A DNA stretch of 64,000 nucleotides from Nanobdellota archaeon (GTDB taxonomy: Archaea; Nanobdellota; Nanobdellia; Pacearchaeales; GW2011-AR1): the NCBI GenBank assembly GCA_021799535.1, contig JAJZAH010000002.1, positions 16,950 to 80,949 on the forward strand, read 5' to 3'. The notes beneath the pieces are model-generated. The model made no database searches. It saw only the letters and a program-made list of their open reading frames with translations, and had not been told where the DNA came from. Below are positions 1 through 64,000 of the stretch, in pieces; the first letter of the stretch is position 1, and the number at the start of each line of letters is the position of its first letter. The position numbers and the translations under genes were made by a program.

Positions 1-1
1 T

Positions 2-883
2 ATCACGAAAGCCAGGAGCAATGCTTTCAAGGTGCTTTCAGCGTCTGCACATGGTTATATAGGTTTTTTCGGGGCCAGATACTATTCATGGGAAGCCTCG
101 TCGACGATTCTTGCATTTGTTAGGAAATACAATATAGAAACAATAAAAAAAATAGAGAAGGCCGGATATGAAGTGATTTATGGTGATACAGACTCTGTCG
201 CCTTTACGATGGGCAAAAGCTCCAAGAAGGATATAAAAGGTCTTTTGGAAAAACTCAATTCCGAGTTGCCTGGGGTTATGCACATGGAGCTTGAAGATTT
301 TTTCAAAAGGGGGATATGGGTAACGACGCGCTCCGGCGAGACAGGTGCCAAGAAGAAATATGCAATGATCGATGAAGAAGGAAAAATCAAAATAAGGGGT
401 TTTGAAACTGTAAGACGCGACTGGTGTGATATTGCGAGAAAGACCCAAGATCATATTCTCAAATTGATTTTGAGAGATGGAAATGAAGAGGAGGCTCTCA
501 AGTTTTTCTTGCAGGTTGTTGAAAGGTTAAAATCAAGAGAGATTAAAAAAGAAGAAATTATCATAAAATCTCAGATAAAAAAGCCCATTGAAGAGTATAA
601 GTCCGTGACCCCTCATGTTGTTGCTGCGATTAAGATGAAGGAAAGGAAGATGCCATTTGATCTTTTTACCCCAATTGAATATTATATAGCGGAGTCCTTG
701 ACGAGAAGTAAACTCATAAGGGATAAGGTTAAATTAAAAGATGAACCCGGTGATTATGATGTCGAGTACTACCTAAAAAATCAGATAATCCCCTCAGCTG
801 AAAATATCTTCCAAGTTTTTGGAATAAATGTGAAGGAAGTTGCGGATGGAAAGAAACAGGAAAACCTAAAGAAATGGTTTTAG
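2..883 (+). CDS. polB: Family B DNA polymerase, C-terminal part (5' end outside the window)
   Basis: The frame stays open back to the window edge, so the listed GTG at 32 is internal. Contains PolB motif C (VIYGDTDSVAF). The thumb-like C-terminal region is rich in K and E. Confidence 0.85.
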   Translation: MTKARSNAFKVLSASAHGYIGFFGARYYSWEASSTILAFVRKYNIETIKKIEKAGYEVIYGDTDSVAFTMGKSSKKDIKGLLEKLNSELPGVMHMELEDFFKRGIWVTTRSGETGAKKKYAMIDEEGKIKIRGFETVRRDWCDIARKTQDHILKLILRDGNEEEALKFFLQVVERLKSREIKKEEIIIKSQIKKPIEEYKSVTPHVVAAIKMKERKMPFDLFTPIEYYIAESLTRSKLIRDKVKLKDEPGDYDVEYYLKNQIIPSAENIFQVFGINVKEVADGKKQENLKKWF

Positions 884-1302
884 GTCTTTTTAAAAAACCT
901 GAATGGGTAGTAGATTTTCTTCAGTATGCTGTAAAACTCTGAAATCTTATCTGGGCTTTCCCCGAAAACCTCAATCTCGAGTCTTGGCTGGAGCTCTTTT
1001 CCGAAAAATTCATCGGTGACTCCGGTTATTTTAAACCTTGACTTTGAAAGTAAGTACATTTTAAGGTCATTAAAATTATGCGTTCCTTTGAAATCGAAAT
1101 ATTTCAGCTCTTTTACTTCTATCTCCAGCCCTGATTTTTCACCTGGACTTACAATCAGCCTTTCTTCAGAAATTGATTCCTTGAAATATTTCCCGAATCT
1201 ATCAGAGATTTTCTCGAAAACCTGCTGCACATCTGTAGGTTTACTTTGATAAGGAGAATACAATTGAAAGTCTTTTGTTGCGACTCCATACTCCAAATTC
1301 AT
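880..1302 (-). CDS. Hypothetical protein (140 aa)
   Basis: Uninterrupted ORF convergent with polB. No motif recognised. Confidence 0.45.
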   Translation of the reverse strand: MNLEYGVATKDFQLYSPYQSKPTDVQQVFEKISDRFGKYFKESISEERLIVSPGEKSGLEIEVKELKYFDFKGTHNFNDLKMYLLSKSRFKITGVTDEFFGKELQPRLEIEVFGESPDKISEFYSILKKIYYPFRFFKKT

Positions 1303-1385
1303 AATATGCTGTGGAAATCTTTTTTTATAAATTTTTATATCCGGCGAAACCTTAATCTTATAAACGACGTACTCTCTTTATCTTC

Positions 1386-2405
1386 ATGAAAGAAAGGAGA
1401 ATCTTTGAGCCCAAACCTGCTTTTGCGCAGAGAATGGAAAAGCTTTTGGTTGATAAGGGAGATCTTGGCAAATATTGGGAGATTGTGAAAACAGAGCCTG
1501 TAAATTCAATAAGAGTGAACACTTTGAAGATATGCCCCAATGAACTTAAGAAGAAATTAGAAAGTTATGGATGGATCATTTCTATTCCCTGGGAGAACTT
1601 TCCAGAGGTCATGATTGTTGAAGGAAAGGACCCATCTGGAAAAGAAGGAGAGATAATCTATAATGGAGTCGCAAAGCTTGAGCCCGGGGAACTCGGGAGG
1701 TCACTTGAGCACCTTCTTGGATATTACTATATACAGGAGCTATCATCAATGCTCCCGGTGATTGCGACGGATCCAAAAGAGGGTGAAGATTACCTTGATT
1801 TGTGTGCTTCTCCTGGCAGTAAGACAACTCAGGCCGGGGCGTGCATGAAAAATTCTGGGGCGATTGTAGCAAATGAGGTTTCTCTTGGCAGAATGAGGAT
1901 TTTAGCATCTAACCTTGAGCGCTGCGGCATAATGAATGCTATAATCACAAGAAAAGACGGCCGAGATTTAACGAGGAAATTTTTCGGGAACAATTTCCTG
2001 TTTGACAAGATTCTTGTTGATGCTCCGTGTTCCGGTGAAGGGACTATCCGGAGTTCACCAAAGACTTGTCTCCTGTGGAATTTGAAAACTATTAAATCGC
2101 TTTCCAAGCTGCAGAAACAGCTTTTAAAAAATTCCTTCATGTGTCTGAAAGTCGGTGGTGAAATAGTATACTCTACTTGTACGCATGCCCCGGAAGAAAA
2201 TGAAGGGGTTATAAACCAAATGTTAGAAGACCTTGGTGATTGCATAGAGATTGTGGATTTTGATCTTCCGCTCAAGACAAGGCCGGGTATAACAGAATGG
2301 GAAGGGGAAAAATATGACCCCCGTGTCAGGGTTTCCAAAAGGATATACCCCCAGGATAACAATACCGAGGGTTTTTTCGTCGCTAAGTTCAGGAGGATAA
2401 AATGA
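1386..2405 (+). CDS. NOL1/NOP2/Sun-family RNA cytosine-C5 methyltransferase
   Basis: SAM-binding DLCASPGSKT, catalytic DAPCSGEGT and a downstream YSTCT motif. Size (339 aa) fits archaeal Trm4/Nsun-like enzymes. Confidence 0.85.
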   Translation: MKERRIFEPKPAFAQRMEKLLVDKGDLGKYWEIVKTEPVNSIRVNTLKICPNELKKKLESYGWIISIPWENFPEVMIVEGKDPSGKEGEIIYNGVAKLEPGELGRSLEHLLGYYYIQELSSMLPVIATDPKEGEDYLDLCASPGSKTTQAGACMKNSGAIVANEVSLGRMRILASNLERCGIMNAIITRKDGRDLTRKFFGNNFLFDKILVDAPCSGEGTIRSSPKTCLLWNLKTIKSLSKLQKQLLKNSFMCLKVGGEIVYSTCTHAPEENEGVINQMLEDLGDCIEIVDFDLPLKTRPGITEWEGEKYDPRVRVSKRIYPQDNNTEGFFVAKFRRIK

Positions 2406-2566
2406 AAGTAGTCATGGCTTCAGGATATTTTGATCCCATTCATGTAGGCAACACAGAGTATTTGGAAATGGCAAAAAGTCTTGGGAATAAGATACAATCT
2501 TCATCAAATCTGACCGGTTTAAAAGAAATAAAATCAGGAGCATTAGTAAACTATGGCACAATCTGA
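2402..2566 (+). pseudogene. Truncated cytidylyl/adenylyltransferase-like remnant (54 codons)
   Basis: An unlisted short ORF, MKVVMASGYFDPIHVGNTEYLEMAKSLGNK, matches the N-terminal GxFDxxHxGH nucleotidyltransferase motif. The second His is lost (HVGN). The frame ends after 54 codons and overlaps the next gene. Confidence 0.35.
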
Positions 2567-3038
2567 CTCAGAGATCAGGTTTATTGAAGGGAAAGAAAAG
2601 GAAGATTTCCTTGAAATGTTAAATAATCAATTTGGAGTTAAAAGCATTCCTGGAATAATTCTGATGAGAGGCAAAGAGAGGATTTTTTTGTTCAGCGGAA
2701 GTTTTGGCAAAGGCAAGATAAAATCTCTCGAACGAATGGCTTTTGTCGAAAGAGCAGGCGTCTACCTCGGAAAAATCGACGATTTCGGGGTGCGGCTGTC
2801 TATTGAAGGTTCTCAGATTCTTAAAAGTGAAATAAAAAAGAATATCGTAGATTTGGATAAAGCTGAGATGGAAACATGGATGATGGGCCATGAACTGCTA
2901 AAAAAGACAGGTCTTGCGGGGTTTGTTATTATGAGGTATAAAAGGGATATGCTTGGAACGGGAAAAGCTTCAGAAGATAAAATCACAAATTTCATTCCTA
3001 AATCAAGAAGACTAAAAGACAAAAATGTCGAATCTTAG
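2553..3038 (+). CDS. NIP7-like PUA-domain RNA-binding protein (UPF0113-like)
   Basis: N-terminal FVERAGVYLGKI..FGVRLSIEGSQIL and C-terminal GFVIMRYKRDMLGTGKA resemble the Nip7 and PUA arrangement. It lies directly after an RNA m5C methyltransferase gene. Confidence 0.5.
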   Translation: MAQSDSEIRFIEGKEKEDFLEMLNNQFGVKSIPGIILMRGKERIFLFSGSFGKGKIKSLERMAFVERAGVYLGKIDDFGVRLSIEGSQILKSEIKKNIVDLDKAEMETWMMGHELLKKTGLAGFVIMRYKRDMLGTGKASEDKITNFIPKSRRLKDKNVES

Positions 3039-3081
3039 CCTCTCATTAACATTTAAATAATCATTTTTTTTATTCTATAAA

Positions 3082-3960
3082 ATGAACAGGGATGAGATTC
3101 TAAAGGCAGGAAAGATTGCGAGCGAAGTCAAATCTTGGATAAGGCCAAAAGTGAAAAAAGGCGCTCCATTGCTTGAACTTGCTGAAATGATTGAGAAGAA
3201 GATACGTGACCTTAAAGGGGGCATTGCTTTCCCGGTCAATCTCTCAATAAATGAATATGCTGCTCACTATACCCCTTCACATGATGATGACTCTAGCGCC
3301 CATGGCTTACTTAAAGTTGATTTTGGGGTCGAGGTCGGCGGGTGGATTGCAGATAACTCTTTTTCAACTGATCTGGAAGATTCAAGCTTGAATAAGAGGC
3401 TGATAAAATCTACGGAGGAAGCTCTTGAAAATGCTGAGCATGTACTTTCAAATGATACTTCCCTTGGAAAGATAGGGGAGAAAATAGAGGAAACAATCAA
3501 ATCTCATGGGTTCAATGTTGTTGCGAATCTTTCTGGGCATTCAATGGAGCAATACGATCTTCATGCAGGCGTGACTGTGCCGAATGTGAATAATAATTCT
3601 CAAGCTAAGATTGGTGAGGGGCTCTATGCAATAGAACCATTTGCCACAGATGGTAAAGGGCTTATCCATGAAGGAAAGAAAGGTAATATATTTATCTTGC
3701 AAAAGGACAAAAATACGCGCGATTCTCTTGGCAGAGAGATACTTGAATTTATAAAAGACAATTACGGCTCTCTCCCTTTCGCTTCACGATGGATAGTGAG
3801 AGAATTTGGCACCAGGGCAATTTTGTCCCTTAATCATCTTGAGAATGAAGGGATACTTTATCAATATCCTGTCTTGACTGAGGAAAAGGGGAAATTTGTT
3901 GCGCAATCAGAAAATACCTTCCTTATAGAAAAAGGTAAAGTTATAAATACGAGTAAATAA
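3082..3960 (+). CDS. map: Methionine aminopeptidase, type 2 (archaeal)
   Basis: AFPVNLSINEYAAHYTP, the metal-ligand context (D..D..H..E..E) and the 292-aa length are typical of archaeal MetAP2. Confidence 0.85.
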   Translation: MNRDEILKAGKIASEVKSWIRPKVKKGAPLLELAEMIEKKIRDLKGGIAFPVNLSINEYAAHYTPSHDDDSSAHGLLKVDFGVEVGGWIADNSFSTDLEDSSLNKRLIKSTEEALENAEHVLSNDTSLGKIGEKIEETIKSHGFNVVANLSGHSMEQYDLHAGVTVPNVNNNSQAKIGEGLYAIEPFATDGKGLIHEGKKGNIFILQKDKNTRDSLGREILEFIKDNYGSLPFASRWIVREFGTRAILSLNHLENEGILYQYPVLTEEKGKFVAQSENTFLIEKGKVINTSK

Positions 3961-3964
3961 TTTT

Positions 3965-6205
3965 TCAATTTTCAGCCTTCTTTTCCCTCATCTTTTGCTT
4001 TTTTAAACTCTCTTTTTTTGGCAAGGCCTTAATTACACTGTTCATATCGACACTTTCGTGCACATATCCATGCTCATTCTCGTTTTTTTCTTTCCCGATA
4101 GCTTTCAAAGCAGTGTCAAAATCTTCTTTGGTTATCTTGAGTTCGCCTGGTTTTTTTAAGTTGTAATTTCTCTTTATGGCATTGACACCTGCAAATCTTA
4201 CAACAGCTTCTATGTCTGCTCCGGTCCATCCTTCTGTTGATTTTGCCATCTCTTCAATCTTTACATCTTTATCAGCAGGCATTTCTTTCATGTGAACATG
4301 GAATATCTCTTTTCTTGTCTCTTCATCAGGCATTGGGAGTTCCACGTGCGCGTCTATTCTGCCTGGCCTCAAGAGCGCAGGGTCTATCAGGTCTTTCCTA
4401 TTTGTTGCTGCAATTACCATCACATTTTCAAGTTCTTCTACACCATCGAGTTCTGTCAGCAGCTGATTGACGACTTTCTCTGACGAATCATTAAAAGATC
4501 CTCTGGATTTTGAGATTGAGTCGAATTCATCGAAGAAGATTATGGCAGGGGCTACCTGTTTGGCTTTTTTGAAAATTTCGCGGATATGTTTTTCGCTTTC
4601 TCCGACCCATTTTGATATGAGCTCAGGCCCTTTCACTGAAATGAAATTTGCATTTGCTTCATTTGCAACAGCTTTGGCTAAAAGTGTCTTTCCTGTTCCC
4701 GGAGGGCCGTAAAGCAATATCCCCTTCGAAGATTTTATCCCAGCAGCTTTGTAAAGATCGGGCCTCATAAGGGGAAGTTCGACGAGTTCCCTTAATTTAT
4801 CTTTTGCTTCTTTCAGCCCGCCTATATCCTCCCATTTTACGTGGGGCTTTTTGATAAGGACTTCTCTCATTGCAGATGGTTCAACTTTCTTAAGAGCCTC
4901 TATAAAATCTTTTCTTGAGACTTTTATTTTGTCAAGCACTTCAGTCGGGATTTTTTCCTGCATCTTTTTTAGGTCATTGAAGAAGGGTTTTATTGATTTT
5001 AGTCCGGCTTCTTTGCTCAATACTTCCAGATCTGCTCCGGTGTAACCTATAGTTCTTATTGCGAGCTCGTTAAAGTCCACATCCTGAGCGAGAGGCATAC
5101 CTCTTGTATGTATCTGTAATATCTCTTTTCTTCCTTCCTCAGTCGGGGGGTTTATTCTCAGTTCTCTGTCAAATCTTCCGGGTCTTCTCAAAGCTTCATC
5201 TATATCGTCAGGTCTGTTCGTCGCAGCCATCACGACAATTTGTCCTCTGGATTTTAAACCATCCATTAAGGTAAGGAGCTGTGCCACTATTCTTTTTTCT
5301 GTTTGGTCTGTGCCCTCTCCTCTTTTTGGAGCGATTGAGTCTATCTCATCTATGAAGATTATTGACGGCGAGTTCTTTTGTGCTTTCTCAAATATCTCGC
5401 GGATATGTTTTTCGCTTTCCCCGTAATATTTGCTCATGATTTCAGGTCCGGCTATTGAAAAAAACGCTGAGTCAGTTTCTGTCGCGACCGCTTTTGCGAG
5501 AAGCGTCTTTCCTGTTCCCGGAGGGCCTGTCAGCAAGACGCCCTTTGGAGCCCCGACGCCCAATTTCTGAAACACTTCCGGATGCTTCATCGGAAGTTCC
5601 ACCATCTCTCTTATAGCATCGATTTCTTCTTTTAGCCCACCTATGTCCTCGTAACTCACGCCAGTTGCCCTTAGATCTCCACTATAGACTTCATCAGACA
5701 CGGTAAGTTTTGTTGAGGGAGTCACAATAACATTGCCTTTTGGGGAAACTTTTGAGACAGCATAGCTTAATCTTGTGCCGAATACATCAATGACTATTTT
5801 CTGTCCGAGTGCAAGCGGCTTCTCAAGAAGCTTGTTGTGAAAGAATTCCGTGGGATTGTCACTGAACTGTATCCCTTCCTGGGTTGGTGATAACGTTATG
5901 GACTCAGCAGGCGAAACTTCTACTTTTTCAACTTTTACATCATCACCTATCGAGAATCCTATGTTTGATCTGACCGTTCCGTCGAGTCTTATTTTTCCTA
6001 TCGATTTATCTCCGTCGAGCGACCTTAATACTTTAACGGCAACTGGAACTTTGCCCTCAATAAGCAGGACTTCTCCCGGGGACAATCCTATCGCTTTCAT
6101 GTCTTTTGAAGATATCCTTGCTATCCCCTTATCTATATCTTCCTGTAGAGCTTCACTTATCTTGAGGTAGAATTCTTTTTCTTCTTTAGATTTTTTAGTT
6201 GTCAT
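3965..6205 (-). CDS. cdc48: Cdc48/VCP-like AAA+ ATPase (two AAA domains)
   Basis: N-domain followed by two Walker A sites (GPPGTGKT twice), two Walker B sites ([16 protein letters not shown]) and second-region-of-homology motifs. Confidence 0.9.
4662..4731. repeat. 70-nt tract identical to 7707-7776 (D2 Walker A region of the two cdc48 genes)
   Basis: Read base by base: tttgcaacagctttggctaaaagtgtctttcctgttcccggagggccgtaaagcaatatccccttcgaag occurs in both genes. Confidence 0.9.
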
Positions 6206-6653
6206 TTTCTCCCCTTATTTTTTTGGCTATTTTACGTAACTCCTCCGCTGATTTTCTCGGTCCAAGTTGTGTTGAAATATAACCTTCATAATTTTTAAAA
6301 TATTTTTCTTCTTTTGCCCACGTTTCTTCGAATTTTTCACTAAGTCCATAAATTGGGTACAATTTTATATGAACATGGTTTACTCCAAGGCCTTCCATCA
6401 CAATAGCAACTCGTTTAACCTTTAGTTTTCTTTCTAATAATTTTGCTACTTTTTTTGCGGTGACCATAAGGTCAGAAAATTCTTTATCCGGCAGGTCTGT
6501 TGCGTCACTATCGAAATGTTTTTTTGTCAAAACAAGAGTCATTCCTTCCGTGTTAGGATTAATATCTAAAATTGCCAAGTATCTCTTGTCTTCCCAAACT
6601 TTTTCCGATTGTATCTCTCCGCTTGCTATTTTGCAGAAAATGCACCCCGTCAT
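6195..6653 (-). CDS. HIT-family (histidine triad) nucleotide hydrolase/transferase
   Basis: N-terminal CIFCKI zinc-like motif and the triad region GVNHVHIKLYP, where the third His position reads Lys. Confidence 0.75.
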   Translation of the reverse strand: MTGCIFCKIASGEIQSEKVWEDKRYLAILDINPNTEGMTLVLTKKHFDSDATDLPDKEFSDLMVTAKKVAKLLERKLKVKRVAIVMEGLGVNHVHIKLYPIYGLSEKFEETWAKEEKYFKNYEGYISTQLGPRKSAEELRKIAKKIRGENDN

Positions 6654-7036
6654 TTTATTTGCGCCTCAATTTCAAGTATTCCATTGTTGAATGTCCAGTC
6701 ATATTTTTTAATCTTTATATTTGGTAAGTTTTTCCTTATCCTAATTCCTTTTTCAAGCTTCCCTGCAAGATAGCTCTGAACACCATTCAGTTCTTTTTTC
6801 TTTGCAACAATCTCTATTGATCCTTTGCTAATATTAATGCTTATATCTTTTTTTGAATATCCGTATAACTCGAAAACAAAGTAAGCTTTGTCGTCTTCCT
6901 CTATATAGTCCACCATTCTCTCTTCCCTTTCGCTTTTCACTACATCCCTTGAGGAAGAAGTTCTTGGCCCGGTAGTTTCCTGGAAAAATTCCTTTATTAT
7001 GCTGTCAAAAGGGTCATCATCTCCGAAGAATCCCAT
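6650..7036 (-). CDS. hsp20: Small heat-shock protein, Hsp20/alpha-crystallin family
   Basis: Alpha-crystallin-domain pattern (YFVFELYGYSKKDISINISKGSIEIVAKKK ... WTFNNGILEIEA), 128 aa. Confidence 0.8.
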   Translation of the reverse strand: MGFFGDDDPFDSIIKEFFQETTGPRTSSSRDVVKSEREERMVDYIEEDDKAYFVFELYGYSKKDISINISKGSIEIVAKKKELNGVQSYLAGKLEKGIRIRKNLPNIKIKKYDWTFNNGILEIEAQIK

Positions 7037-7042
7037 TTTAAA

Positions 7043-9373
7043 TTATCCAAAATAGCCCCCTCCTTTTTCAGCACTCCCTGATTTAGCATTATTAAGAAAT
7101 TGCTCCTCGATTTTTTTGTAGATTTCTATTGATTGCTTTGTGACGCTAGGTTTTACTTTTTTCTCTGCTTCGTCAAAATGTTTTTTTGAAACTTCCCCTG
7201 CATTCATAGATTCTCTCAAGGCAACCATTGCCGCCTCACGGACAAGCGCTTCGAGGTCTGCTCCTGTATAGCCTTCTGTCTCTTTAGCGAGCTCTTTTAT
7301 TTTAACATCTTTCCCTAGCGGCATATTCCTTGTGTGGATTTTTAGTATTGTTTCTCTTCCATCTTCTTCGGGCGCGTTTACGAGGAGGATCTTATCGAAT
7401 CTTCCCGGTCTTAGGAGTGCTGTATCCAGCATGTCCGGTCTGTTTGTTGCGGCTATTACGAGAATCTCTTTTATGTCTTCAAGGCCATCCATTTCGGCGA
7501 GCATTTGGTTCAAGACCCTTTCAGTGACTTTGTTTGTGTCAAATCCCCTTTTTCCCGCCAATGCATCTATTTCGTCGAAGAAAATTATACATGGTGAAAC
7601 CTGCCTTGCCCTTTCAAATATTTTCCTCATTCCTTCCTCCGATTTCCCGACCCACATAGAAAGGAGTGAGGGGCCTTTGACCTGGATGAAGTTTGCCTCG
7701 GATTCCTTTGCAACAGCTTTGGCTAAAAGTGTCTTTCCTGTTCCCGGAGGGCCGTAAAGCAATATCCCCTTCGAAGGTCTTATCCCCATTCTTTTGAAGC
7801 TTTCTGGATGTTTGATCGGCCATTCGACAGCTTCTTTTAGTTCCTGTTTGACTTTGTCAAGGCCTCCCACAGACTCCCAATCCACATTTGGCGTCTCCAC
7901 AAGGACTTCTCTCATTGCAGACGGCCTCACAACTTTCAGAGCCTCTGCAAAGTCTTCCTGTCTTATTATTAGTTTTTCAAGCACTTCATGCGGGATGACT
8001 TCATCGTCGAGTTTTATCTTGTTTATGTTTTTTCTAAGGACATTTATCGCGGCTTCCTTAGCGAGAGCCTCAAGGTCTGCCCCTACAAATCCGTGGGTCA
8101 TTGAGGAAATTTTTTCAAGGTCCACATTTTTATCAAGAGGCATCCCTCTTGAATGTATCTTTAAAACCGCAAGTCTTCCTTTCTTGTCCGGAACTCCTAT
8201 TTCTATCTCGCGGTCGAATCTTCCTGGTCTTCTGAGTGCAGGGTCTATTGAATTTATCCTGTTTGTAGCTCCTATAACCACTACTTTTCCCCTTGCATTC
8301 AGCCCGTCCATCATCGTTAACAATTGTGATACAACTCTTCTTTCAACTTCACCCTGAACTTCTTCTCTTTTTGGAGCAATTGCGTCTATCTCATCTATGA
8401 AAATTATAGATGGTGCGTTTTTTTCGGCTTCCTCAAAGATGTTCCTTATTTTTTTTTCACTTTCCCCGTAGAATTTGCTCATGATTTCAGGTCCATTTAG
8501 AAGGATGAAATGGGAGTCGGACTCATTTGCAACAGCTTTGGCTAAAAGTGTCTTTCCTGTTCCCGGAGGGCCATGCAGCAAAACCCCTTTTGGGGGGCTG
8601 ACTCCAAGTTTTTGAAATATCTCGGGGTGTTTCATTGGTATTTCAACCATCTCTCTTATTTTTTTTATCTCCTCCGAGAGTCCGCCTATATCTTCATAGT
8701 TTATTGATGGAATTTTCTCTTCTATCATTTCAACAGCCTTTGGATTCAGTATGACCTCTGTGTTTTCGGTAATCATAACAGGGCAGTTTGGCATCGTTGA
8801 TATGACTATGAATTTAATCTGTGCGACTCCGCCTCCGAGGTTTCCAAATCCCATCCCTCCGAGTATGTCTCCGAGGTTTCCAAAAACATCATTCAAATCT
8901 CCCATGTCTTCTCCCATGAGGTCCTTCCTTCTTTGAACCCCCCCAAGGACAATCGTGTCCCCTTTTATGACTGTCCTTCCAAGGAGCCCCCTCCTAAGCT
9001 CGTTTGGATCCCCCTGCACCATTATTCCTTTTTGCGCAGGCGCGATTGTTATCTTTTTAGCTTCTTTGACTTCTGCTTTCCTCACGATCACTTCATCGCC
9101 TATAGATACACCTGCATTTTTCCTAAGGATTCCGTCTATTCTTATTATTCCTTCTCCTACATCTGCAGGGTAGGCTCTGTCTGCGATTGCAATAGTGGAT
9201 TTATTCTTTCCTATTAATATAGCGTCCCCTCTCTTGACATCAATCTCTTTCATAAGCTCAGTGTCCAGTCTTGCTATTCCTTTGTAAGCGTCATCCTGCA
9301 AAGCTTCTACTACTTTGAGTTTTAATTCTTTTTTTGAGCTCTCCTCCTTACTCATCTTTGTCCCCTCCTGCAA
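7043..9373 (-). CDS. cdc48: Cdc48/VCP-like AAA+ ATPase, second paralog
   Basis: Two GPPGTGKT Walker A sites and two Walker B sites. The N-domain carries a Gly-rich insertion. The true start could be the Met at codon 7. Confidence 0.9.
7707..7776. repeat. 70-nt tract identical to 4662-4731
   Basis: See the feature at 4662-4731. Confidence 0.9.
8523..8572. repeat. 50-nt tract identical to 4659-4708 (D1 Walker A of cdc48 paralog 2 versus D2 of paralog 1)
   Basis: tcatttgcaacagctttggctaaaagtgtctttcctgttcccggagggcc, read base by base. Confidence 0.9.
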
Positions 9374-9680
9374 AACAAGTTTTGCTGAAAAAAATTTTCT
9401 TTGAAGTCCATGAGAAACCTCTCCCCGAACTTTCTTTTTCTTCAGATTCTCTGTAAAATTTCTGCTCTCCTGTTTTTCTGTCCTTCATAAAAATATATCT
9501 TCCCATTATCCGTCCTTTTCCTTTTTCATCGGATTTATCCAGAAGAATCTCTTTTGATATTAAGGACTTTTCCCCTTTATTTTTATTTTTTTCTGAGATT
9601 TTCTCAACTTTATATTTCCTGCCGCTTATATTTACAATATCTCCCTCCCTGAGGCTATTTGATTTTTTAGTGAATTCCAT
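9348..9680 (-). CDS. Hypothetical K/E-rich protein (110 aa)
   Basis: ORF overlapping both neighbours within the minus-strand operon. No motif recognised. Confidence 0.4.
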
Positions 9681-10044
9681 TTTCTTCGTCTTTCCCTTTA
9701 TTTATTATATTGTCAAAAGTCAGGCTTAACCTTCCTGATTCTTCAAAACAGAGTCTCACCATATCGTTCATCAGTTTTTCCTGTTCCTGCATAAAAGATA
9801 CAATCTCTTTTGGTATCGAAACGGCATAGCTATTTCCAACAATTCGCATCTTGACTTTAAATTCTTTTTGACGGAGTTCTCTGAATTTATTATATTCCTC
9901 TTCATCCTGCGGATGGATTATTTTGTCATGTCCCGAAGGGCATACAAGTGCCCTGAGTTTGAATCCATTTCTTATCACGCTTGCTTTTTCCATCGCTTTT
10001 CCGCATTTTGTGCATAGGATTTTGTGCTCAAATATATCTTGCAT
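9667..10044 (-). CDS. Zinc-ribbon plus AbrB/SpoVT-like DNA-binding protein
   Basis: CTKCGK...CPSGH ribbon followed by MRIVGNSYAVSIPKEIVSFM, which resembles a swapped-hairpin AbrB/MazE domain. It is the first gene of the cdc48-hsp20 operon. Confidence 0.55.
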   Translation of the reverse strand: MQDIFEHKILCTKCGKAMEKASVIRNGFKLRALVCPSGHDKIIHPQDEEEYNKFRELRQKEFKVKMRIVGNSYAVSIPKEIVSFMQEQEKLMNDMVRLCFEESGRLSLTFDNIINKGKDEENGIH

Positions 10045-10060
10045 GTATATACATAGTGTG

Positions 10061-10070
10061 TATATTTAAA
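10061..10070 (-). promoter_or_regulatory. TATA-like box (TTTAAATATA on the minus strand) for the 10044-3965 operon
   Basis: Centred about 21 nt upstream of the ATG at 10044, which implies a leaderless or near-leaderless mRNA. The adjacent 12-nt perfect palindrome ATGTATATACAT (10043-10054) overlaps the start codon. Confidence 0.4.
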
Positions 10071-10117
10071 AATGTTGTGGATTCCCTAGCCGGCATGGCC
10101 AAAGCTTTTTTGCAAAA

Positions 10118-10282
10118 TCAGTCCTTATCAATCTCTTTTATTATCGTTTTTGAGTTTTTTACAACTTCCTCAAGGACATCTTCTTCAGAGTAAGAAGGAT
10201 TTTTCCTTTTCACTTTCATTGCAAAATCAGCTCCGGCAATGACTGCCCTCTTTAATACGCCGTCTTCAATGTTTTTCATCAT
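10118..10282 (-). CDS. Possible small protein (54 aa), not in the ORF track
   Basis: ATGATG start and TGA stop, translating to MMKNIEDGVLKRAVIAGADFAMKVKRKNPSYSEEDVLEEVVKNSKTIIKEIDKD. It fills an otherwise empty 317-bp gap. Confidence 0.3.
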   Translation of the reverse strand: MMKNIEDGVLKRAVIAGADFAMKVKRKNPSYSEEDVLEEVVKNSKTIIKEIDKD

Positions 10283-10361
10283 ATTCTAAGTGATCCTAAA
10301 TTTAAAAATTTAATGAATGATTATCCGCCAGGCTTAAAAACCCCGAGAGTCTTTTTAAAAA

Positions 10362-10991
10362 ATGGATAAAGAGAAGTGGAAAAAATTCTGGAAGAAATTT
10401 TGGTTCATAGTATGGAAAGATGATTCCATCAAAGGCTGGATAATCTCGCTTATTTTTCTTCTTATCCTAATAAGAGGGGTATTTTTTCCGTTGCTTTCCT
10501 TAGCGACTGGAACTTCTTTGCCGCTTGTCATTGTTGAGTCATGCTCTATGTATCATCAAGGAGGGGAGCTTTTCTCAAACTTTAACGGCTGGTGGACAAT
10601 GCACGAGGAGAAATATGCCCAGAAAAGTATAAACAAAAGCGAGTTTTCATCATTTCCCTTTGCAAATGGGCTCAATAAAGGAGATATACTTTTTGTCACG
10701 GGGGTGAACCCAGCTGATGTAAAGATTGGCGATATAATTATATTCAATGCCGGTATGAGCGCTCCGATAATACACAGGGTCATGAGCATAAAAGATGAAA
10801 ATGGGGCTTACTTTTTTTCGACTGAAGGGGACAATAACAATGGCCAGCTGTCAGTAGAAGAAAATATCAGTCAAAACCAGCTCGTCGGGGAACCCAGGGC
10901 TATCGTTCTTCCTTATGCAGGATGGATAAAACTTATATTTTTTGAAGGCTCCAAACCTCCTTCTGAAAGGGGATTCTGCGTTCAGGATTAA
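10362..10991 (+). CDS. Signal peptidase I, archaeal/Sec11 type (S26B)
   Basis: N-terminal TM segment, catalytic-Ser context VESCSMYH, the IIHRV His box and the GDNN motif (TEGDNNNG). Confidence 0.75.
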   Translation: MDKEKWKKFWKKFWFIVWKDDSIKGWIISLIFLLILIRGVFFPLLSLATGTSLPLVIVESCSMYHQGGELFSNFNGWWTMHEEKYAQKSINKSEFSSFPFANGLNKGDILFVTGVNPADVKIGDIIIFNAGMSAPIIHRVMSIKDENGAYFFSTEGDNNNGQLSVEENISQNQLVGEPRAIVLPYAGWIKLIFFEGSKPPSERGFCVQD

Positions 10992-11064
10992 GTTTTTATG
11001 TAATCTCTTGCATTTGCCTACATATCAGCTGCTCAAAAAGGCTTCCATTTATTTTGCTATCTAT

Positions 11065-12111
11065 TTAACCCTTCAATGACCCCATCTCTTTATTCTGAAT
11101 ATGTCTTTTTATCATACTTGGGATTATCCCGGCAATCACGAAATTCTTGTAAGTCAATATTCCTCTGTGCCTTCCAAGGGAAAGGATCATAGCTCTTTCT
11201 TTATGTACATATTTATTTAATGGCTTTCCTCTCTCCAAATTTATTATATTACTAGCTATAACCTTGGCATGTTCTATAGAATTTTGAGCTGTTTTTTCTT
11301 CTTTTATGTCTGTCACATCGCCCCCGACAAAAATGTTCCTGAACCCTTTTAGGTTGAGTGATTCGTCAGTTGATGCATACCCTTTTTTGTCAACAAGCTT
11401 GGGGAAACTTTTTCTTATAAAATCTGAATTTGGAGTTATTCCAACGCATAAAAAAGCTATGTCTGATTCTATCTTTTTTCCCCTGTCTGTGAAGAAATTC
11501 TCCTTGCTTCTGACTTTTCTGTTTCCTTTAATCAGTTCATTAAAAATTATCTTTACGCCCTTTTTTTCCAGGAATCTTTTAGCATACTCGCTTGCTTTCT
11601 CGGGCTGCCTTTCTATTAACCTATCCATCGCATGCACTATTGTTATTTTTTTATCATGGCACTTTGTTGCTATTTCTGCTGCAAGTTCGACTCCAGAGAG
11701 TCCTCCCCCTATTATAAGAACATTTTTTGAGTTGTGAAGGTCTTCATAATGGTTTCTTAGCCTGTTTGCCCTGCTTGTTATAAGGGCGTCGTGCTCTTTA
11801 AAGGGGAAACTGTATTTTGACCCTGAGCTTATAGCCAGATAATCGAATTTTATCTTTCTTTTTCCTACAAAAACCTCGTTGCCTGAAATCTTTTCAGCGC
11901 GTCCGATAATCACTTTCGCTTTTTTCAAGTAGTGTGTATGCATTATTTGTATGTCTTCGAGGCAAGCAGGGTCTGTTATTGCACTTAAAATAGAGGGAGT
12001 GAATTCAAAATAGTCTTTTGTATCAATGAGCGTGACATCAAAATCATTTTCGAGGGATTTCGCAATTTTGCTTCCAGCAAAGCCCCCGCCTATTATCGCC
12101 ACTTTTTTCAT
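11065..12111 (-). CDS. ndh: FAD-dependent pyridine nucleotide-disulfide oxidoreductase, NDH-2-like
   Basis: Two Rossmann dinucleotide motifs (VAIIGGGFAG and VLIIGGGLSGVE) plus a C-terminal GDV motif. Confidence 0.7.
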   Translation of the reverse strand: MKKVAIIGGGFAGSKIAKSLENDFDVTLIDTKDYFEFTPSILSAITDPACLEDIQIMHTHYLKKAKVIIGRAEKISGNEVFVGKRKIKFDYLAISSGSKYSFPFKEHDALITSRANRLRNHYEDLHNSKNVLIIGGGLSGVELAAEIATKCHDKKITIVHAMDRLIERQPEKASEYAKRFLEKKGVKIIFNELIKGNRKVRSKENFFTDRGKKIESDIAFLCVGITPNSDFIRKSFPKLVDKKGYASTDESLNLKGFRNIFVGGDVTDIKEEKTAQNSIEHAKVIASNIINLERGKPLNKYVHKERAMILSLGRHRGILTYKNFVIAGIIPSMIKRHIQNKEMGSLKG

Positions 12112-12224
12112 CTATCTTTGAAAAACGAGGGGGCGTTTTATAAAATTTTCCAAACATGAAAAAGTATTTATGAATTATAATCCTCCGGGGCAAATCATAT
12201 AAACTAAGGAAGTTTTTTTAGCAT

Positions 12225-13649
12225 ATGGAAGATAAAAGAGGTTTTTTTCATGCGACAAAAAAGTTTTTGCATGATAATATCTATATAAACAAGGTCCCTT
12301 CTTATGGCAATACAATATTTTACTCCTTTGGATTTATTTTGATAGCTCTTTTTATCCTTCTTGGGGTTACGGGGACCCTTATGGTCTTTTTTAATAAACC
12401 TTGGTGGCTGACGAGCTCCTTTGGTGTTTATGTAAGGAGTGTGCACATGTGGGCCGCCGAAGCTTTTATTATGTTTTTGATTCTTCACTTAGTCGTAACC
12501 TTTTCAACCTCCGCGTTTAGGAATAAGAAAATTGTGTGGGTTGCAGGAATAATCATGCTTTTCCTCTTCACTATACAAGCAGAACTGGGGTTTTCTATAA
12601 GAGGAGATTTTTCCTCCCAGTGGAGGGCTCTTCAGGGAGCAGATTTTTGGAATGGGAATCTTCTTGGCCATATAATAAACCCTCTTGATTACAGCCAAAT
12701 TTTCGGGATACACACTTTGGTTATCCCGCTTTTCTTGGTTTTTCTTGTCATCATTCATTATGGTGTGGTACGTGCAAGGGGTATTTCAAAGCCGCAAAAG
12801 AAAGGAGTGAAATATAAGATGGTTGAAGCGAATCACAATTCGCTTTACCTTCGGGCTTCTATTGTTATCGCGGTCGTTCTTGTATTGGGAATATTTATAC
12901 AATCTCCTTTTCTTTCCCCTGTTACCGTAAAAGAAGTCTCAATGCAAAATCCTTCATCTTTTGCCAGGACTTTAATTTCTGAGTACAATCACACTTCTGA
13001 TACCTCAACTTACCAGAATACGGTGGACCCTTATACTTTTGACACAAGAAGTATTTACATAACCCTTCCTTATGAAGACTATTTAAAACTGAACGGTGGG
13101 AAAAACATGATTTCTGTTCTTGAATATGAAAATCCGCCTGATATTGAAAAGACCATCAATCTTGCTGATGCTTACTTTGCGAATAATGGATCAATAAACC
13201 TCTCTAATAGCAATCCGATGGTATCAGTTGCGAGTGCACTTACAATAATGGGGCAAAGCGGGCTTTATGATGCAGAGATGAAATCCAGTTTACAGGGCGG
13301 TAATTCCGTTTACCTCGACAGGATATTGTCGGACACGGGTTATATGGATGAGAAGGCGGATGGACTTGGCCTGAGTCTTGAAGATTATGGAATGATAAAA
13401 GATGAGACGGGCGCTGGGATATACCCCCCTAATTCATGGTGGATGGCCCCCTTCAACCTTCTGGATAATACTGTTTTGAAAAATGATCCTAATCAAGATG
13501 CTGATGGCGGTTTAATTATCGGGATTTTAGTTCTGATTCTGGCGACTTTTCCCTGGCTTCCTTACATAAATAAGGTTCCGGAAAAGTTAGGCCTTTACAA
13601 GCTTTTTTGGAGAGAAGGAAGCGAAAATAAGGCTTCTGCTCATAAGTAA
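12225..13649 (+). CDS. Di-haem cytochrome b-like membrane protein with a large extracytoplasmic C-terminal domain
   Basis: Four N-terminal TM helices with H74-x13-H88 (RSVHMWAAEAFIMFLILH) and H163-x14-H178 (IHTLVIPLFLVFLVIIH), the b/b6 haem-ligand spacing. A soluble region of about 200 aa and a final TM segment follow. Confidence 0.7.
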   Translation: MEDKRGFFHATKKFLHDNIYINKVPSYGNTIFYSFGFILIALFILLGVTGTLMVFFNKPWWLTSSFGVYVRSVHMWAAEAFIMFLILHLVVTFSTSAFRNKKIVWVAGIIMLFLFTIQAELGFSIRGDFSSQWRALQGADFWNGNLLGHIINPLDYSQIFGIHTLVIPLFLVFLVIIHYGVVRARGISKPQKKGVKYKMVEANHNSLYLRASIVIAVVLVLGIFIQSPFLSPVTVKEVSMQNPSSFARTLISEYNHTSDTSTYQNTVDPYTFDTRSIYITLPYEDYLKLNGGKNMISVLEYENPPDIEKTINLADAYFANNGSINLSNSNPMVSVASALTIMGQSGLYDAEMKSSLQGGNSVYLDRILSDTGYMDEKADGLGLSLEDYGMIKDETGAGIYPPNSWWMAPFNLLDNTVLKNDPNQDADGGLIIGILVLILATFPWLPYINKVPEKLGLYKLFWREGSENKASAHK

Positions 13650-13676
13650 TATAAACTGCTTTTTCTTTTTCAAAGT

Positions 13677-15059
13677 ATGAAAAAGTATGAATCTTTTGAT
13701 CTTATAATAATCGGAGGTGGTACTGCGGGTGTTGAAGTTGCTTTTGAATCAACAAAGCTAAAGAAGAAGACTGCGCTTATAGAGCCGAATTTTATAGGGG
13801 GAATCTGTTTGAATACAGGGTGCATCCCCACAAAAACTTTACTTTTCTCTTCCCATTTATACTCCGAGATAAGGAGGGCACATGATTTCGGAATTGATGT
13901 TCCTGATGCTCGGGCAGATTTTCAGGCAATTATGAAACGTGCGAAATCCATTGTTGAAAACTCAAGGAAGAGTGTCGAGCTTGGACTTAACAATCAGTAT
14001 CTTAAAATTTTCAAGGAGCATGCTGTTTTCACAGGGATTAGGAAAGTTAAAGTAGGGGATGTGGAGATTTTAGGAAAAAAAGTAATCATCGCTGCTGGTT
14101 CGAAGCCACACGTGCCCCCGATTCCAGGTCTTCAGGATGTCGACTATTTGGTGGGGGGAACTCCGAATAATTCCAAAGAGGATATACTCAATTTGGAGAA
14201 GTTTCCGGGGTCACTTATTATAATCGGTGGCGGTTACATAGGTTTTGAGTTTGCGACTTTCTTTTCTGAACTTGGGAGCAAGGTCACGATAATTGAAGGG
14301 ATGGATAAAGTTCTGGGGGTTGTAGATGATGAGATTCGCGAAGTTTTGCTCAAAAAATATGTGAATAATAATTTTTCAATTTTGACAGATGTGAAAATAT
14401 CAAAGGTCTCACAACACGAAAATAAAGTAACTGTTTTTTTTGCCGATAAAAGCGGAAAAGACAGTTCTGTTTCGGGCGATGTGATTTTCATCGCTACGGG
14501 GAGAGTCCCATCAAGTTTTGAATTACATCCTGACAAGACAAACGTTGAAGTTGACGAAGGAGGAGCGATAAGGGTGAATGCTAACCTTGAAACTTCATGC
14601 AAAGGCGTGTATGCTGTTGGGGATATCACGGGGAAATTCTTTTTCGCCCACACGGCGAAAAGGGAAGGTCAGATTGCCCTCTTAAATGCATTTGGTAAGA
14701 AGAGCAAGAAGTTTAGTACTAATGCTATCCCCTGGGCCGCTTTTGTCGATCCGCCCATATCTGGCGTCGGAATAACTGAAAATAAAACGGAGACTGGAAT
14801 TTTGAAAGCCCATTTTTCCAGAGCTGCGCGTGCAGGAATAATGGGAGAACCTGAAGGTCTTTTGAAAATATGGTTTGACGAAAAGACAAAAAAAATTCTT
14901 GGGGCGCAGATGATCGGTCCAAATTCAGATGATTTGATCGGAGAATTCAGCACTCTTATAAATTGCGGAGGAACTGTGGACAATTTGCGTGAGATAATTC
15001 ATATCCATCCGACGCTTTCTGAAGTTGCGGATAGTTTAGTGGAAGTGAAAGAGAAGTAA
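13677..15059 (+). CDS. lpdA: Dihydrolipoyl dehydrogenase (E3)
   Basis: GGGTAG FAD motif, redox-active disulfide GGICLNTGCIPTK, and the C-terminal interface motif HIHPTLSE. Confidence 0.85.
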   Translation: MKKYESFDLIIIGGGTAGVEVAFESTKLKKKTALIEPNFIGGICLNTGCIPTKTLLFSSHLYSEIRRAHDFGIDVPDARADFQAIMKRAKSIVENSRKSVELGLNNQYLKIFKEHAVFTGIRKVKVGDVEILGKKVIIAAGSKPHVPPIPGLQDVDYLVGGTPNNSKEDILNLEKFPGSLIIIGGGYIGFEFATFFSELGSKVTIIEGMDKVLGVVDDEIREVLLKKYVNNNFSILTDVKISKVSQHENKVTVFFADKSGKDSSVSGDVIFIATGRVPSSFELHPDKTNVEVDEGGAIRVNANLETSCKGVYAVGDITGKFFFAHTAKREGQIALLNAFGKKSKKFSTNAIPWAAFVDPPISGVGITENKTETGILKAHFSRAARAGIMGEPEGLLKIWFDEKTKKILGAQMIGPNSDDLIGEFSTLINCGGTVDNLREIIHIHPTLSEVADSLVEVKEK

Positions 15060-15276
15060 ATTTATCCTCTTTTTTTAGTTCTAGCTTATACTTAAGAACA
15101 TTGTCGTTTGCTTCTTTTTCAAACGGTCTTTTAATTCCCTGTTTTTTTAATTCTTCATGCCTGAACTTTATATTGGATAATTCATGTAACAGGACACCTT
15201 CATTAGCTTTTTTATAATATCTTTTTATAAAATACTTTTTATCCGGAAGAATCATTTTCATATAAGCTCCGCCCAT
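14956..15276 (-). CDS. Doubtful hypothetical ORF (106 aa)
   Basis: K-rich ORF in the 440-bp gap after lpdA. Its last 34 or so codons run antisense through the lpdA 3' end. Confidence 0.25.
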   Translation of the reverse strand: MGGAYMKMILPDKKYFIKRYYKKANEGVLLHELSNIKFRHEELKKQGIKRPFEKEANDNVLKYKLELKKEDKFTSLSLPLNYPQLQKASDGYELSHANCPQFLRNL

Positions 15277-15500
15277 TTTCTGTAATAAAATTTTTTTTAT
15301 TAACTATTTTTATATTTATTATTAAATTTTTATTAAGTTTAATTTTTCTTCTTCAGAATTTAATGGATTCATTTAAATTATTAAGATTAATTATCTTGCT
15401 ATTTTTGTATGTTTTTTCTATTCGACGATGAAAAAAGAATTTTATTATAATCAGTATGATAACCAGAATAAAAATATCATTTTGTGTTCCTATACATGCT

Positions 15501-16865
15501 TTATCTCTTTTTTATATACCCTACAATTCTGTCAATAGCGGTTATCGCAGAATGAGGGAACATAAAAACAGGGATGTTATGCTCTTCCAGTTTTTGCGAC
15601 AATTTTTCCGTGAAATCGGACCCTGTCGAGACTACTATGATGGGTTTCTTTGTTCCTGCTTTTGCTTTTGAAATTATATTCGTTATATCTTCAGTGATGA
15701 GGGGGGTCTGGTAAAGTGCGACAAGTAATATAATGTCAACATTTTTGTCTGAAAGAATATTTGTCAAAGCATCTTTGTACCGTTGTGAAGTTGCATCTCC
15801 AGATATATCAAGAGGATTTCTTATGTGAACGTAATCTGGCATAGTCTTTTTCAGTGTTTTTTGAGTCTTCTCGGAAAGCTCTGCAAATTTAAGATTCCTG
15901 GACTCAGAAATAGCGTCAGTAGAGACGATCCCATAACCTCCTCCGTTTGTTATGATCTGAATTCTATTGCCTTTTATTGAAACTGGGTTTTCAAGAACGC
16001 TTGCGACATAAAACATTTCTTCCAGATTATCAGCCTTTATCATGTTGATTTGTTCGAAAATCCCATAATAAACTTCCTTTGTTCCGGCAAGGCTTCCGGT
16101 GTGCGATAAGGCCGCTTTTTTTCCTTCTTCGGAAAGACCGCCTTTCACCACGACAATCGGTTTTTTCTTGGCTACCTTCCTTGCTGTCTCGAAGAATTTT
16201 TTCCCGTCTTTTACCCCCTCGATATACATGCATATGACCCTTGTGTCTTTGTCCTCTGATAAGTATTCAAGGTAATCCGACTCATCGAGCTGGGTGGCAT
16301 TCCCATAACTTATAAATTTTGAGAATCTGTATCCTCTTGCAGCTGCGAGGTCGATTATCGCAAGTCCTATGGCCCCAGACTGGCAGACAAAACTTATCCC
16401 GCCGGGTTTTGGAAATTTCATCCTTTCTTTAGGGATAAACAGCGCGTTTAATGAAGATTTGGCATCATATATCCCGAGGCAATTGACCCCAACTGCCCTC
16501 ATTTTATTTTGGTTCAGAAAACTCTTTAACTTCTCTTCTGTTTTTTTATTTCCCATCTCTGAAAATCCAGAGGTTACAATTATAAGGTCCCTCACACCTT
16601 TTTCGTTGCATTCTTTCACGGAATCCATGACAGACTTTGCAGGCACTGCTATCACCGCAAGGTCAATTTTTTCCTTAGGATCTTTTATGCTTTTGTATGA
16701 AACTTTTCCAAGAACTTCTGAAGCACTTGGATTTATCGGTATGACTGTCCTTCCGGAACCGGATTCCATGATATTTTTCATGAGAACGTTCCCGACTTTT
16801 TCCGGATCTCTCGACGCTCCTATAACGGCAACGACTTTCGGATTGAAAAGATTTTTTAGCTCCAT
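15501..16865 (-). CDS. acdA: ADP-forming acetyl-CoA synthetase, alpha subunit (CoA-binding/ligase domains)
   Basis: N-terminal CoA-binding motif VAVIGASRDPEKVGN and the phosphohistidine loop ALSHTGSLAG. It starts 1 nt after the E2 gene ends. Confidence 0.8.
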   Translation of the reverse strand: MELKNLFNPKVVAVIGASRDPEKVGNVLMKNIMESGSGRTVIPINPSASEVLGKVSYKSIKDPKEKIDLAVIAVPAKSVMDSVKECNEKGVRDLIIVTSGFSEMGNKKTEEKLKSFLNQNKMRAVGVNCLGIYDAKSSLNALFIPKERMKFPKPGGISFVCQSGAIGLAIIDLAAARGYRFSKFISYGNATQLDESDYLEYLSEDKDTRVICMYIEGVKDGKKFFETARKVAKKKPIVVVKGGLSEEGKKAALSHTGSLAGTKEVYYGIFEQINMIKADNLEEMFYVASVLENPVSIKGNRIQIITNGGGYGIVSTDAISESRNLKFAELSEKTQKTLKKTMPDYVHIRNPLDISGDATSQRYKDALTNILSDKNVDIILLVALYQTPLITEDITNIISKAKAGTKKPIIVVSTGSDFTEKLSQKLEEHNIPVFMFPHSAITAIDRIVGYIKKR

Positions 16866-16866
16866 C

Positions 16867-18180
16867 TTAAATCTCTATGAACAAGTGTCCAGGGTCTTCG
16901 AGGTAAGTCTTTAATGTTTCAAGAAACCTTGAAGCTTCAGCGCCATCTATTATCCTATGATCAAACGTCAAGGACAGCGGAAGAACTTTTATTTTTTTTG
17001 ATGGTCTGTTCACATCCAGATTTTCAAATATCTTTCCGATTCCAAGTACAGCGCTTTCACCGGGGTTTATCAGTGGTGTCGCGTAAGTTCCTCCTATCGA
17101 TCCGTAATTTGTCAAGGTAAAAGTCGATCCTTTCATCTCCTCTGGTGATAGTTTTCTTTCTCTGGCTTTTGAAGCGAGCTCATTTATAGCTTTAGAAAGT
17201 TCTTCAATTGTCATGTTATCAGCATTTTTTACAGGTGGGACAACCAGTCCGACCGGAGTTTCAACAGCAATGCCTATATTGTAGAATTTTTTTACTATAA
17301 TCTCGTTATTGTCTTTATCAAGATAAGAGTTAAAGTAAGGATTCTCTTTCAGGACAGCTATTGAAGCCTTTACAATGAAAGGAAGAAGTGTTAGATGAGT
17401 GCCTTTCACGTTTTTCTTTTCTTTCTCTTTTAGGTTCCACAATTTTGTTATATTTACGTCTTCCATTGCAGTTACCTGCGGAATCGTGTTTGAGATGGTC
17501 AAGTTCTCGCTTATGGCTTTTCTTATACCTCTAAGAGGAACTCTTTCGATTTTTCCTAAGGGAGTTTTCTCTTTTGTCACAGGAACTGTCTGTTGGGGGA
17601 TTTCAGGGTTTAGTGGCAAATCTTTTTTGAGGATTCTTCCGTCAGTCCCGCTTCCTTTTATCTTTATCAGACTTATATTGTTCTCCCTTGCAAGTTCCCT
17701 CACTTCTGGAGACGCTAAGACTTTGTTGCTTTGCACCTCGCCCTTCTTCACAGAGACGTGTGATTTGTATTCAACGTCGGGTGTTTCCGGTGCCTCTTCC
17801 AAGACTCCCACAACAGCAAAGCCTTTTTTCTGCGGCTTTTCCTTGTCTTTGTTTTCCTTCACAGGAGGCTGCTCTTTTTTCTTCTGTTTTGTTTCTTCCT
17901 TTGGTGTTTCAGCAGTTTTATCCTCTTTTAATGAACTTTCGGATCCATCATCGATTGCACACAAGACTGCTCCGACTTTCACGGTGTCCCCATTTTTAAA
18001 GCCCAACTTTATTATTTTCCCGGTTTTTGGTGAAGGGAGGTCAACAACTGATTTATCTGTTTCTATCTGAACTATACTCTGGTTCTCTTTGACATTGTCT
18101 CCTTCTTTAACTAGCCACTTCACGAGTTCCCCTTCAGTTATCCCTTCTCCGACGTCAGGGAATTTAAAATCGTATGCCAT
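16867..18180 (-). CDS. Dihydrolipoamide acyltransferase (E2) of a 2-oxoacid dehydrogenase complex
   Basis: Lipoyl domain (VQIETDKSVVDLPSP), K/E/P-rich linker, E3/E1-binding domain (ASPEVRELARENNISL) and catalytic DHRIIDG. Confidence 0.9.
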   Translation of the reverse strand: MAYDFKFPDVGEGITEGELVKWLVKEGDNVKENQSIVQIETDKSVVDLPSPKTGKIIKLGFKNGDTVKVGAVLCAIDDGSESSLKEDKTAETPKEETKQKKKEQPPVKENKDKEKPQKKGFAVVGVLEEAPETPDVEYKSHVSVKKGEVQSNKVLASPEVRELARENNISLIKIKGSGTDGRILKKDLPLNPEIPQQTVPVTKEKTPLGKIERVPLRGIRKAISENLTISNTIPQVTAMEDVNITKLWNLKEKEKKNVKGTHLTLLPFIVKASIAVLKENPYFNSYLDKDNNEIIVKKFYNIGIAVETPVGLVVPPVKNADNMTIEELSKAINELASKARERKLSPEEMKGSTFTLTNYGSIGGTYATPLINPGESAVLGIGKIFENLDVNRPSKKIKVLPLSLTFDHRIIDGAEASRFLETLKTYLEDPGHLFIEI

Positions 18181-19154
18181 TATCCTTTTACGGAAAGCAC
18201 TTTGGTTATAGCTTTCTTGATTTTCTCCTTGTTCAATAAGTACAGTTGTTCGTAAGATGCAAGTGGCATGATAGTATCATACCCAGTTACTCTTTCGATA
18301 GGGGCTTCAAGCGAATAGAATGCACCCTCATTTATTCTTGCCATTATTTCGGCGGCGATTCCAAGATTCTTCGGAGCTTCATGAACTATCACCGCCCTAC
18401 CCGTCTTCTTTACAGAACTTATTATTGTTCCGGTGTCCAAGGGGGAGATGGTTCTTAAATCAATGACTTCAATGTCAGTTTTTAATTCCTCAACAGCCTC
18501 AAGGGATTCCCGAAGCCATGAGCCATAAGTTATGAGGGTCAGGGATTTTCCTTCTCTCACTATGTTTGCTTTCCCTAAGGGTATTGTGTAAGGCTTTTCT
18601 GGAACATCTTCTTTTATTGCCCTGTATATCCTTTTTGGTTCGTAAAATATCACCGGGTCAGGGTCTCTTATAGAAGATATCAGGAGTCCCTTGGCTTCAT
18701 AAGGTCCTGAAGGTATTACCACTTTTATCCCAGGAATATGCGCAAAAAAAGTTTCTGGAGATTCTGAGTGGTGTTCAAGGGCTCGTATTCCTCCCCCTAT
18801 CGGACATCTTAGAGTTATTGGGCAATGATATAAACCTCTTGATCTATTCCTTATTCTTGACGCATGATTGTAAACCTGATCCAAAATGGTTATTGAGAAT
18901 CCGTCGAATTGTATTTCCGGGACTGGCTTTAGCCCCATAACGGCCATTCCTATTGAAACTCCCATTATCCCTGCCTCAGCGAGAGGCGAGTCCATGACAC
19001 GATTGTTTCCATATTTTTTCGCGAGGCCGTCTGTAACCCTGAAAACCCCTCCATCTTCACCTATGTCCTCACCCAAAAGTACAATTGATTTATCATTTGC
19101 CATCTCATTGTCCAGAGCATTGTTTATCGCGTCTACCATATTCATTTTTGTCAT
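18180..19154 (-). CDS. 2-oxoacid dehydrogenase E1 component, beta subunit
   Basis: Transketolase-like pyrimidine-binding and C-terminal domains (VMDSPLAEAGIMG..., HEAPKNLGI), 324 aa. Confidence 0.9.
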   Translation of the reverse strand: MTKMNMVDAINNALDNEMANDKSIVLLGEDIGEDGGVFRVTDGLAKKYGNNRVMDSPLAEAGIMGVSIGMAVMGLKPVPEIQFDGFSITILDQVYNHASRIRNRSRGLYHCPITLRCPIGGGIRALEHHSESPETFFAHIPGIKVVIPSGPYEAKGLLISSIRDPDPVIFYEPKRIYRAIKEDVPEKPYTIPLGKANIVREGKSLTLITYGSWLRESLEAVEELKTDIEVIDLRTISPLDTGTIISSVKKTGRAVIVHEAPKNLGIAAEIMARINEGAFYSLEAPIERVTGYDTIMPLASYEQLYLLNKEKIKKAITKVLSVKG

Positions 19155-20020
19155 GCTGCCGTCGCCTCCGTAAATATTTTTGATATTACCGGGAGTCTAG
19201 CCAGATTATCGAGTTCAACTTGTTGGATAAATTTATATCCAAATTTCTCCTTTATCTCTTCCAAGATCAAGTCTCTGAATCTACTCTTGTCAATCTTTTT
19301 TCCCAAAATTCCTTCCACACTTTTCACACCCAATTCCTCTTTTGTATAACCACATGGGTTGATGTAATCAAAGCCTTCGATACCCTTGTCAGTTATGTAA
19401 AAATTGAATCCATGGTACGCAACGCCTTTGGAAATCTTTATTCCCTTTCCACCGACCTTGTAATTTTTTCCATCTTCAGTTACCCAGACATCTTTTCTGT
19501 CTTTTCTTTGCTTAATTTCCTCTCTTGCTTTTTCAATGTCGATGTCTTTGCTCTCTCCAATTTTTTCAACAACCTTAAATATCTTGGCATTTATGCCTAT
19601 TTTTTTTAAAGAGCTCATCATAGTCTGATCTATTAATGATTCATAGTTTCCAACCCCAAACTGCCTGTTTACAATTTCCTCATATTTTACTATTGGATAA
19701 AAAACTAACTGTCCTGGACCGATATACGTTGATCCCCCTCCTCTTGTCGATCTTCTGAATCCTATCCCCATTTTATTCAGATAGCTTATGATATTTTTTT
19801 CATCCTTGCTTCCTACTTTTTCTATAATCTCCTTTGAAAATTTGTTGTGATAATCTGCTCTTCCGAAACTTATTGTTGGAAAATGTTCAGTTACAAGAAT
19901 CAAATCTCCTATCCGATCAAATTCTCTTTTCTTTGAGAGAACTCTTTGTAAATTCTCTGTCTTTTCATAATCTGTTATTCCCAAATCAACCCATTGAGCG
20001 ACTTTTCCTTCCAAATTCAT
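19151..20020 (-). CDS. lipB: LipB-type octanoyl/lipoyl transferase with a charged insertion
   Basis: TRGGGSTYIGPGQLVFYP matches the LipB RGGxxTYHGPGQ motif. KVGGKGIKISKGVAYHGFNFY...INPCGY matches the catalytic Lys and PCG-Cys region. Confidence 0.7.
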   Translation of the reverse strand: MNLEGKVAQWVDLGITDYEKTENLQRVLSKKREFDRIGDLILVTEHFPTISFGRADYHNKFSKEIIEKVGSKDEKNIISYLNKMGIGFRRSTRGGGSTYIGPGQLVFYPIVKYEEIVNRQFGVGNYESLIDQTMMSSLKKIGINAKIFKVVEKIGESKDIDIEKAREEIKQRKDRKDVWVTEDGKNYKVGGKGIKISKGVAYHGFNFYITDKGIEGFDYINPCGYTKEELGVKSVEGILGKKIDKSRFRDLILEEIKEKFGYKFIQQVELDNLARLPVISKIFTEATAA

Positions 20021-21087
20021 TTACTCTCCTCTGCGATTTTTTTTATCTCATCAAGTTCTGGAATTAGTTCGTCAGGCAACTTTTCAAACAGGTAATTTAT
20101 TATGTCTTCAGCAGGGTAAGGTTTCATAGCCTCAAAGCTTTTGACCCCTTCTTCTACCTCTTTTTTTACCTGTTCTTGAATTTTCTTGCCTTCGGCTTCC
20201 GTTAAAATTTTTGCTTTTATAAGGTATTTTTTAAATCTTAACAAAGGATCAAATTTTTCATGCTTTTTTGCTTCTTCGGGTTTCCTGTATTTTGAAGCGT
20301 CGTCTGAAGTTGTATGGTCTCCCATTCTGTAAGTCAGGCATTCAATAAGTGTTGGTTTTCCTGTGTAAGCCTCCGTGAGAGCATCTTTTGTCGCTTTGTA
20401 AACTGCGAGGATGTCGTTGCCGTCTACTCTTATTCCTTTGAATCCGTAAGCTATTGCTTTTTGTGCTATAGTCTCAGCTTCAGTCTGTTCAGCTACAGGT
20501 AATGAGATAGCGAATTGATTATTCTGGCATAAAAAGACAGTGTGTGCATTGAATACTCCTGCAAAGTTCATTGCTTCATGGAAGTCTCCTTTTGATGTTG
20601 AACCGTCGCCGAAATATCCAATTGCTGCTGCTTTTTTCTTCTGATAGGCGAAGGCCATTCCAGCGCCTGTTGCATGTGGTATCTGGGATCCAACTGGGAT
20701 TGAGGGCATGAAGACATTCACATCTTTTGAAGATGCTCCCCTTTCATCCCCCTTGTGGTATAAAAAAAGTGCTTCTGGCTTTGCGCCCCTTGTAAGGTAG
20801 ACTCCATGCTCCCTGAAGGATGGGAAGGCTATATCATCTTTTTCCAAAGCGTAGGCTGAACCCACCTGGGCCGCTTCCTGCCCATAAAGTGATGCGTAAG
20901 TGTAAATTCTGCCTTGTCTTTGCAATAAAATTGATTCTTCGTCGAAAGCTCTTGACAAGACCATGAGATAATAAAGCTTTTTCAGCTCTTCTTTTGAGAG
21001 TTTCGGCATTTCCCTTTTGCTGACAATTTTGCCTGTTTCGTCGAGAATCTGCAAATAAGGCACCTCGAATTTTTTTATTATTTTCAT
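20017..21087 (-). CDS. 2-oxoacid dehydrogenase E1 component, alpha subunit (TPP-binding)
   Basis: TPP-binding GDGSTSKGDFHEAMNFA...N motif and YRMGDHTTSDDASKYR. I prefer the ATG at 21087 (MKIIKKFEV) over the listed TTG at 21105. Confidence 0.9.
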   Translation of the reverse strand: MKIIKKFEVPYLQILDETGKIVSKREMPKLSKEELKKLYYLMVLSRAFDEESILLQRQGRIYTYASLYGQEAAQVGSAYALEKDDIAFPSFREHGVYLTRGAKPEALFLYHKGDERGASSKDVNVFMPSIPVGSQIPHATGAGMAFAYQKKKAAAIGYFGDGSTSKGDFHEAMNFAGVFNAHTVFLCQNNQFAISLPVAEQTEAETIAQKAIAYGFKGIRVDGNDILAVYKATKDALTEAYTGKPTLIECLTYRMGDHTTSDDASKYRKPEEAKKHEKFDPLLRFKKYLIKAKILTEAEGKKIQEQVKKEVEEGVKSFEAMKPYPAEDIINYLFEKLPDELIPELDEIKKIAEESK

Positions 21088-21119
21088 TTTTAGCTGACCA
21101 ATCAAAAACGGGAGAGTTC

Positions 21120-21128
21120 TTTATAAAA
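21120..21128 (-). promoter_or_regulatory. TATA-like box upstream of the E1alpha operon
   Basis: tttataaaa lies about 35 nt upstream of the ATG at 21087. Confidence 0.35.
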
Positions 21129-21153
21129 TTTATGAAGAATAAACCGCTGAAAT

Positions 21154-22719
21154 TTATCCGAATATGCTCTCAAGCCACTTTATGAATTCCTGGATAATAC
21201 TTGGTTGTACACACTGATTGTTTGCACAAAAGTTGCTCTGGCATTCAAAATTATTCTCACATGAAATTCCTCCCTCTTTCTGAGGAAGATATGTTCCATT
21301 TTGGGAACAATAAGTTCCATTCTCTCTAATTCCAGGAGTTTTGCATGAAGGTGTTTTGATACACATTCCATCGCTGCATCCGAAGGGGCATTTGTATGCC
21401 TGTGCAACATCGTAAGTCACATTTCCGCTTAAGTTCTGGTATGCACAGGTTGTCTCCATAAGATATTCCCCCGAGGTCAAATTTAGGTCTTTCATGCTCA
21501 AGTTGTTTTTTATGAATATGTTTATGAGCTCTTTGGAGTCTGTCCCGTTAATTATGGGGACCGACGAGTTAAAACAACTATTTGTTGCGCTTATTTTTAC
21601 CTTCACGCCATTTGGCCCTGTTTGATTTATAATTACACTTCCTTTTTGGTATATATTGAATCCACCGTCGCTGTCATAGCAACCATTTTTTGAAGTTGTT
21701 CCATTAATACAAGCTCCGTCACTGCATCCAAAAGGGCATTTGTATACTGACCCCAAATCGAGCGCATTCCAATTGTTGCTACTGTAATTTATGTTTCCTA
21801 AGCAAGAACTTTCCATCAAGTATTCTCCTGAAGTTGCATTCAGATTACTTATATTTATATTGTCCTTATAGAAAGTAGTGAATACCTGGGATCCGGGAGT
21901 TCCATCTGCAAAAGGTACTGGAGAGTTGAAGCAGCTATCATATGAGGTTATATTTCCAAGGTTAGTTATTACTTTAACCTCTCCTTTAACATAATAATTT
22001 TTTCCACCGTCGCTGTCTGTACATGAAGGAGTTGTAAAATTGGTTTTACCCTGGACAGGGGCCTTTACGCATGCTCCATTGCTACACCCATAGGGGCATT
22101 TGTAGGATTCTCCCATAATAGCAGTGGTTGTTCCATTAAGAGTTTGAATTCCGCAAATTCCTTCAAATAAATACTGCCCTGAAGTTTGGTTTAAACTTCC
22201 CAGATTAATTCCTTTTGATGCGGCTATTTGAATGATGCTCCAGAAAGGGGTATAATTAGGCAAATTGAACGGCACATTAAAGCATCCGTCGTTGGCAAAA
22301 GCTTTTCCTGTTACGTTCGTTGTCAAATTAGTCATATTAACGCTAACTGAACCTTTTTGATAAATATTAAATCCTCCATCACTGTCCACGCATGATATTT
22401 TTAACTGGCTGTTCCGTGTAGAATTCGTATAATTGAAAGAGGTGTAGTTTCCGTCTGGTCCATAAACAACTCTTTGTATAGTAATCTTCATCCCTAAAGG
22501 AAAACTCCAGCTTTGCCCTGAAGCTAGGACGCCTGAGGTGACATAATTATATTCAATCTGAACTGAAGTTGAGTTTATGAAATCGACAAAAAATCCATTT
22601 GAACTGTTTAAGTAATTGATTGTGCATGTGTTTGCGCTGCAGGAGGATACTGCACCGATTAAACTTAATGACAAGAGCAATCCGATAAATGCTAGCATCG
22701 AAATGGTTTTATTCTTCAT
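21154..22719 (-). CDS. Secreted or surface Cys-rich protein with three repeats of about 106 aa
   Basis: Signal peptide (MKNKTISMLAFIGLLLSLSLIGAVSSCSA). Three units of C.DSDGG.N.Y.KG.V ... CFN ... SG(E/Q)YL.E..C ... YKCP(F/Y)GCS(D/N)G(A/M)C. Numerous N-x-S/T sequons. Confidence 0.75.
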   Translation of the reverse strand: MKNKTISMLAFIGLLLSLSLIGAVSSCSANTCTINYLNSSNGFFVDFINSTSVQIEYNYVTSGVLASGQSWSFPLGMKITIQRVVYGPDGNYTSFNYTNSTRNSQLKISCVDSDGGFNIYQKGSVSVNMTNLTTNVTGKAFANDGCFNVPFNLPNYTPFWSIIQIAASKGINLGSLNQTSGQYLFEGICGIQTLNGTTTAIMGESYKCPYGCSNGACVKAPVQGKTNFTTPSCTDSDGGKNYYVKGEVKVITNLGNITSYDSCFNSPVPFADGTPGSQVFTTFYKDNINISNLNATSGEYLMESSCLGNINYSSNNWNALDLGSVYKCPFGCSDGACINGTTSKNGCYDSDGGFNIYQKGSVIINQTGPNGVKVKISATNSCFNSSVPIINGTDSKELINIFIKNNLSMKDLNLTSGEYLMETTCAYQNLSGNVTYDVAQAYKCPFGCSDGMCIKTPSCKTPGIRENGTYCSQNGTYLPQKEGGISCENNFECQSNFCANNQCVQPSIIQEFIKWLESIFG

Positions 22720-22980
22720 TTAATAGAACCTCCCCTGAGATAGCGATTTAGACCTTTTCCAGTAAAGCCAACCCCCCAAAAACACAAAAACCCCTATTCC
22801 TGAGAAAAACAAGTATTCCGAAAGCCCCGTAGTTATCGACATTACTATCCCCCCGAGAACAATTATTATTCCCGCAATCATTGAAAAAATCCCTTTTATT
22901 TTGAAATCAAACCCTTCAACTTTATAACCCGTTGACAGGACTTTTTCACTTATGTTCTGTTTTTGGGTTTCCTCATCCAT
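22720..22980 (-). CDS. Small membrane protein (86 aa, 2 predicted TM)
   Basis: Two hydrophobic stretches. It abuts the start of the Cys-repeat gene with no gap. Confidence 0.5.
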   Translation of the reverse strand: MDEETQKQNISEKVLSTGYKVEGFDFKIKGIFSMIAGIIIVLGGIVMSITTGLSEYLFFSGIGVFVFLGGWLYWKRSKSLSQGRFY

Positions 22981-23287
22981 CTTTTTTTGAAGATATTTTC
23001 ATATTTAACTGTTTCTCTTCATCGACTTTTTCTTGGTGTCTGAAGAGGATCCAAGACAAAGCAATTATTATGAGTCCGACAAAAGTAAAGATAATCTCTG
23101 CTTCAATGTGGCTCATCCCGGGAGGGTAACTTAACTTCCCGACGCCAGTCCACATTAATATAAGTCCGACAGCAAAAACTATTGTCACAATCAATTGGTA
23201 GCCAAAGACAAAATTCTTCTGGTTGGGTTTTTCCACCCACTCTATTTGGATAAGAAGTTTATATTGCTTGTGGATTCTCTTGCACAA
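22973..23287 (-). CDS. Small membrane protein (104 aa, 2 predicted TM)
   Basis: Two hydrophobic stretches. Overlaps the next gene by 8 nt. Confidence 0.5.
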   Translation of the reverse strand: MCKRIHKQYKLLIQIEWVEKPNQKNFVFGYQLIVTIVFAVGLILMWTGVGKLSYPPGMSHIEAEIIFTFVGLIIIALSWILFRHQEKVDEEKQLNMKISSKKDG

Positions 23288-23320
23288 AACTTATTTAAGT
23301 GCGCGGTGTTTTTTTCATGC

Positions 23321-23950
23321 ATGGGAAAGATGGTGATGAATGCTGCAGAGTCTGCAGAGCTAATAAAAAAATTTGTTTCTGTTCCGCAATCACAGGTTGT
23401 GAAGAATGTTTCTGAGATAAATGTAAAAGCACCTCTTGTCCTTAAGATTCTTTCAAAGGATGCCGTGCATAAGACGGATGTAGGGGGTGTGAAAATTGTA
23501 ATGAACCAAGAACTGCTCGGCAAATCGTTTGATGAGCTTGTGAATGTATCCAAATTTAACAAGATGAATTTTGAAGGAATTTACATCCAGGAGTTTGTCA
23601 AGGGGGTAGAAACAATAATTGGAATAAAGAGGGATCCAATTTTTGGGCCAATGATCGTCTTTGGGCTTGGAGGGGTTTTTGCAGAGGTTCTCAAAGACAC
23701 TTCAACAAGGAGATGCCCTATAAGCTTAGATGATGCGCAGGAGATGATAGACTCGCTGAAGTCTTCGAAAATATTCTATGGCTTCAGAGGGATGAAAGTA
23801 AATTTTAATAATCTTAAAAAATCTCTTGTTGAGATATCAAAACTTCCGGAGAAATATAAGGAAGTCGAAGAGCTGGATATAAACCCTTTTATCTTAACGG
23901 AGAAAAAAGGTTTTGCTGCTGACGCAAGGGTTGTTATAAGGAGCGAATAA
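23321..23950 (+). CDS. acdB: ADP-forming acetyl-CoA synthetase, beta subunit (ATP-grasp)
   Basis: KILSKDAVHKTDVGGVKIV and DINPF motifs of the ACD ATP-grasp subunit. The ATG at 23321 avoids overlap with the upstream minus-strand gene. Confidence 0.7.
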   Translation: MGKMVMNAAESAELIKKFVSVPQSQVVKNVSEINVKAPLVLKILSKDAVHKTDVGGVKIVMNQELLGKSFDELVNVSKFNKMNFEGIYIQEFVKGVETIIGIKRDPIFGPMIVFGLGGVFAEVLKDTSTRRCPISLDDAQEMIDSLKSSKIFYGFRGMKVNFNNLKKSLVEISKLPEKYKEVEELDINPFILTEKKGFAADARVVIRSE

Positions 23951-24040
23951 AACGGTCTTCAGGCCCTTAAGAGCCTTGGATGAAATTTTATCTCCAGCTG
24001 TCTTTGTTAATAAAAATAAACTTTTAAATCAAAAAGCGAT

Positions 24041-24388
24041 TTACTTTTTGGTTTTTTTGAATTCATTTATTGCTTTTTCAACGAGCTGCATATACATAAC
24101 TGCAGGTCCCCCGCCCATGAGGGCAGCGACCCATGCAGCTTCCATTACTTCTTTTTCTGTTGCACCTTTTTCAAGGGCTCCGTTTACGTGGTAAGCAATG
24201 CACCAGTGGCAATGAGCAGAGGTAGACAAAGCTACAGCGATTAGCTCTTTTTGTTTTGAGTCAAGTGCTCCAGGAGACTCTACTGCCTGCATAAAACTGC
24301 CGAACCCTTTCATCTGGTCAGGCCATGCCTTTGAGAATCGGCCCAAGGAAGCGTTTGCTTCATCAAGAAGATTTTTCATTTCTCCCAT
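24041..24388 (-). CDS. Carboxymuconolactone decarboxylase/AhpD-like family protein
   Basis: CHWCIAYH (CxxC...H) motif. GGAGGTGA Shine-Dalgarno sequence 5 nt upstream of the ATG at 24388. Confidence 0.7.
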   Translation of the reverse strand: MGEMKNLLDEANASLGRFSKAWPDQMKGFGSFMQAVESPGALDSKQKELIAVALSTSAHCHWCIAYHVNGALEKGATEKEVMEAAWVAALMGGGPAVMYMQLVEKAINEFKKTKK

Positions 24389-24521
24389 TTTTTCACCTCC
24401 TTTTATAGGTTTCTTATGCAAAAAGTATTTAAATTCCTATCTGGCAGCACCTAACAGCATCGTATGAAATCCTTTTCATACATTTTCCTTTGCTTCCGGA
24501 AATGTGCATTCGAAATCATAA

Positions 24522-24533
24522 ACTATATAAATG
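24522..24533 (+). promoter_or_regulatory. TATA-like box for tfs
   Basis: actatataaatg is centred about 26 nt upstream of the ATG at 24554 (leaderless geometry). Confidence 0.4.
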
Positions 24534-24553
24534 ATTTATCCATCTAAAAGCCT

Positions 24554-24859
24554 ATGGAATTTTGTCCAAAATGTGGTTCTGTCCTTATGTCTAAAGTTAA
24601 GAACAGCGCGTGCCCTAGGTGCGGTTATACAAAAAAAGGTATGGTAAAACTTTCAACAAAAGAGAAGATAGAAGAGCATCCCGAAGTCGCTGTTTTGAAG
24701 AAGGACTTTAAGACCGAGCCCATAGTGTCTGAAGTCTGTCCAAAATGCGGTCATGACAAAGCGTATTTCTGGATGGTTCAGACAAGGTCAAGTGATGAGT
24801 CTCCAACAAAATTCTTTAAATGTACAAAATGTAGTTATACCAAAAGAGAGTATAGGTAA
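24554..24859 (+). CDS. tfs: Transcription factor S (TFS, RNAP cleavage factor)
   Basis: N-terminal CPKCG...CPRCG ribbon and a C-terminal ribbon carrying the canonical QTRSSDE acidic hairpin. Confidence 0.85.
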   Translation: MEFCPKCGSVLMSKVKNSACPRCGYTKKGMVKLSTKEKIEEHPEVAVLKKDFKTEPIVSEVCPKCGHDKAYFWMVQTRSSDESPTKFFKCTKCSYTKREYR

Positions 24860-24868
24860 ATAGAATTG

Positions 24869-25708
24869 TTATTCTTTTAGGTGTTTTTTAACTATTTCGA
24901 CAAGCTGGTTAGGCGAGTCGACTACGTAATTGAAATATGCTCTTCTGTCTCCCGAAAGTTCAACCCCCCTTTCCAGGACGGAACGCGCCTTTTCTTTCCC
25001 TTCCCCCTCTCCTGAGTACCCCCATGTTACTCCGATATTTATCAAAGTCTCGAGATGTGCGGGGTTTAATCTCATAACTTTATTTGAAGAAGCCAAATCG
25101 TTTAATGTGTCACCAATGTGGATAGTGTATTCCCCTTCGCTGTCAAGTAATTCCATAGCCAAAGCTAATGAAATTTTTGAAGGTTTTTTTATTGAGCCAG
25201 CGTTCCCATTTCCGTGGTATTGAGCCAGGATTTCTTTTGAAACGTATGAATCAAAGTATTTACTCACCCCATTCTTCTCAAGATCGCCGAAAACTATCTT
25301 CCAACTGTTGCTTGTATTTACTCCCAATCTCAGCCTTCTGTTTCTTGAGTAGTTTCGCGTGAGTTGTCCGCTTTCCCAGATCTCCTTTATGGCTTCCTTC
25401 ATGCCTGGATATAATATGGCTGGGTTCTCCGTTGAGAAAGCTTTGTAAGCGGGCCATACAGGGTGGTTAAAATCATTCATGTTGCAATCTAAATTCAGGA
25501 AGTCATAAATGTCCTGTACGTTTTCAGCCGGGGCCATTTTCTCCTGATACATCTTCATGAATGACTTGAAGTCTTTGTATGGGAAATCTTTCCCTTTCAC
25601 CCTATCTCTATTCACGGGATGGTACCAATATTTTTCGAACCATCTGTGCTGCCTTTCCATTGTTGGGGCCATCGTTCCGTCATAGTCAAAGATAACAGCC
25701 TGAAGCAT
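24869..25708 (-). CDS. HAD-superfamily hydrolase
   Basis: Motif I VIFDYDGTMAPT (DxDGT) and a later GDTLND motif IV. Confidence 0.7.
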   Translation of the reverse strand: MLQAVIFDYDGTMAPTMERQHRWFEKYWYHPVNRDRVKGKDFPYKDFKSFMKMYQEKMAPAENVQDIYDFLNLDCNMNDFNHPVWPAYKAFSTENPAILYPGMKEAIKEIWESGQLTRNYSRNRRLRLGVNTSNSWKIVFGDLEKNGVSKYFDSYVSKEILAQYHGNGNAGSIKKPSKISLALAMELLDSEGEYTIHIGDTLNDLASSNKVMRLNPAHLETLINIGVTWGYSGEGEGKEKARSVLERGVELSGDRRAYFNYVVDSPNQLVEIVKKHLKE

Positions 25709-25730
25709 ATAAAGAAGGACAGCAAAGAGT

Positions 25731-25742
25731 TTTTAAATTAAA
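25731..25742. promoter_or_regulatory. AT-rich TATA-like box between the divergent HAD gene and the tRNA locus
   Basis: ttttaaattaaa lies 23-34 nt from the HAD ATG (25708) and about 25 nt upstream of the first tRNA-fragment copy (25764). I see no comparable box between the two copies. Confidence 0.35.
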
Positions 25743-25764
25743 TTGTGGTTGAAAAAACATATCA

Positions 25765-25786
25765 GCTCCGTAGCTCAGTCTGGTCA
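25765..25786 (+). repeat. Orphan copy of the tRNA-Lys 5' acceptor/D-arm (22 nt, perfect)
   Basis: GCTCCGTAGCTCAGTCTGGTCA is identical to 25838-25859. The downstream sequence does not fold into a cloverleaf by hand. Confidence 0.85.
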
Positions 25787-25836
25787 AATGGAAATCTGAA
25801 AAATCTGTCGGCCCGTCCTGAGCAATGCAGCAAAGT

Positions 25837-25911
25837 GGCTCCGTAGCTCAGTCTGGTCAGAGCACTGGACTCTTAATCCAGGTGTCGGGGGTTCAAATCC
25901 CCTCGGGGCCA
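25837..25911 (+). tRNA. tRNA-Lys (anticodon CUU)
   Basis: Manual cloverleaf: acceptor GGCTCCG/CGGGGCC, D-arm GCTC-AGTCTGGTCA-GAGC, anticodon arm CTGGA-CTCTTAA-TCCAG, variable loop GTGTC, T-arm GGGGG-TTCAAAT-CCCCT, discriminator A. No encoded CCA. Confidence 0.9.
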
Positions 25912-25955
25912 TTTATTTCCAAAAGGCTTTTATACACAAGTTAACTTTTGTAATT

Positions 25956-26288
25956 ATGGCCTTAAGTTTTTGCAGTAAGTGCAAAAACATACTCCCCCCT
26001 CAGCATTCTGATGAGAATTTTGTAGTGTGTCCGAAATGTGGGCTTTTGCAAAAGATTAAGGGTGATTTAATCTCGACTGAAAATACTCCAAAAAAAATAC
26101 AGAAAGGGCACGGGATCGGAAGCGATGAGAATGTTTGTGCGACTTACGATCATACATGTAAAAGATGCGGATACAGCAAAGCTCAGGTAATTGACATGGG
26201 TGTAAAATATTCTGATGAAGATAATCTTATTTTCCTGAAATGTGGGAAGTGCAGTTTCTCAGAAAGAATCGGAAGAAAAACAAGCTGA
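25956..26288 (+). CDS. TFS paralog with a divergent catalytic hairpin
   Basis: Same two-ribbon architecture (CSKC...CPKC; CKRC...CGKC). It aligns residue for residue with the TFS C-ribbon, but QTRSSDE becomes GVKYSDE. Confidence 0.75.
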   Translation: MALSFCSKCKNILPPQHSDENFVVCPKCGLLQKIKGDLISTENTPKKIQKGHGIGSDENVCATYDHTCKRCGYSKAQVIDMGVKYSDEDNLIFLKCGKCSFSERIGRKTS

Positions 26289-26454
26289 GCTTTTTAAGCC
26301 ATTCAGTTCTCTGGGTTGGGATAATACTAATAGAACTTTTAAATGCGATCTAGCAAAGATTGACTTAAGGAGAGACCGAAATCAACTTCTCTACTGCCTT
26401 TTAATTCTTTCTTTCTCTCATTCAGGGTTCGGATAGTGATCACCTCTATCCAGC

Positions 26455-26730
26455 TTATTTGATAAGAACCTGTATATTCTCAATCGCGTCTGCAACCTGT
26501 CTCCCTTTGGGTGTAAGCTTTATGAGTTTGATCCTACCTTTCTTGTCAAACTCAACAAGCCTCAGGAGTTCCAGTGTCTGCAGTATCTTTACCGCATGGC
26601 TATAAGTGCAGTCCACTTCTTTAGCCAAAACACTACCATACCTCATCCTAGTGTTCTTCTTCAGAGAAACGAGCATCAATGCCGGCTTCCTTCTGAAAAA
26701 GATGTCGAAGTTGTCTTCCATCTTGGACAT
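26455..26730 (-). CDS. Small winged-helix transcriptional regulator (91 aa)
   Basis: The pattern YGSVLAKEVDCTYSHAVKILQTLELLRLVEFDKKGRIKLIKLTPKG is typical of a wHTH (ArsR/MarR-like). Confidence 0.55.
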   Translation of the reverse strand: MSKMEDNFDIFFRRKPALMLVSLKKNTRMRYGSVLAKEVDCTYSHAVKILQTLELLRLVEFDKKGRIKLIKLTPKGRQVADAIENIQVLIK

Positions 26731-26865
26731 GTATAGTTTAATATATATTTTATGACAACCCCTTCCTTATAAATATTTTGTGACCGTCGTGTTAAACATT
26801 AAGTGACAGATTTCTCAGGCGTTGCACGAAAATTCTTCGTCAGAAAAATGGCTGAACGTAAAAGC

Positions 26866-27153
26866 CTAAAAGTCGCTCCCGCCAAAGGGATAAGAATCTA
26901 TGCTTCCCCATTCAAGAAGGTAACTGCAGTTGGGACATTGCATAGGCGGAGGCTCTTGAATTTTGTCAGTCAGACTTTTTCCATGCTTATGGTTGTTTAT
27001 CATTTTCTCTAACCATGGGATTGAATATTCCTGTATGTAATTGTTAGTATACTTGTGCAGATCCTGGTGGCAGTTGCTGCATTCAATCAATGCCCCGCCC
27101 ATATCATCACCTAAGACTGTAATGAAAGCTCTATTAGAGTTTTTCTCTCTCAT
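26866..27153 (-). CDS. Zinc-ribbon-like small protein (95 aa)
   Basis: CSNC ... CPNC pair. GGGGGT SD-like sequence about 9 nt upstream of the ATG. Overlaps the upstream ORF by 20 nt. Confidence 0.5.
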   Translation of the reverse strand: MREKNSNRAFITVLGDDMGGALIECSNCHQDLHKYTNNYIQEYSIPWLEKMINNHKHGKSLTDKIQEPPPMQCPNCSYLLEWGSIDSYPFGGSDF

Positions 27154-27523
27154 TTTGGTTAACCCCCTTTGAATTGGTTTTTATATAAAACGGACAGGTA
27201 AGATGATCCTCTTCTTTGCATGGATGATAGTCTGTGTTTTGGTTATATTCCCCATACTGAAAATTCTGAAGCATGCATTTGTATTCTCCGAACGGCGAGT
27301 AAAGCATATCGTCGCATAAAAATTCAGAATAGTCGCATGATGAGTCGCCATTACTTTTGGGAAATTCTTTCTGACTTCTTGAGTAAACTCTTATTTTGTT
27401 TGCCAATTCATTAAGATCGTCCGTGAGTTCATTCTCAAGTTCTCTTTCTTTCATAAGAGATAAAAGACTTGTATTATTCATAGTTTTTACACGACAAAAT
27501 TTGTCATTAATATTGGAAGTCAT
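27134..27523 (-). CDS. Acidic Cys-rich small protein (start uncertain: 27523 or 27481)
   Basis: Six Cys in the C-terminal 70 aa (SSCDYSEFLCDD...YKC...HPCKEEDHLTCPFY). GGTG lies 6-9 nt upstream of the ATG at 27523. Coupled to the radical SAM gene. Confidence 0.45.
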   Translation of the reverse strand: MTSNINDKFCRVKTMNNTSLLSLMKERELENELTDDLNELANKIRVYSRSQKEFPKSNGDSSCDYSEFLCDDMLYSPFGEYKCMLQNFQYGEYNQNTDYHPCKEEDHLTCPFYIKTNSKGVNQNEREKL

Positions 27524-28172
27524 TATGCACCACAGAGTCGCTTTCAATAAAATAAAGATCGCGGGAATAGCTGTCGAGCGTTCTGTCAAACATGACTTTT
27601 GGATGTGAAAAATCGAAATATCCCACAAATTTATCTTTCTCTAATGAGCAAGCTGGGAATAGTTCCCTGAACATGAAAATGTCTACTTTATTTTCGTAAA
27701 TTGTTACAAATTCCTTTATTTTTTCTATACTATCTATTGCACCTTTTATGAGTATTGTTTGCATTCTTATCTTTCCGACTTTTGGTCTGTAAAAATTTAA
27801 GGTTTCATCAAGCTCATTTTGGAGTTTGCTCCTGTAAAAGAAGTTGTTTATGCTTGAATTCCAATGCACCCTTGAGAGGTTAAGCTCGTCTATCCCTGAG
27901 ATTTCTTTTAAAAGGAACCCCTCAGTGTAAAGCTTCACATATTTACCACGAAATAAATTTATTATTTCTTGTATATCCTTATGGAGCAATGGGTCTCCAC
28001 CTCCAGTAATTTCAACTTCCTCGAAATCGTCGATTCCCGAAATCGCTTTTTCAAGCTTTGAAACGTCGATAAATTGCGGCTTCTTATAATCAATTTCTTT
28101 TTCTTTCATATAGCAGAATGTGCAGTTCGCGGGGCAGGCATCTCTTACAGGAATAAGGTATAACCTTTTCAT
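27507..28172 (-). CDS. Small stand-alone radical SAM enzyme (221 aa)
   Basis: CPANCTFC (Cx3Cx2C) at residues 13-20, checked codon by codon at 28113-28136. GGE-like EITGGGDPLL motif. No C-terminal SPASM/twitch Cys cluster. Confidence 0.85.
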   Translation of the reverse strand: MKRLYLIPVRDACPANCTFCYMKEKEIDYKKPQFIDVSKLEKAISGIDDFEEVEITGGGDPLLHKDIQEIINLFRGKYVKLYTEGFLLKEISGIDELNLSRVHWNSSINNFFYRSKLQNELDETLNFYRPKVGKIRMQTILIKGAIDSIEKIKEFVTIYENKVDIFMFRELFPACSLEKDKFVGYFDFSHPKVMFDRTLDSYSRDLYFIESDSVVHNDFQY

Positions 28173-28993
28173 CTTCTTTTTCCGCTCCCAAATGACCTTC
28201 TTGTTGCTTCCTTCATTTCCAAAAGGTCATCAAGACTCATTTCCGGGAAATTCTTTTCAGTGTATCCTTCTATCGCCCCTATTATATCTGAAAGCTCCAA
28301 GAGGCTCATTATTTTTATCCCCTGATTCAGCGAGTCTTTGAATTCCAAAAGCTCTTCGTAGATCTTTTCAGCGCTTCCAAACTCTTCATGGGGGATGTCT
28401 TTTTTGTGGTAACCTTTTTGTTTTAAGCTCAGCACATAGCTCAGCCGGGGTTCAGCGATTCCCGTCCCGTAAATCCAATGATAAGTTTTGTAAGACCTGT
28501 GCCCATAGCTTCCAAGTTCTATTTTTTCATTCTTTGAGATTATATCCCTGCCCGAAAGCGTTCCGATAATCTCTGTTTGAAGATATTTTGAAAAGAATTC
28601 ATTTGATGTTTCAATTAGCTGTTTCTCCTTGTTGTAACTTTCGAATTTTTCCGCTTTTCCGAGGTAATCTATCAGCTCTACTTTGAAGAATGATCTTTTA
28701 TGGATTTCATCAACCACTTTTTCATCTCTATAACATGGGGTCGCGCAGCAGTACTTTCCATTGCTCAATCTTCCCTCAAGAATCAATTCCAGAAATCCCT
28801 GTTCCCCCGAAGCGATATGGTTTCCGGTATAATTATTATCAAGAAAGCACCTGAATCTCCTGACCTCTTTTGGTGCTGTCGCACTGTCAGACTCCTCCGA
28901 AACTATCCAAGGGACTTCAATGTATCTGAATCCTTTTGAATCATAGAATTCAATGGCTTGGGCAATCTTAGGGTAATCTATCCCTATTTCCAT
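28169..28993 (-). CDS. Minimal class II aminoacyl-tRNA-synthetase-like core fused to a MazG/HisE-like NTP pyrophosphohydrolase module
   Basis: GFRYIEVPWI (motif 1-like), ATPCYRDE (motif 2-like) and YGTGIAEPRL (motif 3-like) fall within about 190 aa, with no anticodon-binding domain. C-terminal EELLEF...LELSDIIGAIEGY resembles the EExxE/ExxD all-alpha NTP-PPase signature. The domain calls are tentative. Confidence 0.55.
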   Translation of the reverse strand: MEIGIDYPKIAQAIEFYDSKGFRYIEVPWIVSEESDSATAPKEVRRFRCFLDNNYTGNHIASGEQGFLELILEGRLSNGKYCCATPCYRDEKVVDEIHKRSFFKVELIDYLGKAEKFESYNKEKQLIETSNEFFSKYLQTEIIGTLSGRDIISKNEKIELGSYGHRSYKTYHWIYGTGIAEPRLSYVLSLKQKGYHKKDIPHEEFGSAEKIYEELLEFKDSLNQGIKIMSLLELSDIIGAIEGYTEKNFPEMSLDDLLEMKEATRRSFGSGKRR

Positions 28994-29063
28994 AATAAAT
29001 TAAGACTTGCATAATTCTTGACAATTTCTGTACAAAAGATACAACTATGCGCATTATAGGAGA

Positions 29064-29083
29064 AATGCTTAAAAATAGGCATT
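29064..29083 (+). promoter_or_regulatory. TATA-like box embedded in the inverted repeat AATGC-N10-GCATT
   Basis: AATGCTTAAAAATAGGCATT lies about 25 nt upstream of the ATG at 29098. An 8-nt palindrome ATGCGCAT sits at 29047-29054 in the same divergent promoter region. Confidence 0.35.
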
Positions 29084-29097
29084 AACAAAGAGACTTT

Positions 29098-29937
29098 ATG
29101 CTTGATGGCCAGACCATGCAAAAAATAGAGAAGTTCGTTTCCGTTGAACCAAGAAGTATAAATGAAATCTCTGAATATATCCAAAAGAACTGGAGGACTG
29201 TTGACAGATATTTAAAAGAGATGGAGGAAGAGTATGGGAACATAATGACTAAGACGTTCAGGGGAGGGACACGCGGGGCCCTTAAGGTAGCATACATACT
29301 CAATCCTGAAAGAGCAAGCTCGACTAAACTCCAGGAAGAGCTTGAAAATGAAATCTTAAGGCAAAAAAGAAAAGAGGAGTTCTCTGCCTTTGACATATTC
29401 CAGCATGTGCCTGAAAAAAACAAAGTTGCAATTGTCGAGGATGAAATTTCTGAAAAAGGCACAAACTTGAAAGAGTTAATTCAGATATTGAATTCTACTA
29501 AAAAAGAGCTCAAGTTATTTTCTGGGAATCTATCATGGATAAATTTAAAGAAAGGAGATATTGATTTGTTCAATACCCTCGAAGAACTGGTTAAAAGAGG
29601 TGTGAGGGTCAAGGTTCTTTGCCGGGTTGATCTTTCGGGAATTGAAAATATCAAAAAAGTGTTATCGTTGAATTATAAATATGGAAATGAACTCATTGAG
29701 ATAAGGCACCGGGAGCATCCCATAAGAGCATTTGTTGTTGATAATAGCTCAATAAGATTAAAGGAGATACGCGAGCCTACCGGCAAGATAAAAGAACTCG
29801 ACAGGAAGATTTTTATTTTTTACACCATAAAAGACAAGGAATGGACAGAGTGGCTTTCGAAAATATTCATAAAGCTCTTCAATACCTCAGTTGGCGCCGA
29901 AAAAAGACTTGCGGAACTTGAAAAAATCGTGAAATAG
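29098..29937 (+). CDS. TrmB-like regulator (N-terminal wHTH plus TrmB_C/PLD-like C-terminal domain)
   Basis: N-terminal EPRSINEISEYIQKNWRTVDRYLKEM helix-turn-helix. C-terminal RGVRVKVLCRVD...IRAFVVDNSSIRLKE parallels the C-terminal domains of the two clear TrmB paralogs in this window. Confidence 0.5.
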   Translation: MLDGQTMQKIEKFVSVEPRSINEISEYIQKNWRTVDRYLKEMEEEYGNIMTKTFRGGTRGALKVAYILNPERASSTKLQEELENEILRQKRKEEFSAFDIFQHVPEKNKVAIVEDEISEKGTNLKELIQILNSTKKELKLFSGNLSWINLKKGDIDLFNTLEELVKRGVRVKVLCRVDLSGIENIKKVLSLNYKYGNELIEIRHREHPIRAFVVDNSSIRLKEIREPTGKIKELDRKIFIFYTIKDKEWTEWLSKIFIKLFNTSVGAEKRLAELEKIVK

Positions 29938-30099
29938 CCTCCTTGTTTGTTGTTAGTTGCTCAGAGTCGAACTCTGTTGGTTTATTTATCAAGAAATTGT
30001 CTGGATGTTATGATAAGCTTTTTAGCCATCTTTATTCTTATACTCTTAGTTATGGGTAAAGTTCATAAATTTTATTAATCTGACTATGCATCTATTTTT

Positions 30100-30690
30100 A
30101 TGAAAGTGCTTGCTGTCTCGGATATACACGGTGACTTGGGTCTTGTTAAACGGGTTGAAAAGATGATTGAAAAAGAAAATGTGGATCTTGTTATTCTGGC
30201 CGGGGATCAAACTTGGTTTGAACAGGTGAAAAAAGGGCTTGTCGGACCGCTTACAAAGAAACCTGCACTCATAATCCCGAGCAATCACGAAACTGAGGAG
30301 ACTGTGAGGATTTGGGAAGAGATGTACCCCAATCTTAAAAGCATTCATAAAAAAAATTTTGCTTTTGGGGATGTTGGATTTTTTGGATCTGGAACAGTTG
30401 ACTGGGGATTCGAAGAGAATTCGCAAAAGGTTTTTAACGAGCTGAAGAGCGCTCATGAGGGGATCAAAAAACTCAGGAAAAAAGTTATGATAACGCATTG
30501 TCCTCCTGAAGGAAGCGCGATAGAGCTTATGGGTTTTCCCGGTTCATATGGCATCGCAAAGGCGATTGAGAAGTTTTCCCCTAACTTTTTGATCTGCGGG
30601 CATATCCATGAGGGCGGAGGACTCATAGAAAGGATAAAGAATACCCAAGTCATAAATGTGGCAAGAAGCCCGACGATATTTGAAATTTGA
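30100..30690 (+). CDS. Calcineurin-like metallophosphoesterase (YfcE/MJ0936-like)
   Basis: Motifs SDIHGD, AGDQ, SNHE and GHIHEG. Confidence 0.8.
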   Translation: MKVLAVSDIHGDLGLVKRVEKMIEKENVDLVILAGDQTWFEQVKKGLVGPLTKKPALIIPSNHETEETVRIWEEMYPNLKSIHKKNFAFGDVGFFGSGTVDWGFEENSQKVFNELKSAHEGIKKLRKKVMITHCPPEGSAIELMGFPGSYGIAKAIEKFSPNFLICGHIHEGGGLIERIKNTQVINVARSPTIFEI

Positions 30691-30766
30691 CTTATAGCGG
30701 GGCATAATTTGTTTATAGCTTTTTTTTGAAAACATTAATAAACTATTTTTTGTTGATTGTTAAAGG

Positions 30767-31264
30767 ATGTACAATTGGATAAACTCTCCACGTGATTTCC
30801 TATTTGGGAATATGTTTGGCATACTCACTGTTGGAGCTTTGCTCCTCGCACTTTTGTTTTTTGTTGCAGTTTATGTATATCACGCGATTGCATGGTCAAA
30901 GATTGGAGAAAAGCAGAGGTATAAAAATCACTGGCTTGCATGGATACCTTTTGCGAATATCTCTATGATTCTTGAGATGGGGGGGTTTCATTGGGCCTGG
31001 GTATTTTTGATCCTTATTCCTTTTGCAGGCTGGCTTGCCATTTTTGTACTCTTCATAATCTCAGTATGGAGAGTTTTTGAAAAGCGGAAATACCCCGGGT
31101 GGTTCAGTCTTTCGCTTGCACTCCCTCAAGTAGGATGGATACTCTATATGGTTGCTGTTGGATTCGCTGCATGGGGAAAGGGAATAAAAGGCGAGAGTTA
31201 TATCGCACCTGTGAATAATCCGCCGAGGAATCGCCCAATGAGAAATTCTCCAAAAAGAAAATAA
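30767..31264 (+). CDS. Integral membrane protein (165 aa)
   Basis: Four hydrophobic segments and a basic Pro/Arg-rich tail. Confidence 0.5.
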   Translation: MYNWINSPRDFLFGNMFGILTVGALLLALLFFVAVYVYHAIAWSKIGEKQRYKNHWLAWIPFANISMILEMGGFHWAWVFLILIPFAGWLAIFVLFIISVWRVFEKRKYPGWFSLSLALPQVGWILYMVAVGFAAWGKGIKGESYIAPVNNPPRNRPMRNSPKRK

Positions 31265-31265
31265 A

Positions 31266-31616
31266 ATGGCTGAGAATGAAAATGCTTTTAAGGTTACATG
31301 GGTAAAAGTAGTAATTGCAGTAGTCTTATTTTTGATTTATTTTTCTTTCACTTCTTTCTCAATTATGTGTCCATCGGTCCAAAGGTTGTGCCCTGTCAGT
31401 CAGAATGTCACGGACTCGCGTCTCATTCCTGGCGGGGGAGGATATTACCTTCCTGCAAGGTCTGTCCCTTTCTCATGCGCCCAGGTATGCACAAACAATG
31501 AATATTCATCTTCGTTTGCGGGGGTGATTCTCTTGAAATTTGTGGTACCGGTTCTGGCCGCGTATATCTTATCTTCTCTAATAATCTTTGGTTTGGACAA
31601 ATTGAGAAAAAATTAA
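31266..31616 (+). CDS. Membrane protein (116 aa) with a Cys-containing loop
   Basis: N- and C-terminal TM segments. Starts 2 nt after the previous stop. Confidence 0.45.
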   Translation: MAENENAFKVTWVKVVIAVVLFLIYFSFTSFSIMCPSVQRLCPVSQNVTDSRLIPGGGGYYLPARSVPFSCAQVCTNNEYSSSFAGVILLKFVVPVLAAYILSSLIIFGLDKLRKN

Positions 31617-32407
31617 CTCTTGTTTATGTCGCTGATTTTCTTCCAGTGGATATAGTTCTTCTCCAGGATTTCTATTATCTTGTCGCGCTCTTCAGCTTTT
31701 CCAACGCCTTTCCAGTCGATTAATACAAAGTCAACTTCTTCAACGGTCTTGTTTATGGCTTCAAGTATCATTTCTTCAGTTATCGGTGATACGTATTTTG
31801 GGATTATATGCGAGATTGCAACGTTTGATTTTAGCTGAATCTTGTTGAATCCTGGGCAGTAATGCGGGCCGCCTATTCCGACGGCAATTTCCCTATAAGG
31901 GTTTTCTTTCCAAGTTTTTAAAGCATTCCTTATCGCTTTTGCGGCAACAAAGGACGCCCCTTTATCTCTCCATTCATCTTCGGTTCCCCCGATTTCAATA
32001 AAAACGGAAGGCCTCTCAATTAATGGGCCATGATGTGTTGCTTCCATTGTGACAGAATACCTTGTTAAATCTGAATCTTCTTTCTCTTTGACCAATGCCT
32101 CAAAAAGGTGCTTTTCAAAAAGTGCGGACGCAGGTCCCAGCATTTTTTCTTTTCCTCCACCCCATATTTCTCTGAAATTCCCGGGTGCATGAATCGAAAG
32201 CGTTTTTTCGTGTTTTTCTGACTTATGCTTTGAAGTGAAAATTATCATGTCAAACTGTTTTATCTTTTCAGGGTCCAGATTTTCGGTCTTTAACATTTCG
32301 CCTTCTATAATATAAAAATCAAACTTGCCTATATCCATAAGGTTCATTATTATATTTCTTGAGGCAGGATCTGACTTTGAACCTACGATTAAGAATTTTT
32401 GTATCAT
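31613..32407 (-). CDS. dtdA: D-aminoacyl-tRNA deacylase, archaeal type
   Basis: GSKSDPASRNI, SIHAPGNF, EATHHGP and GIGGPHY motifs characteristic of the archaeal DtdA family. Confidence 0.75.
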   Translation of the reverse strand: MIQKFLIVGSKSDPASRNIIMNLMDIGKFDFYIIEGEMLKTENLDPEKIKQFDMIIFTSKHKSEKHEKTLSIHAPGNFREIWGGGKEKMLGPASALFEKHLFEALVKEKEDSDLTRYSVTMEATHHGPLIERPSVFIEIGGTEDEWRDKGASFVAAKAIRNALKTWKENPYREIAVGIGGPHYCPGFNKIQLKSNVAISHIIPKYVSPITEEMILEAINKTVEEVDFVLIDWKGVGKAEERDKIIEILEKNYIHWKKISDINKS

Positions 32408-32441
32408 GGCTTTCGGAATGCTGCCGGAATTATAAAGATTT

Positions 32442-32912
32442 TCATCCTAAAGCTTGTTTTATTTCTTTTATCTTCGAAAGATCTTTTTTTCTTCTGAGGT
32501 TTTCATAACCCATTAGTTGCTCTTTTAATGGTGAAACGGGAATTCTTAAACTTTCTAATTTTATGATTTCATGCGATTTGAGTCTGTTTAAGAGTTGACT
32601 CCATTTGCCATTTATCTTTTCTTTTAGATTACCCATTACTTCAATTCTTATTCCCTTTACCATAAATTTCCCCCAATATGATTCAAACATTTCAGAACGT
32701 CCGAATTTGACAGGTTGAGTTTCATATTTCTTTAATATTTCATTCATTTTAATAGCCCCCTCTTTATCTGTAAGGATATCAATATCTTTCGGTTTTACTT
32801 TTACTCCTTGCAGCGCAAGGCTTGTGCTTCCGATGAGAACCCATCTAATTTTTTTATTCTTTAATTCTTTGCTGATTAATTTAAGAGCTTCGCGAATTTG
32901 TTTGTTAATCAT
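32442..32912 (-). CDS. Nucleotidyltransferase-fold protein
   Basis: The pattern IGSTSLALQGVKVKPKDIDILTD (GS...DxD) is typical of a minimal NTase fold. Confidence 0.5.
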   Translation of the reverse strand: MINKQIREALKLISKELKNKKIRWVLIGSTSLALQGVKVKPKDIDILTDKEGAIKMNEILKKYETQPVKFGRSEMFESYWGKFMVKGIRIEVMGNLKEKINGKWSQLLNRLKSHEIIKLESLRIPVSPLKEQLMGYENLRRKKDLSKIKEIKQALG

Positions 32913-32999
32913 AATAGGCTAAATTTTTGCAGATTAATTAGCTTTTCGGAATCTATTCATGATAAACATATTTAAATTCCCGAGATTCATAGCTCTTTT

Positions 33000-33275
33000 A
33001 TGCAGGAAATCGTGAAGCTTTTGATCGGTGTTTGTGTATTGGTCTTGGGATTTCCGCTGGGGGACCTCTTAAGGAAGGTCACATTAGACGAACAAAAATC
33101 CGGGCAATTCTGGTTTGCCACACTGACTTACGCCGGGCTTGCCGGGGGGATTATAGGACTTATTGCAGGATCTGATTGGGTGCTTTTTATTTCTTTTTTC
33201 ATTGCAATAGTCTCAAGCAGAAGTCTTATCGTGAAAAAGGCCGTGAAAGTCCAAAAGAAGAGGCGCAAAAAGTGA
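33000..33275 (+). CDS. Small membrane protein (91 aa)
   Basis: Three hydrophobic segments and a basic tail. Confidence 0.4.
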   Translation: MQEIVKLLIGVCVLVLGFPLGDLLRKVTLDEQKSGQFWFATLTYAGLAGGIIGLIAGSDWVLFISFFIAIVSSRSLIVKKAVKVQKKRRKK

Positions 33276-33279
33276 GAGA

Positions 33280-33540
33280 TTATCTTTTTTTGCCTGAGGG
33301 TTTTATCTCTCTCAAGAGCAAATCTGCGGTGATAAATATCATCCCAGCGCAGATTAACGCATAACCAAAGGCTGAGGTATTTCCGTAGATGATTCCCGCA
33401 AGTATGGTTATAAAAGAAACTCCCTCAAGCACCGAGATGTTTCTTGCATGGTTTTTTATTTTTATTATGAAAATGAGTATGACAATAACGGCAAATGTAA
33501 GGAAAGACTCAAGAAGATAAAGTGAAACCGGATCTGACAT
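33280..33540 (-). CDS. Small membrane protein (86 aa)
   Basis: Three hydrophobic segments. Confidence 0.4.
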   Translation of the reverse strand: MSDPVSLYLLESFLTFAVIVILIFIIKIKNHARNISVLEGVSFITILAGIIYGNTSAFGYALICAGMIFITADLLLREIKPSGKKR

Positions 33541-33863
33541 GATAATAACATTATTTTTGCATTAATAAATATTCTGAATCCTGGTGTGATGAAGATTTGT
33601 ATACCTTTATGAGCTATAAGATGATGAGATTTGACCTTGAAAGAGTTCACGCTTTTCTTTGATGAGTTTAGGGCTGCAAGGCTCAAAGATTTCATTGGGC
33701 TTGAGCAAATGAGTTCGCAGAGAACATGAATATCCTGCAATCCCATCACTTCTACAAGAAACAGAATTGCAGATGCAGTGATAAGAATAGAAGAACCATA
33801 AAAATTGAAGAGCCTCAGGAAGAAAAGGAATAGTTTAATAAACAGTTTCCTTTAATTAAATTC

Positions 33864-34589
33864 ATGTTCTATCTTATAGGTCTGGGCTTAAATGAACACG
33901 GAATTTCAAAAGAAGGGCTCCTTGCTGTATCTGCTTGTAAGAAAGTCTATTTTGAGAATTACACTGTTGATTTCCCCTTTACAGCTCATCAGGTTGAGGA
34001 AGTAATTGGAAAAAAAGTTGTTCCTGCTGATAGGGAAAAGGTTGAGGATCTTTCTATTGTTGATGAAGCCAAAAAGCTGAATGTCGCTCTTTTGGTTTAT
34101 GGTTCGCCTCTCAGTGCCACAACTCACATAACTCTTGTCAATGAGTGCAGGGCTTCAGGCGTAAAATACAGAATTATCTATGCCGCTTCGATCTTCGATG
34201 CGGTTGCAGAGACCGGTCTTCAGATATATAAGTTCGGAAAAACTGCCTCTATGCCCGCCTGGCAAAAAAACTTTGAGCCGGACAGCTTCATGGATACTGT
34301 GAAAGATAACTTGAAGATGGGCGCACACTCACTTATGCTTATTGATATAGGGCTTGACTTCCAAAGGGCTCTCAAACAACTTGAGCTCTCTGCCATTAAA
34401 CATGGAATAAAACTGGACAAGCTGGTCGTGTGCCAGGCTCTTGGAACAAGGAATTCAAAAATAACTTACAGGACTTTGGAAGAGCTGCATGAATTCAGTG
34501 GAGTTTCGAAACCTTATTGCATTATAATTCCGGGTAAGCTTCACTTTGTGGAAGAAGATGTGATTAACGGCTTTGGTCCGAAAAAATAA
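33864..34589 (+). CDS. dph5: Diphthine synthase
   Basis: MFYLIGLGLNEHGISKEGL...VYFENYT N-terminus and the overall tetrapyrrole-methylase-fold pattern, 241 aa. Confidence 0.85.
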   Translation: MFYLIGLGLNEHGISKEGLLAVSACKKVYFENYTVDFPFTAHQVEEVIGKKVVPADREKVEDLSIVDEAKKLNVALLVYGSPLSATTHITLVNECRASGVKYRIIYAASIFDAVAETGLQIYKFGKTASMPAWQKNFEPDSFMDTVKDNLKMGAHSLMLIDIGLDFQRALKQLELSAIKHGIKLDKLVVCQALGTRNSKITYRTLEELHEFSGVSKPYCIIIPGKLHFVEEDVINGFGPKK

Positions 34590-34591
34590 AA

Positions 34592-35125
34592 TCATCTTTT
34601 ATAAAGATATACTTTCCCATAGGATATGTGTTCTTCCCCCAATTCTCCTGAGATCCTCCAGTTTGGCAGTTTCCAGTGATGTGAAACGACTACAGATCCT
34701 TTTTTAAGCTCAGATTCTAGTTTTTTTTCTATCCTCTTCATGACATTATCAAATTGGAAAAAGACTATTTTATTGAACCTTCCAAGGTCAACGGTCCAAA
34801 AGTTTTTCCATTTTATTTCTATCCTATCTTCAAGCCCCGCTTTTTTTATCTTTATCCTTGACAGGATCACCAAAATTGGATTTATCTCGAAACCATAAAC
34901 TTTAACCATGGGATTTTCTCTGGCGATAGCTATGCAGACTCTTCCGTCTCCTGATCCGAGTTCGGCTATCCTGTCCTTTCCTTTTGGATTTGTGAGTCTG
35001 ACAATATTTTTTATTGCTTCTTCTCTTGAGAAATCAAACGGAGCGCCCAAAAGAGGAAAGGGGAAAAGTATTGAGAGCATAAATACAAAGGTTATCAGGA
35101 GTGCAATCAGCAGCCAGTTTAACAT
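34592..35125 (-). CDS. Membrane-anchored class I SAM-dependent methyltransferase
   Basis: N-terminal TM segment followed by the ELGSGDGRV SAM-binding motif. Confidence 0.6.
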   Translation of the reverse strand: MLNWLLIALLITFVFMLSILFPFPLLGAPFDFSREEAIKNIVRLTNPKGKDRIAELGSGDGRVCIAIARENPMVKVYGFEINPILVILSRIKIKKAGLEDRIEIKWKNFWTVDLGRFNKIVFFQFDNVMKRIEKKLESELKKGSVVVSHHWKLPNWRISGELGEEHISYGKVYLYKR

Positions 35126-35126
35126 T

Positions 35127-35726
35127 TTAGTTTTTCCCAGGAACTATATGGTGTCGTAAGCATCTTGCTTCATATTCTGATTCTCCTTCTATCGAGACTA
35201 TGTCCGAATCATATGGGGCAGGTTTTCCTCTGATTAGTCTTTGGGTGTAATAGGCAGGCTCCCCGCATTCAGTGCATATTGAGTGAAGCTTTTCGAATTC
35301 ATTTGCCATAGTTATCAGCTCAGGCATTGCTCCGAAAGAGTCTCTCTTGAAGTCCAAGTCAAGCCCTGCAAATATAACATTTTTACCCTCTTTTTGCAAT
35401 TTCAGAACTACATTCACGATATTCTTTTTGAAAAACTGTATCTCATCTATTGCAACAAGATCATAGCTTCCTGAAATTGCTAAGATTTCCTCGGGATTTT
35501 CTATATAATTCCAGTTTATGAAATCTTCAGATGAGCGACAATTGAAATCCCTTCTGTCCATTTTCGGCCTGAATCCTGTGTAAAGGTATTTTCCTTTCAT
35601 CCATCTGAGCGGGTCGACTCTTTTAAGAAGTCTTCCGGTCTTTCCGGACATCATAGGCCCCGCAAACCCTTCAATAACTCCGGGCCTCACAAATCTATTT
35701 CCCTCTTTTACCATGACCAGATACAA
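35127..35726 (-). CDS. tdk: Thymidine kinase
   Basis: P-loop GPMMSGKTG, AIDEIQFF, and the C-terminal zinc motif CTECGEPA...ARC..H. Confidence 0.85.
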   Translation of the reverse strand: MYLVMVKEGNRFVRPGVIEGFAGPMMSGKTGRLLKRVDPLRWMKGKYLYTGFRPKMDRRDFNCRSSEDFINWNYIENPEEILAISGSYDLVAIDEIQFFKKNIVNVVLKLQKEGKNVIFAGLDLDFKRDSFGAMPELITMANEFEKLHSICTECGEPAYYTQRLIRGKPAPYDSDIVSIEGESEYEARCLRHHIVPGKN

Positions 35727-35983
35727 AGAGTTGTATCTTTAATATAACTTGCGGGAAAGAATTATCTGTGCCAAAAGAGACCGTAAAGAACTTTTGGTTT
35801 TGGAATAAGCTTGCCGTATCTGTCATATGCATTGCCTTCTCTTGTCACGCCCCCTTCACTTCTTCCAAATCGCACAGATTTTCACAATTCAAAGCAGTAT
35901 CTGCAAAGTATAAAATTTAATGCGCTATCTTTCTGTTGGTTTTCTCACAAAAATCTTATAAATTAACCGTGCTTGAAGTTTTA

Positions 35984-38848
35984 ATGGCCGAAGTAGACAA
36001 GGAAGAAAGGGAGATTCTCGAGTTCTGGGAGAAAGATAAAACTTTTGAAAAATCGATTGAAAAGACAAAAAAAGGAAAGCCTTATATCTTTTATGACGGG
36101 CCACCTTTTGCGACAGGTCTACCTCACTACGGACATTTACTGGCCTCAATCCTGAAAGATGTCTTTCCAAGATTTTTCACGATGAACGGCAGACTTGTGA
36201 ACAGAAATTGGGGATGGGACTGCCATGGTCTTCCTGTGGAGAATGTGGCCGAGAAAGAGCTTGGTTTAAAGTCAAAGGACGAAATTGAAAAGATGGGGGT
36301 GAAGAAGTTCAACGATTTCTGCAGAGGGAAAGTCCTGACTTATGCAAAAGAATGGGAAAAAACCATAAACAGAATTGGAAGATGGGTTGACTTTGAAAAT
36401 GGGTATAGGACAATGGATACCAAATATATAGAGTCTATCTGGTGGGCTTTTAAGGAGCTTTATGAAAAAGGTTATATGTATGAGGGAGAAAAAATCCTTA
36501 TGTACTGCCCGCATTGTTCGACTCCGCTAGCGAAGTCAGAGATTGCGATGGATAACTCTTACAAGCTTGTGAAGGACGTCTCTGTTGTCGTGAAATTCAA
36601 GATTGTTGATGAAAAAGATACTTATGCACTTTCATGGACCACAACCCCCTGGACTTTGCCTTCAAATCTTGCGCTTACTGTCAATCCGAACCTTGATTAT
36701 GCTTTCGTGGAAGACAAAACTGATGGGAATACTTATCTCCTTGCTAAAGATCTTGTGAAAAATTTTTACAAATCTGAAAAAGATTATATTATAAAGCAAA
36801 TTATCAAGGGGAAAGAACTTGAGGGAAAATCCTATGAACCATTGTATCCTTACTTCAAAGATACTCAGAATGCCTTTAAAATAATCCTGGGGGATTTTGT
36901 GACCGAAGAAGATGGGACCGGGATTGTTCACACTGCTCCTGCTTTTGGAGAGGATGATAATTTGGTTTGCAGAAGATATAAAATTCCCATGGTCCAGCCT
37001 GTGGATGAAAACGGTCATTTCACTAAGGAAGTTGCAGATTACGTCGGCGAGTATGTACATGACATAAATGAGAAGATCGTGATTGATCTTAAAAAATCAG
37101 GGAGAGCAATCCTCTCCAAAAAAATTGAGCATGAATATCCATTCTGCTATAGGTGCGAGACTAAGCTTATGTATCGCGCTCTGCCCGCATGGTTTGTGAA
37201 CATAGAAAAAATAAGAAGTAGGCTGCAGGAGCTTAACCTTGAGATAAACTGGATCCCTCATTTTCTTAAAGAAGGCAGAATGAAAAATAATATTGAACTT
37301 GCTCCTGACTGGAATATAACTCGAAACAGATATTGGGCAAGTGCGATTCCGATATGGAAAAGCGAATACGGGAAGGTAAAAGTCATAGGATCGATAGAAG
37401 AGTTAAAAAAATATGCAAAGAATCTTCCAAAAGGAGAAGTCGATCTCCACAAGGATTATCTTGATAGGGTCAAGCTTGAAATAAACGGTGAAGAGTATAT
37501 GAGGATACCTGAAGTTCTTGACTGTTGGTTTGAATCGGGGGGTATGACCTTTGCGCAGTTTCATTATCCTTTTGAAAATAAGGAGTTTTTTGAGAACAAT
37601 TTTCCTGCACAATTTGTCGTGGAGTATATAGGACAGACAAGGGCTTGGTTTTACTATATGATTGTTCTTTCTGCAATCCTCTTTGACAAGATCCCGTTTG
37701 AAAATGTCCTCACAACTGGGACTATTCTTGCTGAAGATGGCCAGAAAATGTCCAAATCAAAAAAGAATTATCCTGATCCGGATATTGTTATAAGAAAGTA
37801 CGGCTCTGATGCGCTCAGGTTTTATCTCTTGCAGTCTTCAGTCATGAGTGCTGATAATTTTAACTTTTCCGAGAGAGGTTTAGAGGAAGTCTACAAGAAA
37901 ATAATGCTCCTTTTGTATAATGTAAATAACTTTTATTCTATGAACGCAAAAAAAACGGATACAAAATATATTGAATCTCCGGAGTTCATGGACAGGTGGA
38001 TAATCTCGCGGCTCAATTCACTTGTGAAGAACGTGAAAGAGAATCTTGAGAGCTACAATACTCTGAAGTCCTGCACTGAAATAACTAATTTTGTTGACGA
38101 TCTATCGACATGGTATGTTAGAAATTCAAGGGACAGATTCAACGACGGGGACAAGAAGGTAGGGAAGACTTTAAGGCACGTTCTTGAAGTGTCTTCCAAA
38201 GTCATTGCCCCGGTGATCCCTTTTGTAGCCGAGAAAATTTATCAGACTCTCAATGGAAAAAAATCTTCAGTGCACCTTCAGGATTGGCCGGATTACAACG
38301 ATAAAAAAATTGACTCTAATCTGGAAGAGAAGATGAAATTAGTAAGGGAAGTTGTCTCAAAAGGCCTTAGGCAGAGAGATCAGAACAACGTTCCCTTAAA
38401 GTGGCCCTTGGCCCTTGCCTCGATTTCATATTACAAACCGTTTTTGCAAGGTGAAGAGGATATGCAGAGAATAATAAAACGGGAACTGAATGTTAAAGAA
38501 CTGGAGGTTTTGCCAGGAAGCGAGGAAGAGATAAATACCAATCTTAATTTTAATGTCACACCAGAACTTGAAGCGGAAGGATATGCAAGGGAAATCTCCA
38601 GAAATGTTCAGGCTTTCAGGAAGAAGCTAGGTTTGAATAAAAAAGATGTAATAAATCTTGAAATCATAATCCCAAAGTCTTTTCATGATATTATCAACGT
38701 TGGGAAAGGCCTGATAAGTGAAAGGACGAATTCAGGTGCTGTGCACATCCTGGAGAAAGAGAGTTCTTCCGGCGGTGAAACCGAGAGATTTAACATTAAA
38801 GATATCTCAGGAAAAATCAAAGTTGTTAGACTGAAAGGGAGTAACTAA
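35984..38848 (+). CDS. ileS: Isoleucyl-tRNA synthetase (type 2, archaeal/eukaryote-like)
   Basis: FYDGPPFATGLPHYGH (HIGH region), GWDCHGLP and KMSKS. I prefer the ATG at 35984 (MAEVDKEE) to the listed TTG. Confidence 0.85.
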   Translation: MAEVDKEEREILEFWEKDKTFEKSIEKTKKGKPYIFYDGPPFATGLPHYGHLLASILKDVFPRFFTMNGRLVNRNWGWDCHGLPVENVAEKELGLKSKDEIEKMGVKKFNDFCRGKVLTYAKEWEKTINRIGRWVDFENGYRTMDTKYIESIWWAFKELYEKGYMYEGEKILMYCPHCSTPLAKSEIAMDNSYKLVKDVSVVVKFKIVDEKDTYALSWTTTPWTLPSNLALTVNPNLDYAFVEDKTDGNTYLLAKDLVKNFYKSEKDYIIKQIIKGKELEGKSYEPLYPYFKDTQNAFKIILGDFVTEEDGTGIVHTAPAFGEDDNLVCRRYKIPMVQPVDENGHFTKEVADYVGEYVHDINEKIVIDLKKSGRAILSKKIEHEYPFCYRCETKLMYRALPAWFVNIEKIRSRLQELNLEINWIPHFLKEGRMKNNIELAPDWNITRNRYWASAIPIWKSEYGKVKVIGSIEELKKYAKNLPKGEVDLHKDYLDRVKLEINGEEYMRIPEVLDCWFESGGMTFAQFHYPFENKEFFENNFPAQFVVEYIGQTRAWFYYMIVLSAILFDKIPFENVLTTGTILAEDGQKMSKSKKNYPDPDIVIRKYGSDALRFYLLQSSVMSADNFNFSERGLEEVYKKIMLLLYNVNNFYSMNAKKTDTKYIESPEFMDRWIISRLNSLVKNVKENLESYNTLKSCTEITNFVDDLSTWYVRNSRDRFNDGDKKVGKTLRHVLEVSSKVIAPVIPFVAEKIYQTLNGKKSSVHLQDWPDYNDKKIDSNLEEKMKLVREVVSKGLRQRDQNNVPLKWPLALASISYYKPFLQGEEDMQRIIKRELNVKELEVLPGSEEEINTNLNFNVTPELEAEGYAREISRNVQAFRKKLGLNKKDVINLEIIIPKSFHDIINVGKGLISERTNSGAVHILEKESSSGGETERFNIKDISGKIKVVRLKGSN

Positions 38849-38912
38849 GTAGCATTACTTCTTTAGGATAGCAATCTTTAAAAACTAAAAGTTCTTAAAA
38901 GAGCTAAGAAAA

Positions 38913-39719
38913 ATGATAGTTAAAGATGAATTTTTAAGCAGGCTAAGAAAGATTTTTGACCTGAATTTATACGAAGTTAAGGTTTGGACTGCTCTTTTGT
39001 CGAGGGGAACTTCAACTGCCGGTGAACTTTCAACAATTTCGGATGTCCCACGGTCAAGAACTTATGATATTCTCGAGTCTTTGGAAAAAAAGGGTTTTAT
39101 CCTTATGAAAGTTGGGAAGCCAATAAAATTTGTTGCTTTAAAGCCTGAGGAGGTTGTTGAGAGAGTTAAGAAAAACCTCATGATTGATGCAAAAGAGAAA
39201 ACAAGAAGGCTTGAGACCCTTAAGGGGGATGAAGTCCTTGATGAGCTTACAGGTCTTTTCACCAAGGGCATAAAGTTTGTAGAGCCATCCGATCTTTCGG
39301 GAAGCATCAAAGGAAGGCAGAATCTTTACAATCATCTCGATATGATGATTAGAGATGCCGAGAGAACTATAACGATGATAACTACTCATGAAGGCCTTAA
39401 CAGGAAACTGGAGGCTCTTATGCCAAGCTTCGAGAAGGCGAAGAAGAGAGGAGTAAGAATAAGAATTGCCGCGCCTATTGATAAAAACAATCTTAATGTG
39501 GCAAGAGAACTTAAGAAAGTTGCAGAAGTGAGAAGCTTGGAAAACTTCAAGGCAAGGTTTACGATCATAGACTCAAATCAACTTATGTTTATGCTCCTTG
39601 ATGATGAAAAGTTCCATCCTAATTATGATGTCGGTGTGTGGATAAATACCGAATTTTTCTCGCAGGCTCTTGAGCAAATGTTTGAACTTGCTTGGAGAGA
39701 GATGAAACAGATAAAGTAA
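38913..39719 (+). CDS. TrmB-family transcriptional regulator
   Basis: LYEVKVWTALLSRGTSTAGELSTISDVPRSRTYDILESLEKKGF wHTH plus a TrmB C-terminal domain. Confidence 0.8.
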   Translation: MIVKDEFLSRLRKIFDLNLYEVKVWTALLSRGTSTAGELSTISDVPRSRTYDILESLEKKGFILMKVGKPIKFVALKPEEVVERVKKNLMIDAKEKTRRLETLKGDEVLDELTGLFTKGIKFVEPSDLSGSIKGRQNLYNHLDMMIRDAERTITMITTHEGLNRKLEALMPSFEKAKKRGVRIRIAAPIDKNNLNVARELKKVAEVRSLENFKARFTIIDSNQLMFMLLDDEKFHPNYDVGVWINTEFFSQALEQMFELAWREMKQIK

Positions 39720-39746
39720 GCTAGTCTTTCCCGGTCATAAAAAAAG

Positions 39747-40175
39747 ATGGTGAAAAAGAGAATCGTGCAGTCCCGAAGGAAGTCTTCTTTGAAGGGTAGT
39801 AGGGTTTCCCGTGAAAAGGAGAGGACGTCGGCTGAATTCGTCTATTTCATGACCGTGGTCGCGGTTTTGATACTTCATTATTTTTTTATTTCAAAAATCA
39901 ACGTAAATCATACGGGGAAAGTCCTTATTGATTTCCTTATAGTTTTCATTGTTGTTGGAATATTCACTACTTTTATGAATGTAAAACTCAGAAAGAACAG
40001 GAATGGGTTTGACTTCCTGTTTTTCCTGTTCGCGGTTGGGACCTTAGTTCTCGATTATTTTCTAATTTCCAAGATTGCAATTGTGTCTGTTCTTCAGGTT
40101 TTCATAGACTTCGCGATTTTCACGGCTCTTTGCGGTGCGGTCATGTTGATTTTCTGTAAAGCCCGGAGTAAATAA
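39747..40175 (+). CDS. Membrane protein with an internal two-TM duplication
   Basis: LILHYFFISKI...VLIDFLIVF is repeated as LVLDYFLISKI...VFIDFAIFT. Confidence 0.5.
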   Translation: MVKKRIVQSRRKSSLKGSRVSREKERTSAEFVYFMTVVAVLILHYFFISKINVNHTGKVLIDFLIVFIVVGIFTTFMNVKLRKNRNGFDFLFFLFAVGTLVLDYFLISKIAIVSVLQVFIDFAIFTALCGAVMLIFCKARSK

Positions 40176-40224
40176 TCTGTTCGGGGTTTTTCTTATTGTG
40201 CAAAAGAATAAAATTATAAGATTT

Positions 40225-40485
40225 CTACATTAAGCTTTTTAGAGTCCCGGAAACTTTTTTCACATCGATTTTTTCTTTGAAAACAGCGAACGATGCTTTC
40301 ACTTTGTCAAGCGATCTTCTGTTAACAGAGAGGATATTATCTTTTATCCACACCGGGGAAGCCTCGCTTAAACCCAAGATGCCTGTGAATTCTTTTATTG
40401 ATTCCGGAACATTTTTTTTCAGATTTTCCCCTTCTAGCAAAAGATACCTTTTCTTTTCGCGATGTGATGGAATTAATGGCTTCAT
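40225..40485 (-). CDS. rnp2: RNase P protein component 2 (Pop5/Rpp14 family), short form
   Basis: N-terminal IPSHREKKRYLLLE and C-terminal VSGTLKS resemble the Pop5 signature. At 86 aa it is shorter than the usual 120 or so. Confidence 0.55.
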   Translation of the reverse strand: MKPLIPSHREKKRYLLLEGENLKKNVPESIKEFTGILGLSEASPVWIKDNILSVNRRSLDKVKASFAVFKEKIDVKKVSGTLKSLM

Positions 40486-40588
40486 AAGACCTCAAAGGAG
40501 AAGTGGTTTATATCTTTGTTGGGATAGTGTTACTATTATGTAAAGACAGAAGTGAAGAATTTATAAACTTCTTACCCATAGAAATTCT

Positions 40589-41266
40589 ATGGAAGCAAAA
40601 ATTGGAAAATCCTATTTAACCAAAATTCCTCACGAGGGAGGAAAACTTACTTTCCAGTATCCCGCGTTCAAAGGCACTTTCGGGGACGTTGCAGAGCAGA
40701 TTGACAAAGAATGGCTGAAAAGACCAACCTCGCCTGAAATCGCCTCCTTGGTCTATGATGCGTGGAAGAATCCAAAAGGGGAATATGAATCCGAAGTTCT
40801 TGACATCCTTAGAAAAAACTGGATATGGGAATTCACAGGAAACTTTTATCTTCCAAAATCCAATGATGAAATAAACAATGGTGTTATAATTGAATATAAT
40901 CCTAGAGTTGTCAATGGAAGATTATCTATGGATAAGAATTATCTTGTAAAAAGATTAAATGAAAATGATCCAAATGTAAGGTTTGTGCCCTTTGGCTATA
41001 AAATTGAGGGCCAGACGCCAAAAGAGCTTGAGAAAAACCCTTACATTGTCGCAAGATATGGCGAGGAAGGAGCTGAGAAAATTGCGGAGATCGCTTCAAA
41101 GCATAGCTCCAACCCTTATCTTTGGAGTTTTGGTTCTGTTGATAAAGAGACTGTAAGAGTGTCTGTTTTGAACGGCAACTTCAACGGCAGCGGGTTGAAC
41201 GTCGATGGCGACGGCAGGGATGACAACAACAAGGGTTATTCTTTCGGGGTAAGGGTCGCAGACTAA
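40589..41266 (+). CDS. Hypothetical protein (225 aa)
   Basis: Clean ORF with a TATA-like box upstream. No motif recognised. Confidence 0.5.
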   Translation: MEAKIGKSYLTKIPHEGGKLTFQYPAFKGTFGDVAEQIDKEWLKRPTSPEIASLVYDAWKNPKGEYESEVLDILRKNWIWEFTGNFYLPKSNDEINNGVIIEYNPRVVNGRLSMDKNYLVKRLNENDPNVRFVPFGYKIEGQTPKELEKNPYIVARYGEEGAEKIAEIASKHSSNPYLWSFGSVDKETVRVSVLNGNFNGSGLNVDGDGRDDNNKGYSFGVRVAD

Positions 41267-41341
41267 ATGTTAATCAACCTTTCTCAGAAACCATTTTAAA
41301 CTGACTTTTCGTGTTTATGCTGTAGTTTGTTCGAAAATAAA

Positions 41342-42685
41342 ATGGAAATATGCACTATTGGGGGGTTTGAAGAGGTCGGGAAAAACATGACTGCCGTGAA
41401 GGTCGATGATGACGTTTTTATCTTTGATTGCGGTTTTTTCCTTCCCGGGATAATTGAGCTTCAGGAGACTGAGAAGATAGGTTACAGTTTATCTGGTCTT
41501 AGAAGGGTCGGAGGAGTTCCTGACGACAGAATACTTGACGAACTGAAGTGGAAAGATAAGGTGAGGGCGATTTTTATTTCACACGCTCATCTTGACCATG
41601 TCGGAGGTTTGCCCTTTCTTCTTCACAGATATCCTGATGTTGATGTTTTTGCTACTCCTTTTACCATAAAAGTCCTTGAATCTCTTATCGAAGACTCGAA
41701 GATAGTTGCAAATAACAAGTTAAGGATGGTTAATTCAAATTCTGTGCATGAAGTAAAGACAAGTAACGGAAAAGTAAAAGTCGAGTTTGTGAATGCGACC
41801 CACTCCACAATTGACTGCTCCTATGTCGTCCTGCATACGGATGAAGGTGCTTTCTTTTACGCACTTGATCTTAAGTTTGATAATCATTCCACTTTGGGTG
41901 CTCCGCCGAATTATAAAAGGCTAAAAGAAATAGGGGAAAAAGGTGTCAAAGCGGTAGTTATTGACGCACTTTATTCTTCAACAGATGTAAGACCAGGCGG
42001 CGAAAAGGTCGCGTTTGGGCTCTTGGAAGATGCTTTCTCGAAAATGGGCAGAGGAGCAGATAAAGCACTTTTCATTACGACTTTTTCAAGCCATATAGAG
42101 AGGCTTAATAATATTGTAAAGATTGGCCAAAAGACAAACAGAGAAATAATCTTTTTGGGAAGAAGCCTTGCGAAATATGTCCTGTCTGCTATAAAAGTCG
42201 GAAAATGCCCTTTCAGAGAGAATGTGAAAATAATGAAATACAGAAATCAAGTTGATTCAGTATTAAAAAAAGTTGAGGTTGACCGAGGAAAATATCTTAT
42301 TGTTTGCACAGGTCATCAGGGAGAACAAAATTCTATACTTGATAGGATATCAAGGGGAGATTCTGTTTTCAAATTCAGGGAAGGGGACAATCTTATCTTT
42401 TCATCAAGTGTTATCCCAACTGAAGTTAACATAGAAGCAAGAAAAAGACTTGATGCCAAGCTTAGAAAAATGGGAGTTAAACTCCAGGTTGATGTACATG
42501 TCCATGGGCACGGAAGCAGGGAGGATATGAGAGAGATAATAAATCTCTTAAAACCCGAGCACGTTATCCCCGCCCACGGCACCCAGGCACAGGAAGAACC
42601 TTTTATAGAACTTTCTCAGGAGTTCGGATATAAGCCGCATGAGACTTCCCATCTGATGAAAAATGGTGATGTTTTGAAAATCTAA
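41342..42685 (+). CDS. rnj: Archaeal RNase J (metallo-beta-lactamase/beta-CASP)
   Basis: GGFEEVGKNMT, SHAHLDHVGG and beta-CASP motifs. About 447 aa from the ATG at 41342. Confidence 0.8.
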   Translation: MEICTIGGFEEVGKNMTAVKVDDDVFIFDCGFFLPGIIELQETEKIGYSLSGLRRVGGVPDDRILDELKWKDKVRAIFISHAHLDHVGGLPFLLHRYPDVDVFATPFTIKVLESLIEDSKIVANNKLRMVNSNSVHEVKTSNGKVKVEFVNATHSTIDCSYVVLHTDEGAFFYALDLKFDNHSTLGAPPNYKRLKEIGEKGVKAVVIDALYSSTDVRPGGEKVAFGLLEDAFSKMGRGADKALFITTFSSHIERLNNIVKIGQKTNREIIFLGRSLAKYVLSAIKVGKCPFRENVKIMKYRNQVDSVLKKVEVDRGKYLIVCTGHQGEQNSILDRISRGDSVFKFREGDNLIFSSSVIPTEVNIEARKRLDAKLRKMGVKLQVDVHVHGHGSREDMREIINLLKPEHVIPAHGTQAQEEPFIELSQEFGYKPHETSHLMKNGDVLKI

Positions 42686-42867
42686 TTGGCGATTTCTTTT
42701 TTCTTTGCAGAAAAATGTTCTCAAGGGGTTTTTCGCTGAAATAGCTTTGATTGCTTTTAGGGAATTCTTATCTTAATATTTTTCTAAATTTTCCTGCTAT
42801 TAAGTCTGAAAGTGTTCGATTCACTTACTATATAAATTATTATAAATCTAACACCTTCTGGTAAATA

Positions 42868-43227
42868 ATGGATAAATACAGAACTCCTTTCAGGACGTCT
42901 GCTATAAAATTTGCAATGAAGATCTTTGGCGGAGGAGATTATAAAGTTGGGGATTATGTCATATTTGATGGAGTCAGAGAAATTTACGGAGATCTTCAAG
43001 GACTTTGTCTTGGTTTCCGAAAACAGTTTTGGTATGGAATAATAATGGAATCAAACGGTCCTGATGATACTGTAAAAGTGATATATAGGGAAAGTTGGAA
43101 CGGCCCCGGCATCACAAAGGTATCAAATGTTTTAAAAGATCATCCTTCTTTAAGGAAAGCGACATACTTTGAAAAAAAGCATGAGAAAAATTTTCCTTGT
43201 CTTGAGAAAATTTTGGCTTCAGCATAA
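42868..43227 (+). CDS. Hypothetical protein (119 aa)
   Basis: ORF only. Confidence 0.4.
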   Translation: MDKYRTPFRTSAIKFAMKIFGGGDYKVGDYVIFDGVREIYGDLQGLCLGFRKQFWYGIIMESNGPDDTVKVIYRESWNGPGITKVSNVLKDHPSLRKATYFEKKHEKNFPCLEKILASA

Positions 43228-43277
43228 ATGTTTTGCAGCAAGGACAGATTTTTAAATAACGGATCCTTAACCAGTTT

Positions 43278-43811
43278 ATGGTTAAAGAAGAAGAATATCT
43301 TCTGACAAATCAGGAGATTCTTGGCGGTCTCAAAAGCGCTCTCGAGAGGGGCCAGACCTTAAAGCAGGCCATGATGAGTTTTTATCAAGCAGGTTACAGG
43401 AAAGAAGAAATTGAAGACGCTGCGCGTGCTTACCTTTATCTTCAAAGAGGGGCTTCTGAGGCGGAGGTTCTTAACGAAAGTAAATTAAGGCCGAAGGTAG
43501 CAGAAAAGAATTTGCCTAATGCAACTGAGAAGGTTTCCGCTTCAAAACCTGAAAAAACTGAAAAAATAATCCCGAAATTCACAGAGACTAAAGTTTTGGC
43601 TGGAGCTCCAGAAACTAAAAAAGGGGAGTCCAAGAAGGTAGTACAGAAAATATCCGGTTATGATGACAATGCAAATAAACCCCTTAGTGCGAGGAGTAAA
43701 GCGTTGACTGTAACTCTTATTATTACTCTTGCTGTTCTTTTGGGCATTCTTGCTCTTGTGTTCCTCTTCAAAGCTGAGCTCGTAAATTTTATTAACGGAC
43801 TTTTTGGATAA
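43278..43811 (+). CDS. Hypothetical protein with a C-terminal TM anchor
   Basis: Low-complexity middle region and a C-terminal hydrophobic helix. Confidence 0.45.
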   Translation: MVKEEEYLLTNQEILGGLKSALERGQTLKQAMMSFYQAGYRKEEIEDAARAYLYLQRGASEAEVLNESKLRPKVAEKNLPNATEKVSASKPEKTEKIIPKFTETKVLAGAPETKKGESKKVVQKISGYDDNANKPLSARSKALTVTLIITLAVLLGILALVFLFKAELVNFINGLFG

Positions 43812-43815
43812 CTTT

Positions 43816-44331
43816 ATGATATATTCTCCTGCCGAGGATTCTTACTTAATGGCAGAGGTTCTTGGCATTAAACTGGAAAGTAAAGGTGCTAAAATTCTTG
43901 ATATGGGTACAGGTTCAGGGTATATTATTGAGTCTTTAAAGAAATGGGGCTTTGAGAATTTAAGTGGTGTTGATGTTAACAAAGAAGCAGTGGAATTATG
44001 TAGGAAAAAAAGATTGGACGTTTGTTATTCAGACCTTTTTTCAAGTGTTGATGGAAAATTCGATGTGATAATTTTCAATCCGCCTTATTTGCCGAAGGAT
44101 TCCCGTGAGGATGATGAATCATCGCTTGTGACGACTGGGGGTGAAAAAGGCTCTGAGATCATTAATCGATTTTTATCTGAAGCTCGTGGGCATTTGAGCC
44201 CTGATGGCAAAATTTTTCTCTTAACATCTTCATTAACCTCAGGAATTGAATGGTCCGGTTATAAAAAGAAACTTGTTGGGGAGAAGAAGCTGTTTTTTGA
44301 GAAGCTGGAAATGTGGGAATTAAGTTTATAA
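43816..44331 (+). CDS. HemK/Mtq2-like N5-glutamine methyltransferase
   Basis: YSPAEDSYLM N-terminus, DMGTGSG SAM motif and the NPPY catalytic motif. The ATG lies 5 nt after the previous stop. Confidence 0.75.
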   Translation: MIYSPAEDSYLMAEVLGIKLESKGAKILDMGTGSGYIIESLKKWGFENLSGVDVNKEAVELCRKKRLDVCYSDLFSSVDGKFDVIIFNPPYLPKDSREDDESSLVTTGGEKGSEIINRFLSEARGHLSPDGKIFLLTSSLTSGIEWSGYKKKLVGEKKLFFEKLEMWELSL

Positions 44332-44353
44332 TAGTCAATCTCTTTTCGGGATT

Positions 44354-44776
44354 ATGAAATTTGAGAAAGGAGTTGCAGTAATAATCTTCTGTGGTAGTAC
44401 AAAGAGATTCCTCTTGGTTAAATACAAAGTTTTCGGGCAGAAGCATTGGGATTTTCCAAAGGGAAAGATCGAAAAAGGAGAGAATTATTTGGCGGCGGCA
44501 AAAAGGGAATCTAATGAGGAGACTGGACTTGAGAAATTAGATTTTGATAGAGGTTTCTCTGTAAGTTATAAATATTCTTATACTAAAAATTCCGGGGAGG
44601 AAGTCTTCAAAGATTATCATTACCTGCTGGCGAAGATTCCTCATGAAGAAAAAGTTGTTCTCTCAGAAGAACACTCTGATTTTAAATGGGTTAGTTATGA
44701 TGAAGCTCTTGGCCTCTTGGAGTTTGATAATCAAAAAGAAATTTTTCAAAAAGTTTGGAATTATCTTTTCAAATGA
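44354..44776 (+). CDS. NUDIX hydrolase
   Basis: Nudix box GKIEKGENYLAAAKRESNEETGL. Confidence 0.85.
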   Translation: MKFEKGVAVIIFCGSTKRFLLVKYKVFGQKHWDFPKGKIEKGENYLAAAKRESNEETGLEKLDFDRGFSVSYKYSYTKNSGEEVFKDYHYLLAKIPHEEKVVLSEEHSDFKWVSYDEALGLLEFDNQKEIFQKVWNYLFK

Positions 44777-45325
44777 TTACTTAATCGCTTCAAGTACCTC
44801 AGGAATCTCTACCGCAACCTCAAAGTGATTCTGGTCTTTTTTCACTATGACCTTCGCTTTAAGGTTTTTTTTGAATTTATCCCACTCATCTCTTGAAACA
44901 TATTTATCATTTGTAGAGAATATGCAGGTGATATTTCCTGTATGATCCAAGACTCTTTCAAAGTTGATTTTGTTGTCTAGCCATGGATGAGCAATTTCTA
45001 ACTCTTCCGACTCAAGTCCAATTAGGTCAAGCCAGGGGGCTATGAAAACGCATCCCGCGACTTTGGTGTGCTTGTGAAGTTTTTCAAGGAATCTCATTAT
45101 AGTCTGAGAGCCTATGCTGTGGCCCACAAAATAGGTCTCAGCGTCAGTATCTTTCGCGTTTTTCTCTAAGTATTTCACCCATTCCTCGATTTTTGGATTG
45201 TCAGTATTCGGCATATCAAAAGAATGAACTTCAACGCCTCTCTTTTTCAGTTCACCCTCAAGCCATACAATCCATGGCATTTTTGAATCGAATCCCCATC
45301 CATGAATTATATAAACGTGTTTCAT
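44777..45325 (-). CDS. Alpha/beta serine hydrolase, YdeN/RBBP9-like
   Basis: YIIHGWG N-terminus and the nucleophile elbow GHSIG. Confidence 0.7.
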   Translation of the reverse strand: MKHVYIIHGWGFDSKMPWIVWLEGELKKRGVEVHSFDMPNTDNPKIEEWVKYLEKNAKDTDAETYFVGHSIGSQTIMRFLEKLHKHTKVAGCVFIAPWLDLIGLESEELEIAHPWLDNKINFERVLDHTGNITCIFSTNDKYVSRDEWDKFKKNLKAKVIVKKDQNHFEVAVEIPEVLEAIK

Positions 45326-45930
45326 TTTTTACCTTCCAGATTTTTTATTTTCTCTTGCAAGTGTTTTTTCAGTTTTGAAAGATTCTTCTTCCAGTCTTCT
45401 TTCATAAGACCGTAGAAATTCTCGTCGTGAATTTTGCCCGTTGATTTTGCAATGTGGTGTTTTAACTTGCAACCTTCATATTTGTAACCAATCGATGTTT
45501 GAGCCTTATTGCTTGCGGTATTTTCCTTGTAAACTCCTGTTTCCATTTTCCTGACCTTCAGTCTGTTAAAAGCGAATTCATTCACTGCAATTTTTGCTTC
45601 CATAATATAACCTTTTCTCCAATATTCCTTATTTATCCAAGATCCAGTTTCGCAGGTTTTATGCTGCTTGCTGTAATTTGCAATATCTATAGCTCCGATA
45701 ATCTTTTTTTCTGACCTTAGTTCAATAAAAAAATGATAAGATGTTTTTTCTTTTTCTTTCCATTCTTTGATACAGTGTTTTATCCATTCTTTTGCGTCTT
45801 TTTCCTTGTAAGGGAAAGCGACAGCCGCAAGGTACCTTGAAGTATCTCTGTCGTTGAGCCCTTCAACTAAATCTTTCCAGTCCGACATTTTTGGTTCTCT
45901 CAGGACTAATCTCTGCGTTTTGAGTTTCAT
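45322..45930 (-). CDS. GNAT N-acetyltransferase (RimJ/RimL-like)
   Basis: TQRLVLREPKMSDWKDL N-terminus and the WRKGY acetyl-CoA-binding region. Confidence 0.7.
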   Translation of the reverse strand: MKLKTQRLVLREPKMSDWKDLVEGLNDRDTSRYLAAVAFPYKEKDAKEWIKHCIKEWKEKEKTSYHFFIELRSEKKIIGAIDIANYSKQHKTCETGSWINKEYWRKGYIMEAKIAVNEFAFNRLKVRKMETGVYKENTASNKAQTSIGYKYEGCKLKHHIAKSTGKIHDENFYGLMKEDWKKNLSKLKKHLQEKIKNLEGKK

Positions 45931-45960
45931 ATGATCAAAAAATTTCGGAACTACTTAAAT

Positions 45961-46668
45961 TTAATCGTACCTCTCGAAATGGATCCTTTCCGGGGAAATT
46001 CCTGAAGATAGCAGCTTCTCTCTTGTTTCAAAAACCATGTCTTTCAATCCGCAGATATAAAAATCTCCTTTGAAATCTTTTGGGGTCAGTTTTTCCAAAA
46101 AATCCTGCGCATGACCTATAAGTCTGTGATTTCCATTTTCTGGTTGGCTTAAGATGTTGTAATACTCGAAATTTTTATTCTCTTCGGACAATTTCTTAAG
46201 TTCTTCCTCGCAACATAAATCTTCTTCTTTCCTGAAGCCTCTTATAAGAATCATTCTATTTTTGAATCTCCTTCCTATCAAGTCCTTCACTATGCTCATG
46301 AAAGGGGCGAATCCTGTTCCACTTGATATCATGAGGATATCCTTATGGATCGTGCTTTCCTTTATTGTGAAAATTCCTAGAGGTCCCTTCATTTCGATTT
46401 CTTCTCCAATCTTCATGTTGAATAAATAATTTGATGAATAGCCTCCTTTGATAATCTTGAAGTATGTCTCTATGAATCTGATTTCACTTGGGGCAGAAAA
46501 AATGGAGTAAGATCTTAAGATTCTTTTTCCTTCTTTGTAAAATGCTATTATGACATATTGGCCTGCTGTGAAATTAAACCCTTCCGGTATTGAAAATTTT
46601 AAGATCTTTGTTTCAGGATTTATTTCCTTTATTTCTAAAAGTTTTGATTTGAATAGTATTGGCTTCAT
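45961..46668 (-). CDS. Ferredoxin-NADP reductase-like FAD/NAD(P)-binding oxidoreductase
   Basis: RSYSIFS (RxYS) FAD motif and SSGTGFAPF NAD motif. Confidence 0.7.
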   Translation of the reverse strand: MKPILFKSKLLEIKEINPETKILKFSIPEGFNFTAGQYVIIAFYKEGKRILRSYSIFSAPSEIRFIETYFKIIKGGYSSNYLFNMKIGEEIEMKGPLGIFTIKESTIHKDILMISSGTGFAPFMSIVKDLIGRRFKNRMILIRGFRKEEDLCCEEELKKLSEENKNFEYYNILSQPENGNHRLIGHAQDFLEKLTPKDFKGDFYICGLKDMVFETREKLLSSGISPERIHFERYD

Positions 46669-46778
46669 AAAAATAAGAAAATGGGCTGGTTTAAAAGGTT
46701 TTTATGAAGGGAAAACTTGCGTTTTGTGAACACCTTAGCTTGAAAAAAGTTAATAAATCAATTTTTCCTTGCAATAAA

Positions 46779-47345
46779 ATGAAGAGGTTTAATCTTGGTC
46801 ATGTTCTTCTTCTGTCGTATGTAATATCAACTTTCTCAGAGGGAGTGATATTGCCTGTCTATGCCATTTTCGTGCAGGGTATTGGGGGTAACGTTCTTGA
46901 TGCGGGCATAGCAATGGGAATCTTTTTGGCATTTGACGGGATTTTTACTTTTTTTATACATAATAAAAAGAAGAAAAGAACACACAAACAGAGAATAAAG
47001 ATAATGATTGAAGGCTGGTTTGTCTGGCTTGTTGGAATCTCTTTCTATCTTGTAATCTCAAATAAGTGGACTTTGTTTGCGGCTCAGATTTTTATCGCTC
47101 TTGGAAATGCACTTGCCGATCCGGTTTATGATGAAGAATTTTCGGACAATGCAAGCAAACTTGATCCGGAAAAAGAATGGGGGCTCTTTGAAGGCGGAAA
47201 GTCTATCGTTGGAGGGATTTCCGCAGTCGCAGGAGGGGCAATTGTGGCTGTGTTTGGGTTCAATGTTTTAATCTATACAATGGTTGTAACGGCAACAATC
47301 TCCTGTATTCTGGTAGTCTATTATGTTAAGAAGGTCAAAAAATGA
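46779..47345 (+). CDS. Six-TM membrane protein (half-size MFS-like)
   Basis: Hydrophobicity pattern. The ATG at 46779 follows a TATA-like taataaatca. Confidence 0.45.
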   Translation: MKRFNLGHVLLLSYVISTFSEGVILPVYAIFVQGIGGNVLDAGIAMGIFLAFDGIFTFFIHNKKKKRTHKQRIKIMIEGWFVWLVGISFYLVISNKWTLFAAQIFIALGNALADPVYDEEFSDNASKLDPEKEWGLFEGGKSIVGGISAVAGGAIVAVFGFNVLIYTMVVTATISCILVVYYVKKVKK

Positions 47346-47409
47346 TTTTTTGTATGCTTGTATCTAATTATCTTTAAATACCTCTATGGTTTCCAAAACT
47401 TGATACAAA

Positions 47410-48573
47410 ATGGTGAACTTTGCTCATTTTGCTGATGTACATCTGGGAGGTTGGAGGCAAGGGCCTATGCAGGAGCTGAATTTTCTGGCTTTCCAGAAAG
47501 TCATAGATACGTGTATTTCAAGAAAGGTGGACTTTGTCCTTGTTGCTGGAGATTTGTTTGATTCCGCTTATCCTCCCATTGAAACTCTCAAGGAAACCTT
47601 TGCCGAATTCAAGAAACTGAGGGATGCAAAAATACCTGTGTTCATAATTGCCGGATCTCATGATTACTCAGTTTCCGGAAAGACTTTTCTTGATGTCCTT
47701 GAGAAAGCCGGTTTTTGCAGGAACGTTTTTAGGGGGGAAGTGAAAGAAGAGGAGATAATTCTTTATCCTACTATCTGGAACGGGGTTGCTATTTATGGTT
47801 ACCCGGGAAAAAAATCAGGTCTTGAAGTTCCAGATATAAAAAAGATAAGGCTTGAAGATGCTCCAGGTATGTTTAAGATACTTATGCTTCATACGACAAT
47901 GGACAAAGTCAGAGGGGTGCTTCCTGTTGAGTGTGTCGAGTTTGATAAGCTTCCGGAAGCTAGTTATTATGCTCTTGGACATATACATGTGGATTTTAGA
48001 TACAGAAATCTTGTGTATCCGGGACCTGTCTTTCCCAATAATTTCAGCGAAATTGAAACCCTTGAGAACGGAAGTTTTTACATTGTCGATACGGAGCTGG
48101 GGAATCCTTTTGAGAAAATAGATATAAAAATAAAAGATATCGTTGTTCTTGATATAACAGTCAGGAATGCCCTGTCCGCCACTGATGATATAGTTTCGGA
48201 GCTTGGGAAAAAAAATATTAAAGATAAACTTGTTCTTCTCAGGCTTTCAGGTACGATAGATAATCAAAAAACTTCGGATATAAAGACGGAAAAAATAGAA
48301 AATTTCTGCCTTGAGAATGGAGCTTACTTCTTTCTCAAAAACACGCATGATCTTAAAACAAGTGAAGTGGACCTCAATATAGAAATAAAAAACAAGGAAA
48401 ACTTGGAAGAAGAAGCGATAAAAAAATATTCCGGTGAAAACCCTTCCGAATTCAACAAAATTATACCCCAACTCATGAATATACTTTCGGCTGAGAAACA
48501 GGAAGGCGAAACGGTGGATTCTTTCAACTCCCGATTGCTTGAGGATGCAAGGAAGATTCTAGAGATTGATTAG
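47410..48573 (+). CDS. mre11: Mre11 DNA double-strand-break repair nuclease
   Basis: Phosphoesterase motifs HFADVHLG, AGDLFD, GSHD and GHIH. Confidence 0.85.
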   Translation: MVNFAHFADVHLGGWRQGPMQELNFLAFQKVIDTCISRKVDFVLVAGDLFDSAYPPIETLKETFAEFKKLRDAKIPVFIIAGSHDYSVSGKTFLDVLEKAGFCRNVFRGEVKEEEIILYPTIWNGVAIYGYPGKKSGLEVPDIKKIRLEDAPGMFKILMLHTTMDKVRGVLPVECVEFDKLPEASYYALGHIHVDFRYRNLVYPGPVFPNNFSEIETLENGSFYIVDTELGNPFEKIDIKIKDIVVLDITVRNALSATDDIVSELGKKNIKDKLVLLRLSGTIDNQKTSDIKTEKIENFCLENGAYFFLKNTHDLKTSEVDLNIEIKNKENLEEEAIKKYSGENPSEFNKIIPQLMNILSAEKQEGETVDSFNSRLLEDARKILEID

Positions 48574-48588
48574 GCTTTTCTTCCAAAA

Positions 48589-49008
48589 TTAAGGTTGTTG
48601 GTAAAAACTTTCGTAGTGCTTTGGGATACCTGAGAAAAAATATTTTATATCTTCCAGATTCATTTTCATCCTTTTTTGTTTTAATACCTCGGTCGCTATT
48701 TCAGCGGCGAATTCATCGGGAAACTTTTTGATGGCGATTCTCTTTAGCGAGAGGACTTTGTTTTTTTTCACTTTCGTTTCCGTGTACCAAGGATTGTAGT
48801 CCTTGTCTGGAACAAGTGGTTGGGCAAGAAAATGAGTGTACTTTTCCCTTTGTGTTTTAAAGACTTCATTCAGGCTGAGATCCCCAATCAAATTAGTCTC
48901 TCGGTTCATCTTCACTTTTGAAATCTTGACCGAATAAACTTGCTTTTCTTTTTCTATTTCATATTCGAAGCTCTCGTCAAAAATTATTCTTCTTAACAGC
49001 GCGCTCAT
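48589..49008 (-). CDS. Hypothetical protein (139 aa) between mre11 and rad50
   Basis: ORF only, on the opposite strand to its neighbours. Confidence 0.4.
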   Translation of the reverse strand: MSALLRRIIFDESFEYEIEKEKQVYSVKISKVKMNRETNLIGDLSLNEVFKTQREKYTHFLAQPLVPDKDYNPWYTETKVKKNKVLSLKRIAIKKFPDEFAAEIATEVLKQKRMKMNLEDIKYFFSGIPKHYESFYQQP

Positions 49009-49109
49009 GTTTTTTATATGTGGCTTTTATTTATAACATTAATTGTGATTGGCTATTGGGCTGGTTTTTATACATCAATACTTAAAAAGTCCGGCATTTT
49101 TCTAACCTT

Positions 49110-51155
49110 ATGATAATCAAAAAAGTGGTATTGGATAATATAAGAAGTTACGAACATGGAGAAGTCGAATTCCCTAAAGGCTCGACTTTACTTTCAGGAG
49201 ATATCGGGTCCGGAAAAACTTCTATTCTGCTTGCCATAGAGTTTGGGCTTTTCGGTCTCCAGCCCGGCCAAAAAGGATCAGCGCTTCTAAGAAACGGGAA
49301 ATCTGAGGGAGGCGTCTTGCTAACTTTTGAAGTTGACGGAAGGGAGATTACAGTGGAAAGAACACTGAAAAGAGGGAAAACAATTTCTCAAGATTATTCT
49401 GCCATAACTATAGACGGGAGAAAGGAGGAACTTGCGGTGACAGAACTTAAACAGAGGGTTCTTGATATTTTGAATTATCCTTCAGAATTCTCTAAAAAGC
49501 AAAATCTCCTTTACAAATTCACGGTTTATACCCCTCAGGAATCAATGAAAGAAATTGTGACTGAAGATTCTGAAGTCCGCCTTAATACCCTGAGGCATAT
49601 CTTTGGAATTGACAAGTACAAGACAATAATAGAAAATGCGGATATCCTCCGGCTGAAACTCAGGGAAGAAAGGCGTGTCATGGAAGGAGTCACACTAAAC
49701 CTTGATGAGGATAAAAAAAGCATTTCAAGGAAAGAAAGTGAGCTTGATAAGATGGAGCTTTCGACCAATTCTCTTAAAGCAGCTCTTGCTGAGAAATCTA
49801 ATTTAAGGAGGATCAAAGAAAAAGAGAAGGATGAAGTTTCTGGAAGAATCGATGAAAAAAACGAGCTCAAGCAGGAACTTGGAAAATCAAGGATCCTTCT
49901 ACTCTCAAAGAGGGAAAGTGTCCTAAAAAATGAAAAAAGTATGAAAGAGATAAAATCGGAGATAGAGGAGTTCAGTAATGTCAACTTCGATGAGAGCATA
50001 TTTTACGAGACTGAGAAGCTTATTGCGGACCTTAAAAAAGAAAAAGAGAATTTTTATGAGAAAGATTTACGAATTAATGCGGAGATTCAAAGCCTCAAAG
50101 CCAAGTCTGAAGAGCACAAAAAGATACACGATACTTTTTCGGATCTCCAGATCTGTCCGACGTGCTACCAGGAGGTTGATTCAGTCCACAGGGCAAATGT
50201 CCTGAATAAATCTTACAATGAAATATCTCTATCCAGTCGAAGAATAGAAGAACTTACGATGGAAAGGAAAATTACTCTGGAAAATTTAAAGAGTGCCGAC
50301 TTGAAAATATCAGACAGCGAAAAGAGGCTGACTGATCTTAAAATCTTAAAGATGAAACTTGAGAGTGCGGCAGAAAAAGAGAAAAAGATCATGGAGCTCG
50401 AGAGAGAAAATGAGCTTTTAAAAAAGGATGTTTTTATCCTTGAGAAACATACTCAAGATTTAAATGACGCAGTCTTTAATCTTTCGAAATTTGATTCTAT
50501 CTTCAGTGAGAAAGAGAAAGAGCTTAAAGACGCTTTAAAGCAGGAAAAAATTGCGGAGATAAGGCTCGCTGAAGTAAAGAAAGAGATTGAGGTCTGCAAG
50601 AGGGCTATAGCTGAACTTAAAGAGAAGGTCGAAAGAGTTGAAACTATCAAGAAGAAGCTTGCTTATGTAACTGAACTTGAGAATTGGATCAGCAAAAAAT
50701 TTGTACCCGTCATATCTTTTCTTGAAAAGAATGTCATGAATTCCTTAAAGAAAGAATTTTCCAGCCTGTTTGGTGAGTGGTTCCAGACACTTGTGGCGGA
50801 TAATTTCAATGTGAGGCTTACAGATGATTTCACCCCAATCATAGAGCAGCAGGATTATGAAGTCGATTACGAATTCCTGTCTGGAGGCGAAAGGACGGCC
50901 ATAGCTCTAGCTTACAGGCTTGCCCTGAACCAGGTCATTAATTCAGTCATGAGCAGGATAAAAACAAGGGATATAGTGATTCTTGATGAGCCGACAGACG
51001 GATTTTCAGAGCAGCAGCTTGATAAAATGAGGGGGGTCCTTGAGCAGCTTAATGTAAAGCAGCTCATAATAGTGTCGCACGAGCAGAAGATAGAAGGCTT
51101 TGTTGAAAATGTCATACGTTTTAGGAAGAATTATGGTATCAGCGGTAAAGAATGA
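49110..51155 (+). CDS. rad50: Rad50 SMC-like ATPase (short, 681 aa)
   Basis: Walker A GDIGSGKTS, long coiled coil with the zinc hook CPTC, signature LSGGE and Walker B ILDEPT. Confidence 0.85.
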   Translation: MIIKKVVLDNIRSYEHGEVEFPKGSTLLSGDIGSGKTSILLAIEFGLFGLQPGQKGSALLRNGKSEGGVLLTFEVDGREITVERTLKRGKTISQDYSAITIDGRKEELAVTELKQRVLDILNYPSEFSKKQNLLYKFTVYTPQESMKEIVTEDSEVRLNTLRHIFGIDKYKTIIENADILRLKLREERRVMEGVTLNLDEDKKSISRKESELDKMELSTNSLKAALAEKSNLRRIKEKEKDEVSGRIDEKNELKQELGKSRILLLSKRESVLKNEKSMKEIKSEIEEFSNVNFDESIFYETEKLIADLKKEKENFYEKDLRINAEIQSLKAKSEEHKKIHDTFSDLQICPTCYQEVDSVHRANVLNKSYNEISLSSRRIEELTMERKITLENLKSADLKISDSEKRLTDLKILKMKLESAAEKEKKIMELERENELLKKDVFILEKHTQDLNDAVFNLSKFDSIFSEKEKELKDALKQEKIAEIRLAEVKKEIEVCKRAIAELKEKVERVETIKKKLAYVTELENWISKKFVPVISFLEKNVMNSLKKEFSSLFGEWFQTLVADNFNVRLTDDFTPIIEQQDYEVDYEFLSGGERTAIALAYRLALNQVINSVMSRIKTRDIVILDEPTDGFSEQQLDKMRGVLEQLNVKQLIIVSHEQKIEGFVENVIRFRKNYGISGKE

Positions 51156-51202
51156 TCATCTATTATAATTAATCTTATAAATCACTTTAAACCTTTATTC
51201 CA

Positions 51203-51616
51203 ATGGGAATATTCTACGGGGATCGCATGAGAAATCTTGTCTTTCCTGCGAAAGTTTTCTTTCATTCTGCAGGTTTCAAGGAACTTTATGGCTCCATAAA
51301 AGACGCGAGGACTTATTCCGCACTTAATTTAATGAGATCTTATGACACTCTAAAAGATTTTGATTATGTAATATCTGTTTTATGGGGAAATGTGAAGACA
51401 CAGGAGAAGATTATGGATATTTTTGGATTCAGTGATACAAGCCCCTGGCCTGGAAATCCCGACGTAAGTTCATACATCATGAAAAACGGAATAATCAGAA
51501 AAGAAAATCCTATAGCTTGCGGAGACAGTGTCATTCTGCTGGGAAATGAGGAATCATTAAGAAGGAAATGTGGCAGTCTTGAAGAGTATCTCAATAGGCC
51601 TTTTAAAGCTTCCTAA
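51203..51616 (+). CDS. Hypothetical protein (137 aa)
   Basis: ORF only. Confidence 0.4.
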   Translation: MGIFYGDRMRNLVFPAKVFFHSAGFKELYGSIKDARTYSALNLMRSYDTLKDFDYVISVLWGNVKTQEKIMDIFGFSDTSPWPGNPDVSSYIMKNGIIRKENPIACGDSVILLGNEESLRRKCGSLEEYLNRPFKAS

Positions 51617-51745
51617 TCAAGTGTTTCCACCCCTATTTTTAAGTCCTTTCACAAGACTTTTGTTTTCATAAACTCTTACAACTTAAGACAGAAATATTTA
51701 TAAACCCCGGCTTCCCAATAGTTTTGTAAATTCTAGGTTTTTAAA

Positions 51746-52399
51746 ATGGATGAAGACTTTAAGAAAAATATTCTGAAGACAGGGACCACAATTTTAGGAA
51801 TTGTCTGTAAAGACGGAGTCGTTATGGCTTCAGATAGGCAAATAACTGCTGGAACGCTCATTGTTGGTAAAAAATATCCCAAGACTGTGCAGATTAATGA
51901 TTATCTTTTAATGTCCTTTACAGGAAGTGTTTCTGATGCTCAAAGAGTTGTGAAAATACTCCCCGCTGAACTGAAACTTAAGGAACTTAGGACAAAGTCT
52001 AGGCCTACGGTGGGTCAGGCTGCGAATTTGCTCTCTACAATCCTCTATTCCGGAGCAAGACAAGGCGGGATGATGGTCGGGAATCTTATAGGAGGTCTTA
52101 ATTCTGACGGTTCTGCGGAGTTGTATACAATAGAGCCGGCAGGAAGCGTGATTAAAGTTGAAGATTATGATGCGAACTTTGGTTCTGGGATGCCATTCGT
52201 TCTTGGGCTTCTTGAAAGGCAGTATAAAAAAGGAATTATTGTTAAGGAGGGTGTTGAACTTGCTCAGGAGGCAATAAAATCTTCAACTCAAAGAGATGTC
52301 GGATCAGGATTCGGAATTGATGTCTTTACAATAACTAAAGAAGGTATAAAAAAAGTTGTTGAGCAGGTTATTGAACCAATTTTCAAAGACAAGCAATAA
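51746..52399 (+). CDS. psmB: Proteasome beta subunit
   Basis: Short propeptide followed by TGTTILGIVCKDGVVMASD. Confidence 0.85.
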   Translation: MDEDFKKNILKTGTTILGIVCKDGVVMASDRQITAGTLIVGKKYPKTVQINDYLLMSFTGSVSDAQRVVKILPAELKLKELRTKSRPTVGQAANLLSTILYSGARQGGMMVGNLIGGLNSDGSAELYTIEPAGSVIKVEDYDANFGSGMPFVLGLLERQYKKGIIVKEGVELAQEAIKSSTQRDVGSGFGIDVFTITKEGIKKVVEQVIEPIFKDKQ

Positions 52400-52429
52400 T
52401 TTTGCTTATTAAAATATTATTGATTTAAA

Positions 52430-54316
52430 ATGTTGGAAATTTTAAAAAATATTACAGATAGGCTTCATGGGGAGGTTTCAGAAGCATCGTTTGAAGGTGC
52501 AAACATAGTTCTTTATACAAAGAATGAGAACTTTTTCAGGAACGATGAAGGGAAGATAAAAGAGATAGTTAATGATCTCAAGAAAAGAATTGAGCTTAGA
52601 GCTGATGAGAAAATATTGCCTGACGAGGAAACTACTGAAAAGAAAGTCAGAGAGATTGTCCCTGCTGAAGCTGAAATCACTGATGTGCTTTTTGATGTTC
52701 ACAGGAGCGTCATTACTATTGAAGCGAAAAGGCCCGGCCTTGTTATAGGTAAACAAGGGTCCATCCTTGATCAGATAAAAAAGGAAACTTTGTGGACTCC
52801 ACAGGTTCAGAGAAGCCCTTCTATAAAATCAAAAATTACGGAAAACATAAGAAGTGTTCTTTATGACAAAAGCAAAGAGAGGAAAAAATTTCTGAACGAA
52901 GTCGGAGAGAAAATATATTCCGGCTGGACACAGGAAAAATCTGACGGCTGGGCGAGAGTCACAATACTTGGCGGGGGAAGACAGGTCGGGAGAAGCTGCT
53001 TTTTCCTGCAGACTGAGAATTCAAAAATCCTCCTTGACTGCGGCATAGATGTTTCGACCAACGGGAAAGATAAGTTTCCTATTTTCAATGTTCCGGAATT
53101 CGACATAAGTCAGCTTGATGCTGTGATATTGTCGCACGCTCATTTGGATCACTCCGGTCTTTTGCCTTATCTTTACAAGATGGGATACAAGGGACCAGCT
53201 TATATGACCGCTCCAACGCGTGACATCTCAGCGCTTCTTGCACTTGATTTCATAGGGGTTGCTTATAAACAGGCTGCGACTCCCCTCTTTTCTTCTGCCG
53301 CCATATCAGAGATGGTAAAGAGGACTATCTGCTTGAATTACGGAGAGGTGACTGATGTTACACCAGATATAAGGATAACTTTTTACAACGCAGGTCACGT
53401 TTTGGGTTCTTCGCAGGTCCATATAAATATAGGCAATGGAGCCCACAATTTCGTTTACTCAGGTGATATGAAATACGGCAGGACGAGGCTTTTGGAGCCG
53501 GCTGCTAATAAATTTCCAAGAGTTGAAACAATTCAAATGGAATCCACTTATGGCGGAAAAAATGATGTCATGCCTCCAAGACAGGTCACGGATGAGATCT
53601 TCATAAATTTAGTGAAAGAAACCGTCGAGAAAGGGGGTAAGGTTCTTTTGCCTGAACTTGGACTAGGGCATTCGCAGGAGTCTCTTCTTAGGGTTGAAGA
53701 GGCAATAAGGACAGGGAAACTTCCTAAAATTCCTATGTATATCGATGGGATGATATGGGACATAAACGCCATTCATACGGCTTATCCGGACTTTTTATCC
53801 TCCAGCATAAGGAGCCAGATATTTCAGGATAATAATCCTTTTACTTCTGATATCTTTAAGAGAGTCGGATCGCCGCACGAAAGGAAAGCAGTTATTGAAG
53901 GAGGTCCGTGCATTGTTCTAGCAACTTCAGGTATGCTCGCGGGCGGCGCTTCTGTGGAGTATCTGAAAAACTTTGCTGGGAATCCGAATAATCTACTGAT
54001 TCTTAGTTGTTATCAGGGCCCAGGTTCGATTGGTCGCCAGCTTCAGGATGGTGCAAAGCAGGTCCTCGTCGAAGACGAAGGAGGTAATGTAATGCTTGAT
54101 GTTAGTATGAGGGTCGAGCTTGTTAACAGCCTTTCGCCGCACTCAGGAAGGAATGAGCTTATGAATTACATAAAGAATATGGAACCTAAACCAAAAAGGA
54201 TCATAATTAATCACGGAGAAGTTTCAAAATCCCTTGATCTTGCTTCATCTCTTTACAAGCTTAATCGTGTAGAAACAACTGTCCCGAGGGTCCTTGAGAC
54301 AGTCAGATTGAGGTAA
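52430..54316 (+). CDS. aCPSF1 (KH domains plus beta-CASP ribonuclease; archaeal termination factor family)
   Basis: N-terminal KH-like repeats (GLVIGKQGS) followed by SHAHLDHSG and beta-CASP motifs, 628 aa. Confidence 0.85.
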   Translation: MLEILKNITDRLHGEVSEASFEGANIVLYTKNENFFRNDEGKIKEIVNDLKKRIELRADEKILPDEETTEKKVREIVPAEAEITDVLFDVHRSVITIEAKRPGLVIGKQGSILDQIKKETLWTPQVQRSPSIKSKITENIRSVLYDKSKERKKFLNEVGEKIYSGWTQEKSDGWARVTILGGGRQVGRSCFFLQTENSKILLDCGIDVSTNGKDKFPIFNVPEFDISQLDAVILSHAHLDHSGLLPYLYKMGYKGPAYMTAPTRDISALLALDFIGVAYKQAATPLFSSAAISEMVKRTICLNYGEVTDVTPDIRITFYNAGHVLGSSQVHINIGNGAHNFVYSGDMKYGRTRLLEPAANKFPRVETIQMESTYGGKNDVMPPRQVTDEIFINLVKETVEKGGKVLLPELGLGHSQESLLRVEEAIRTGKLPKIPMYIDGMIWDINAIHTAYPDFLSSSIRSQIFQDNNPFTSDIFKRVGSPHERKAVIEGGPCIVLATSGMLAGGASVEYLKNFAGNPNNLLILSCYQGPGSIGRQLQDGAKQVLVEDEGGNVMLDVSMRVELVNSLSPHSGRNELMNYIKNMEPKPKRIIINHGEVSKSLDLASSLYKLNRVETTVPRVLETVRLR

Positions 54317-54877
54317 TTACATTAATTTCCTGTTTTGAGCTTTTTTTATGAACTCTCCAAATTTTTTCCAAGCCAGCGATCTGTGTGAAATCTTATTTTT
54401 TTCATCTTTTCCCATCTCTGCCAGCGTTTCCTGTTTACCCTCTGGCTGAAAGATTGGGTCAAATCCGAATTTGCTTTTCCCTTTTGGCGCGACTATTTTT
54501 CCTTTTACGTCTCCTGTAAAAAAGTTCAAGTTTTTCCCGTCAAAATGTGCTACTACACATCTTGAGACTGCTTTTTTATTTTTTTGTCCTTTCATGATAT
54601 TGTAAATTCCCTGAGTTCCGTTTGAGGAGACAAGGAATTTTATCAACGGACCAGGAAATCCATTAAACGCATCGATATAAAACGAGATATCTTCGATGAC
54701 AACTGGTTTTTTCAGGATCCTGTAAGCTTCCAGAACTTTCTTTTTTGCAATTTTGTAAGAATCGTCAGACTGTATTTCCTCTAGATCAATTTCTATCCTT
54801 TTTATCTTCTTTCCAAGGATCTCGCAAACTTCCTTGTATTTGTTGTCATTTCCCGTTATGAAATAAAAATCTTCCAT
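54317..54877 (-). CDS. Non-canonical purine NTP pyrophosphatase (RdgB/HAM1)
   Basis: FITGNDNKYKE, FGFDPIF and SHRS motifs. Confidence 0.8.
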   Translation of the reverse strand: MEDFYFITGNDNKYKEVCEILGKKIKRIEIDLEEIQSDDSYKIAKKKVLEAYRILKKPVVIEDISFYIDAFNGFPGPLIKFLVSSNGTQGIYNIMKGQKNKKAVSRCVVAHFDGKNLNFFTGDVKGKIVAPKGKSKFGFDPIFQPEGKQETLAEMGKDEKNKISHRSLAWKKFGEFIKKAQNRKLM

Positions 54878-54974
54878 ATTTTCATGTTTCAGAAAAAGTT
54901 AATAAATTTTTGTATTCACCTATCGAACTCCATATGTTTTAAAAAGTGTTTTTCCTTTAGGACATTAAGTTGAA

Positions 54975-55910
54975 ATGAAGCATAACCTTAAAATCACTGC
55001 GATCATCCTTTTGATGTTTTTGATGACTCAATTTATAGGCCTTTATGTAGTTAATACTTACGCGACGCAGGCAGTTGTCAACGGGAATGTCACAAATGTC
55101 ACGGGAAAAACTTTGCCTTATGGCATGGGGTTCCAGGATCAGCAGGGTCAGGTGCCTGATTTGCAGTCAATCATAATCTCCTTTGTCTTTTCGTTCGTGA
55201 TTGCGGTTTCACTCGTTTTCCTTTTGATAAAGATAAATGCGAAACTCATACTCAAGACGTGGTTTTTTATCGTTGTGGTAATTGCTTTGGGAATATCGAT
55301 AACTGCTTTTTTGCCGTCGGTCAGTTATGCAGCCTGGATAGGTTTGGGTATCGGAGCTTTACTAGCTTTTCTTAAATTTTACAGGCGTGGTTTTCTGACG
55401 CATAATCTGACAGAGCTCCTGATATACCCTGGTATTGCTGCTGTTTTTGTCCCAGTTATCGGAATCTGGGGTATTGTAATTCTTCTTGTAATAATCTCAA
55501 TTTATGATATGTGGGCTGTCTGGAAATCTAAAATAATGCAGAAAATGGCTAAATATCAAATGGATAAGCTGAATATCTTTGGCGGATTTTTCATACCTTA
55601 TGCTTCTAAGAAAGTTAAAGAGAAAATAAAATTATACAAGGCAAAAGGGAAGAACATAAAGAAGATGAAATTTAAGGTGAATGTGGCTATCCTTGGCGGA
55701 GGGGATATAATTTTTCCGATAATCGCTTCAGGAGTTGTGCTTAAAATTTGGGGACTTGTGCCTGCGGCAATGATAACCTTTGGGGCATTTCTTGGCCTTA
55801 CAGGTCTTTTGTTCTTTTCTGAGAAAAAGAAATTTTATCCTGCTATGCCTTTTATTACCATTGGAATCTTCTTAGCTTTGGCTGTTGATTACCTTATCTT
55901 TGTTATTTAG
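54975..55910 (+). CDS. Presenilin/signal-peptide-peptidase homolog (GxGD aspartyl protease)
   Basis: Multi-TM protein with ISIYDMW (YD), LGGGDIIFP (GxGD) and YPAMPF (PAL-like) motifs. Confidence 0.7.
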   Translation: MKHNLKITAIILLMFLMTQFIGLYVVNTYATQAVVNGNVTNVTGKTLPYGMGFQDQQGQVPDLQSIIISFVFSFVIAVSLVFLLIKINAKLILKTWFFIVVVIALGISITAFLPSVSYAAWIGLGIGALLAFLKFYRRGFLTHNLTELLIYPGIAAVFVPVIGIWGIVILLVIISIYDMWAVWKSKIMQKMAKYQMDKLNIFGGFFIPYASKKVKEKIKLYKAKGKNIKKMKFKVNVAILGGGDIIFPIIASGVVLKIWGLVPAAMITFGAFLGLTGLLFFSEKKKFYPAMPFITIGIFLALAVDYLIFVI

Positions 55911-56217
55911 AAGATTTTTCTTCGTCTCTTTTGTTTGAGATTTCGCAATGTCCCGTTATATCTCCTTCTGTCGTAGGCTCAACAGCGCTTCCAAATAAAG
56001 GGACCAGTGACTCTCCATCGCCCTTTATGAGCATTCTAACTAACTTCCCCTCTTTTATTTTTCCGCTCTGAAATGGTTTTAAGATTCCATAACCGTCAAT
56101 TATCTCAACTAGCTTCCCGGAGAAGTTTGAATGCATGCCCACAGGATAAATCGTGATCCATTTTCCAATATACCTTTCATAGATTTCCTTTTTTTCTTCC
56201 ATTCCGAATTTTGTCAT
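55903..56217 (-). CDS. Hypothetical protein (104 aa)
   Basis: ORF only. The beta-rich pattern may be Sm/PRC-barrel-like. Confidence 0.4.
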   Translation of the reverse strand: MTKFGMEEKKEIYERYIGKWITIYPVGMHSNFSGKLVEIIDGYGILKPFQSGKIKEGKLVRMLIKGDGESLVPLFGSAVEPTTEGDITGHCEISNKRDEEKSSK

Positions 56218-56299
56218 GACCTGTTCATGCTATATCCCTTTACAAATTTTCTCAATTTGTTACTCCTAGTAAAAAATAACAATAGAAACATTTATAAAT

Positions 56300-56575
56300 G
56301 TGTTATCACTGAGTGATTACATGGCGTATGAATATCTTACAAAAAATGACCTTGATCGGTATGATGTCATTGTTAAGAATTACGAAAAGGGAAATTTTCG
56401 AATAGCGGAGAGTGCATCCTTTTACTTGAAAGTTCTTTTTAACGATTTGACTGATTTAAGCACAGGATTTAGTGAAGTCCCCGATTTAGAAAACAAAAGA
56501 AATGATTTACGAAAGAGGCTGGCTTCTGTATTTAGAGAGAACGGTATGGGAGACTTTGTTGATGGGAGGATTTAA
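56300..56575 (+). CDS. Hypothetical protein (91 aa)
   Basis: ORF directly upstream of a trmB paralog. Confidence 0.35.
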   Translation: MLSLSDYMAYEYLTKNDLDRYDVIVKNYEKGNFRIAESASFYLKVLFNDLTDLSTGFSEVPDLENKRNDLRKRLASVFRENGMGDFVDGRI

Positions 56576-56581
56576 ATTAAA

Positions 56582-57358
56582 ATGTTAGTCAAGAATGACC
56601 TTGTTGCGAAGATAAAAGATTACTTTGAGCTTAATATCTATGAGACAAAAGTTTGGCTTGCTCTTCTTGGGAAAGGGGCGGCTTCCGCAGGTGAAATAGC
56701 CTCGCTTTCGGGTGTTCCAAGATCCCGTACTTATGATGTTCTTGAGTCTCTTGAGAAGAAGGGGTTTGCCATTGTTAAACTTGGCAAGCCGGTTAAATAT
56801 CTGGGTGTAAAGCCAAGAGTCATACTTGAGAAGCTCAAAAATAACGTAAGAGTAGAAGCAGAAGAGAGGTTTCAGAGTCTTTCTAATGTCAGGGACACAC
56901 CAGAATTTACTCAGCTCGAGGAGTTGTATAATGTTGGTATAAATCCGGTGAAAAGAGAGGAACTTTCAGCAGCTATAAAAGGAAGAAGCACAATTTCAAA
57001 TTATCTGCATGAAATAATTGATGCAGCGCAAAAAGAGGTAATTGTTTCAATGAGCTTTAAAGAGATGAAGCTCAAGGAAAGTCTATTTAACGACACTTTT
57101 AATTCTCTGAGGAAAAACGGAGTAAAAGTTCAGGTATCTCTTTCCGGAAATCCTGAAGAAGTGAGAAAACTTTCAGAATCCATGAAGACTAAGATCTCTG
57201 CTGTAAATGTCGAGTCGAAGTTTTTCATAATAGACAGAAAAGAAGTGCTGTTTTATCTTAACAAAGAATCAACCAAAGATGACCAGGCGATCTGGCTCAA
57301 CTCAGAATTTTTTGCTGAAGCTTTTGCGAGTCTGTTTGAGCTTTCTGTAAGACAATGA
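56582..57358 (+). CDS. TrmB-family transcriptional regulator (paralog)
   Basis: IYETKVWLALLGKGAASAGEIASLSGVPRSRTYDVLESLEKKGF plus a TrmB C-terminal domain. Confidence 0.8.
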   Translation: MLVKNDLVAKIKDYFELNIYETKVWLALLGKGAASAGEIASLSGVPRSRTYDVLESLEKKGFAIVKLGKPVKYLGVKPRVILEKLKNNVRVEAEERFQSLSNVRDTPEFTQLEELYNVGINPVKREELSAAIKGRSTISNYLHEIIDAAQKEVIVSMSFKEMKLKESLFNDTFNSLRKNGVKVQVSLSGNPEEVRKLSESMKTKISAVNVESKFFIIDRKEVLFYLNKESTKDDQAIWLNSEFFAEAFASLFELSVRQ

Positions 57359-57362
57359 TAAT

Positions 57363-58106
57363 ATGGAAACAAAAAAGGAAGAAGATCATATAATCCTTCC
57401 TGATGTTTCTTTATGCGCAATAGTCCGTGATGAAAAGATGAACCCTGCCGGCGGCATCGAGAGATTTGTTGAATCCCACGTTCCTTTTGTTGATGAAGCA
57501 GTTATTGTCGATACGGGTTCACTTGATGGCACTCGTGAGATTCTTGAAGAGCTTGAAGGCAAATACAAAAATCTGAAGATTTACGACCACAAATTCGCGG
57601 GGTTTGCTGATGCAAGAAACTTCTCTCTAGAAAAAGCCAAAACAGAATACGCATTGATCCTCGATGCTGATGAGTTGATAACTCATGAGAAACCAAGAAA
57701 TGAATGGAAGGTGATCAATAATGTGCTTAATGAAAGTTATCAGTACAAATTTTATAGATTTGACTTTAAACATGTAGATCCATCTGGAGAATATGTCAGT
57801 TCACCTACACATTATGTAAGGTTAATGAAAAAGGAGCTTGGGAAATTTGAAGGGTGCTTATTTGAATACTTAGAAGATGAGCCCCAATGTGATTTATTTG
57901 GCATGCAAATTTTTCACTTTCTCCCAAAAGATGAAGCGAGAGCTGTGAAGAGGAGCAATTTCTACTTTAAATTGGGTTCGGTTAGCACAAGTGGTGCAGC
58001 GGCCCATTTTAATGAAGAGATAATAGAAAAGAATATTGCCCCTTTACAAGTTGAAGGCTTTTCAGAGTGGAAATCATATAACCCGCAAAGAGACTTTTAT
58101 GAATGA
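57363..58106 (+). CDS. Glycosyltransferase family 2
   Basis: LSLCAIVRDE..., VDTGSLDGT and ILDADE motifs. Confidence 0.7.
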   Translation: METKKEEDHIILPDVSLCAIVRDEKMNPAGGIERFVESHVPFVDEAVIVDTGSLDGTREILEELEGKYKNLKIYDHKFAGFADARNFSLEKAKTEYALILDADELITHEKPRNEWKVINNVLNESYQYKFYRFDFKHVDPSGEYVSSPTHYVRLMKKELGKFEGCLFEYLEDEPQCDLFGMQIFHFLPKDEARAVKRSNFYFKLGSVSTSGAAAHFNEEIIEKNIAPLQVEGFSEWKSYNPQRDFYE

Positions 58107-58109
58107 ATC

Positions 58110-58907
58110 TCATTTCCCCCAAATCAGTTTGGATATCTCCTTATCACTGATATCTTCTTTTTTGGAATCCCCTTTTTTTGGTTCATCTTTTGGTTTTAAT
58201 GTCTCTTTCTTTTGAATTTCATTTTTCTCGGCTTTTTCCGGGGTTCCATAAATCTCATTAACTTTCTCCAAGCTCAGATTGCTTGCGTCAAGATATTTCT
58301 CTTTTTCCCGCGAAGCCTTGTTTTTCAGCTCCTCTATCAGTATCCCTGAAGGGATTTTTGACTCATTTATTATGTCATTGTGGTCAATTTCTCTGTCTTT
58401 CAAGATTCTTATCCTCAGATAATTCTCAACCTTTTTTACAAGATTTTTGTAATCTCTTGGAAGGATTCCGTTTTCCAAGCTCTCGACGGCAATTAGAGGC
58501 TCCTTTATCTCTTCTGAAAGTTTCTCTTTTGAGATTTTCATCCCTCTTCTTTTCCTCATTATTATCCAATGGAAATTATCAACAAGATCCGGCGAGGATT
58601 TTGTTCCCATCGAAGTCTCTTTCTTGAAATTCTTTTCAACAAGATCCCTTAAATGTATATTCTCATTGTTTTGAATAGCCTTCCTTTCTTCCTTTCTTTC
58701 AATTTTTACATGAGCCATTCTTGAAAGTCTCTCTCTTACGGTCTCCCTTTTCTCTTCGCCGTCGGGCATGACTTTCCTTTCTACCAACGGAATCTCGTTT
58801 TTGAAGTAGCATTTTCTGCACACACTCACAAAACCGTGTTTTTTGTCTATCCCTTCATAAAGAAGGGCTTTTTCTTCGGTTATACCGCATATATAACATT
58901 CTTTCAT
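58110..58907 (-). CDS. MBF1-like protein: N-terminal zinc ribbon, Cro/C1-type HTH and a long K/E-rich tail
   Basis: CYICG...CRKC ribbon. IIMRKRRGMKISKEKLSEEIKEPLIAVESLENGILP resembles the aMBF1 HTH. Confidence 0.5.
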   Translation of the reverse strand: MKECYICGITEEKALLYEGIDKKHGFVSVCRKCYFKNEIPLVERKVMPDGEEKRETVRERLSRMAHVKIERKEERKAIQNNENIHLRDLVEKNFKKETSMGTKSSPDLVDNFHWIIMRKRRGMKISKEKLSEEIKEPLIAVESLENGILPRDYKNLVKKVENYLRIRILKDREIDHNDIINESKIPSGILIEELKNKASREKEKYLDASNLSLEKVNEIYGTPEKAEKNEIQKKETLKPKDEPKKGDSKKEDISDKEISKLIWGK

Positions 58908-58938
58908 GACAAATCAAACCCCGGGCTCTTTTTTAAGA

Positions 58939-59616
58939 TTATTGTGATGAAGGTTGGCTGATAAGATTCAATATTTCATCTTTTTTCGGGATTGTATAAA
59001 AAGTATAGTTTTCATTTACAATTACTGCAGGGTAGCTTGTTATATTGAATTTCGAGGTCATTGCATCAAGAGAAGTCAGATTGCTGTCAACTGCGATGGG
59101 TATCAAAGCAACGTTTGGATCTTCGTTTTTTACTTCCAGGAGAAGTTTTGACCAGACATTCTGCTCGGCCTTTTTTGTCAAATCCTGCTCATTCTGGTTA
59201 TACAAATAGACTATCGTTGGGAAATTCGTTGAGTTACATTCTTTTTTTATGTTAATTGAATTCACCCACAGGTATGTTCTTAAAGCGTCATATTTTGTGT
59301 GGAGATATTCTAAATCGTTTGTTAATTGGCTTGGCTGGTTGTATTGGTCCAAAAGCTGTGCTTCTGTGTAGACTTTATCGAGGAGAGCTTTGTCGGAGGA
59401 AACAAGTTCCGCGCAATTTACAGTATTTGAATTTATAAGATTGTTTAAAGACAGGATATCTATAAGGGAAGTCTCCGACTGTGTGTAATAATTATTTATC
59501 TGATTCAGATGCCCGCCCTCCACAGTTATCCCTATATAAAACCCTACTATGAATATTACGATAGTCACTAGCAATGCCTGTACGAACACAAAATAATTTC
59601 TTTTCATTATCTCCAC
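58939..59616 (-). CDS. Membrane-anchored extracytoplasmic protein (225 aa)
   Basis: N-terminal TM segment. Overlaps the upstream GT2 gene by 10 nt. Confidence 0.45.
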   Translation of the reverse strand: MEIMKRNYFVFVQALLVTIVIFIVGFYIGITVEGGHLNQINNYYTQSETSLIDILSLNNLINSNTVNCAELVSSDKALLDKVYTEAQLLDQYNQPSQLTNDLEYLHTKYDALRTYLWVNSINIKKECNSTNFPTIVYLYNQNEQDLTKKAEQNVWSKLLLEVKNEDPNVALIPIAVDSNLTSLDAMTSKFNITSYPAVIVNENYTFYTIPKKDEILNLISQPSSQ

Positions 59617-60842
59617 CCGAAATTTCCTTTTGCCATCTTGTATGCAGAGACTGTCAATATGACTGGGTAAGCCAGAAGATAGAATATTGTGTACATTATG
59701 AGGTCAAAGACTCTCGGATTTTTAAAGTCTTTCTCTTTGTCATGGAAGATAGAGATCAATGTGAAAGTGAAACTGAGTGTGAAAAGCACTATCCCAAAAA
59801 AGAATAATATGTCCGGGTTAAGGGATAAATCTTTTATAGACATAACTGCCGCATTAGCTTGTATGGAGTAGCTTGTCGTTAGATAATCAGCAACTGCCCA
59901 TCTTGCACTTCGGTATATGAAAAATCCAAGGCCGAATACCCCTAAGACCCATGACATAACAAAAAATGGGAGGACGAATAATCCTAACATCCCTTTTTTC
60001 ATGAACTTATTTTTGTGCTTGAATATTGACTGAAGCCCACCTATGTTCCATCTGATCCTCTGTTTGAACCATAGCTTTAATTTATCCGGGGCCATGGAGT
60101 ATACCCTTGATGAAAGGCTCATTTTGACGTCATATCCTGCATCAAGAAGTCTCCACGTAATTTCGATATCTTCAGTCATATTTTTTTCGTCGAACCTCCC
60201 TACTTTTACGAAATACTTCATCCTGTACATTGCAAGGGGTCCTGGAGTCACGTAAATTGAATCTATAAACTCAAGGAGTTTTCTCGTGAACTTTATCACT
60301 GTGTATTCAATTGACTGGAGTCTGAGAAGCAGGTTATCCCTGTTTTTTACAAGCACGGAAGCTGTCACGGCCCCAACTTTTCCGTTATCGAAAAATCCAA
60401 TCATCTTACCTATTGAACCCTTTTCCGGGAAACTGTCGGCGTCGGTGAACATTATAAGCTCGGTTTTCACAAATTTTGATCCGTAATTTTTCGCTCCTGC
60501 TGCATTACCTGTGTTTTTAGGGGTCCTGACTGCCATGACGAGTCCCTTATATCTCTTTTCATATTGTTTCATGACTGAAAAAGAATTGTCTGTTGAACAG
60601 TCATCAACTACTATTATTCTCTTTAAGTTTTTGTATCCGTTGGTTGCAATTGCTTCTATTGTTCTCCCTATACTTTCTTCCTCGTTATAACATGGTATTA
60701 CACAGCTCACTTCATATTCTTTTGAAGCTTTTGGAATCAGAGTCAGTTCTTTTCTATGTTCAACATATATAATGACGAACAAAAACAAAAAGTAGAACGC
60801 CAAGAATGAATATCCGAGGTATAACCCTGTTATGAAGTCCAT
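59607..60842 (-). CDS. Processive-type family 2 glycosyltransferase (membrane-embedded)
   Basis: VIPCYNEE, VVDDCSTDNS, FTDADSF and QRIRW motifs with flanking TM helices. Confidence 0.8.
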   Translation of the reverse strand: MDFITGLYLGYSFLAFYFLFLFVIIYVEHRKELTLIPKASKEYEVSCVIPCYNEEESIGRTIEAIATNGYKNLKRIIVVDDCSTDNSFSVMKQYEKRYKGLVMAVRTPKNTGNAAGAKNYGSKFVKTELIMFTDADSFPEKGSIGKMIGFFDNGKVGAVTASVLVKNRDNLLLRLQSIEYTVIKFTRKLLEFIDSIYVTPGPLAMYRMKYFVKVGRFDEKNMTEDIEITWRLLDAGYDVKMSLSSRVYSMAPDKLKLWFKQRIRWNIGGLQSIFKHKNKFMKKGMLGLFVLPFFVMSWVLGVFGLGFFIYRSARWAVADYLTTSYSIQANAAVMSIKDLSLNPDILFFFGIVLFTLSFTFTLISIFHDKEKDFKNPRVFDLIMYTIFYLLAYPVILTVSAYKMAKGNFGWR

Positions 60843-61402
60843 TACTCTCCCTCCGGATTCTGAACTTCTTCAAGTCCTTCTTTCAAGGGATTCTTTTTGC
60901 CAATTGATACATTGAAATAATCATAAAACTCATCAGAGAGTGTGAGGATGTTTGTATGTCCCTCTTTTTTACTTTTTATAAGTCCCATCTGTATAAATCT
61001 GTGGACGTGGTCGTAAGCCTTATTCCCCCTTATTTTTATTATGACTGACTGTTTTATCGGCTGCTTGTAAGCTATTATTGCCAGGGTTTCCTGCTCTGCT
61101 TTTGAAAATTCTGCCGATCCTGTCGCAAGCTTATTTATTATACTGTGGTATTCCGGTTTGACATCGACTTTCCACAGATTGTCCCTTTCCACAATTTCAA
61201 GTGCTGAGTCTTCTTTTGAGTATCTCTCTTTTATCTTTCCTATAGCTTCTTTTATCACAAGGGAATTCAGGTTTGAAAGGGAAATCAACTCCTGCATTGA
61301 GAGGAATCTGCCTGATATGAAAAATATCGCCTCAATCAACTTTGTGCTTTCTTCCTCTTTCGACCAATCTATTTCATCAACTGTCTCTTTGGTCAATTCC
61401 AT
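60842..61402 (-). CDS. scpB: Segregation and condensation protein B
   Basis: LIEAIFFISGRFLSMQELI and ETLAIIAYKQPI double-wHTH pattern. Confidence 0.65.
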   Translation of the reverse strand: MELTKETVDEIDWSKEEESTKLIEAIFFISGRFLSMQELISLSNLNSLVIKEAIGKIKERYSKEDSALEIVERDNLWKVDVKPEYHSIINKLATGSAEFSKAEQETLAIIAYKQPIKQSVIIKIRGNKAYDHVHRFIQMGLIKSKKEGHTNILTLSDEFYDYFNVSIGKKNPLKEGLEEVQNPEGE

Positions 61403-61479
61403 AAATTAAAGACATAAAAGAAGTTTTTAAAATTTGAGGGCTTAAAAAGCTTAATAAAATCACATTTACTTTTGGCATT

Positions 61480-61983
61480 GTGAAAAAAATTTTATTTGTG
61501 TGCAGTGGGAATGTTTTTAGGAGCCTTATCGCTATGGAGTGTTTTAACTCTTATCTTAAGAGAAGCGGAATAAAAGGGGTCCTTTCCGATTCTGCAGGAA
61601 TACACACTCCAATGGATGGAGTTAGCAGGATAACAAGGGAGAATCTTAGAAAAAAGGGGATCCGTTTTAAATATAAACCAAAAAAGGTAAACCTCCCGCT
61701 GATAAAGGGGAGCGATTTGATTATCTCAATGGGGGAAAATCACCGGAAATTCCTGAAGGAAAAATATGACATTGACTCTGTTCTTTTCAACAAAATGGCT
61801 TACGGAAAAAATACGAGTATTCTTGATATAGAAGAGAAATACCCTTATCTGAGCTATATCCCAAAAAAGGAGCGGATGAAACAAAAAAATTACAAGAAAA
61901 GGATTGGATATGTTGTGTCACATATCTGTAATGGGACGCCAAGGCTTGCAAGGGCGGTCATTAAACTTCTTGAGATCAAATGA
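61480..61983 (+). CDS. Low-molecular-weight protein tyrosine phosphatase / ArsC-like
   Basis: ILFVCSGNVFRS, a CX5R(S) P-loop. GTG start. Confidence 0.75.
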   Translation: MKKILFVCSGNVFRSLIAMECFNSYLKRSGIKGVLSDSAGIHTPMDGVSRITRENLRKKGIRFKYKPKKVNLPLIKGSDLIISMGENHRKFLKEKYDIDSVLFNKMAYGKNTSILDIEEKYPYLSYIPKKERMKQKNYKKRIGYVVSHICNGTPRLARAVIKLLEIK

Positions 61984-62392
61984 ACTGCCTTTTTCTGAAA
62001 GTCCATAATTTGTTTCCTGAAAAATTGGTCAAGAGAGTGAAAGCGCTTGAGAGTATCTGGGATAATATGTAATAGATTCCTGTGACTTCTGTGAAAAACC
62101 AAAGAAAGAAGATATTGACGATGAGTGCAGCACCCGCGACAATAAAGAATTTGCTTCCCTTAGAAACAAACTGATCATTTAGTCTTTCCCTGAAAGTCCA
62201 CAGCTTATTCATCGTGAAATTTGACATTGTTGCAATGGAAAACGCAAAAATCTCTGAAATGAGATAATAGACATGTAAAAATTGCGTAAGGATGTATAAG
62301 AAAAAGAGGTTTACGAATATGCCGGAGAATCCAATTAATGCATATTTTATGAACTCTTGAAGATTCTCTTTTTTTATCATTAGTATAATCAA
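61976..62392 (-). CDS. GtrA-family membrane protein
   Basis: Four TM segments, FIKYALIGFSG N-terminus and repeated NKLWTFR motifs. Confidence 0.75.
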   Translation of the reverse strand: MIILMIKKENLQEFIKYALIGFSGIFVNLFFLYILTQFLHVYYLISEIFAFSIATMSNFTMNKLWTFRERLNDQFVSKGSKFFIVAGAALIVNIFFLWFFTEVTGIYYILSQILSSAFTLLTNFSGNKLWTFRKRQFI

Positions 62393-62431
62393 AAAAGGAT
62401 ATTTATTAAATTAAGTCTGTCTATTTGGATA

Positions 62432-63820
62432 ATGAAGTTTCCTAAAGATAAGTGTTTCCTATATTTTCTTTTGGCTTCTTTTGTTTTCCTTATCCTGAAG
62501 CTCTTTGAGATGAAGTTCAAGTTCAGTGACGGATTCACTTATATGTATATGGGTAAAATGGTTCTCGAGGGATTTGTCCCGTACAGAGATTTCTTTTTTG
62601 CAAGCCCCCCTTTGCAGATTTACATTTTGGCTTTCGCTGAGTTGTTTTCAGGCGGCAACTTTCTTATCCTGAAGATTATCCCAATTATTGCGACTATTGG
62701 GAGTGGTTTTTTTATATACGATTATATGAAAAAGAAGTTCGGGAGCCGGTATGGACTTGTCGCTTCAGTTTTATTCTTATTTAGTTTTCTCACTTTGCTT
62801 ACTACAGATTATTCAACCGGGATAAGTGAAACCATGTTCTTCGTGCTTGGAATGGTTTATTTCGCTGAATCTGGAAAGCCTTTCATTGCTGGACTTTTTG
62901 GGAGCTTTGCATTGCTCATCAGACTTTATGCTCCTTTGCCGATTGCCGGCACGTTGCTTTATTATTTTATCTACAGGAAGAAAGAGATCCTAAAATTTAT
63001 TCTTGGAGTTCTGACTCTATTTTTGCCTGTAAGCGTGATTTTTGAATTAATTTCGCATGGTGCTTATCTAAATCAAATATTTTTCTTTAGACTTCATCTT
63101 GTTTCCGGAATCGGACTTTCAAAATGGAGCGTTGTAAGTTTTTTCCTTGTCGGGGATATTATGCTTGTTCTTGGGAGCTTTTTATATTTCATATTTGATA
63201 AGGAAAAAAAGAGCTTGTTTTTACCCATCTTAGCAACATCTTTTTCGGTTCTCCTTTATATCTTCTACTCAGATATATATTATCTTTATTTTGGTCTTAT
63301 AATTGCTTTTTTTGCTATATTTACAACAAAATTTATATTTGAGTTTGAAGGATCAAGCAGTTTCAGAAAAGTCCTGATCTTGGCTGTTATGATTCTGGTA
63401 ATTGTCAATTCATCCATATATGTTGCTGATTATGCAAGTGCGTCAAATATGCCTTTCACAAGTAGTCTTGTAAGTTTTATAAAGTCGAATTCTTTGCCAA
63501 ACGACACTATCTATGGGAACTTCCAGGTCGCCCCTCTGATCTCACTTCTTTCAGGGAGATCTCTTGCAGGGAATATTGCTGACACAAATCCGAAAAATAT
63601 CATGACTAATACTTTCACTATAAAAGATGTAGAAGACAGGATTTCAGGGGTCAAATTCATAATTGAAAAAGGCAATATTCTTTCCGACGGGACACTTACG
63701 GGTTTTGATGACTCCACGCCACTTAATTACATGAAAAGTAATTGTTCACTTGTAAAGACCTATCCTGTGGAGAATGACTTGAATGGAAATAACTTTATAG
63801 GGGTCTGGGAATGTAGTTAA
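62432..63820 (+). CDS. GT-C fold glycosyltransferase (ArnT/PMT-like)
   Basis: Polytopic N-terminal region with DGFTYMYMGKMVLEGFVPYRDFFFASPPL in the first loop, plus a soluble C-terminal domain. Confidence 0.6.
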   Translation: MKFPKDKCFLYFLLASFVFLILKLFEMKFKFSDGFTYMYMGKMVLEGFVPYRDFFFASPPLQIYILAFAELFSGGNFLILKIIPIIATIGSGFFIYDYMKKKFGSRYGLVASVLFLFSFLTLLTTDYSTGISETMFFVLGMVYFAESGKPFIAGLFGSFALLIRLYAPLPIAGTLLYYFIYRKKEILKFILGVLTLFLPVSVIFELISHGAYLNQIFFFRLHLVSGIGLSKWSVVSFFLVGDIMLVLGSFLYFIFDKEKKSLFLPILATSFSVLLYIFYSDIYYLYFGLIIAFFAIFTTKFIFEFEGSSSFRKVLILAVMILVIVNSSIYVADYASASNMPFTSSLVSFIKSNSLPNDTIYGNFQVAPLISLLSGRSLAGNIADTNPKNIMTNTFTIKDVEDRISGVKFIIEKGNILSDGTLTGFDDSTPLNYMKSNCSLVKTYPVENDLNGNNFIGVWECS

Positions 63821-64000
63821 ATGCCGAATCTTTGTATGGCGCCGATTCCGCCTATGTTCAGAAATTGTTTTCCTTCATCCGTTTCTCCAGACACAATTTC
63901 TGTATTGGTTCCCATCTGTTCTGCGATTGTCTTCAAAGTGTTCCCTTTCTCCTTGTCGAACTCTTTTGATATTATAAGCACATCAACTGCGCCATATCTT
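63817..64000 (-). CDS. C-terminal end of an aRF1/Pelota-family protein (eRF1 domain 3); the rest lies outside the window
   Basis: Not in the ORF track. My manual reverse translation gives ...RYGAVDVLIISKEFDKEKGNTLKTIAEQMGTNTEIVSGETDEGKQFLNIGGIGAIQRFGI*, and GGIGAI.RF is typical of the family. Confidence 0.6.
   Translation of the reverse strand, partial: RYGAVDVLIISKEFDKEKGNTLKTIAEQMGTNTEIVSGETDEGKQFLNIGGIGAIQRFGI

Follow-up and report, generated by a model that had tools for sequence, protein, structure and literature searches.

DPANN archaea cannot be grown alone, and the DNA studied here comes from one of them, a tiny symbiotic-type archaeon (Pacearchaeota). To our knowledge, gene regulation in DPANN archaea is essentially unstudied. 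The locus lies in a window of 64,000 nucleotides (the whole stretch of DNA that was analyzed), in which the gene for a small zinc-ribbon protein, here called ZnAbrB, heads a set of genes for Cdc48-type unfoldases, a small heat-shock protein and a HIT-family protein. This raises the question of whether the first gene controls the set from its own promoter, and how such a regulator would relate to those already described, as a 2022 review listed only two known archaeal heat-shock regulators, Phr and HSR1, which are distantly related (PMC9133787).

Gene content and layout of the locus

All six ORFs claimed by the original prediction were present at the coordinates given there, closely packed on the minus strand in the order ZnAbrB, K/E-rich orphan, Cdc48A, Hsp20, HIT and Cdc48B:

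9667..10044 (-), ZnAbrB, 125 aa; zinc ribbon, AbrB/MazE-like domain and tail; predicted autorepressor
9348..9680 (-), K/E-rich orphan ORF, 110 aa; lies between ZnAbrB and Cdc48A, in a spacer that varies among relatives
9388..9394 (-), run of seven T on the coding strand (T7 run), some 35 nt ahead of where Cdc48A starts
7043..9355 (-), Cdc48A, 770 aa; double-ring AAA+ unfoldase
6650..7036 (-), Hsp20/alpha-crystallin small heat-shock protein (Pfam and NCBIfam)
6195..6653 (-), HIT-family protein (Pfam)
3965..6205 (-), Cdc48B, 746 aa; paralogue about 49% identical to Cdc48A

Family searches and comparative tests upheld the gene identities first assigned from the sequence alone. Both unfoldases scored above the 803-bit cut-off of the NCBIfam CDC48 model (TIGR01243), Cdc48A at 1062 bits and Cdc48B at 930 bits, and CDC48_N, CDC48_2 and two AAA domains were found in each. 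The C-terminal tail of Cdc48A is conserved (G-x-Y-F-G); that of Cdc48B is K/E-rich and lacks the YFG motif. Hsp20 scored marginally above the PF00011 cut-off (21.2 against 20.8 bits) and matched the NCBIfam archaeal Hsp20 model at E = 4.7e-11, yet under its equivalog cut-off. The HIT domain (PF01230) scored 54.5 bits against a cut-off of 21.5, with the triad H-V-H-I-K in the window protein and three relatives and canonical triads (HYHIH, HTHFH) in two others. The K/E-rich ORF had no family match in Pfam or NCBIfam and zero homologues among 5.8 billion proteins; one relative (G022) has at this position an ORF 37% identical to it, and in other relatives the position is occupied by a C-terminal extension of ZnAbrB or by different short ORFs. 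A reading of this ORF as a frameshifted ZnAbrB tail was rejected because the longer C-terminal extensions of two relatives (G006 and G007) share no similarity with it.

The junctions had been described as overlaps of 14, 26, 4 and 11 nt and one 6-nt gap. All were found except the 26-nt overlap, which needs a TTG start that would make the Cdc48A ORF span 7043-9373; the ATG at 9355 (MSKEE...) is conserved in relatives and gives an 8-nt overlap with the K/E-rich ORF. The T7 run is a possible partial termination point.

ZnAbrB is a predicted AbrB/MazE-type DNA-binding protein

ZnAbrB consists of a zinc ribbon (C11, C14, C35 and H39; CxxC...CxxxH), an AbrB/MazE-like domain that carries VKMRIVGNSYAVSIPKEI..., and a disordered, K/E-rich tail; its predicted secondary structure runs zinc ribbon, helix, hairpin, helix, and residues D3, I4 and F5 vary little or not at all among homologues. 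Against Pfam MazE_antitoxin (PF04014) the protein scored 20.5 bits, under the 24.7-bit cut-off, and a sub-threshold match to the same family was found in 29 of 30 homologues. The AbrB signature x-V-x-x-x-G-N-S-x-x-V-x-I-P-K/R-E is present, with VKMRIVGNSYAVSIPKEIV invariant or nearly so in the 30 homologues. An AbrB-only paralogue, itself at 34.4 bits on PF04014, aligned with ZnAbrB at 52% identity over 25 residues (E = 5e-9), and an hhalign comparison with Escherichia coli MazE gave a weak match (probability 16%, E = 0.0016). In the AF2 monomer model, of moderate confidence (pLDDT 72), a long helix came after strands at 65-69 and 72-76; of the hairpins, the model contained only the first. No match to this model was found by Foldseek in the PDB at E <= 0.001, and a profile search of PDB sequences returned chance-level matches alone (trigger factor, thermosome). 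Searches of Pfam and NCBIfam gave no wHTH family match, placing ZnAbrB outside Phr/HSR1 homology. Characterized AbrB/MazE domains bind DNA, and its co-occurrence with RTATAYAC repeats is indirect evidence that ZnAbrB may do so as well.

A direct repeat at the ZnAbrB promoter

Upstream of ZnAbrB, and extending into its first codons, the following elements were identified:

10063..10070 (-), TATA box TTTAAATA, inside TTTTTAAATATA, 19-26 nt upstream of the ZnAbrB ATG
10058..10065 (-), operator repeat 1 (predicted), ATATACAC, extending into the TATA box at the 3' edge of that box; orthologous promoters conserve it as RTATAYAC
10045..10052 (-), operator repeat 2 (predicted), GTATATAC, abutting the ATG; core of a 12-nt palindrome
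10032..10039 (-), candidate degenerate third repeat, AGATATAT, with 2 mismatches, in codons 2-5 (QDIF)

Two features of the original prediction were recovered here, namely the TATA-like box (TTTAAATATA at 10070-10061, minus strand) and TGTATAT repeated 15 nt apart on the plus strand (10044-10050 and 10059-10065). The palindrome ATGTATATACAT at 10043-10054, to which autoregulation had also been tied, is real and unique, with a single match in the window at up to one mismatch against 0.08 expected, but it is not a conserved element as such. Judged by orthologous promoters, what is conserved in cis is RTATAYAC, directly repeated every 13 nt, and the palindrome arises locally, as a by-product, where one repeat touches the ATG. 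Repeats 1 and 2 and the degenerate third follow one another in 13-nt steps, and AGATATAT may represent a third operator copy.

In the window's own genome the strict word GTATAYAC has 13 occurrences, and only at the ZnAbrB promoter does it stand in tandem, once in 747 kb. An own-genome scan at 3 mismatches gave only AT-rich look-alikes and no wider regulon, and Rfam had no match in leaders or promoter regions. A single site at C3:59155, before a gene for a 188-aa coiled-coil protein, overlaps the TATA box of that gene and was judged not significant.

Conservation of the repeat and of gene order

Between TATA box and ATG, promoters of ZnAbrB orthologues held two to four copies of RTATAYAC, with 13 nt as the modal period (17 of 26 spacings), and in most of them the TATA box was at the same place as in the window. 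In 25 of 45 promoters the end of the last repeat was 0-5 nt from the ATG, and in many of them the TATA box started about 26-30 nt upstream. When 41 relatives were searched with the tandem pattern TATAYAC-N3-9-GTATAYAC, 24 of the 26 matches fell directly at the ZnAbrB start, and the remaining two, in G008 and G016, were between Cdc48A and hsp20, each preceded by a TATA box of its own; a reversed-pattern control gave 1 match. In a 301-genome sample of the phylum, the strict tandem was found within 350 nt upstream of ZnAbrB in 41 of 64 ZnAbrB-positive genomes, mostly within 35 nt, and was absent from the orthologous promoters of the other 23. With a 5-nt spacer, 41 of 47 tandem matches in this sample were at ZnAbrB, and the sole other match in a ZnAbrB-positive genome preceded an unlinked hsp20 (G224, from another order) in the same arrangement, TATA-repeat-repeat-ATG. 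Unlinked hsp20 genes of four genomes (G034, G036, G031 and G024) had no motif, so hsp20 is not a universal target.

GTATAYAC tandems were also present upstream of AbrB-only paralogues passing PF04014 (33-34 bits), of AbrB-type antitoxins and of an AbrB-domain fusion protein, and the motif was absent before the Cdc48A orthologue in all five ZnAbrB-less genomes examined. The repeat was nearly exclusive to promoters of ZnAbrB, hsp20 and other AbrB-type genes. Pairs resembling GTATATAC with 3-4-nt spacers occurred at ribbon-helix-helix genes and other promoters too, and the word alone is therefore not ZnAbrB-specific. Variants of the operator word among orthologues include GTATACAC versus GTATATAC.

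Orthologues of ZnAbrB were found in 38 of the 41 relatives, in 64 of the 301 genomes of the phylum sample, and in at least 334 species-level genomes. Cdc48A was directly downstream in every orthologous locus examined (20/20, 29/29 and 77/77), the two genes often sharing overlapping stop and start codons, and this adjacency spans Nanoarchaeota labelled as Pace- or Woesearchaeota. The synteny survey proposed with the original prediction found ZnAbrB-Cdc48A throughout the class but not the full six-gene unit. By this comparison of gene order, the class-wide conserved core is ZnAbrB and Cdc48A only, and Hsp20, HIT and Cdc48B are additions within the window's genus, in part of which Hsp20 is inside the operon.

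A model of self-repression and its alternatives

That the first gene regulates the set through a sequence at its own start had been proposed from the window alone and now has strong comparative support. We consider it probable that the locus is a self-repressed proteostasis operon, in which ZnAbrB binds the RTATAYAC repeats at its own promoter until stress relieves repression. ZnAbrB would occupy, as a multimer, two to three repeats at 13-nt spacing. The repeats span the region from TATA box to start codon, where transcription is predicted to begin, and the mRNA is probably leaderless. Occupancy of the operator would block recruitment of TBP/TFB or RNA polymerase, acting as repression rather than activation, and would cover ZnAbrB, Cdc48A and, in the window's genus, the fused hsp20-HIT-cdc48B genes if all six are co-transcribed. 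Proteotoxic stress, the presumed inducing signal, would abolish binding and release the whole set. A variant that we regard as doubtful makes ZnAbrB a chaperone-titrated repressor, derived from zinc-ribbon/AbrB antitoxins, with Cdc48A having replaced the toxin as co-repressor: idle Cdc48A would grip ZnAbrB by its tail or barrel and stabilize it on the 13-nt repeats, and unfolded substrates would pull Cdc48A off and so de-repress the operon. Were this true, the two genes would never be separated because Cdc48A acts as co-repressor, and the locus would embody a feedback loop by which an archaeon responds to unfolded proteins, comparable to HspR-DnaK or to the conditional cooperativity of toxin-antitoxin systems.

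The extent of the regulated unit depends on whether the six genes are transcribed together. Internal promoters in coding regions, or transcripts ending at the T7 run some 35 nt before the Cdc48A start, could leave only the first one or two genes under the operator; archaeal promoters may depart from TTTAWATA, and in G008 and G016 a real promoter separates hsp20 from Cdc48A. In the window, however, just 6 nt separate Cdc48A from hsp20 and the other junctions overlap, and the TATA box of ZnAbrB holds the sole TTTAWATA of the minus strand within 3900-10400, with no second one over 6.5 kb. The single-unit layout first proposed survived on its tight packing and its sole TTTAWATA. Internal promoters, which had been named as grounds for abandoning it, are indeed present before hsp20 in two relatives, yet they bear the same operator, so that regulation would stay common, and they therefore favor one regulon rather than count against it. 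We judge a split of the six genes unlikely.

A different objection is that ZnAbrB serves chiefly as a partner protein for Cdc48A (an adaptor, substrate-recruiting or assembly factor) made in stoichiometric amounts, with the repeats serving another factor or being plain promoter elements. Invariant adjacency to Cdc48A, often with overlapping stop and start codons, is in keeping with this, strict translational coupling would suit a protein partner as well, and the charged C-terminal tail is disordered and varies in sequence; moreover, the AbrB swapped-hairpin barrel was reportedly found by Coles et al. in 2005 to share ancestry with the double-psi barrel in the N-domain of Cdc48/VAT. The motif nevertheless tracks AbrB-type genes even without a nearby Cdc48, is borne by hsp20 promoters too, and is missing at cdc48 in the five genomes that lack ZnAbrB. 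Nor is it a general promoter element, because it has a single occurrence in its own genome, and characterized AbrB/MazE domains are established DNA binders. A purely or mainly partner role seems to us quite unlikely. The partner and regulator roles of ZnAbrB are not mutually exclusive. It is far less probable still that ZnAbrB-Cdc48A is a degenerate toxin-antitoxin-like pair in which ZnAbrB is the antitoxin and the original toxin has been replaced. The nearest paralogous family does consist of 105-113-aa zinc-ribbon and AbrB proteins encoded second in two-gene cassettes, whose first gene specifies an 80-100-aa protein as is typical of type II modules, and ZnAbrB gives weak matches to MazE and to the doc-partner antidote family. 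Against this, Cdc48A is a conserved housekeeping unfoldase, one per genome, which is found at 56-63% identity in other lineages with no ZnAbrB beside it; the operon has no toxin-like gene, such partners being found only with the 105-113-aa paralogues; and ZnAbrB is inherited vertically across orders, not patchily.

If self-repression by ZnAbrB is the true reading, the protein would represent a third kind of stress regulator in archaea, unrelated in structure to the other two. Searches of the literature for AbrB together with Cdc48, for DPANN regulators and for DUF7479 found no description of a ZnAbrB-Cdc48A module. Since the prediction concerns a defined 125-aa protein and a DNA site of about 35 bp, it is testable wholly in vitro.

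Comparison with known systems

In the HSR1 operon of Archaeoglobus fulgidus, hsr1 encodes the autoregulator and hsp20 is in the same operon (PMC9133787). The ZnAbrB unit resembles it in having a predicted autoregulator as first gene, hsp20 downstream in the operon, and, ahead of the gene for the regulator, a site that is repeated or palindromic. HSR1 is a winged-helix relative of Phr, whereas the window regulator joins a zinc ribbon to an AbrB/MazE-like domain; the HSR1 operator is CTAAC-N5-GTTAG, as against RTATAYAC direct repeats with a 13-nt period for ZnAbrB; and the ZnAbrB unit has, in addition, genes for a HIT protein and a second Cdc48 as well as an orphan ORF. The hosts differ as well, one being a cultured hyperthermophile and the other a 747-kb DPANN archaeon from metagenome-assembled genomes only. 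Rohlin et al. are said to have reported in 2005 a cdc48-type AAA+ ATPase between hsr1 and hsp20, and a second hsp20 promoter of A. fulgidus reportedly has the same HSR1 site, two further likenesses to the predicted ZnAbrB system.

Phr of Pyrococcus furiosus is a negative autoregulator whose site over the transcription start blocks RNA polymerase recruitment (PMC10746257; Vierke et al. 2003; Keese et al. 2010), an operator position also given in PMC9133787, with hsp20 and a VAT/Cdc48-type AAA+ ATPase at the core of its regulon (PMC10746257). The predicted ZnAbrB operator appears to share this placement by TATA box and start, with hsp20 and a cdc48-type ATPase as its likely targets. The folds are unrelated, Phr being a wHTH protein; Phr targets are scattered in a larger regulon of at least 10 genes, whereas the predicted targets of ZnAbrB are fused in one operon; and Phr has been verified by experiment, whereas the ZnAbrB system is predicted from sequence. 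The likeness to Phr and HSR1 units originally noted holds in comparative sequence for operator position and targets. ZnAbrB, with no wHTH, is a functional analogue of Phr and HSR1 and not a member of their family. Operator specificity and ZnAbrB-Cdc48A conservation therefore suggest that the unit works like the Phr/HSR1 regulons with a non-homologous regulator, and the locus predicts convergence on the same targets (a cdc48-type unfoldase and hsp20) and the same operator placement.

With the AbrB/MazE/SpoVT autorepressors (PF04014, including type II antitoxins), ZnAbrB shares the GNSxxVxIPK hairpin-helix signature, its small size, a disordered C-terminal tail, operator repeats at its own promoter, and a position as first gene tightly coupled to a downstream partner gene. 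Unlike them, it has a fused N-terminal zinc ribbon, is partnered with a housekeeping unfoldase and not a toxin, and is vertically conserved over a whole archaeal class. It would offer a clean case of a predicted antitoxin-type DNA-binding module recruited to govern a housekeeping machine.

Promoter and repeat element of the operon

Aligning the upstream regions of orthologues of ZnAbrB, the protein encoded by the first gene of the operon (9667-10044, minus strand), revealed a shared layout of a TATA box, then two to four copies of (T)GTATA(C/T)AC reaching up to the ATG. At least one strict copy lay within 200 nt in 45 of 50 promoters and at least two forward copies in 24/50; the modal spacing was 13 nt (17/26 intervals), and 25 of the 45 copy-bearing promoters had a last copy ending 0-5 nt ahead of the ATG. 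In the window, the TATA-like box of the original prediction was present as TTTAAATA at 10070-10063, the sole canonical TATA box on the minus strand within 3900-10400, and three repeat copies were found:

10065-10058, minus strand: copy 1, ATATACAC, matching the aligned promoter repeat
10052-10045, minus strand: copy 2, GTATATAC, 13 nt from copy 1
10039-10032, minus strand: copy 3, degenerate, AGATATAT, 13 nt from copy 2

Given these 13-nt steps, the palindrome ATGTATATACAT predicted at 10043-10054, which is indeed there and unique in the window (0.08 expected), is the second repeat extended by the adjoining AT of the start codon. The repeats lie in the stretch from TATA box to ATG, and many orthologues have a TATA box that begins 26-30 nt ahead of the ATG, implying a leaderless or near-leaderless mRNA. 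In the simplest view, a protein bound to these repeats would keep TBP/TFB or RNA polymerase from being recruited; we infer repression, an inducing signal and a transcript shared by all six genes. At four loci from some same-family genomes (L079, L081, L086, L088), repeats lay ~90-110 nt before the ZnAbrB ATG and were followed in the leader by a GC-rich inverted repeat (e.g. ccgccgtgtctgcaaaggcacggtag) that had no Rfam match. Between the operon promoter and a divergent 209-aa gene, a 54-codon ORF (10118-10282, minus strand) had no family match in profile searches, kept 42-63% identity in three other genomes (G022, G006, G007) and carried TTTTTAAAT ~18-26 nt ahead of its ATG.

Distribution of the repeat

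The tandem pattern occurred 26 times in 41 related genomes, 24 of these at the ZnAbrB start, against one match for a reversed-pattern control. The other two, in the 90-nt Cdc48A-hsp20 spacer of relatives G008 and G016 and each downstream of its own TATA box, are internal promoters with the same predicted operator. A genome-wide scan found the tandem to be unique in the window's own genome. Across a phylum-wide sample of 301 genomes, 41 of the 64 ZnAbrB-positive ones had a strict tandem upstream of the gene. With a 5-nt spacer, 41 of 47 tandem matches were at ZnAbrB, and the only other in a ZnAbrB-positive genome lay 18 nt ahead of a bona fide hsp20 (62.7 bits) at an unlinked locus, in the TATA-repeat-repeat layout seen at ZnAbrB. 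In five ZnAbrB-less genomes, neither regulator nor motif was found at the Cdc48A orthologue. The main rival explanation, that ZnAbrB is purely a Cdc48 adaptor, has a low probability and leaves this motif distribution unexplained; comparison at the sequence level supports the predicted autoregulated operon, with refinements.

Repeat pairs with 3-4-nt spacers occurred at ribbon-helix-helix genes and other promoters, so the octamer alone is not diagnostic. Small ribbon-helix-helix genes (METICLKMDEKLL..., MTTQLVTFKME...) with GTATATAC-N3-GTATATA right at the start (loci L111, L112, L115, L124, L126 and L127) look like a separate autoregulated family with a similar word. A palindrome, TATATAC-T-NN-A-GTATATAC, was conserved across several genomes (G103, G294, G065; loci L114, L121), in two of them ~280-325 nt ahead of a DnaG-like gene, where the sequence contains no convincing ORF; these regions had no Rfam match except a nearby tRNA. 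Directly upstream of the Cdc48A orthologue, three of the five ZnAbrB-less genomes (loci L155, L156, L158) encoded a conserved 135-151-aa protein (MSVIGFNIAKIDAEKK...), a possible alternative partner or regulator.

Gene content and conservation

All six predicted minus-strand ORFs (3965-10044) were found. Pfam and NCBIfam profiles identified both Cdc48 paralogues as full CDC48-family ATPases (1062 and 930 bits, cut-off 803) and recognised the HIT protein and, marginally, Hsp20, as had been proposed; the 110-aa K/E-rich ORF had no family match in these searches. The junctions were as described except for an overlap put at 26 nt: comparison with relatives places the Cdc48A start at ATG 9355 (MSKEE...), not TTG 9373, so it is 8 nt.

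ZnAbrB orthologues were found in 38 of 41 relatives, in 64/301 genomes of the phylum-wide sample, in many families beyond the order to which the window belongs, and, by a strict two-peptide scan, in 334 species-level genomes, nearly all labelled Pace-, Woese- or Nanoarchaeota; only 137 50%-identity clusters matched among 1.8 billion representatives. Close homologues carry the label Candidatus Pacearchaeota. One ZnAbrB locus (L190, JBAZBJ010000020.1) comes from a contig with the deposited label 'Parcubacteria group bacterium', which is probably archaeal and mis-binned. Among loci with enough flank, Cdc48A was directly downstream of ZnAbrB in the same direction in 20/20, 29/29 and 77/77 cases. 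The remaining genes are younger: Cdc48A is followed by Hsp20-HIT-Cdc48B only in some members of the window's genus, and some relatives have Cdc48A-Hsp20-Cdc48B without HIT. The K/E-rich ORF is common only to the window and G022 (37% identity), with no further homologue among 5.8 billion proteins; elsewhere its slot holds a ZnAbrB C-terminal extension or unrelated short ORFs.

The triad of the HIT protein is H-V-H-I-K in the window (6195-6653, minus strand) and H-x-H-x-K in G022, G010 and G006, while G008 and G007 retain the canonical H-x-H-x-H (loci L013, L014, L016, L023, L024), confining the lysine variant to a sub-clade. Cdc48A orthologues (L059-L072; window 7043-7060, minus strand) share a C-terminal tail, G-(S/G/N)-Y-F-G, resembling HbYX-type proteasome-docking tails; the K/E-rich tail of Cdc48B lacks this motif. 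The window's genome (747 kb, 8 contigs) encodes 20S proteasome subunits; as this 87%-complete assembly gave no strong AAA match beyond the two Cdc48 paralogues, a PAN-type activator was counted as not found.

Affiliation of ZnAbrB

ZnAbrB combines a CxxC...CxxxH zinc ribbon with a segment, VKMRIVGNSYAVSIPKEIV, matching MazE/AbrB below the Pfam threshold (20.5 vs 24.7 bits), a sub-threshold match recurring in 29 of 30 homologues. GTATAYAC tandems also precede AbrB-only paralogues scoring 33-34 bits, above the PF04014 cut-off, a further MazE-like gene, the gene of a fusion protein with an AbrB domain, and an AbrB-like antitoxin gene whose partner is a PIN toxin. One tandem-bearing AbrB-only paralogue matched ZnAbrB at E = 5e-9 across the hairpin-helix signature. 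Neither the Pfam threshold nor the monomer model placed ZnAbrB in the AbrB/MazE superfamily; signature and paralogue bridge make membership probable. Its weaker relatives are 105-113-aa zinc-ribbon and AbrB proteins, second genes of two-gene toxin-antitoxin-like cassettes. Given these relatives and the tandem-bearing paralogues, ZnAbrB appears to be an antitoxin-type autorepressor co-opted for a housekeeping gene. The cassette is widespread (L142-L153), an 80-100-aa protein gene overlapping or abutting that of the 105-113-aa protein, and probably represents a family of toxin-antitoxin modules paralogous to ZnAbrB.

Comparison with known heat-shock systems

A literature search found no paper describing a ZnAbrB-Cdc48 module. 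The operon mirrors the regulator-cdc48-hsp20 layout of the Archaeoglobus HSR1 operon, in which a cdc48-type ATPase reportedly sits between regulator and hsp20 (Rohlin et al. 2005), and the target set of the Phr regulon. Phr of Pyrococcus blocks recruitment by binding a 29-bp site that covers the transcription start (PMC9133787, PMC10746257). Unlike HSR1 and Phr, ZnAbrB is not a winged-helix protein by family profiles and predicted structure, and is thus an analogue rather than a member of the Phr/HSR1 family.

Follow-up and report, generated by a model that had tools for sequence, protein, structure and literature searches.

The window, which is the whole stretch of 64,000 nucleotides analyzed here, contains five genes that look like one translationally coupled operon for a pyruvate dehydrogenase (PDH) complex, a LipB-like transferase and the alpha subunit of ADP-forming acetyl-CoA synthetase (ACD), set in a conserved block. 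In the reading that we prefer, to which we assign a probability of roughly two in three, this block would provide a route to acetate and ATP, with the LipB-like protein salvaging pre-formed lipoyl groups for the complex. The source genome (G000) is a DPANN (Pacearchaeota-type) assembly of 0.75 Mb that is 87% complete, and the organism is a tiny symbiotic, host-dependent archaeon. The conserved block covers approximately 13 kb and includes, besides the five-gene operon, the genes for the ACD beta subunit (AcdB), E3, an NDH-2/FSP1-like flavoprotein, a cytochrome b and an AhpD-like protein:

11065..12111, minus strand: NDH-2/FSP1-like NAD(P)H:quinone oxidoreductase (Pyr_redox_2; best PDB match FSP1/AIFM2, 132 bits)
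12225..13649, plus strand: di-haem cytochrome b, upstream of E3 (PF13631/PF00033; b6-like N-terminal half with a 250-aa extension)
13677..15059, plus strand: E3, dihydrolipoyl dehydrogenase, convergent on AcdA (TIGR01350, 393 bits, cut-off 408.8)
15501..16865, minus strand: AcdA, ACD alpha subunit (NDP-forming acyl-CoA synthetase), last in the unit (TIGR02717, 483 bits, cut-off 567.15)
16867..18180, minus strand: E2, dihydrolipoyl acyltransferase (Biotin_lipoyl, E3_binding and 2-oxoacid_dh)
18180..19154, minus strand: E1beta (Transket_pyr PF02779, 146 bits; Transketolase_C PF02780, 127 bits)
19151..20020, minus strand: LipB-type lipoyl/octanoyl transferase, 289 aa (PF21948, LplA-B_cat, 77 bits)
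20017..21105, minus strand: E1alpha, TPP-binding, of a PDH-type 2-oxoacid dehydrogenase (PF00676, 289 bits)
23321..23950, plus strand: AcdB, ACD beta subunit, ATP-grasp (PF13549, ATP-grasp_5, 171 bits)
24041..24388, minus strand: CMD/AhpD-like CxxC protein, beside AcdB (PF02627, 77 bits)

The coordinates of the open reading frames and the Pfam domains place E1alpha, the LipB-like gene, E1beta, E2 and AcdA in this order on the minus strand, and the junctions read ATGA, ATGA, TAATG and TAAgATG. The overlaps of 4, 4 and 1 nt and the 1-nt gap claimed in the original prediction are thus exact at all junctions. The start of E1alpha is more likely to be the ATG at position 21087 than the TTG at position 21105; a TATA-like box (TTTATAAA) is located at positions 21120-21127, and oligo-T runs that begin at positions 15470-15474 follow the AcdA stop codon. 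The identical five-gene order was recovered in a genome from the sister genus (G368) and in three contigs from near relatives (L102, L103 and L104), which argues that it is not due to chance. Judged by the overlaps and the conserved order, the genes are predicted to form a single unit of transcription and translation, as had been proposed.

The conservation extends beyond the operon. The order AcdB, E1alpha, lipoylation gene, E1beta, E2, AcdA and E3, with AcdB and E3 on the opposite strand, is kept in G368, L102, L103, L104 and L105. AcdB diverges directly from E1alpha in L028 and in L102 to L105, and E3 occupies the equivalent position in these same five contigs. Downstream of AcdA, the relatives have E3 and in some cases also the cytochrome b and the NDH-2-like gene; the former lies upstream of E3 in L103 and L104 (72% identity), and the latter is kept in L102 to L105. 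The AhpD-like protein has a homolog with 89% identity at the equivalent place in L103, and both L102 and L104 have one too. A thioredoxin-like CxxC open reading frame heads 25 of the 74 clusters for 2-oxoacid dehydrogenases (OADH) in DPANN. The separation of AcdB from E1alpha in the window represents one lineage-specific insert of 2.2 kb. Since the relatives have AcdB divergent from E1alpha and E3 after AcdA, we consider the whole set to be one block, and the earlier description of the partners as scattered does not hold. The coordinates do bear out the positions given for them, with E3 convergent on the plus strand behind the cytochrome b gene and the ACD beta subunit at 23321-23950 on the plus strand.

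AcdA contains the CoA-binding, Succ_CoA_lig and Ligase_CoA_2 domains, matches the structures 2csu (325 bits) and 4xyl (290 bits), and keeps the phosphohistidine motif SHTGSLAG in the alignment with 2csu. It is a genuine ACD alpha subunit rather than a succinyl-CoA ligase; its score lies under the cut-off of TIGR02717, the curated model for acetate--CoA ligase alpha subunits, and its putative substrate is acetyl-CoA. AcdB, with the conserved-His motif AVHKTDVGGV, is the only ACD beta subunit found in G000 (a single tblastn match), and a second, shorter ACD alpha paralog is encoded elsewhere in the genome. In the ACDs of Pyrococcus and Ca. Korarchaeum (2csu, 4xyl), alpha and beta are likewise encoded as separate subunits, with identical domains in alpha and a phosphohistidine motif in each of the two, but in the window the alpha subunit is predicted to be co-translated with E2, and the beta gene diverges from the head of the operon. 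ACD genes are located within 10 kb of OADH genes in other families as well, and the suggested hard-wired route from 2-oxoacid to acyl-CoA to acid plus ATP agrees with the way in which OADH genes stay syntenic with AcdA and AcdB in several DPANN lineages.

The LipB-like protein scored below the cut-offs of all NCBIfam LipB models (e.g., 65.9 against 83.55 for TIGR00214 and 80.9 against 155 for NF010925), and contains two inserts at about residues 57-83 and 146-177. Its AF2 model (pLDDT 91) has a LipB fold, with the LipB structures 2qhs and 1w66 as the top Foldseek matches. With the LipB proteins of E. coli, M. tuberculosis (1w66) and T. thermophilus (2qhs) it shares the fold (TM 0.81-0.85), the Cys/Lys dyad, the RGG loop and the second pocket His, but it is about 70 residues longer, the loop reads RGGG, and its genome lacks LipA and ACP. 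The catalytic dyad, K188 and C223, is invariant (motif RGGGSTYIGPGQ). In the T(Y/F)HGPGQ motif, the His that corresponds to the acyl-pocket residue His78 of E. coli LipB (PMC9307952) is replaced by Ile in the window and by I, L or V across the clade to which the protein belongs; every lipA-linked LipB compared keeps it.

This clade has a support of 100/97 in the tree and consists of 26 rows, of which 9 are from genomes without lipA and 17 are database proteins from unchecked genomes. A search with TIGR00510 recovered no lipA in any of the ten tested genomes that carry a LipB of the clade, including G000; these genomes are 87-100% complete where reported, with no figure reported for G438. lipA was present in all eight genomes carrying other LipBs, and the same search was positive in over 40 further DPANN genomes, where the gene usually lies within the OADH cluster. 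The association between the clade and the absence of lipA amounts in essence to a single event in evolution and should not be counted as ten. The protein appears to belong to a new, well-supported clade of LipB-like proteins in which the dyad is kept and the pocket His replaced, and for which all tested genomes lack lipA. A LipB of the clade is also encoded in a GcvH-Redoxin-Lpd module that lacks any OADH. We know of no LipB that works without a lipoyl synthase.

The gene inventory of G000 is consistent with lipoate salvage, although the weight of any single absence is low since the genome is 87% complete. PF00364 matches once in G000, in the lipoyl domain of E2, and no second lipoyl protein was found. 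The LipB-like gene is the sole PF21948 gene, and no other enzyme for lipoyl attachment is encoded in the genome, which lacks a lipoate ligase and a detectable LplB. Fatty-acid synthesis is absent, there was no match to ACP (PP-binding), and nothing in the genome points to a source of octanoate. As the clade has been seen only in genomes without lipA, the LipB-like enzyme most likely loads E2 with a pre-formed lipoyl group obtained by scavenging, rather than with octanoate.

Alternatively, the protein could be an ordinary octanoyltransferase that uses octanoyl-CoA instead of octanoyl-ACP, with sulfur added by a lipoyl synthase that was overlooked, either because its gene is missing from the assembly or because it represents an unknown kind of enzyme. 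The conserved Cys/Lys dyad, RGG loop and LipB fold are compatible with such a function, E. coli LipB uses C8-CoA (PMC9307952), and archaeal LipB proteins without ACP are a known puzzle (PMC10332631). The incompleteness of the genome also leaves room for it, as does an AF0577-type radical SAM family in G000 beyond the three candidates compared for co-occurrence. We nevertheless regard it as unlikely, given that lipA was found in none of the ten clade genomes despite its recovery from so many others, that the pocket His is consistently replaced, that no octanoate source is apparent, and that three radical SAM candidates in G000 do not co-occur with the clade.

If the LipB-like enzyme does transfer pre-formed lipoyl, the donor could be a thioester. 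In a more speculative proposal, which we consider quite improbable, the clade would represent lipoyl synthase-independent transferases acting on lipoyl-CoA, made from lipoate, ATP and CoA by the ACD in reverse. The LipB-like protein and the ACD would then together provide ATP-dependent lipoate salvage for which neither LplA nor LipA is needed, and the position between E1alpha and E1beta would be a swap site for the alternative salvage solutions of DPANN lineages. 

The slot between E1alpha and E1beta exchanges lipoylation genes among close relatives, a second feature that appears to be new: the flanking genes are 80-93% identical and the LipB proteins only 33%, and in L105 the slot holds a complete LplA-LplB salvage ligase. 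The original prediction was correct in placing lipB between the E1 genes. The presence of a lipoylation gene there is not unusual in itself, since OADH clusters in the class as a rule include or adjoin such a gene, and most DPANN clusters examined encode lplA and an lplB of approximately 95 aa; the unusual feature is the kind of LipB.

The three E1 and E2 subunits appear from sequence comparisons to belong to a pyruvate dehydrogenase complex of the Firmicute/archaeal type. E1alpha scored 441.3 bits against the NCBIfam PDH equivalog TIGR03181 (PDH_E1_alph_x), above the cut-off of 411.35, and contains the TPP motif GDG-x(~27)-NN, which reads GDGSTSKGDFHEAMNFAGVFNAHTVFLCQNN; its nearest homologs are DPANN proteins called PDH E1alpha by PGAP. 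E1beta scored 301 against the subfamily model NF006667, under its cut-off of 321. Both the lipoyl-lysine motif (ETDKS) and the catalytic motif (FDHRIIDGA) are present in E2, and E3 has the redox disulfide CLNTGC at residue 44 and the His-Glu dyad HPTLSE at residue 444. The best solved relatives of E1alpha (1w85, 282 bits), E1beta (3duf, 360 bits) and full-length E2 (E2p, 3duf_I) are all from the PDH of Geobacillus stearothermophilus, the E2 of which also has one lipoyl domain, an E3-binding domain and a catalytic domain. Compared to such Gram-positive-type complexes with a heterotetrameric E1, the host is here archaeal, E3 is encoded on the opposite strand, E1alpha and E1beta are separated by a lipoyl transferase gene, and an ACD alpha gene comes last, with no pta-ack route. 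The OADH operon of Thermoplasma acidophilum has the order E1alpha-E1beta-E2-E3 and is served by a bipartite LplA-N/LplA-C salvage ligase. That complex is likewise archaeal and reliant on scavenged lipoate, and its E2 catalytic domain (3rqc) matches with 160 bits, but in the window E3 lies outside the operon, and the attachment enzyme is of the LipB type, inside the operon and without an accessory adenylation domain.

The statement that the substrate cannot be read from the sequence was therefore too pessimistic, given the E1alpha score and the best matches of all three subunits; it stands insofar as sequence cannot fix the substrate, because Thermoplasma-type complexes take both pyruvate and branched-chain 2-oxoacids. 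It is very unlikely that the complex is instead a branched-chain 2-oxoacid or acetoin dehydrogenase, with the ACD recovering ATP from branched-chain acyl-CoAs. The characterized Thermoplasma complex does take branched-chain substrates, ACD isoenzymes use branched acyl-CoAs, and E1beta matches PDH and the Thermus branched-chain dehydrogenase (BCKDH, 332 bits) almost equally well. E1alpha, however, scored only 193-210 bits against BCKDH, the acetoin E2 model gave only 59 bits, and neither a class-IV aminotransferase (Aminotran_4) nor another pyruvate-oxidizing enzyme was found in G000.

With pyruvate as the substrate, the pathway would start from PEP, which PPDK or PEP synthase would convert to pyruvate, given that two PPDK_N proteins but no pyruvate kinase were identified in G000. 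The PDH complex would yield acetyl-CoA, CO2 and NADH, and the ACD would release acetate and make ATP. Ldh_1_C was not found in G000, and NADH would probably be re-oxidized by the neighboring flavoprotein, a candidate NADH sink, and the cytochrome b, which matches cytochrome b6 in the PDB with about 50 bits and has the His pairs H74-x13-H88 and H163-x14-H178. A genome search for both PFOR and lipA had been suggested, and neither was found; of 40 further genomes from the family, 24 encode POR_N, and in this lineage the PDH complex would replace the pyruvate:ferredoxin oxidoreductase that most of the family carries. A mainly antioxidant role, similar to that of the mycobacterial Lpd-DlaT-AhpD-AhpC system, in which lipoyl-E2 and E3 would relay thiol redox to AhpD-like and thioredoxin-like proteins and carbon flux would come second, is highly improbable: the conserved AhpD-like gene next to AcdB, the thioredoxin-like frames heading OADH clusters and the OADH-free GcvH-Redoxin-Lpd module agree with it, but the intact TPP motifs, the E2 catalytic motif and the predicted co-transcription with ACD point to acyl flux, to which such a role might be added.

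The PDH to ADP-forming acetyl-CoA synthetase reading is right but not new, as it has already been described in DPANN. The complete OADH set in a reduced genome is real; its novelty is not, since 75 of the 401 genomes sampled from the class encode E2 and such sets are known from other DPANN. In nanohaloarchaea, the PDH genes (SVXNc_0064-67) adjoin AcdA (SVXNc_0068) by locus tag, and PDH and AcdA are described as yielding acetate and ATP (PMC10266531); PDH with AcdA has also been described for Woesearchaeota (PMC8421398) and Micrarchaeota (PMC5864196). The route from pyruvate via acetyl-CoA to acetate and ATP proposed here is the same, but these three studies do not discuss lipoylation genes or translational coupling, nor do they describe the block with AcdB, E3, cytochrome b, NDH-2-like and AhpD-like genes. 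Because the carbon pathway is in the literature, the main contribution of the operon is a clear and conserved case of such hard-wiring. It raises the question of how an archaeon that depends on a host achieves lipoylation of the one lipoyl protein that it has. With its small size, clear boundaries and distinct signature residues, the clade lends itself to a test of its function with one recombinant protein and the E2 lipoyl domain. If true, a LipB branch that is independent of LipA would be a fourth way to put lipoate on proteins, and it would show what symbionts must take from their hosts.

The genes for E1alpha, a LipB-like protein, E1beta, E2 and AcdA of the 2-oxoacid dehydrogenase (OADH) cluster are arranged head-to-tail on the minus strand in the ORF list of the window. 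Their order and junctions (ATGA, ATGA, TAATG and TAA-g-ATG, in order) agree exactly with the coupled five-gene unit of the original prediction, as judged from the ORF list, the Pfam and NCBIfam matches and the junction sequences. The unit and its neighbors are as follows.

20017-21105, minus strand: E1alpha (PF00676)
19151-20020, minus strand: LipB-like protein, with an LplA/LipB-family catalytic domain (Pfam, NCBIfam)
18180-19154, minus strand: E1beta (Pfam, NCBIfam)
16867-18180, minus strand: E2, with lipoyl, E3-binding and catalytic domains
15501-16865, minus strand: AcdA, NDP-forming acyl-CoA synthetase alpha subunit (Pfam, NCBIfam)
13677-15059, plus strand: E3, with a CLNTGC disulfide and an HPTLSE dyad
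23321-23950, plus strand: AcdB, with an ATP-grasp_5 domain and an HKTDVGGV motif
24041-24388, minus strand: CMD/AhpD-like CxxC protein, conserved beside AcdB
11065-15059: trio of an FSP1/NDH-2-like flavoprotein (minus strand), a 474-aa di-haem cytochrome b6-like protein (plus strand) and E3 (plus strand)

GGAGG-like motifs precede LipB and E1beta, and the start of E1alpha is probably ATG 21087. A TTTATAAA box occupies 21120-21127, and there are oligo-T runs downstream of the AcdA stop (from about 15470); these TATA-like boxes and T runs were identified by eye, and a scan for bacterial promoters and terminators, which is ill-suited to archaea, gave nothing above shuffles. The public gene call for the LipB-like protein (P0001) has an internal start and is 250 aa long; the 289-aa form is favored by comparison with homologs and by the ATGA junction at which it overlaps E1alpha. 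The possibility that AcdA is a succinyl-CoA ligase, which the original prediction had set against its own reading, was rejected on the scores (50 bits versus 483 bits).

We compared the gene order at 74 loci with OADH or LipB genes, drawn from 401 sampled genomes of the class, and on seven further contigs of public assemblies, all assemblies being MAGs. The commonest layout in the DPANN was lipA > E1alpha > E1beta > E2 > (E3), with lplA and an lplB of about 95 aa nearby, and 72 of the 74 E2-bearing genomes contained a lipoyl-attachment gene, usually within a few kb of E2. The exact order in the window, with AcdA last and E3 convergent, was found again in a genome of the sister genus (G368) and in three contigs (L102, L103 and L104) with E1alpha proteins 80-85% identical to that of the window. 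AcdB is directly divergent from E1alpha in all of these, with a CMD/AhpD-like gene beyond AcdB in L102-L104. An NDH-2/FSP1-like gene is also present in L102-L105, and cytochrome b is located upstream of E3 in L103 and L104, where the whole flavoprotein/cytochrome b/E3 trio is kept. Given this recurring arrangement, the partner genes, originally described as scattered, constitute a single conserved block.

In the window, AcdB is separated from E1alpha by a 2.2-kb insert (21154-23287, minus strand), found at this position in the window's genome only, in which two small membrane ORFs accompany a 521-aa secreted protein rich in Cys. The secreted protein matches no Pfam family; it carries many N-glycosylation sequons, and its Cys-rich repeats (C-x-DSDGG...) number three or four. 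A 150-aa HExxH membrane protein sits between AcdA and E3 in L103; in the window (15070-15430, minus strand), a frameshift or an assembly error has divided the homolog of this protein between two frames. For AcdB, ATG 23321 was preferred to a longer TTG start (23195), since the alignment with homologs begins at 23321 and a TATA-like box is located upstream. Cytochrome b and E3 each have a ATATAAAC box about 25 nt upstream of their ATG, and E3 may thus have a promoter of its own. ACD genes were also found within 10 kb of OADH genes in several other families (L030, L035, L036, L038, L047, L101, L108 and L109). Neither an E2 nor a LipB-like match was found in G395, which belongs to the genus of the window and is 90% complete; presence of the entire block may therefore differ within that genus.

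The window lies at C6:16950-80949 in a genome assembly (G000) of 746,762 bp, 8 contigs and 87% completeness. The nearest homologs have sources named Pacearchaeota, Woesearchaeota and Nanoarchaeia, which agrees with a DPANN/Pacearchaeota-type genome. The search for PFOR and lipA proposed in the original prediction found neither POR_N nor lipA in the whole 87% complete assembly, and no ACP-type PP-binding domain was found there. POR_N was identified in 24 of 40 other genomes of the same taxonomic family and E2 in only 2 of 28 (G000 and G368), from which it follows that the OADH here replaces the usual ferredoxin oxidoreductase of the family. The substrate had been considered unreadable, but the scores favor pyruvate, with branched-chain 2-oxoacids a less likely alternative on sequence alone. 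E1alpha exceeds the NCBIfam equivalog cut-off for the pyruvate dehydrogenase (PDH) E1alpha (441 versus 411) and matches the solved structure of Geobacillus PDH at 282 bits, as compared to 210 for human and 193 for Thermus branched-chain dehydrogenase; the best structure match of both E1beta and full-length E2 was also Geobacillus PDH. No class-IV aminotransferase (BCAT), LDH/MDH or pyruvate kinase was found in G000, and two PPDK_N proteins were identified. Given PPDK as a pyruvate source and the lack of a BCAT match, pyruvate is the most likely substrate. AcdB is present once in the genome. A further AcdA paralog, shorter and lacking its own beta partner, is encoded outside the window (C6:4088-5608; 37% identity; His loop SLHTGSVSS).

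G000 contains a single LplA/LipB-family gene and a single lipoyl domain, located in E2. The LipB-like protein is predicted to adopt a LipB fold: its AF2 model has a pLDDT of 91, and the best Foldseek matches were the LipB structures 2qhs and 1w66 (TM to target 0.85 and 0.81), with LplA and LipM ranked well behind. The catalytic residues Lys188 and Cys223 are invariant, and the fold ranking and motifs rule out LipM, LipL and LplA. The protein scores under every NCBIfam LipB cut-off, and two inserts make it longer than canonical LipB by about 70 residues. When 5.8 billion proteins were searched, a tight set of 19 clusters from DPANN MAGs was recovered (E <= 1e-48, 259-309 aa), followed by a gap and then by bacterial LipB at E ~1e-18. 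In the maximum-likelihood tree, the LipB-like proteins form a clade (support 100/97) of 26 rows, namely nine LipB-type proteins of lipA-less genomes and 17 proteins of this database set, from genomes unchecked for lipA, with the LipBs of lipA-bearing DPANN and of bacteria placed outside. The clade has the motif RGGG(S/A)xY(I/L/V)(G/A)PGQ, as compared to RGGxxT(Y/F)HGPGQ in canonical LipB. The replaced His (His78 in E. coli, His83 in M. tuberculosis LipB; Ile100 in the protein of the window) forms part of the lining of the acyl-binding pocket, and C8-CoA is also accepted by the E. coli enzyme (PMC9307952).

According to Borziak et al. (PMC3904984), LipA is present in every archaeon with LipB, a rule that is broken by this clade. 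No lipA was found in any of 10 genomes that carry the clade (G000, G368, G358, G264, G098, G011, G146, G328, G125, G438), of which G011 is 100% complete as judged from marker genes, and it was present in 8 of 8 genomes that carry other LipBs (G168, G004, G384, G056, G353, G138, G021, G365), two of which (G384, G056) have the order E1alpha-LipB-LipA-E1beta-E2. The association is thus complete among the genomes tested, and represents one evolutionary event rather than ten independent ones. The lipoyl-lysine motif is kept by E2 in the four lipA-less members examined (the window, with the lysine at K43, L028, L030 and L031).

No replacement lipoyl synthase emerged among the three G000 radical SAM proteins compared by co-occurrence with the clade (ThiH/HydG-like, 0 of 8 genomes; 341-aa and 269-aa proteins, 0 of 9 each). 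Of the seven radical SAM proteins in G000, the NCBIfam classification covered six: these three, TYW1, whose role is already known, a 221-aa protein that sits in a variable cassette, and an AF0577-type protein. The seventh is a 471-aa protein (C6:116151-117563) that looks Elp3-like by eye. For an LplB-type accessory domain, which could make LipB a ligase, only sub-threshold noise was obtained in G000. We found no paper on lipoylation in the DPANN.

The slot between E1alpha and E1beta varies in content. The flanking proteins of the window and L103 are all 74-93% identical, as compared to only 33% for the LipB-like proteins, whereas the LipB of the more distant G368 is 64% identical and its other proteins 44-84%. 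Likewise, the window groups with L102 and L103 in a concatenated E1alpha, E1beta and E2 tree (support 100), with G368 outside, but with G368 in the LipB tree (support 100), where L103 is placed elsewhere. L105 has a fused LplA-LplB ligase in the same slot on the opposite strand, and divergent LplA-like genes occupy it in other genomes (L058, L075, L086). The identity contrast, the tree conflict and the varied contents together identify the slot as a recurrent replacement site for lipoylation genes. The LplA-like proteins encoded at the slot within the OADH operon of other lipA-less DPANN (L058, L075, L086, L059, L046, L071) are divergent, with an altered lipoyl-AMP lysine motif (KISGxAQ) and no lplB neighbor.

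In the proposed pathway, PEP would be converted to pyruvate via PPDK/PEPS, pyruvate to acetyl-CoA, CO2 and NADH via E1/E2/E3, and acetyl-CoA to acetate and ATP via AcdAB. NADH would be re-oxidized by the adjoining FSP1/NDH-2-like flavoprotein and the di-haem cytochrome b (H74-x13-H88 and H163-x14-H178), and the LipB-like enzyme would lipoylate E2 from a scavenged, pre-formed lipoyl donor, one candidate being lipoyl-CoA from ACD run in reverse. This 0.75-Mb DPANN genome has its membrane cytochrome b beside a candidate NADH:quinone reductase, and in relatives the trio is followed by a weak DoxX-like gene. A thioredoxin-like CxxC ORF of about 90 aa heads 25 of the 74 DPANN OADH clusters (loci L028-L101), and together with the AhpD-like neighbor hints at an added lipoamide-linked thiol-redox role or relay.

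PDH followed by AcdA has already been described as a DPANN route to acetate and ATP (PMC10266531, PMC8421398, PMC5864196), and the PDH and AcdA genes are neighbors by locus tag in nanohaloarchaea (PMC10266531). The original reading of a route from 2-oxoacid to acyl-CoA to acid plus ATP was therefore right but not new. The overall interpretation was partly supported, the scattering of the partners being a part that did not stand. Members of the same LipB clade are also encoded in a GcvH-Redoxin-Lpd-LipB module that lacks an OADH (L107, L029). This module, located at 5419-9807 in L107, includes a DSBA-like protein, GcvH, Redoxin, an Lpd-like and a LipB-like protein, with no OADH E2 found in the genomes concerned, and resembles a peroxidase system that depends on a lipoyl protein, with this LipB clade serving it. 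The novelty of the operon appears to lie not in the pathway but in the swapped lipoylation slot and in the LipA-independent LipB clade, which, since it is also found in a module without an OADH, resembles an enzyme used generally for lipoyl attachment in lipA-less DPANN.

Follow-up and report, generated by a model that had tools for sequence, protein, structure and literature searches.

Introduction

Several class II aminoacyl-tRNA synthetases (aaRSs) make Ap4A-type compounds, and SerRS does not read the anticodon. HisE-type enzymes release PPi and do not hydrolyse it, MoaA and viperin are NTP-using enzymes, and the metallophosphoesterase superfamily includes ApaH. Class II cores that dispense with tRNA, such as AsnA and EpmA, are capable of ordinary metabolism (PMC9437257), and a phage RNA-repair neighbourhood has been described in which a nucleotide kinase and a calcineurin-like phosphoesterase accompany a MazG-superfamily pyrophosphatase (PMC9503650).

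Here we describe a locus from a Nanobdellota archaeon (assembly GCA_021799535.1, contig JAJZAH010000002.1, positions 16,950–80,949, forward strand); the window is this whole stretch of 64,000 nt. A preliminary description had grouped four of its genes into one cassette and named EpmA/EpmB, HisZ/HisE and PylS/PylB as the nearest analogies. These pairs hold up as analogies only, and the locus fails as a member of each.

Results

Organization of the locus

The features of the locus are as follows.

26455–26730, minus strand: 91-aa winged helix-turn-helix (wHTH) protein, backbone gene, highly conserved, at the opposite edge of the variable slot (HTH_27, 24.1 bits, above the cut-off)
26866–27153, minus strand: variable CxxC...CxxC zinc-ribbon protein, 95 aa, outside the conserved enzyme pair
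27134–27523, minus strand: variable Cys-rich protein, 129 aa as read, outside the conserved enzyme pair
27507–28172, minus strand: small radical SAM enzyme, 221 aa (PF04055, CxxxCxxC, AF2, Foldseek, adjacency to the fusion)
28169–28993, minus strand: fusion protein, 274 aa, SerRS-derived (by sequence comparison) minimal class II adenylate-forming core plus HisE/MazG-type NTP pyrophosphatase domain (ORF, PHROG matches, homologs, AF2)
28418–28993, minus strand: core domain, residues 1–192, class II aaRS catalytic fold with motifs 1–3 and without a tRNA-binding or anticodon-binding domain (invariant residues, Foldseek, profiles)
28172–28417, minus strand: C-terminal all-alpha NTP pyrophosphohydrolase-like domain, residues 193–274, HisE-like (PF01503, PDB profile, motif, BFVD)
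28994–29097: divergent promoter region with a conserved TATA-like TTTTTAA and a conserved TTTTGTACAGAAAnnGTCA...ATACAAGTCT block, candidate operator (seven-locus alignment)
29098–29937, plus strand: conserved 279-aa protein, N-terminal wHTH and C-terminal domain with a weak PLD-like signal, border of the slot (Pfam/PDB profiles)
30100–30690, plus strand: metallophosphoesterase, 196 aa, backbone gene closing the slot in most related loci (PF00149, 50.4 bits)

A check of the sequence reproduced the coordinates, strands and lengths of the cassette ORFs in the preliminary description, as well as the SD-like sequences and the 104-bp divergent intergenic region. The fusion stop and the radical SAM start overlap as ATGA. 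The next ORF, read from the ATG at 27523 and preceded by GGTG, overlaps the end of the radical SAM gene by 17 nt, and the ORF after it, with its ATG at 27153 and GGGGGT before that, overlaps the end of the preceding gene by 20 nt. The second of these overlaps stands only as read: the true start of the 129-aa ORF is probably the ATG at 27454, because homology with a protein of a related locus, L005, starts there, and this would give a protein of 106 aa and a gap of ~50 nt to the radical SAM gene. All six genes have conserved homologs elsewhere, thus none is a chance ORF, and the cassette itself is real. Its region, for which a compositional comparison had been proposed, is compositionally native, with a typical GC content and a tetranucleotide distance below the window mean.

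The cassette occupies a hypervariable slot in a conserved backbone, which comprises a tRNA-Lys gene, the metallophosphoesterase gene and the genes of the two wHTH proteins of 279 and 91 aa. Orthologs of the metallophosphoesterase flank the slot in L005, L007, L009, L015 and about 25 metagenome loci, while the 91-aa protein, correctly recognized earlier as a wHTH protein, is 75–98% identical in L005, L011 and L018 and is present beside unrelated cassettes. The 279-aa protein has >212 metagenome relatives beside many different cassettes. Its N-terminal wHTH resembles PH1932 (E 0.005); the earlier label "TrmB-like" is right as to the wHTH and weak as to TrmB, since PF01978 was matched by one of seven homologs (E 0.14). 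Both wHTH genes had been regarded as cassette regulators and are instead backbone: the fusion adjoins the 279-aa gene in 2 of about 55 metagenome loci with upstream sequence and is absent from L119–L122, yet the 279-aa protein there is 82% identical. In the promoter alignment the flanking proteins of the seven loci are just 35–86% identical, and the TTTTGTACAGAAAnnGTCA...ATACAAGTCT block may be an operator. The tRNA-Lys has no linkage to the cassette; the tRNA-fragment scar noted beside it, 73 nt upstream, repeats 22 nt of its 5' part without a mismatch.

Related genomes carry in this slot retron-type reverse transcriptases, cassettes of viperin-like radical SAM enzymes with kinases, and other P-loop-kinase cassettes, and the fusion is patchy even among close relatives. 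The location is accessory, as had been proposed, and an antiviral role is plausible to judge by this position.

The fusion protein joins a SerRS-like core to a pyrophosphatase

The 274-aa protein (AF2 pLDDT 94.3; 139 homologs) matches phrog_4806 over residues 3–192 (E 6.8e-42) and phrog_6408 over residues 193–273 (E 1.7e-30). In the core, class II aaRS motifs 1–3 are invariant across 40 homologs, the invariant residues being P28, S62/E64/Q65, R89, F102/K104/E106, E159/S162 and T177/G178/R183, and Foldseek matches the core to PylRS and SerRS (E~1e-9). SerRS is the closest aaRS, as the top 16 matches in a PDB profile search were all SerRS (best E 2.9e-7), hhalign of the core with DPANN SerRS gave 95% probability (E 2.6e-8), and the SerRS-type signatures FxKVE, E-x-G-S and G-T-x-x-A-x-x-R are retained. 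These sequence comparisons indicate that the core is specifically SerRS-derived; its putative serine pocket was assigned from residue roles that we take to be those of T. thermophilus SerRS. The core of ~185 aa keeps all ATP/Mg-binding motifs intact and has no tRNA-binding domain; the coiled-coil arm of SerRS is missing, as is any other RNA-binding domain.

The C-terminal ~80 aa form a HisE/MazG-type NTP pyrophosphohydrolase with an intact metal-binding acidic motif, the invariant EExxExxD...ExxD. Among 17 homologs, 11 matched PF01503 (PRA-PH; best E 9.5e-4) and one MazG. The top match in a PDB profile search was 2a7w, a phosphoribosyl-ATP pyrophosphatase (E 0.06), and in BFVD the domain resembles a phage "MazG-like" protein (rmsd 2.0 Å, 39% identity). 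The preliminary assignment of an aaRS-like protein without an anticodon domain joined to a MazG/HisE-like module is thus upheld. No family in Pfam, NCBIfam or PADLOC reached its cut-off, no PADLOC model covers the fusion, and literature searches on the fusion or the two-part enzyme found no publication. The architecture is real and, as first described, uncharacterised.

The fusion is the Rosetta-stone form of a widespread, uncharacterised phage gene pair, phrog_4806 and phrog_6408. The two genes are adjacent, in either order, in 276 isolated phages (gp180/gp181 in phage Hena1) and many viral contigs; they usually overlap in large phages and lie side by side in bacterial MAG contigs. Fusions of the two, again in both orders, occur in DPANN archaea, CPR bacteria and some viruses (P0176, P0211 and P0264 have the reverse order). 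In 105 loci we found 35 with core then pyrophosphatase, 29 with the reverse order, about 16–20 fused and about 6 with the core alone. The family comprises 2,510 50%-identity clusters, and IMG/VR holds 106 relatives. Both the phage pair and the SerRS derivation had been overlooked in the preliminary description.

The radical SAM enzyme accompanies the fusion and the small proteins do not

The 221-aa enzyme matches PF04055 at 37.7 bits (cut-off 29.5), with CxxxCxxC at residues 13–20, a GGGDP motif and a single further invariant Cys. The cysteines of the sequence and its homologs reveal neither a SPASM domain nor an auxiliary cluster, in agreement with the initial reading. The AF2 model (pLDDT 85) has MoaA and viperins as its best whole-chain Foldseek matches (TMq 0.64–0.68). 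Assignment as EpmB or KamA was rejected, as these models score 21–22 bits against cut-offs of 199–369. The enzyme is homologous to slot-resident radical SAM enzymes (hhalign 99.5%, E 1e-22) that adjoin a VakA-like thymidylate-kinase-like gene of the viperin-associated type, and one of these carries a fused dCMP/cytidine deaminase domain. In 7 viral loci, five of them with the fused 266-aa form, a member of a separate radical SAM family, phrog_16999, is encoded ~1.1 kb downstream of the module.

The radical SAM gene directly adjoins the fusion gene in all nine loci examined, and in L011, L013, L015, L023 and L198–L200 the two enzymes are present with neither small Cys protein. The partner is absent beside most phage and several CPR/DPANN copies of the pair. 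The 129-aa protein had no match in profile family and PHROG searches; its N-terminal helix resembles a 181-aa protein of L005 and its Cys-rich part the 75/80-aa proteins of L007, and relatives in L007 and L018 occur in cassettes without a radical SAM enzyme. The 95-aa protein is 57% identical to a protein of L005, where the gene order is as in the window, and its relatives occur twice in L119–L122, in cassettes without the fusion and without a radical SAM enzyme. We infer that both small proteins are separate variable cargo. Since relatives of both are found without the radical SAM enzyme, and those of the 95-aa protein without the fusion as well, their enzymatic modification, suggested initially, is unlikely. 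Of the four genes first taken as one pathway, only the fusion and the radical SAM gene travel together; co-conservation in other loci holds for this pair and does not extend to the small proteins.

Discussion

Our tentatively favoured explanation, to which we give somewhat less than an even chance in its full form, is a system for the synthesis or processing of a nucleotide-derived small molecule in virus–host conflict. The pyrophosphatase domain would convert an NTP to an NMP, and here the MoaA/viperin-like radical SAM enzyme may modify the NTP beforehand. The SerRS-like core would convert serine or a similar small amino acid to the acyl-adenylate, and the acyl group would pass to a non-tRNA acceptor, plausibly the nucleotide made by the pyrophosphatase, to yield an aminoacyl-nucleotide. 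Amino acid, acceptor and pyrophosphatase substrate are all predictions. This logic resembles that of MazZ and PurZ of Z-genome phages and of Pur7 and Pur6 of puromycin synthesis. Most phage copies and several of those in CPR/DPANN lack a radical SAM partner, so that ordinary cellular substrates must serve the pair too. This counts against the explanation, as do the lack of a PADLOC model for the fusion, the native composition, the heterogeneous phage neighbours and the Saccharibacteria copies, in which the split pair lies inside the str ribosomal operon between rpsG and fusA, a position that looks housekeeping or translation-related.

The str-operon position would also suit an enzyme of tRNA ends, an unlikely reading that nonetheless draws on several observations. 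Here the core would work at the acceptor end of tRNAs or their fragments, either aminoacylating them without regard to the anticodon or repairing or protecting the 3' end, and the pyrophosphatase domain would trim pyrophosphorylated or triphosphate ends, sustaining translation while tRNAs are under attack. The SerRS ancestry of the core is consistent with this, as are SerRS genes 1–5 kb away in L009, L011 and L022, tRNA genes ≤5 kb from the module in 14 of 80 viral loci, and viral neighbours that include RNA ligase PF09414 (7 loci), phrog_2244, the HD part of tRNA nucleotidyltransferase (10), and the phrog_3668 hydrolase (11). The set of AAA_28, metallophosphoesterase and HisE-like proteins here also parallels the phage RNA-repair neighbourhood (PMC9503650). 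However, the small core lacks every RNA-binding domain, the active site of its partner domain is strongly acidic, the tRNA-Lys of the window is backbone, and no viral neighbour is kept throughout, the best cluster reaching 11 of about 85 loci. Phages with RNA ligase and CCA-enzyme genes near the pair are joined by others with NadR, PnuC and DUF4326 genes, as in Hena1 (≤3 kb), which would fit a housekeeping or salvage enzyme useful to genome-reduced parasites (phages, CPR, DPANN). Such an enzyme, which we consider rather improbable, would amidate or ligate an amino acid in the manner of AsnA, or carry out a step linked to NAD/ADP-ribose, and its pyrophosphatase would remove a by-product or render the reaction irreversible. 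AsnA and EpmA offer a precedent (PMC9437257). In L004, NAD synthase is encoded nearby together with a NadR-like gene and DUF4326. In L198 the gene immediately before the fusion and radical SAM genes encodes an NrtR-type Nudix-wHTH regulator, and in L026 the split pair follows a wHTH gene whose sequence, judged by eye, looks Nudix-like. The region is also native in composition, and the fusion stands alone in ordinary chromosomal surroundings in L001, L020 and L025. Yet it is missing from near relatives such as L119–L122, it sits in a swap-in slot shared with reverse transcriptases and viperin-like cassettes, the surrounding genes form no complete pathway, and a HisE-type domain, which only releases PPi, leaves the "pulling" of adenylation unexplained.

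Improbable to a greater degree is a dinucleoside-polyphosphate or alarmone module, in which the adenylate of the core would give Ap4A-type compounds that the pyrophosphatase and the neighbouring metallophosphoesterase degrade. The intact adenylation motifs, the NTP pyrophosphatase partner, the metallophosphoesterase gene at the border of the slot, and the CYTH triphosphatase and nucleotide kinases in the same cassettes as the fusion in L009 and L015 point towards it, but it would be futile to fuse a synthase obligately to an enzyme that hydrolyses what it makes, the metallophosphoesterase belongs to the backbone and also lies beside unrelated cassettes, and the radical SAM partner is left unexplained. 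That the four contiguous, overlapping, same-strand ORFs form a single pathway, in which the two enzymes modify the Cys-rich and zinc-ribbon proteins as EpmA/EpmB do EF-P or in a RiPP-type manner, is very improbable. The gene order and 95-aa ortholog in L005 would agree with it, but the 95-aa protein occurs without either enzyme, relatives of the Cys-rich protein occur without the radical SAM enzyme, the enzyme pair occurs without either small protein, the radical SAM enzyme has no SPASM or auxiliary cluster, and its EpmB and KamA scores fall far short; the lack of co-conservation has already largely refuted it.

Large phages and tiny symbiotic microbes commonly carry the two-part enzyme. If the nucleotide-derived small molecule serves defence, the phage copies would be instruments of counter-defence or metabolic takeover, and our best guess, held with low confidence, is that the enzyme may ligate an amino acid onto a nucleotide during virus–host conflict.

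Two-part enzyme with a SerRS-like core

All six ORFs called in the preliminary description were confirmed, boundaries included, and none is a chance ORF because homologs of each are conserved in other assemblies. With the adjoining metallophosphoesterase gene and the intergenic region they are:

30100-30690 (+), metallophosphoesterase
29098-29937 (+), 279-aa wHTH protein
28994-29097, divergent intergenic region
28169-28993 (-), 274-aa fusion of a SerRS-like core and a predicted HisE/MazG-type NTP pyrophosphatase domain
27507-28172 (-), 221-aa radical SAM enzyme
27134-27523 (-), 129-aa Cys-rich ORF
26866-27153 (-), 95-aa zinc-ribbon protein
26455-26730 (-), 91-aa wHTH protein

The junctions are also as first read: the fusion stop and radical SAM start have ATGA in common, ATG 27523 overlaps the radical SAM stop by 17 nt, ATG 27153 overlaps the preceding stop by 20 nt, and the divergent region spans 104 bp. 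The true start of the 129-aa ORF is probably 27454, because similarity to the protein in L005 (the L numbers denote comparison loci from other assemblies, metagenomes and viruses) starts only at Met24. An Rfam scan of 24-31 kb of the window returned the tRNA-Lys and nothing further.

The 274-aa protein had been read as a class II aaRS-like core followed by a pyrophosphatase module, a reading that motifs, structural model and profile matches bear out. Curated libraries gave only sub-threshold matches to the fusion (PF00152, 16.7 bits vs a 25-bit cut-off; the NCBIfam AsnRS model, 12.5 bits vs 414), the core lies below the cut-off of every curated family searched, and class II Pfam models were matched by 27, 17 and 5 of 40 members. 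In a 40-homolog alignment the class II motifs are invariant: P28 in motif 1, S62-x-E64-Q65, R89 (R89-D/E) of motif 2 with F102-x-K104-x-E106, E159-x-G-S162, and G176-x-G178 and T177-G178...R183 in motif 3. The AlphaFold model of the fusion is confident (pLDDT 94.3), and residues 1-190 of this predicted structure align by Foldseek with the catalytic domains of PylRS, SerRS and PheRS-alpha (E~1e-9). The fusion has both the fold and motifs 1-3 of the class II aaRS catalytic-core superfamily.

By sequence, the nearest aaRS to the core is SerRS. When the family was used in a profile search of the PDB, the best 16 matches were all SerRS (top E 2.9e-7), with AspRS and AsnRS coming after them at E>0.3, and hhalign of the core against three DPANN SerRS sequences gave a probability of 95% (E 2.6e-8). 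MAFFT and hhalign alignments with these three sequences and with PDB SerRS showed that the core keeps the SerRS active-site signatures (T/S)-x-E-Q, C-F-R-x-E...H-x-F-x-K-V-E, E-x-G-S and G-T-x-x-A-x-x-R, residues of which (TxE, FxKVE, ExxS, GTxxAxxR) we take to have a part in serine binding. The fusion contains neither a SerRS N-terminal coiled-coil tRNA arm nor an anticodon-binding domain; the chain opens directly at the motif 1 helix. It is not a canonical tRNA-charging aaRS, as the core stops at ~185-190 aa and the sole other domain is HisE-like. To our knowledge, this is the smallest natural SerRS-like core.

Residues 193-274 are predicted to form three helices (208-224, 227-248 and 254-270) and contain an invariant EExxExxD...ExxD (E213, E214, E217, D220, E233 and D236), which corresponds to the metal-binding ExxE(12-28)ExxD motif of the HisE/MazG superfamily. 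PF01503 (PRA-PH) was matched by 11/17 homologs at E<=10, with a marginal best value of 9.5e-4, and MazG by 1/17 (E 1.1e-4). The best PDB profile match of this domain is phosphoribosyl-ATP pyrophosphatase 2a7w (E 0.06), and the PRA-PH/2a7w similarity takes in the segment ahead of the EE motif. A BFVD phage "MazG-like" protein superposes on the domain at 2.0 Å with 39% identity.

Occurrence of the pair in phages, DPANN archaea and CPR bacteria

Residues 3-192 of the fusion correspond to phrog_4806 (E 6.8e-42) and residues 193-273 to phrog_6408 (E 1.7e-30), hereafter the core and its partner. In Erwinia phage Hena1 the partner (gp180) and core (gp181) are overlapping genes; the gene that follows the core in Hena1 and in Acj61, at first considered as the pyrophosphatase partner, was the wrong candidate, the true Hena1 partner being the upstream gp180. 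The core was found in 276 of 50,697 isolated phage records, including 112 Escherichia phage records; the pair is present, for example, in Escherichia phages phAPEC8, muut and EmilieFrey. Among the carriers of the core are Vequintavirinae, T4-like and jumbo phages, and phages of Caulobacter, Campylobacter and Microcystis. Fused forms also occur in DPANN archaea (Woesearchaeota, Nanoarchaeota and Pacearchaeota-type contigs) and CPR bacteria (WWE3, Spechtbacterales and Saccharibacteria). An exhaustive HMM search yielded 2,510 clusters at 50% identity, 1,238 of them at E<=1e-30.

Gene arrangement was counted over 105 loci from phages, IMG/VR and MAGs: the core precedes the partner in 35, the partner precedes the core in 29, the two are fused in about 16-20, and the core stands alone in about 6. 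Fusions are known in both orders (for example, the reverse-order P0176, P0211 and P0264), so that fusion in either order and near-universal adjacency tie the two domains together. No third gene is conserved throughout the viral loci, the best neighbour cluster reaching 11 of about 85; therefore, the pair is a self-contained two-component enzyme. Core and partner turn out to be an obligate two-part enzyme without a characterised counterpart.

The labels "histidyl/seryl tRNA synthetase" or "hypothetical" that the family now carries are misnomers, and the RefSeq/PHROG name "histidyl tRNA synthetase" is unsupported because SerRS is nearest by sequence. Literature searches yielded nothing relevant on the pair, on aaRS-like proteins with MazG, or on aaRS-like proteins with radical SAM enzymes and DPANN, and a review of aaRS paralogs has no entry resembling the pair (PMC9437257). 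PADLOC-DB 2.0 models matched neither the fusion nor either small protein.

Several neighbourhoods of the pair are recorded here in their own right. Two large viral genomes that are unrelated to each other, Hena1 (L016) and L004, have genes for DUF4326-type, NadR, PnuC and NAD synthase proteins near the pair. The DUF4326-type protein at L004:1045-1443 is a Pfam call; Hena1 gp182 (L016:5566-5895) matches phrog_464 and "NrdA-like" in PHROG, is named "NrdA-like" in RefSeq and resembles DUF4326 by eye. Proteins of the DUF4326 type have been proposed to process ADP-ribose phosphate (PMC9503650). In a Saccharibacteria MAG (L026:5749-7349) the split pair and a 230-aa wHTH gene, Nudix-like by eye, lie between rpsG and fusA of the str operon, and in L198 an NrtR-type Nudix-wHTH regulator directly precedes the fusion and radical SAM genes.

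Radical SAM enzyme

The window radical SAM enzyme passes PF04055 (37.7 bits vs 29.5) and has the hallmarks of the superfamily, CxxxCxxC at residues 13-20 (C13, C17 and C20) and the GGE-type motif GGGDP at 57-61. Beyond the SAM cluster there is a single further invariant Cys, in keeping with the original observation that auxiliary-cluster cysteines are lacking. The enzyme scored far under the cut-offs of the MoaA, viperin, EpmB/KamA and QueE equivalog models. Whole-chain comparison of its predicted structure (pLDDT 85) ranks MoaA and viperins highest (TMq 0.64-0.68), together with the radical SAM domains of SPASM enzymes.

Its close homologs number about 20, all on DPANN/CPR-type contigs, and the fusion gene directly adjoins the radical SAM gene in 9/9 loci examined (the window, L005, L011, L013, L015, WWE3 L023, L198, L199 and L200). 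The fusion or pair also occurs without this enzyme, in L007/L018, L009/L010, L020, L022, L025, L001 and essentially all phages. The window-type enzyme was met in isolated phages only as a 29%-identical, 298-aa relative (L117:6899-7795) in one 735-kb uncultured phage (LR756501), with no fusion nearby; a 339-aa nucleotidyltransferase-like gene 3 kb from it also flanks the pair in other viral loci. LR756501 is the largest phage genome that we know of. A 305-aa viral radical SAM enzyme was rejected as an ortholog, similarity being confined to the N-terminal 68 columns. In seven viral loci the module is followed, ~1.1 kb downstream, by a radical SAM enzyme of another family, phrog_16999; 5/7 of these loci have the fused 266-aa form.

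More remote homologs (hhalign 99.5%, E 1e-22) lie in the genomic slot described in the next section and adjoin a thymidylate-kinase-like gene that matches the PADLOC viperin-associated kinase VakA, and one slot-resident homolog is fused to a dCMP/cytidine deaminase domain. The kinase neighbour and deaminase fusion point to a nucleotide substrate for this radical SAM clade. The deaminase fusion beside the VakA-matching kinase (L181:1157-2194 and L147:295-1517) is possibly a new viperin-like nucleotide-modifying cassette. Tandem paralogous radical SAM enzymes (288-302 aa plus 273-275 aa) also occur in the slot (L161:4213-5870, L165:3230-4932 and L180:4209-5863), sometimes after AAA_28 and CYTH genes, and show weak pVip HMM matches.

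A hypervariable slot in a conserved backbone

A metagenome scan with the 279-aa protein recovered >212 relatives. Where upstream sequence was present, in about 55 loci, the interval from the 279-aa gene to the metallophosphoesterase gene is hypervariable and contains between 1 and 12 genes. Among these are an AAA_28 kinase with or without CYTH (about 25 loci), paired radical SAM enzymes, a VakA-like kinase with a radical SAM enzyme, a kinase with nucleotidyltransferase-like and methyltransferase genes, retron-type reverse transcriptases (L137:994-2034, L155 and L172; RVT_1 E 1e-12, PADLOC RT_III-A E 1e-25) and, in only 2 of about 55 loci, the fusion. In several independent contigs (L009:7836-8379, L010, L184 and L175) the AAA_28 kinase gene beside the fusion falls into two ORFs, being either a pseudogene or a gene that is truly split.

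The preliminary description named two wHTH regulators as flanks of the cassette. Both genes belong to a conserved backbone, assigned as such because its members recur around unrelated cassettes: the 279-aa wHTH protein, the metallophosphoesterase, the 91-aa wHTH protein (75-98% identical between loci), TFS and its paralog, and tRNA-Lys(CTT); SerRS is often present as well. The naming of the 279-aa protein as TrmB-like is weakly supported by profile searches, PF01978 appearing in 1/7 members at E 0.14, HTH_5 in 5/7, PLDc_2 at E 0.015 in one member and PH1932 wHTH at E 0.005. In region 28994-29097 and its counterparts in L005, L007, L018, L009 and L015, a non-coding block TTTTGTACAGAAAnnGTCA...ATACAAGTCT (conserved element TTTTGTACAGAAA..GTCA) and a TATA-like TTTTTAA are conserved, with flanking proteins only 35-86% identical; this block may be an operator of the 279-aa protein.

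The TFS paralog (25956-26288, 110 aa; TFIIS zinc ribbon, 23.8 bits) is a stable second TFS-like gene and no island cargo, since it is kept beside the 91-aa wHTH gene in L119-L122. A perfect 22-nt direct repeat (25765-25786 and 25838-25859) gives tRNA-Lys(CTT) a second copy of its 5' part 73 nt upstream, on the HAD hydrolase side; recombination or integration may have left this as a scar. The tRNA-Lys is a conserved neighbour in the window, L005, L011, L018 and L119. A recently acquired island is not supported, as GC content and tetranucleotides of the cassette region are typical of the window and the tRNA-Lys belongs to the backbone.

The small proteins do not travel with the enzymes. Among fusion loci the zinc-ribbon protein is common only to the window and L005; it recurs, duplicated, in L119-L122, where the 279-aa protein is 82% identical to that of the window and the cassettes contain neither fusion nor radical SAM enzyme. 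The Cys-rich protein resembles small proteins of L007/L018, loci without the radical SAM enzyme. By these comparisons the two genes are variable cargo and not pathway partners, and a RiPP or protein-modification reading is rejected because they are not co-conserved. The domain architecture first proposed stands, while the four-gene cassette as one unit does not, the small proteins not being co-conserved with the fusion and radical SAM genes. What deserves interest is the two-part enzyme, to which a radical SAM enzyme is added here, and the hypervariable DPANN slot, not the four-gene cassette in itself.

By position, the window fusion and radical SAM genes are one alternative cargo of a defence-island-like slot, and the retron-type reverse transcriptases suggest a defence hot spot in DPANN-type contigs. 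We know of few antiviral systems, almost none, from DPANN archaea.

Comparison with characterised systems

By sequence comparison, the pair and the radical SAM enzyme belong to the class II core, HisE/MazG and radical SAM superfamilies and, because each comparison fails a defining feature, lie outside SerRS, AsnA, EpmA/EpmB, HisZ/HisE, the amino acid:carrier-protein ligases, viperin and MoaA. The core shares with SerRS the class II fold, motifs 1-3 and signatures; however, at only ~185 aa it lacks the coiled-coil tRNA arm, the insertions that separate its motifs 2 and 3 are shorter, and it is tied to an NTP pyrophosphatase. AsnA, EpmA/PoxA, carrier-protein ligases and HisZ are about 300-390 aa, and EpmA/EpmB combines a KamA-type PLP-dependent aminomutase of ~330 aa with a LysRS-like ligase and an EF-P target. 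These tRNA-less paralogs are much larger than the core and none has a HisE/MazG-type partner. Like these paralogs (listed in PMC9437257), the core is a stand-alone class II unit without an anticodon-binding domain and presumably works through an acyl-adenylate and an acceptor other than tRNA. The pair neighbourhoods examined contain no partner of the carrier-protein, EF-P or HisG kind, no PP-binding/ACP family in any neighbourhood table, and no HisG or his gene across about 25 cellular neighbourhoods. HisZ differs further in that the catalytic motif residues are all invariant in the core, and SerRS, not HisRS, is the closest aaRS. The partner resembles HisE/MazG as a helical ~80-aa unit with EExxE...ExxD and with PRA-PH and 2a7w as best sequence matches, but its scores are marginal, it has no histidine-biosynthesis context, and it adjoins or is fused to an aaRS-like core.

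The predicted radical SAM fold is overall nearest to NTP-binding MoaA and viperins; viperin likeness extends to partial pVip HMM matches (residues 10-90 or 11-143 only) and to homologous slot enzymes beside VakA-like kinases. However, viperins are roughly 280-330 aa, whereas the window enzyme has 221 aa, scores 21.8 bits vs 180 with the full-length viperin_w_prok model of NCBIfam, and is partnered by an aaRS-like/pyrophosphatase fusion and no kinase. MoaA models gave 35.2 vs 325 and 32.9 vs 284 bits, and the second, C-terminal [4Fe-4S] auxiliary cluster of MoaA is absent. EpmB (21 bits vs 369) and KamA (22 vs 199) matched over the cluster motif only. The analogies to EpmA/EpmB, PylS/PylB and HisZ/HisE drawn initially are set aside on family scores, size, absent partners and SerRS ancestry.

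In Z-genome phages (MazZ with PurZ) and puromycin biosynthesis (Pur7 with Pur6), an NTP pyrophosphatase supplying or detoxifying a nucleotide is combined with an ATP-dependent enzyme by which an amino acid is joined to this nucleotide. Their likeness to the pair would be a functional analogy only, with no homology: the ligase folds (PurA-like and Pur6) and Pur7 (Nudix) are unrelated to it. We file the pair as a kind of tRNA-less aaRS paralog with an unprecedented obligate partner.

Proposed activity and alternatives

Both catalytic domains of the fusion have intact active-site motifs, this radical SAM partner is confined to DPANN/CPR, and the context of the pair is nucleotide-centred and of conflict type. 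We tentatively propose, with rather less than even confidence, that the pyrophosphatase converts an NTP to an NMP and that the core transfers an activated amino acid to a non-tRNA acceptor, plausibly a nucleotide. In this archaeon the radical SAM enzyme might modify the NTP beforehand; the SerRS-like core would activate serine or a similar small amino acid and move it to an acceptor that is plausibly the NMP made by its partner. A more far-reaching version, which we consider unlikely, makes core and partner a novel type of aminoacyl-nucleotide synthase that works independently of tRNA and is deployed by either party in virus-host conflicts. In DPANN/CPR the pair and the viperin/MoaA-like radical SAM enzyme would build a seryl-nucleotide antimetabolite, perhaps a mimic of an aminoacyl-adenylate or aminoacyl-tRNA end, that blocks viral translation or replication, and the bare pair of large phages would make, reverse or detoxify such nucleotides.

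The main rival, a function at the tRNA acceptor end, is in our estimate improbable. It draws on the SerRS ancestry of the core, on the RNA ligases, CCA-enzymes and tRNA arrays that several phage lineages encode near the pair, on the split pair within the Saccharibacteria str operon, and on a phage RNA-repair neighbourhood in the literature that combines MazG, kinase and calcineurin-like genes (PMC9503650). A metabolic reading, centred on NAD or ADP-ribose, is kept alive by NadR, PnuC, DUF4326 and an NrtR-type regulator near the pair.

The family comprises >2,000 sequence clusters, many cultivable phages carry the pair, and its presence in tractable E. coli phages makes the chemistry directly testable. 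The regulator-flanked DPANN slot, which gathers retron-type reverse transcriptases and viperin-like cassettes, offers a handle for finding antiviral systems. If aminoacylation of nucleotides is indeed the activity of the pair, it would be a new branch of aaRS-derived enzymology and of nucleotide-based immunity or counter-immunity.
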